Virus record (IMG/VR): IMGVR_UViG_3300006879_000664
Span: 1 to 4,049 of that record
Reading direction: 5' to 3' (one strand)
From: a virus
Taxonomy: Duplodnaviria; Heunggongvirae; Uroviricota; Caudoviricetes
Length of the DNA stretch: 4,049 bases
Shown here: in pieces, positions 1 through 4,049 of the stretch
How the letters are laid out: the number at the start of each line of letters is the position of its first letter
Position numbering within the stretch: the stretch's first letter is position 1
The notes under the pieces: generated by a model
Told to the model about the DNA's origin: nothing
The model's input: the letters and a program-made list of their open reading frames with translations, nothing else
Database searches by the model: none
Program-made: the position numbers and the translations under genes

Positions 1-2
1 AG

Positions 3-77
3 GCGCGCCAGCTTTTCGATACAGCTTCTCAGGTCTGTGAAATTGTCGACGGTGTTCGGCAGTGTATGCAGAACTGA
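3..77 (+). CDS. Possible 3' end of an upstream gene running off the left edge (partial; perhaps the last lysis-cassette gene, Rz-like)
   Basis: Seen in sequence: the frame starting at nt 3 is open from the window edge to TGA at 75-77 and translates as ARQLFDTASQVCEIVDGVRQCMQN*. Established knowledge: in lambdoid phages the lysis cassette lies upstream of cos. Only 24 codons are visible and a second frame (1-87) is also open, so identity and even coding status are not supportable from this window. Confidence 0.2.
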   Translation, partial: ARQLFDTASQVCEIVDGVRQCMQN

Positions 78-251
78 TCGCCTGTAAGAGCAGAATATTT
101 TGCTGAAAAATGAAGGATGCGTCAGCGTCCGGAAAGCATGAAATTCTGTGTTTGTGGCTATTCAATAAAATAAATTCTTTCTGTCGCCGCGAATACTCAA
201 ATGTTGATCAGTGCCCGGTGCGGTGACGGGCTTCGATATCAGGAGACGATG

Positions 252-548
252 ATGGAAAAAACAGAAAACAAACCGATTGCAATTGGTGCTGATGCTGCTC
301 CGTTTAAGTTTGAGTTGTCTCAATTGGTGGAGATGCGCATCAGTGATGAATGGGGTGAGGTTAAAGCCCGTGCGCAGTATGCGGATGGCGAAAACCAGTA
401 CTTGATCCACTACAAAGCAGCTGATGGTCGCGCCACGACGGAGTGGTTTGGTGAGTCAATGCTGGAAGCAACAGAAGATGATCGTCATCCTGGTTGTCCG
501 GTATTTGCTGGTATGGAATTACTGGAAGGTGCGGTAGTTACTGAGTAA
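252..548 (+). CDS. Hypothetical small acidic protein (98 aa), function unknown, encoded immediately upstream of cos
   Basis: Seen in sequence: ORF 201-548 in the track, with a Shine-Dalgarno-like AGGAG at 241-245 followed by tandem ATG codons at 249 and 252 (spacing 3 and 6 nt) and TAA at 546-548. The ATG at 201 has no recognisable RBS. The product is Asp/Glu-rich with no obvious signal peptide or transmembrane segment and carries an internal duplicated motif (SDEWGEV and TTEWFGES, each near a YxADG / KAADG segment). I do not recognise the family. Confidence 0.6.
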   Translation: MEKTENKPIAIGADAAPFKFELSQLVEMRISDEWGEVKARAQYADGENQYLIHYKAADGRATTEWFGESMLEATEDDRHPGCPVFAGMELLEGAVVTE

Positions 549-715
549 CAGGCATTACAGCAGCTCTTCAGCGAGGGGCTGCGATAATGCAGGTGTTAGA
601 GTGTGTGCAAATGATAATTAGTCCCATTTTCACGGGTCCTTCCTGAAATTTGGAACACCGAGGGTCTGGGGACGCGCAAAAACGCGCTATTTATGAAAAT
701 TTTCAGGGAAAAAGC

Positions 716-732
716 AGATCCGTTCTTCTTCT
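716..732 (+). promoter_or_regulatory. R3-like terminase small-subunit binding repeat (AGATCCGTTCTTCTTCT)
   Basis: Seen in sequence: 17-mer sharing the AGATCC(G/T)TTCTT core with the elements at 764-780 (inverted) and 816-832. It includes the CCGTTCTTCTTC block I recall from lambda cosB and a GATC site. Confidence 0.6.
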
Positions 733-763
733 GGCTAACCTGTTGTTTAATATAATTTTCTTG

Positions 764-780
764 AAAAAAAGAAAGGATCT
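764..780 (-). promoter_or_regulatory. R2-like terminase small-subunit binding repeat (inverted copy; reverse complement AGATCCTTTCTTTTTTT)
   Basis: Seen in sequence: the reverse complement of 764-780 matches the 816-832 element at 15 of 17 positions. The inverted orientation relative to R3 and R1 mirrors the lambda cosB arrangement. Contains a GATC site. Confidence 0.6.
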
Positions 781-815
781 GGCAGCGGTGATTTTTCACT
801 GAAAAAAGCGTTTTG

Positions 816-832
816 AGATCCTTTCTTCTTTT
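816..832 (+). promoter_or_regulatory. R1-like terminase small-subunit binding repeat (AGATCCTTTCTTCTTTT)
   Basis: Seen in sequence: direct copy of the AGATCC(G/T)TTCTT core, ending about 18 nt before the Nu1 start codon. Contains a GATC site. Confidence 0.6.
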
Positions 833-849
833 TGTGAGGAATATGTGCC

Positions 850-1398
850 GTGAAGGTTAACAAAAAGAAACTGGCGGAAATTTTTGAGTGCGATGTCAGA
901 ACAATCACTGGCTGGCAAAGTCAGGGGCTGAGAGTTTTGTCGGGGGGAGGCAAAGGTATCGAGGCCATGTTCAATACTGCAGAAGCCATTGAATGGTATG
1001 CGCAGCGGGAAAAAGATATCGAAAACGAAAAGCTCCGCAAAGAACTGGATGATTTGCGTGCGGCTGCAGAATCAGATTTACAACCCGGCACCATTGACTA
1101 TGAACGCTACCGGCTAACCAAAGCACAGGCTGACGCACAGGAGCTGAAAAATGCCCGTGAAGAAGGGCTGGTGCTGGAAACGGAATTGTTTACCTTCATT
1201 CTGCAACGTGTGGCACAGGAGATTTCGGGGATACTTGTACGTGTGCCGCTGACATTACAGCGTAAATATCCGGATATTTCACCGTCACACCTTGATGTGG
1301 TGAAAACTGAAATCGCGAAAGCCTCCAATGTTGCAGCTAAAGCCGGTGAAAACGTGGGCAGGTGGATTGATGATTTCAGACGCACAGAAGGCAGCTAA
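850..1398 (+). CDS. nu1: Terminase small subunit (lambda gpNu1 family), 182 aa, GTG start
   Basis: Seen in sequence: ORF 850-1398 with GTG at 850 and a GAGGA Shine-Dalgarno at 836-840. An in-frame TGA at 835-837 excludes any upstream start, and the ATG at 843 is out of frame. Established knowledge (recalled): the translation is collinear with lambda gpNu1 along its whole length, for example VNKK-LA-IF, the GGGKG motif, [33 protein letters not shown] and a similar length (182 vs about 181 aa). The N-terminus is the winged-HTH DNA-binding domain in lambda. Confidence 0.95.
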
Positions 1399-3286
1399 TG
1401 CAGCCGGTGCGATAGCTACAGGGCTTTTATCTCTCAATATTCCGGTTCCACTGACGACGGTTCAGTGGGCTGATCAACATTATTATCTGCCGAAAGAATC
1501 TTCATATACCCCCGGGCAATGGGAAACCCTGCCGTTTCAGGTTGCCATTATGAACAGCATGGGAAATGACCGGATCCGCACCGTTAATCTGATTAAATCG
1601 GCGCGCGTTGGTTACACCAAAATGCTGTTGGGGGTGGAGGCTTATTTTATTGAGCATAAATCCCGTAACAGTCTGCTTTTTCAGCCAACAGATTCTGCGG
1701 CAGAAGATTTCATGAAATCTCATGTTGAGCCAACGATCAGGGATGTCCCTGCATTGCTGGAGCTGGCTCCATGGTTCGGAAGAAAGCACCGCGATAATAC
1801 ACTCACCCTGAAGCGTTTTTCCTCCGGTGTGGGTTTCTGGTGCCTAGGTGGTGCCGCTGCTAAAAACTACCGTGAAAAATCTGTGGATGTGGTCTGCTAT
1901 GACGAACTCTCCTCGTTTGAACCGGATGTGGAAAAAGAAGGTTCGCCGACGCTGCTTGGCGATAAGCGTATCGAAGGCTCGGTATGGCCTAAATCCATAC
2001 GTGGCTCAACGCCAAAAATTAAAGGCTCCTGCCAGATTGAGAAAGCCGCAAATGAATCAGCGCATTTCATGCGGTTTTATGTCCCTTGCCCTCATTGCGG
2101 GGAGGCCCAGTATCTGAAGTTTGGCGATGATGCGACGCCGTTTGGCCTGAAATGGGAGAAGGGTAAACCGGAAACGGTGTATTACCTGTGTGAACATAAT
2201 GGCTGTGTGATCCGCCAGTCAGAACTTGACCAGAGCGGCGGACGCTGGATTTGTGACAATACCGGGATGTGGACGCACGACGGCCTGGCATTTTACAGCG
2301 CCGGTGATGAGGAGATGCCGCCACCGCGCTCAATCACGTACCACGTGTGGACAGCGTACAGTCCGTTCACCACCTGGGTACAGATTGTTTATGACTGGCT
2401 GGATGCGCTGAAGGATCCGAACGGTGTTAAGACGTTTATTAACACCACGCTCGGGGAGCCCTATGAAGAGGCTGTGGCAGAAAAACTGAGCTTTGAGTTG
2501 TTACTGGAAAAAGTCTGCCACTATGGCGCGCAGGTTCCCCTGCGGGTGGTTTACCTGACCGCAGGGATCGACTCACAGAAAGATCGCTATGAAATTTATG
2601 TCTGGGGCTGGGCTCCCGGCGAAGAAGCCTTTCTCATTGACAAGCAAATTATCATGGGGCGACCGGAAGACGAGGACACCCTTAAACGTGTTGATACGGT
2701 GATCCGGAAAAAATATCGCCATGCTGACGGTACTGAAATTTCCATTTCCCGCGTCTGCTGGGATACCGGTGGTATCGACCAGGACATTGTGTATCAGCGT
2801 TCCAGAAAACACGGCACTTTTTTTGTGCTTCCCATTAAAGGGGCATCGGTGTACGGCAAGCCGGTGATCACCATGCCTAAAAAGCGCAACCAGCGTGGTG
2901 TGTTTTTGTGTGAGGTGGGCTCCGATACCGTCAAGGAAATGCTGTACGCCCGTTTTGCCCTGCCGGTGGTTTCTGCCAGTGAAGCCGCCCCGTATACCTT
3001 CCGTTTTCCGGATAACCCGGACATTTTTTCGGAAGAAGAAGCACGTCAAATCGTGGCGGAAGAACTGGTGGAAAAGGTGGTTAATGGCAGGGTGAAACTG
3101 CTGTGGGATAAAAAAGGGCGACGCAACGAAGCCCTCGACTGCCTGGTATATGCCTATGCTGCCCTGCGTATTTCAGTACAACGATGGCAACTGGACCTTG
3201 AGGCACTGGCCCGGGCACGAAGAGACGAGCAGGATGAGGATGATATGAGTCTGGAAGAGATCGCGGCTGCACTGAGTGGAGGATAA
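1370..3286 (+). CDS. A: Terminase large subunit (lambda gpA family), 638 aa from ATG 1370
   Basis: Seen in sequence: the long ORF ends at TAA 3284-3286. Established knowledge (recalled): it is collinear with lambda gpA, including YYLPKES, WETLPFQ-AIMN, the Walker A-like KSARVGYT (1595-1618), [84 protein letters not shown], the nuclease-region LTAGIDSQ (2555-2578), [12 protein letters not shown] and NEALDC-VYA-AALRIS. Start choice is inference: ATG 1370 is preceded by AGGTGGA (1360-1366) and places YY at residues 38-39 exactly as in lambda gpA, whereas the track's ATG 1328 adds 14 residues and has no obvious RBS. The gene overlaps the Nu1 3' end by 29 nt in a different frame. Confidence 0.95.
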
Positions 3287-3289
3287 GTG

Positions 3290-3499
3290 ATGATTTATAC
3301 ACATGAGATGCTTTGTGATGCCCGCCGGGCATTACATGAACTGATGATCGGACGTGCTGTGGTTTCCGTCAGCAAGGACGGGCGTCAGGTTCAGTATTCG
3401 CGGGCGACGATTGGTGAACTGCGTCAGTATATTGAAGAGCTGGAAAGTGCGCTGGGTGTATCCGGACGGCGTCGCGGCCCGGCAGGAGTGGGGCTGTGA
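3290..3499 (+). CDS. W: Head-tail joining / head completion protein (lambda gpW family), 69 aa
   Basis: Seen in sequence: ATG 3290 (the track starts at the adjacent GTG 3287) is preceded by GGAGGA at 3278-3283, 3 nt after the terminase large-subunit stop; TGA at 3497-3499. Established knowledge (recalled): the product matches lambda gpW in length and in the motifs AR-ALH-LM-G, KDGR-V, YI-ELE and the C-terminal RRRGPAG. Confidence 0.9.
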   Translation: MIYTHEMLCDARRALHELMIGRAVVSVSKDGRQVQYSRATIGELRQYIEELESALGVSGRRRGPAGVGL

Positions 3500-4049
3500 A
3501 CGGGGAACTGGTGGATCTTCACGGGCAGCCACTGCGGCAGAGTATGGGGTATTCCGGAGGGGGTACCGGATTTGGCGGGCAGCTTGCGGAATGGCTGCCT
3601 GCACCGGAAAGTGCCGACGTGGCGCTCTTACCTTCCATTCAGCTGGGTAACGCCCGTGCGGATGATCTGGTCCGCAATAACGGTATTGCCGCAAACGCCG
3701 TTGAAATTCATAAAGACCATATCGTCGGACACATGTTTCGTCTGAGTTACCGGCCCAACTGGCGCTGGCTGGGGATGTCGGAAGCCGATTCACATGTCTT
3801 TATTGAAGATGTTGAGGCAGCGTGGATGGAATTCTGCGATCCGGTGTTTGGTTCGATGGATGTGGAGGGGCGTCGCTCGTTTACCGAATTTATTCGTGAA
3901 GGGGTGGGCGTTCATACATTTAACGGTGAAATTTTTGTCCAGCCCGTATGGGATACGGAATCCACGTCATTATTCCGGACGAAATTCAAAACCATCAGCC
4001 CGAAACGTGTCAGTACACCCGGTTATGGTACCGGCGATCGTTTTATGCG
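3496..4049 (+). CDS. B: Portal protein (lambda gpB family), 5' part only (184 codons), runs off the right edge
   Basis: Seen in sequence: the frame containing GTG 3496 is open from 3436 to the window end and was verified codon by codon. It is absent from the ORF track, presumably because it has no stop inside the window. Established knowledge (recalled): the translation matches the lambda gpB N-terminal region (GGG-GFGGQL, LGNARADDLVRNNG-AANA-HKDHIVG-FRLS-RP-W, EAAW-EF, FNGE-FVQ, W-T-S-LFRT-F, SPKR). Start is inference: GTG 3496 overlaps the W stop as GTGA, has AGGAG at 3484-3488, and gives an N-terminal length close to lambda; ATG 3544 is an alternative. Confidence 0.92.
   Translation, partial: MNGELVDLHGQPLRQSMGYSGGGTGFGGQLAEWLPAPESADVALLPSIQLGNARADDLVRNNGIAANAVEIHKDHIVGHMFRLSYRPNWRWLGMSEADSHVFIEDVEAAWMEFCDPVFGSMDVEGRRSFTEFIREGVGVHTFNGEIFVQPVWDTESTSLFRTKFKTISPKRVSTPGYGTGDRFM

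Follow-up and report, generated by a model that had tools for sequence, protein, structure and literature searches.

Lambdoid phages carry cargo in a slot between their lysis genes and cos, and in the window analysed here (the whole stretch of DNA, 4,049 bases, which forms the right end of a lambdoid late region) that slot carries one small acidic reading frame. What does this frame encode, and what might its product do for the phage? A sequence-only reading of the window had concluded that nothing identifies the function. That conclusion stands insofar as no annotation library names one, and was too pessimistic insofar as the fold and the profile comparisons point to the HspQ/YccV type of SH3-like barrel, a testable lead from which we infer a candidate function. 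New in this study are a large phage domain family that lacks a Pfam model, its predicted SH3-like fold and its probable distant relation to HspQ/YccV. The DNA features of the window are as follows.

201..548, + strand: target open reading frame as it stands in the open reading frame list (coding sequence 252..548)
241..245, + strand: Shine-Dalgarno sequence AGGAG, 6 nt before ATG 252 and 3 nt before the alternative ATG 249
252..548, + strand: coding sequence of 98 aa plus stop, equal to phiP27 L33 and PHROG 1935; acidic cytoplasmic protein
552..590, + strand: hairpin GCATTA..GCAGCTCTTC-agc-GAGGGGCTGC..TAATGC, 4 nt past the stop codon, with no T-run
632..845, + strand: lambda-type cos, with cosQ at 632-639, cosN at about 657-690 and the cosB R sites at about 716-830
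850..1398, + strand: Nu1 (Pfam Phage_Nu1, E 2.7e-85)
1370..3286: gpA
3287..3499: gpW
after gpW, to the end of the window: portal gene, start only

Gene start, coding evidence and expression

Read mechanically, the frame at 201..548 would give a protein of 115 aa, and phiP27 L33 is annotated in this longer form, from ATG 201; the ribosome binding site and the N termini of homologs speak against it. The true start is almost certainly ATG 252, to judge from the sequence, because AGGAG lies 6 nt before it, the PGAP annotation of E. coli M8 has a 98-aa coding sequence, and homologs begin with MEK. The resulting protein shares 95.9% identity with L33. The acidic 98-aa frame with a good ribosome binding site that the sequence-only reading had described is thereby borne out: the product has 20 D+E against 9 K+R, a pI of 4.48 and a net charge of about -11, and by eye its sequence contains neither a signal peptide nor a membrane segment.

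The frame is intact in 87 of 87 related loci, and the median dN/dS is 0.18 (44 distinct pairs, dS above 0.05). A spurious reading frame was considered and excluded on these two values and on the wide range of homologs. Conservation across related prophages, which the earlier reading had proposed to check, is thus present, and no structural or lysis family was matched. We conclude that this is a genuine, selected and widespread phage gene of the late operon.

A consensus scan of both strands of window 1-900 found no sigma-70-like promoter, although a weak or atypical promoter could escape such a scan, and called no intrinsic terminator in the same interval. The scan thus gave no promoter and terminator pair of the kind that had been suggested as something to look for, and the simplest reading places the gene on the late transcript rather than making it a self-expressed moron. 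Across loci its orientation is always that of the late genes, the gaps between genes are often short, and its placement is in the late operon. A 170-nt spacer (window 78-248) separates the end of the L32-like gene upstream from the ribosome binding site of the target; it contains no promoter-like site, and a 38-aa open reading frame within it (110..226) has no Pfam or PHROG match.

The sequence-only reading had proposed accessory cargo, and part of this holds: the gene lies between the lysis cassette and cos and is accessory, uncharacterised and non-essential-looking. The part that finds no support is a moron with its own signals. A moron expressed from the prophage to the benefit of the lysogen, for example in defence or exclusion, would fit the cargo slot, the stable hairpin 3' of the gene, the presence or absence of the gene among related phages and its insertion between the apparent gpM and gpL genes of P2-like prophages. 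It is at odds with the lack of a promoter-like site in the 170 nt upstream and of a canonical terminator, with the constant orientation and often tight spacing relative to late genes, with a PADLOC search that returned no defence-family match, and with a protein that by eye has no signal peptide or membrane segment. The sole PADLOC match, Cas6_IIIh (E 0.009, 13.5 bits), was rejected as noise. On balance we consider a lysogen-serving moron improbable, and favor a gene that is expressed late.

A mosaic joint between the gene and cos

The window is 96.5% identical in nucleotide sequence to phiP27 (L001 6001-6596) over positions 3-598, and the identity ends just before cos. Past this joint, phiP27 has an HNH gene and an HK97-type terminase, and the window phage has lambda-type cos, Nu1 and gpA. 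Since the identity stops at 598, the gene belongs to the lysis-side module and a mosaic joint lies between it and cos. Across 80 E. coli-type viral loci, at least three packaging modules are found attached to this lysis-side block: Nu1 plus gpA, gpA lacking Nu1, and the phiP27 arrangement of HNH plus terS and terL of the HK97 type.

Set against what we take to be the lambda sequence, the cos junction and window 632-884 are collinear (173 of 233 positions identical); cosQ falls at 632-639 and cosN at about 669, and a block of 20/20 matches spans 685-704. Three R-type repeats follow at about 716-830, before the Nu1 start at 850; repeats D5, I1 and I4 also speak for cos. Given cosQ at 632-639, the stop codon of the frame (546-548) lies 84 nt upstream of it, in agreement with the earlier placement of the gene directly upstream of cos, on the presumed lambda sequence. 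The gene has no functional tie to cos: it is also found upstream of unrelated packaging modules.

One prophage matches the whole window, that of E. coli M8 (L002 16945-20049). It is a hybrid of a lambda head and a myovirus tail: its lambda-type Nu1, gpA, W, portal, S49 protease, decoration protein and FI are accompanied by baseplate genes of the contractile-tail type (baseplate V, GPW/gp25 and a baseplate assembly protein).

The hairpin at 552-590 has a minimum free energy of -27.8 kcal/mol (z -3.7) and no T-run. It lies 11-15 nt past the stop codon in 28 of the 80 E. coli-type loci and in 0 of 173 others, and the same 40-nt element also follows other genes in Fels-1, cdtI and phi458. Rfam matches at E <= 1 were at chance level only, far below the gathering scores. 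The hairpin looks like a conserved module-boundary or recombination element, or is possibly an mRNA 3' structure, at the point where the lysis-side module ends; it is not part of the protein family. In cdtI (L257, NC_009514), the sequence just upstream of the hairpin, at about 1441-1497, encodes GCPVFAGMKLPEGAVVTE*, which is the family's C-terminal tail in a reading frame other than that of the annotated orf60 ('start codon is not identified'). The slot differs among related phages: Fels-1 has a different gene there and cdtI only a 3' remnant, and for cdtI a recombination joint inside the gene is implied; the gene as a whole is present or absent from one relative to the next.

A widespread phage family

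Homologs form 104 clusters across Enterobacterales, with hosts that include E. coli, Shigella, Salmonella, Enterobacter, Klebsiella, Yersinia, Edwardsiella and Kluyvera. The gene occurs in 164 of 5,426 complete E. coli genomes, in up to five copies per genome, always labelled 'hypothetical protein'. Among the isolated phages that carry it are phiP27 (L33), vB_EcoM-613R2, the Yersinia phages vB_YpM_41 and 44, P2-like ESSI2 phages and two Burkholderia phages. An exhaustive profile search over 1.84 billion cluster representatives, in which family clusters are defined at 50% identity, recovered 700 proteins at E <= 1e-3 and 144 at E <= 1e-10.

Annotation libraries place the protein without naming a function. 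PHROG 1935 matches over the full length (E 6.5e-59, residues 2-99 against profile positions 1-98 of 116) and PHROG 8618 over the core domain only (E 3.2e-25). No Pfam family was found in the target at E <= 1, Nu1, Rz and Bor included, in a scan that did recover the Nu1 gene; the sequence-only reading had likewise seen no resemblance to these three. Nine other family members gave no Pfam match at E <= 10, an NCBIfam scan of the window protein (E <= 10) gave neither HspQ nor any other match, and a single-protein search of PDB sequences gave no meaningful match.

Most members are short stand-alone proteins (57-70 aa) equivalent to residues 17-75 in the window protein, with the consensus FKF.L.Q.V.I..SGE.G.V..RAEY....N.Y...YKAADGRA.E.WW.ES.L. 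The window protein adds to this core a variable N-terminal stretch of about 18 residues and a conserved tail. The two protein features are these.

303..473, + strand: core domain, predicted five-stranded SH3-like beta-barrel, residues 19-75 in 99-aa numbering, common to the members of about 60 aa and the part that aligns to HspQ/YccV
486..533, + strand: conserved C-terminal extension HPGCPV[FY]A..LPEGA, residues 80-95

The HPGCPV tail is confined to an enterobacterial subfamily of about 95 aa and is absent from the 60-aa members. Within the tail P81 is invariant, and G82, C83, V85, L91, P92 and G94 are conserved in at least 90% of sequences. By sequence, the putative barrel is the founding domain of a large phage family that has no Pfam model.

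Some members are larger. Two have a tandem two-domain form (P0105 and P0109), and three are fused to unannotated C-terminal regions (P0171, P0190 and P0236); the extended or fused members from P0107 to P0236 showed no informative Pfam domain. In fusions the core is also accompanied by long C-terminal stretches in which two other motifs without a Pfam model recur, 'F.W..TPQG.DFW...' and 'KLE.GK.Y..R.G..YGP', and one fusion gene (L095 5001-6167) adjoins a HigB-like toxin and HTH pair. Two long hits were set aside as artefacts of repeats: P0153 (1032 aa, 10 stretches) and P0232 (877 aa, 8 stretches), in both of which a propeller or Ig-like motif similar to 'YKAADG..WF' recurs. P0153 is glycoside-hydrolase-like; its roughly ten repeats, nearly identical and each about 48 residues long, contain 'YFKSADGQLQDWWF' and imitate the family motif 'YKAADGRA..WF'. 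They gave the protein a spurious E of 1.8e-13 in the profile search, which should be kept in mind when an HMM of the family is built.

Genomic context across phages

Where enough upstream sequence was available, the commonest order among the 80 E. coli-type viral loci was holin, holin, endolysin, L32 and then the gene. In Edwardsiella, Yersinia vastinensis, Kluyvera and Izhakiella the gene directly follows an apparent Rz/Rz1 on the same strand and precedes terS and terL. P2-like prophages have it between reading frames that we read by eye as gpM and gpL, with Phage_GPL confirmed immediately downstream (L094). In Pseudocitrobacter a DNA methyltransferase is followed by the gene and then by a holin, and a 59-aa member lies directly upstream of a P22-type small terminase, Terminase_6 and portal.

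We took 203 loci with enough flanking sequence, dereplicated them to 78 downstream clusters, and scored the longest open reading frame within 3.5 kb as the neighbor. This largest downstream gene was a large terminase, of four Pfam types, in 14 of the 78 clusters, a portal in 3 and a methylase in 4; in other clusters it was an integrase, helicase, reverse transcriptase or DNA polymerase. With downstream genes so varied and four terminase types among them, the family is a widespread phage domain that often precedes packaging genes and is tied to no single terminase.

These data bear on a role as an accessory factor in packaging or head assembly, in which the protein would aid terminase, portal or head completion. 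Such a role would account for the position beside the packaging genes. However, the partners would belong to four unrelated terminase systems, which argues against a specific packaging interaction; the E. coli-type gene moves with the lysis block, and the mosaic joint falls between it and cos; Fels-1 and related phages lack the gene at the same position; in many distant members the nearby genes are methylases, integrases, helicases or polymerases instead; and at L006 the gene stands before the holin. A packaging factor is therefore, in our view, an unlikely though serious candidate.

DNA binding, as first described for YccV, would have the protein recognise hemimethylated or newly replicated DNA and couple this to late functions. 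The immediate upstream neighbor of the gene at L006 is a DNA methyltransferase, a methylase is the largest downstream gene in the 4 clusters just mentioned, and many SH3, Tudor and KOW relatives bind nucleic acids. Yet the protein is strongly acidic, and R41 is the sole nearly invariant basic residue in the family alignments, which contain no conserved basic patch; the methylase adjacency may also be due to chance, because methylases are common in phage genomes. DNA binding has, we believe, a slim prospect of being right.

A predicted SH3-like barrel and its likeness to HspQ/YccV

AlphaFold gave a pLDDT of 71.8 with 25 sequences and 88.2 with a 91-sequence alignment (A2), and the A2 model has a pLDDT of 93-97 across residues 21-80. 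The model is a five-stranded antiparallel kinked beta-barrel, the property that defines the YccV fold (PMC8138528). In the tail it has a short strand at 80-84 (pLDDT about 86), and no helix follows the barrel. As a model-based prediction, the SH3-like barrel fold is secure. In the BFVD viral fold library, the only matches were to small phage proteins that are themselves uncharacterised (best E 2.3e-3). The internal duplication of about 25 residues that the sequence-only reading had perceived is not upheld: the best internal local alignment scored 22, compared to 20.1 +/- 3.5 for shuffled sequences (28% of which were as good), and it joined segments other than the pair that had been named. The two-repeat small domain that had been suggested gives way, in the model, to a single barrel.

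Profile comparison suggests a particular kind of barrel. We confirmed the HspQ sequence against PDB 5ycq_A; a search for HspQ homologs yielded only sequences at least 78% identical, and the HspQ profile is therefore shallow. Against this profile, with a Neff of only 1.9, hhalign aligned A2 over the entire domain (72 columns) with a probability of 86.8% and a P of 4.3e-6. The real score was 35.6, compared to 10.6 +/- 2.3 for 150 column-shuffled HspQ profiles (maximum 23.1, maximum probability 18%) and 9.1 for the reversed HspQ profile. The same register was found with the distant-only alignments A3 (60.5%) and A4 (58%). The probability varies with alignment depth: the shallow alignments A1 (3.8%) and A5 (6.2%) did not recover the register, and against the single HspQ sequence the value was 33%. 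Searched against PDB sequences, the A2 profile did not retrieve HspQ; it gave weak, non-significant matches to a superoxide dismutase (0.055) and a MYST chromo-barrel (0.086). None of the ten members scanned (the window protein and nine others) matched PF08755 (YccV-like), which true HspQ homologs all match, and by this measure the family appears to fall outside PF08755 as currently defined.

The protein might instead be an SH3-like barrel of a generic kind, unrelated to HspQ in particular, in which case its function could not be inferred from a known family. We regard a generic barrel as rather unlikely. Homology, with the phage barrel as a minimal, distant relative of HspQ/YccV, is probable, although the depth-dependent probabilities and the missing PF08755 match speak against it. 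We found no paper linking the phage family to HspQ/YccV and none on any phage homolog.

Proposed role

A small, very acidic barrel without a catalytic motif is most likely a binding module. HspQ is both a substrate and an allosteric activator of Lon, and in its acetylated form it inhibits ClpS (PMC6719616, PMC10665427). PDIP38 carries the YccV fold (PMC8138528), and the PDB entry matched in our structure comparison describes PDIP38 as a ClpX-associated factor. YccV-like domains are also found among plastid Clp interactors (PMC8889267). Because YccV-type domains are recurrently paired with AAA+ proteases, our leading hypothesis is a late-expressed binder of a host factor. The barrel protein would be made late in infection and would bind the host factor by protein-protein contact; the factor would most plausibly be Lon or the ClpS-ClpAP system, and binding would alter host degradation during virion assembly.

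As a whole, the best explanation of the locus, to which we give a probability of about 35%, would be a late HspQ-like barrel that binds the host protease machinery. Its more specific parts carry less weight. That the target would be Lon or ClpS-ClpAP in particular is doubtful, and that the family as a whole might consist of widespread minimal HspQ mimics that dock onto Lon or ClpS-ClpAP and reprogram or blunt proteolysis is more doubtful still. Within the family, no fusion or neighbor connects the domain to a protease.

Significance

Should both the HspQ link and the protease target be true, hundreds of phage lineages would carry an unnoticed module of 60-100 aa that acts on AAA+ proteolysis, with a bearing on phage development, on abortive infection based on toxin-antitoxin systems and on prophage induction. 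Minimal HspQ mimics would then form a new and widespread class of phage-encoded protease modulators, and the domain would offer a compact tool for probing the regulation of Lon and ClpS. If the likeness to HspQ is at the level of the fold only, this is an ordinary conserved hypothetical phage gene. Independently of mechanism, the analysis defines a Pfam-less family (700 clusters at 50% identity) with a confidently predicted fold, corrects the gene start in phiP27-type annotations, and locates a sharp mosaic joint (gene, hairpin, cos) at which one lysis block has been recombined onto different packaging modules.

Comparison with known systems

The closest comparison is with HspQ itself, the E. 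coli heat-shock protein that also acts as a specificity-enhancing factor for Lon. The motifs of the two proteins correspond throughout, both have a pI of about 4.5, and in the hhalign alignment the HP..P of the window protein's tail falls on the HPEQP of HspQ. However, identity is only 16-21%, and the tail HPGCPVFAGMELLEGAVVTE is otherwise unrelated to the HspQ ...MDELAQTIRKQLQAPRLRN. HspQ has a loop of about 16 residues between strands 2 and 3 that the window protein lacks, and it continues into a C-terminal helix and a Lon-binding C-terminal tail (PMC10665427), both of which are likewise absent from the window protein; most family members end directly after the barrel. The settings also differ, HspQ being the product of a chromosomal heat-shock gene and the window protein being phage-encoded in a late operon.

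In PDIP38/POLDIP2, which acts with ClpX, and in the plastid Clp proteins, the YccV domain lies inside larger multidomain proteins and has extended strands, whereas the phage domain stands alone. Phages are also known to encode inhibitors of Lon, T4 PinA and T7 gp4.5 being examples, and these are products of early or middle genes. If the proposed mechanism is right, the likeness to PinA and gp4.5 would be one of strategy only, in that a small phage protein would retune a host AAA+ protease; unlike their genes, the gene described here belongs to the late operon.

Follow-up and report, generated by a model that had tools for sequence, protein, structure and literature searches.

The DNA between positions 634 and 850 of the window (the entire 4,049-nt stretch of viral sequence analysed here) is very likely a cos site belonging to a lambda-like prophage of E. 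coli; its cosB is of the Gifsy-1 type and its predicted role is in packaging. The element would mark the predicted genome ends and the packaging-specificity module of an E. coli prophage family, and it points to a putative AGATCC (Gifsy-1-type) packaging specificity beside those of lambda, phage 21 and N15. Knowledge of the cosB class helps to predict cross-packaging among co-resident lambdoid prophages or satellites.

To place the subsites of the region, window positions 560–920 were aligned, using MAFFT, with the joined ends of lambda, with phage 21 (OL657228, a record in which cosN, R3, I1, R2, R1 and cosQ are annotated), with Gifsy-1 and with the partial prophage SerU-LTIIb. It is apparent that the alignment is collinear along its full length with all four references. 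The features identified are listed in Table 1, in which bp numbers are counted from bp 1 of cosN, placed at window position 663 by an ungapped count back from the I2/R3 side. The cores of R3, R2 and R1 and the start of Nu1 are found at bp 54, 109, 154 and 188, as compared with 54, 110, 155 and 189–190 in the lambda and phage 21 classes, and the subsite spacing is common to all three classes (lambda, phage 21 and Gifsy-1-type). A sequence-only reading of this DNA had proposed the R3/IHF/R2/R1 layout of lambda cosB, situated directly upstream of a Nu1 homologue, and had called for alignment with the lambda and phage 21 cos regions. That layout is borne out by collinearity throughout with lambda and with the annotated phage 21 cos, and the genes for Nu1, gpA, gpW and the portal protein do follow downstream. 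The same reading had described the cosB as lambda-type. The description holds for the architecture, but the sequence type of the repeats is that of Gifsy-1 and not that of lambda or phage 21.

Table 1. Features of the predicted cos site and the adjoining terminase genes in the window
Feature	Position	Strand	Sequence	Remarks
cosQ-like heptamer (packaging termination subsite)	634-640	+	GGGTCCT	Exact match to the annotated cosQ of phage 21, with which it aligns
Predicted cosN 12-mer	663-674		GGTCTGGGGACG	Expected 5' cohesive end; position +/- 1-2 nt
I2 block	680-712	+	Core GCTATTTATGAAAATTTTC	bp 18-50; core identical to lambda
R3 repeat	716-732	+	AGATCCGTTCTTCTTCT	Core at bp 54-63; GATC at bp 55-58
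R3 core	716-725	+	AGATCCGTTC	bp 54-63
I1-like putative IHF site	736-748	-	AAACAACAGGTTA	Inside the spacer 733-763; 1 mismatch to WATCAANNNNTTR
R2 repeat	764-780	-	AGATCCTTTCTTTTTTT	Inverted; begins at bp 109
R1 repeat	816-832	+	AGATCCTTTCTTCTTTT	Direct; begins at bp 154
nu1/terS, small terminase gene	850-1398	+		GTG start (bp 188); GAGGA at 836-840; PF07471, E = 2.7e-85
Winged helix-turn-helix DNA-binding domain	First ~55 codons of nu1	+		Recognition helix encoded at 892-927
gpA/terL, large terminase gene	1370-3286	+		ATPase and endonuclease domains; PF05876, E = 1.2e-54; PF20454, E = 1.5e-67

The I2 block is strongly conserved with lambda, phage 21 and Gifsy-1, the mean entropy over bp 13–47 being 0.29–0.36 bits; I2 is essential in lambda (PMC4856287). 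The putative IHF site has the position and orientation of the I1 element (AAACATTAAGTTA) of lambda and phage 21. Its match to the IHF consensus is not significant by itself (3 such matches in the window versus 3.6 expected). In one divergent relative (L065) a perfect match to the consensus occupies the same position.

Three copies of AGATCCKTTCTT, each with no more than one mismatch, are present in the window, as compared with 0.02 expected, and none of 200 shuffled sequences contained three. The direct copies start at positions 716 and 816 and the inverted copy occupies 769–780. The three repeats, one of them inverted, which had been recognized earlier from the letters alone were all recovered at the positions given in Table 1. 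The AT-rich spacer noted at about 733–763 proved to be 71% A+T, and the GATC said to lie in every repeat was seen at 717, 776 and 817, with no other GATC between 484 and 1471. These three sites are parts of one repeated unit and do not, therefore, represent three independent events. Over the window as a whole the enrichment in GATC was not significant (22 sites versus 15.4 expected, with 12 of 200 shuffles reaching 22).

The nu1, gpA and gpW genes are all intact in the window; gpW follows gpA and is itself followed by the start of a lambda-family portal gene, the reading frame of which is open. The DNA-binding domain of Nu1 matches the PDB structures 7LXS (the Gifsy-1 sequence), 7LWR (phage 21) and 1J9I/7LW0 (lambda). 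Residues 1–45 of Nu1 are 73% identical to Gifsy-1 and 64% identical to phage 21, while residues 46–160 are 97% identical to phage 21, and at the nucleotide level gpA is approximately 82% identical to gene 2 of phage 21. In a megablast comparison, matches to phage 21 start only at window position 985, and the cos region, together with nu1 up to about codon 45, resembles SerU-LTIIb (93–96%) and Gifsy-1 (74%). This switch from Gifsy-like to 21-like identity points to a recombination joint just past the DNA-binding domain, at about window position 985 (nu1 codon ~45). The location of the joint argues that cosB and the DNA-binding domain constitute one module and move together. The mosaic nu1 mirrors the classical lambda-21 chimeric TerS.

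The relationship between the R cores and the TerS recognition helix was examined in a larger set of sequences. Two scans of IMG/VR, with the Nu1 proteins of the window and of Gifsy-1, were combined with a single genome-contig scan and with the reference phages, which gave 164 loci representing 116 distinct cos sequences. An AGATCC core was paired with a VRT(I/V)T(G/A/S/T)WQSQG helix in 59 of these (all of the parsed members of the class), (G/A)TGTCG with PRTIERWQSQG in 44, and (G/A)TTTCC with (I/V)RTIQNWQ(E/D)QG in nine. The remaining four of the 116 could not be assigned owing to failures in start-codon parsing, and no mismatched pairing of core and helix was found among the 116 sequences, these four being unparsed. 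The AGATCC class comprises 62 distinct sequences, and its R cores are nearly invariant while its spacers are divergent. R3 is AGATCCGTTCTTCT in 60 of the 62, the GATC of R2 is retained in 60, and R1 is AGATCCTTTC in 61; the mean entropy is 0.03 bits over bp 54–63, as compared with 0.98 bits over the cosQ–cosN spacer (bp –22 to –1). The covariation of R core and TerS helix, which is without exception, provides strong, albeit indirect, comparative evidence for the repeats as binding sites of TerS. Conserved cores set among diverging spacers are likewise the pattern that would be expected of protein sites co-evolving with their reader, and provide strong indirect evidence to the same effect. Three helices strictly matched to three R cores, on a geometry otherwise shared, also make a clean natural data set for the study of DNA reading by winged helix-turn-helix terminases.

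The residues concerned are compared in Table 2. In work from the Feiss laboratory, the specificity of lambda versus phage 21 was traced to bp 56 and 59 and, in TerS, to residues 20 and 24 (PMC4669245). From its pattern at these base pairs and residues, the window differs from both phages at known specificity positions. In the literature found, packaging specificities have been tested experimentally for lambda, phage 21 and N15. The data in Table 2 suggest that the AGATCC class has a packaging specificity of its own, and, given the distinct R cores and helix residues, the phage should package its own DNA but not DNA of the lambda or 21 type.

Table 2. R3 core and TerS recognition helix in the window and in reference phages
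Source	R3 bp 54-59	Recognition helix	TerS residues 20/21/24
lambda	GTTTCC	SIRTIQNWQEQG	Q/N/E
Phage 21	GTGTCG	DPRTIERWQSQG	E/R/S
Gifsy-1	AGATCC	DVRTVTAWQSQG	T/A/S
Window	AGATCC	Type VRT(I/V)T(G/A/S/T)WQSQG	T/G/S

Several individual loci deserve mention in their own right. The genome-contig scan returned mostly lambda-type loci and one further locus of the AGATCC class, from Providencia alcalifaciens (L007, 1–95), which falls outside the 62-member set. Its TerS is of the AGATCC class, with the helix DVRTITAWQSQG; its R1 is AGATCC, but its R2 is ACTTCC and has no GATC. The GATC of R2 has also been lost in L040. The R2 of the Providencia locus indicates that the GATC at this site is dispensable in at least some members. 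In Escherichia phage PhiR5_1 (PV340545; L193, 870–1070), R repeats CATGTCAG and CATGTCGT are combined with an IRTIDRWQTQG helix on the same cos geometry, a pairing which implies that there are more cosB specificity classes than those of lambda, phage 21, N15 and Gifsy-1. Homologues of Nu1 were also found on short contigs assigned to Kitasatospora, Paenibacillus, Bradyrhizobium and Chromatium, among other unrelated taxa (L014–L018, L022 and L025–L027). Their identity to the Nu1 of the window, approximately 52%, equals that of lambda Nu1, and the contigs look like lambda DNA contamination of the assemblies. In the phage record collection, the only records sharing the cosB of the window were the prophage-derived Gifsy-1 and one partial prophage. 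Searching the literature by sequence string, with the R core and the cosN 12-mers, produced irrelevant matches only.

The predicted cosN aligns without gaps to bp 1–12 of lambda, phage 21 and Gifsy-1. It differs from lambda at six of the 12 positions, including bp 3 and 5 in the left half, and keeps the GG at bp 1–2, the centre of the dyad and, on its right, the CG flank. The centre of a partial dyad, GTC...GAC, falls between bp 6 and 7, which is also where it lies in lambda. The dinucleotide flanking the 12-mer on the left is AG, the conserved form being CG, and the cosQ–cosN spacer (641–662) measures 22 nt, versus 23 nt in lambda and phage 21. A 22-nt spacer together with an AG or GG left flank is a trait of a subgroup, and those relatives that have a lambda-type cosN have a 23-nt spacer. 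In view of the AG flank, the 22-nt spacer and the six differences, the exact cut sites are uncertain, and the real nick could be shifted by 1–2 nt from that predicted.

Nineteen different cosN 12-mers were observed among 74 distinct cos sequences (loci L033–L192), a diversity that exceeds what is described in PMC4669245. Throughout the 74, the GG at bp 1–2 is invariant and the dyad centre at bp 6/7 is kept, while bp 3–12 are variable. This variation extends to bp 3–5 in the left half (GGTCTG.., GGTACG.. and GGACGG..), and one variant, GGTACGCGTACG, has a perfectly palindromic core. The cosN types were found alongside both AGATCC-type and 21-type cosB. Vahanian et al. 2017, cited in PMC12315714, is said to be a dedicated survey of cosN, and may already cover variation of this kind.

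The unusual features of cosN bear on the possibility that the window carries a decayed, non-functional cos remnant of a cryptic prophage, from which packaging would not start in this strain. The atypical 12-mer and the cosQ–cosN spacing, which is 1 nt short, would be in keeping with such decay, as would the insertions of the IS66 family in a related prophage of E. coli M8, which raise the possibility of defective copies of this prophage. The window itself, however, retains intact nu1, gpA and gpW genes and an open portal start, and its cos subsites are conserved, the predicted cosN in part. Moreover, the same 12-mer recurs in seven distinct cos sequences and the other variants keep the dyad centre, which argues for selection rather than decay, and a remnant is accordingly considered improbable. 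Still less credence can be given to the notion that the R2/R1 inverted repeat acts as a hairpin, cruciform or terminator upstream of nu1 and is not a protein site at all, a reading that is very improbable indeed. It is true that R2 and R1 are 94% complementary as an inverted repeat of 17 nt, that a run of T residues follows R1, and that the strand from 700 to 845 folds somewhat better than shuffled sequences (z = –2.19, with seven of 200 shuffles equalling it). The excess over shuffles is modest, however, and R2 is AGATCCTTTT in 20 of the 62 class members while R1 is still AGATCCTTTC, i.e. the change is uncompensated. R3 bears the same motif yet lies outside the R2/R1 hairpin, and a model based on structure only leaves both the helix covariation and the conserved lambda geometry unexplained. 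Terminator and promoter functions were rejected, since positions 540–900 yielded nothing resembling either, and a search of Rfam, which returned no match, likewise spoke against a known RNA family.

A further proposal accepts the cos site as described and adds to it that Dam methylation of the GATCs in the R repeats alters the binding of TerS, so that the initiation of packaging would become dependent on how the DNA is methylated or on its state of replication, as at P1 pac. This addition is regarded as unlikely. Slightly more doubtful is its specific form, in which the GATC at bp 55–58 would make TerS binding sensitive to Dam and would enable the phage to tell the methylated cos of the prophage from the under-methylated cos of new concatemers. 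The R3 GATC does lie within the stretch, bp 55–63, that is contacted by lambda TerS according to NMR data (PMC9026076), and the adenine of its top strand falls at bp 56, one of the positions known to determine specificity; this sharpens the suggestion, made in the sequence-only reading, that methylation might influence the binding of the small terminase. Both N6-methyl groups would, by virtue of that location, come to lie beneath the recognition helix, within the major groove, and an effect of Dam on TerS binding is physically plausible. The helix residues specific to the class (T20, G/A/S/T21 and S24) are small, GATC is kept in 60–61 of the 62 class members at each R site, and there is a precedent in P1 pac, where GATC hexamers flank an IHF site and their adenine methylation regulates cleavage (PMC10028697). 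On the other hand, GATC is the core of the binding site, which accounts fully for its conservation, and that conservation therefore says nothing separate about methylation. The losses from R2 in L040 and in the Providencia locus also weigh against the proposal, and the known hosts are all Dam-positive, which makes a comparative test impossible. The papers of the Feiss laboratory consulted here make no mention of GATC or methylation, and a literature search for a link between Dam and terminase or Gifsy-type packaging found none, P1 pac excepted. Were the proposal correct, Dam would add a regulatory layer, for which the support so far is geometry, governing the timing or direction of the start of packaging, and this would be a cos-phage counterpart to the methylation control of P1 pac.

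The preferred interpretation, a cos site with three TerS-binding repeats, suggests the following course of events. On the model of lambda and phage 21, IHF would bend the A+T-rich I1 segment that separates R3 from R2, and the winged helix-turn-helix domains of TerS would dock as dimers on the R repeats, R1 being an accessory site. TerS so bound would position gpA over cosN, about 47 bp upstream. Staggered nicks introduced there by gpA would generate a 12-nt 5' cohesive end, for which the cosN 12-mer of Table 1 is the predicted sequence, and cosQ would work at the end of packaging.

One annotated gene runs across this region. The 'NU1-like protein' of KU052038 (L001, 2975–3193) corresponds to window positions 650–802 on the + strand, and a protein-coding reading across cos was considered and rejected. 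The window ORF at 650–802 has no Pfam match, and PGAP made no call there in E. coli M8; the KU052038 entry is probably a spurious gene call over cosN–cosB.

The prophage of E. coli M8 (L194; NZ_CP019953, 1361902–1405950) is 96.5% identical, and its cos intergenic region is situated between the lysis cassette and the head genes. Its head genes are of the lambda type and are combined with genes for a P2-type contractile tail and baseplate; the insertions mentioned above are two in number, and the 20 kb upstream of its cos include no annotated DNA methylase. In the window, the slot between the lysis genes and cos holds a 99-aa ORF (249–548), which belongs to phrog_1935 and has no Pfam match. Positions 3–598 show 96.5% nucleotide identity to a hypothetical gene region of the Stx2e phage phiP27, and a phage of Actinobacillus shows 95.9% identity over about 5% of the window, inside positions 1–590. 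In SerU-LTIIb, the same lysis–cos slot is occupied by the LT-IIb enterotoxin genes. Relatives of this prophage bear cargo of this kind just upstream of cos.

Of the known systems, P1 pac resembles the predicted cos site of the window in having a GATC in each terminase-binding repeat, around an IHF site, at the start of packaging. It differs in its unrelated PacA/PacB pacase, its headful packaging and its TGATCA/G hexamers, and dependence on methylation has been demonstrated for P1 but is hypothetical here. The terminase encoded in the window is not a pacase of the PacA/PacB type associated with headful packaging but is of the Nu1/gpA type, accompanied by cosQ and a predicted cosN. Lambda is the founding example of the cosQ–cosN–I2–cosB arrangement and has the same geometry as the window, with which it shares the I2 core and, in the R repeat, the 3' half (GTTCTTCTT / TTTC). 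The R core and helix of lambda are different (Table 2), bp 56 is T:A in lambda but A:T here, and the lambda R sites lack GATC. Phage 21 is identical to the window in the order and spacing of its subsites, but its cosB is only 52% identical, its R core is GTGTCG with the helix PRTIERWQSQG, its cosN is GGGCGGCGACCT, and all of its R sites are without GATC.

The closest likeness is to Gifsy-1, the cosB of which has already been given as R3-I1-R2-R1 by the Feiss laboratory (PMC9026076), and the I2 and R3 of which have been aligned with those of lambda, phage 21 and N15 (PMC4856287). Gifsy-1 and the window have in common the R core (AGATCCGTTCTTCTT in R3 and AGATCCTTTC in R2 and R1), the R3-I1-R2-R1 layout, the spacing and the type of recognition helix. 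The two are nonetheless distinct, with 70% nucleotide identity in cosB and 73% amino-acid identity in the DNA-binding domain, and the cosN 12-mer is GGGCGGCAGCGT in Gifsy-1 versus GGTCTGGGGACG in the window. The remainder of Nu1 and gpA in the window are of the phage 21 type and not of the Gifsy-1 type, and the host is E. coli, whereas Gifsy-1 is a phage of Salmonella. As both the cos architecture and the Gifsy-1 variant of it are already in the literature, the window represents a new E. coli member of this group.

Follow-up and report, generated by a model that had tools for sequence, protein, structure and literature searches.

A lambda/21-type cos site with a predicted non-lambda cohesive end: one allele of a prophage lineage in which the overhang core appears hypervariable

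Gene Order and Distribution of the Region

The window, that is, the whole 4,049-bp stretch of DNA analysed here, covers the late-region junction in a lambda/21-like prophage and carries the following genes:

249-548: unannotated ORF of 99 aa, no Pfam match
850-1398 (+): terminase small subunit (TerS) of the Nu1/gp1 type, GTG start (Pfam Phage_Nu1, E = 2.7e-85)
1370-3286 (+): terminase large subunit (TerL) of the gpA type, ATPase and endonuclease domains (Pfam GpA_ATPase, GpA_nuclease)
3290-3499 (+): gpW-like head-tail joining protein (Pfam gpW)
3544-4049 (+): lambda-family portal protein, start only, as the gene leaves the window (Pfam Phage_portal_2)

A RefSeq prophage, L189, is colinear with the window and has the same gene calls, including a TerS homologue annotated at the same coordinates and RefSeq annotations for the gpW-like and portal proteins. 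At the DNA level the ORF at 249-548 shares 96.5% identity with the region of a hypothetical gene in the Stx2e phage phiP27, and because the phiP27 terminase differs, a mosaic boundary is placed between this ORF and cos. The ORF is separated from terS by a non-coding cos region of ~300 bp, and an Rfam search of the window returned no RNA family.

At least 80% of the window is found in 73 of 5426 complete E. coli genomes, always as prophage, with ~95-97% identity for the best matches listed. Among the members of the lineage are Stx2e prophages from porcine E. coli and SerU-LTIIb, an LT-IIb prophage. In the latter (L001, KU052038.1) a CDS at 2975-3193, annotated as "NU1-like protein", covers cosQ, cosN, and cosB and lies upstream of the true terS; like ORF 650-802 of the window, it is probably a false gene call.

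Anatomy of the cos Region

Set against the lambda and phage 21 junctions, which were reconstructed in circular form from NC_001416 and OL657228, the non-coding region divides into the following elements:

634-640 (+): cosQ heptamer GGGTCCT, packaging-termination element, identical to lambda and 21 cosQ
641-662 (+): cosQ-cosN spacer, from the entropy profile of relatives and left-flank variants
663-674 (+): predicted 12-nt cohesive end, 5'-GGTCTGGGGACG, from the lambda/21 offset to I2 and R3, invariant flanks, and symmetry
675-686 (+): right flank CGCAAAAACGCG, compared with the lambda/21 junctions
687-704 (+): I2-like block CTATTTATGAAAATTTTC, equivalent to lambda bp 25-42 at equal offset and conserved with lambda and 21
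716-730 (+): cosB R3 repeat AGATCCGTTCTTCTT, presumed TerS anchor site (repeat family D1, inverted pair I4; aligns with lambda R3, bp 50-65)
764-780 (-): cosB R2 repeat, inverted relative to R3 and R1 (inverted pairs I1 and I4)
816-830 (+): cosB R1 repeat AGATCCTTTCTTCTT (family D1), 93% identical to R3 at a spacing of 100 nt

Positions 655-686 of the window probably cover cosN, the predicted terminase nicking site, of a lambda/21-type cos belonging to an E. coli lambdoid prophage. A complex cosB with R3, inverted R2, and R1 at lambda spacing is present, the IHF I1 site being judged by eye, and an IHF I2 site is annotated at the position of the I2-like block in M81255. The first-pass annotation had anchored its alignment on cosB blocks at lambda spacing, and the I2 block and the R3 core do lie at exact lambda offsets, the core (CCGTTCTTCTTC, 720-731) corresponding to lambda bp 58-69 at equal offset from position 1. 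Extraction confirms that annotation's reading of 663-674 as GGTCTGGGGACG and of 675-686 as CGCAAAAACGCG. Its estimate that about half of the positions agree with lambda is borne out, as GGTCTGGGGACG matches GGGCGGCGACCT at 6/12 positions (1, 2, 4, 6, 8, and 11; ~3/12 expected by chance), and the adjacent segment differs as described, CGCAAAAACGCG matching lambda CGCGGGTTTTCG at 5/12 positions (CGC at the start and CG at the end). In this right flank the CG beside the nick (675-676) is kept and an A-tract takes the place of the lambda T-tract; the same flank is common to loci with a canonical left half (L036, L152). A reading of CGCAAAAACGCG as an inverted copy of lambda CGCGGGTTTTCG (~10/13 by eye) was considered and rejected, the segment being a GC-rich near-palindrome that also stands beside canonical left halves.

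To the left of cosN, the cosQ-to-cosN spacer measures 22 nt in the window vs 23 in lambda and 21. A junction indel had been offered as the alternative to a different cohesive end; a 1-bp indel does exist, but it sits in this spacer and not inside cosN. Spacer positions -12 to -3, which read TGAAACACCG in relatives and TGGAACACCG in the window, are nearly invariant across the lineage. The dinucleotide flanking the left nick is AG (661-662) in the window vs CG in lambda, and GG or CG in sister loci. A 10-nt inverted repeat (642-651/698-707; CCTGAAATTT / AATTTTCAGG, 90% complementary) brackets cosN and is centred at 674.5, near the predicted bottom-strand nick at 674/675; inspection of the relatives by eye gave no clear case of covariation within it.

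The R repeats of the window share the core GATCC(G/T)TTCTTCTT, and the recognition-helix region of the window TerS (850-1398) reads RTITGWQS. The same region reads RTIQNWQE in lambda and RTIERWQS in phage 21. The TerS and R repeats of the window may thus represent a packaging specificity apart from both lambda and 21. In relatives, TerLs of the same clade as the window's are found with four cosB types.

Variation of the Predicted Overhang across the Lineage

The lineage was assembled by searching IMG/VR and metagenomes for the exact right flank plus I2 pattern (CGCAAAAACGCGCTATTTATGAAAATTTT) and by adding E. coli chromosomal copies; 45 sites were obtained, corresponding to 33 unique segments of 89 nt. 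The 32 segments with cosQ at -29 were used, so that cosQ is kept in 32/32 of this selection, and the invariance of right-flank positions 13-41 carries no information because it is fixed by the search pattern. At the predicted overhang position the 32 segments contain at least 13 different 12-mers of the form GG-N7-ACG. The commonest is that of the window, GGTCTGGGGACG, and others are:

GGTCATAGCACG, GGTCATGGGACG, GGGCGGCAGACG, GGACGGCAGACG, GGGCTGGGGACG, GGTACGCGTACG
GGTACGTGTACG, GGTAGGCATACG, GGTAGCCATACG, GGTCGGTAGACG, GGTCGTAGGACG, GGTCTGTGGACG

Across the 32 segments, column entropy is zero at positions -12 to -3 (almost), -1, 1, 2, and 10-12, none of which belong to the search pattern, and rises to a maximum of 1.8 bits at positions 5 and 7 of a variable block spanning 3-9 (window 665-671). 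This block lies between invariant flanks and therefore falls inside the 12 nt chosen by positional homology. Together with the exact spacing and a dyad axis between bp 6 and 7, this pattern argues for a non-lambda cohesive end at ~663-674, as first proposed. The left half, GGTCTG in the window vs GGGCGG in lambda, is itself affected, positions 3, 4, 5, and 6 all varying in the lineage.

The comparison with database cos sequences that the first-pass annotation had suggested thus showed that GGTCTGGGGACG recurs and that it belongs to a lineage of variable overhang cores. By this conservation pattern, hypervariability of the overhang core across a whole prophage lineage is the larger phenomenon, of which that annotation had made no mention. 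At least 16 independent loci, whose left flanks differ, share the 12-mer GGTCTGGGGACG and its right flank (10 from the lineage search, 3 metagenome contigs, and 4 E. coli chromosomes); their spacers differ, and their cosB is either lambda-like or 21-like. Strains with this allele include E. coli M8 (NZ_CP019953, at ~1.382 Mb), ETEC1738, and BMH-17-0027. Since the 12-mer and flank are identical in all of the 16 or more loci, the divergence from lambda is not due to decay of the window copy alone.

Identical spacers carry 3 or 4 different overhangs, and the same overhang is found with four cosB types, namely lambda-like GATCCGTTCTTCTTC, 21-like TGTCGGTACTTCTCG, and two CCGGTTT types; the overhang core therefore assorts independently of both flanks. 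Some alleles resemble chimeras, such as GGTCAT joined to GGGACG and GGGC joined to TGGGGACG, and positions 3 and 5 occur in all four combinations. Stepwise intermediates are also present, from the canonical overhang of L043 through GGGCGGCAGACG of L036 to the window type, with TerLs that are 93-95% identical.

Several individual records carry unusual combinations. E. coli 08-00022 (NZ_CP013662.1) harbours two co-resident prophages, at 2.39 Mb and 1.51 Mb (L192 and L194), with the unlike overhangs GGACGGCAGACG and GGTCGGTAGACG beside an identical TerS protein (WP_042966179.1) and the same cosB. The 27-kb isolate record of Escherichia phage vB_EcoM-705R4 (L187, ON470624.1) is the sole isolate-phage record with a lineage-type cosN module, ACACCGAG GGTCGGTAGACG CGCAAAAAC at 1516-1570; it has no I2 block, its TerS is weakly similar at the C-terminus only, and its TerL is only 38% identical to that of the window, so that the cosN module spans deeply diverged gpA-type terminases. 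In E. coli K_EC180 (L153, NZ_CP062203.1, ~4007-4100), a truncated Stx2e prophage with a terS pseudogene and without terL keeps cosQ-cosN-cosB with the allele GGTCATAGCACG. The truncated prophage with this allele also occurs at L155, L157, L163, and L168, and ~10 porcine ETEC genomes appear to carry such a copy (H51-H58, all at 83.8% identity, H51 alone being confirmed). Between L153 and the intact Stx2e prophage L151 the flanks are near-identical, yet the overhang contains a cluster of 4 substitutions, at its positions 5, 6, 7, and 9.

Other Lambda-Like cos Sites

A scan of IMG/VR and of one genome per species for cosQ, a gap of 40-52 nt, and an I2 block placed the canonical overhang GGGCGGCGACCT in 111 of the 146 sites listed. 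Most of the remaining listed sites vary in bp 7-12 only (CAGACG, AAGGCG, CAGCGG, CGTCCT, and others), and the window type GGTCTG is the only recurrent left-half variant among the matches listed. According to Feiss et al. (2015, PMC4669245), variation within bp 7-12 is frequent, whereas selection acts on cosQ, on the left half, and on the CG dinucleotides beside the nicks, all of which are conserved. In a paper that cites the dedicated survey of natural cosN variation (Vahanian et al., 2017, Virology 509:140), the first 4 bp and two flanking bp on each side are described as conserved.

The scan also returned exact or near-exact lambda-type cos junctions in assemblies of unrelated organisms (L129, L136, L137, L138, and L139; a Nanosynbacter MAG, Raphidiopsis, Aeromicrobium, Archangium, and an Alicyclobacillus "plasmid"), which look like lambda DNA or vector contamination, and a match in Chryseobacterium (L132) that was rejected as a chance pattern match. 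One IMG/VR contig (L083) contains two lambda-like cos sites in inverted orientation ~950 bp apart, at 9602-9671 (+) and 10555-10624 (-), with the overhang GGGCGGCAGACG.

Terminase Conservation and Rates of Change

TerL was extracted from every locus with enough downstream sequence. The window protein is 82.8% identical in amino acid sequence to phage 21 gp2 and ~64% identical to the lambda-type TerL group in the sample. At lambda gpA positions 383 and 439, near the start of the nuclease half, Cys and Lys are found in 29/29 TerLs of the variable-overhang lineage and in 0/59 other lambda-like TerLs. No alignment column separates TerLs that adjoin variable left halves from those that adjoin canonical ones.

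For the 22 loci in which terL is complete, divergence averages 0.114 at fourfold sites and 0.141 in the cosQ-cosN spacer vs 0.472 at overhang positions 3-9. Even the 8 pairs that diverge by less than 0.02 at fourfold sites (mean 0.006) have different bases at 37.5% of overhang-core positions. The terL gene itself is under purifying selection (~98.5% amino acid identity vs 11% fourfold-site divergence). At other lambda-like cos sites, left-half differences are ~0 at TerL divergence up to 50%, whereas in this lineage they number 1.6-2.3 per pair even at TerL divergence below 0.5%.

Placement of the Nicks and Alternative Explanations

The nicks are predicted between 662/663 on the top strand and 674/675 on the bottom strand. 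A scan of two-fold symmetry in the single window sequence gave no usable signal, nor did lambda, the measure being informative across the family only. Over the 13 distinct 12-mers, symmetry reaches 62% at axis 6.5 (between window 668 and 669) vs 12-42% elsewhere. The symmetric pairs in the window are -1/13, 2/11, 3/10, and 4/9, with T3..A10 symmetric where lambda has G3..C10. Positions 4 and 9 covary, as C..G in 8/9 GGNC types (GGTCATAGCACG having C..C) and as A..T in 4/4 GGTA types. Nick placement is reported to depend critically on the distance to R3, with changes of even 3 bp being deleterious (PMC9026076). The symmetry axis at 6.5 and the exact R3 distance together support the predicted nicks. 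No record or contig starting or ending at the site was found among the GenBank phage records, IMG/VR contigs, and metagenome contigs searched.

Three features of the locus stand against the lambda register: the left flank is AG or GG and not CG, with a CG 2 bp further left (CACCG/AG); the cosQ-cosN spacer is 1 bp short; and the midpoint of the variable block 3-9 is position 6 rather than 6.5. They could reflect a functional cos that is nicked in another register or spacing, so that 663-674 would not be the true overhang; nicks at 660/661 (after the CG) and 674/675, for instance, would yield a 14-nt overhang, and a shorter overhang can equally be envisaged. Such an arrangement is improbable, however, as the symmetry axis is sharp at 6.5 and the distance from position 12/13 to R3, in which 3-bp changes are reported to be deleterious, is exactly that of lambda. 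Moreover, the AG left flank is paired with the canonical GGGCGGCGACCT in L043, and L046, where the spacing is 23 nt and the flank CG, has the 12-mer of the window. An overhang change brought about by co-evolved nuclease specificity of TerL, creating a new cosN-TerL pair in the manner of cosB and TerS in lambda vs 21, appears a still poorer prospect. When the window is set against L036 and L043 only, a few fixed substitutions are seen in the nuclease half (lambda 405-457 and 544-560), but these type-specific residues vanish with more loci. Ten different 12-mers lie beside TerLs at least 98% identical to that of the window, TerLs of 98-99% identity being paired with A, G, or T at position 3; the L036 TerL, 94.7% identical to the window's, adjoins GGGCGGCAGACG, and that of L043, 93% identical, adjoins the canonical lambda overhang. 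Given near-identical TerLs beside many 12-mers and no separating column, the overhang differences do not represent co-evolved nuclease specificity, and the altered terminase nicking specificity suggested in the first-pass annotation is not upheld. TerL appears indifferent to overhang positions 3-9.

That all copies are integrated prophages, and that a truncated Stx2e prophage lacking terL frequently carries GGTCATAGCACG, would suit a decayed, non-functional cosN in a defective prophage, its divergence being mutational erosion. Erosion is nevertheless a very improbable account of an exact GGTCTGGGGACG shared by at least 16 loci with diverged surroundings, of a variable block whose bordering flanks are invariant, and of two-fold symmetry that is preserved with 4-9 covariation. 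The terS, terL, W, and portal genes are also intact, with terL under purifying selection, and GGTCATAGCACG itself occurs beside an intact TerL as well (L163, L167, and L172). A functional site is argued for on these same grounds, namely the recurrence of the 12-mer in diverged surroundings, the invariant flanks with preserved symmetry, and the intact packaging genes under purifying selection; because all copies are prophages or uncultivated contigs, the activity of the site is presumed from gene intactness.

A Model for cos Function and Overhang Turnover

A functional lambda/21-type cos, representing one allele of a lineage in which the overhang core varies freely, is the best explanation and a likely one. 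For such a site we infer the following function in vivo. The Nu1-type TerS (850-1398) would bind the R3, R2, and R1 repeats of cosB and position two gpA-type TerL endonuclease centres (1370-3286) symmetrically over cosN, where TerL would nick the top strand at 662/663 and the bottom strand at 674/675. Virion DNA would then bear 12-nt 5' overhangs, 5'-GGTCTGGGGACG, with cosQ (634-640) serving termination. Overhang positions 3-9 would be free to vary, with a turnover much faster than that of nearby neutral sites, while the flanks ACACCGRG/GG ... ACG/CGC and the spacing to cosB would stay fixed. As the core varies and the flanks and cosB spacing do not, nick placement in the lineage is most likely set by flanks and spacing and not by the overhang core. 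[quoted passage not shown]

New alleles appear to spread and recombine when unlike cohesive ends anneal and are then repaired or replicated. Working with mismatched lambda/N15 ends, Feiss et al. (2015, PMC4669245) showed experimentally that such ends anneal, that the resulting phage are viable, and that both alleles segregate. The source of new alleles could be relaxed constraint and drift, damage to single-stranded overhangs, or diversifying selection.

Novelty and Implications

The lambda-type cos described here is ordinary in architecture; its cohesive-end core is unusual and apparently unconstrained. On the accepted view in the accessible literature, selection holds the left half and the CG flanks constant, and drift is confined to bp 7-12. 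A literature search with 11 of the 12-mers or their reverse complements returned unrelated primer matches only, the 2017 cosN survey (Vahanian et al.) lying outside its coverage, and a literature search on Stx2e and cos returned nothing relevant; a prior description in that survey is possible.

A more speculative proposal, which we regard as rather unlikely though conceivable, is that the cohesive-end core is not only hypervariable but effectively programmable, with nicks set by flanks and cosB spacing and with selection maintaining the diversity by favouring sticky ends that are incompatible between lambdoid prophages residing in, or infecting, the same cell. If true, sticky-end incompatibility would limit cross-annealing, hybrid concatemers, and satellite piracy. 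The two prophages of E. coli 08-00022 fit this reading, since their TerS and cosB are the same and their overhangs differ.

Near-identical TerLs beside at least 10 overhangs would amount to a natural mutagenesis experiment on nick-site choice by terminase. Among prophages that carry toxin genes (Stx2e, LT-IIb), the alleles would mark out groups with compatible sticky ends, and such groups bear on which genomes circularise, recombine at cos, or get packaged as hybrids. The alleles also suggest orthogonal cos or cosmid packaging sites, and tools based on the lambda overhang will miss the termini of phages of this lineage.

Comparison with Known Systems

The site resembles lambda cos in its cosQ heptamer, in its I2-like block and lambda-like R3/R2/R1 repeats (CCGTTCTTCTTC core) at equal offsets, as well as in its Nu1/gpA-type terminase and its partial two-fold symmetry about bp 6 and 7. 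It differs from lambda in the predicted overhang, of which half the positions are shared with GGGCGGCGACCT and which includes the left-half changes G3T and G5T, in the AG left flank and the right-hand A-tract, in the shorter cosQ spacer, and in a TerL that is only ~64% identical.

Natural cosN variants have been described in N15 and phiD326 (bp 9 and 12), Gifsy-1 (bp 8, 9, and 11), and mEp213/LLS (GGGCGGCGCGCT). These share with the present lineage the natural variation of a terminase-tolerated, lambda-like 12-nt cohesive end, and variation in bp 7-12 is also found in our sample; unlike the published variants in the accessible literature, all of which keep GGGCGG and the CG flanks, the lineage varies at positions 3, 5, and 6 of the left half and in the -2 flank. 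The route demonstrated for unlike overhangs by Feiss et al. (2015, PMC4669245) fits both the chimera-like alleles and the independent assortment of the core, although it was obtained with a laboratory construct having 2 mismatches, whereas the lineage alleles, which may or may not be able to anneal, differ at up to 7/12 positions.

Phage 21 (gp1/gp2) has the closest characterised terminase genes (~82% nucleotide identity, with TerL at 82.8% in amino acids), the same gene order, and an I2 block identical in type. It differs in having the canonical lambda overhang and the cosB R sequence TGTCGGTACTTCTCG. The window overhang is combined with a 21-type cosB in the sister loci L046, L151, and L154.
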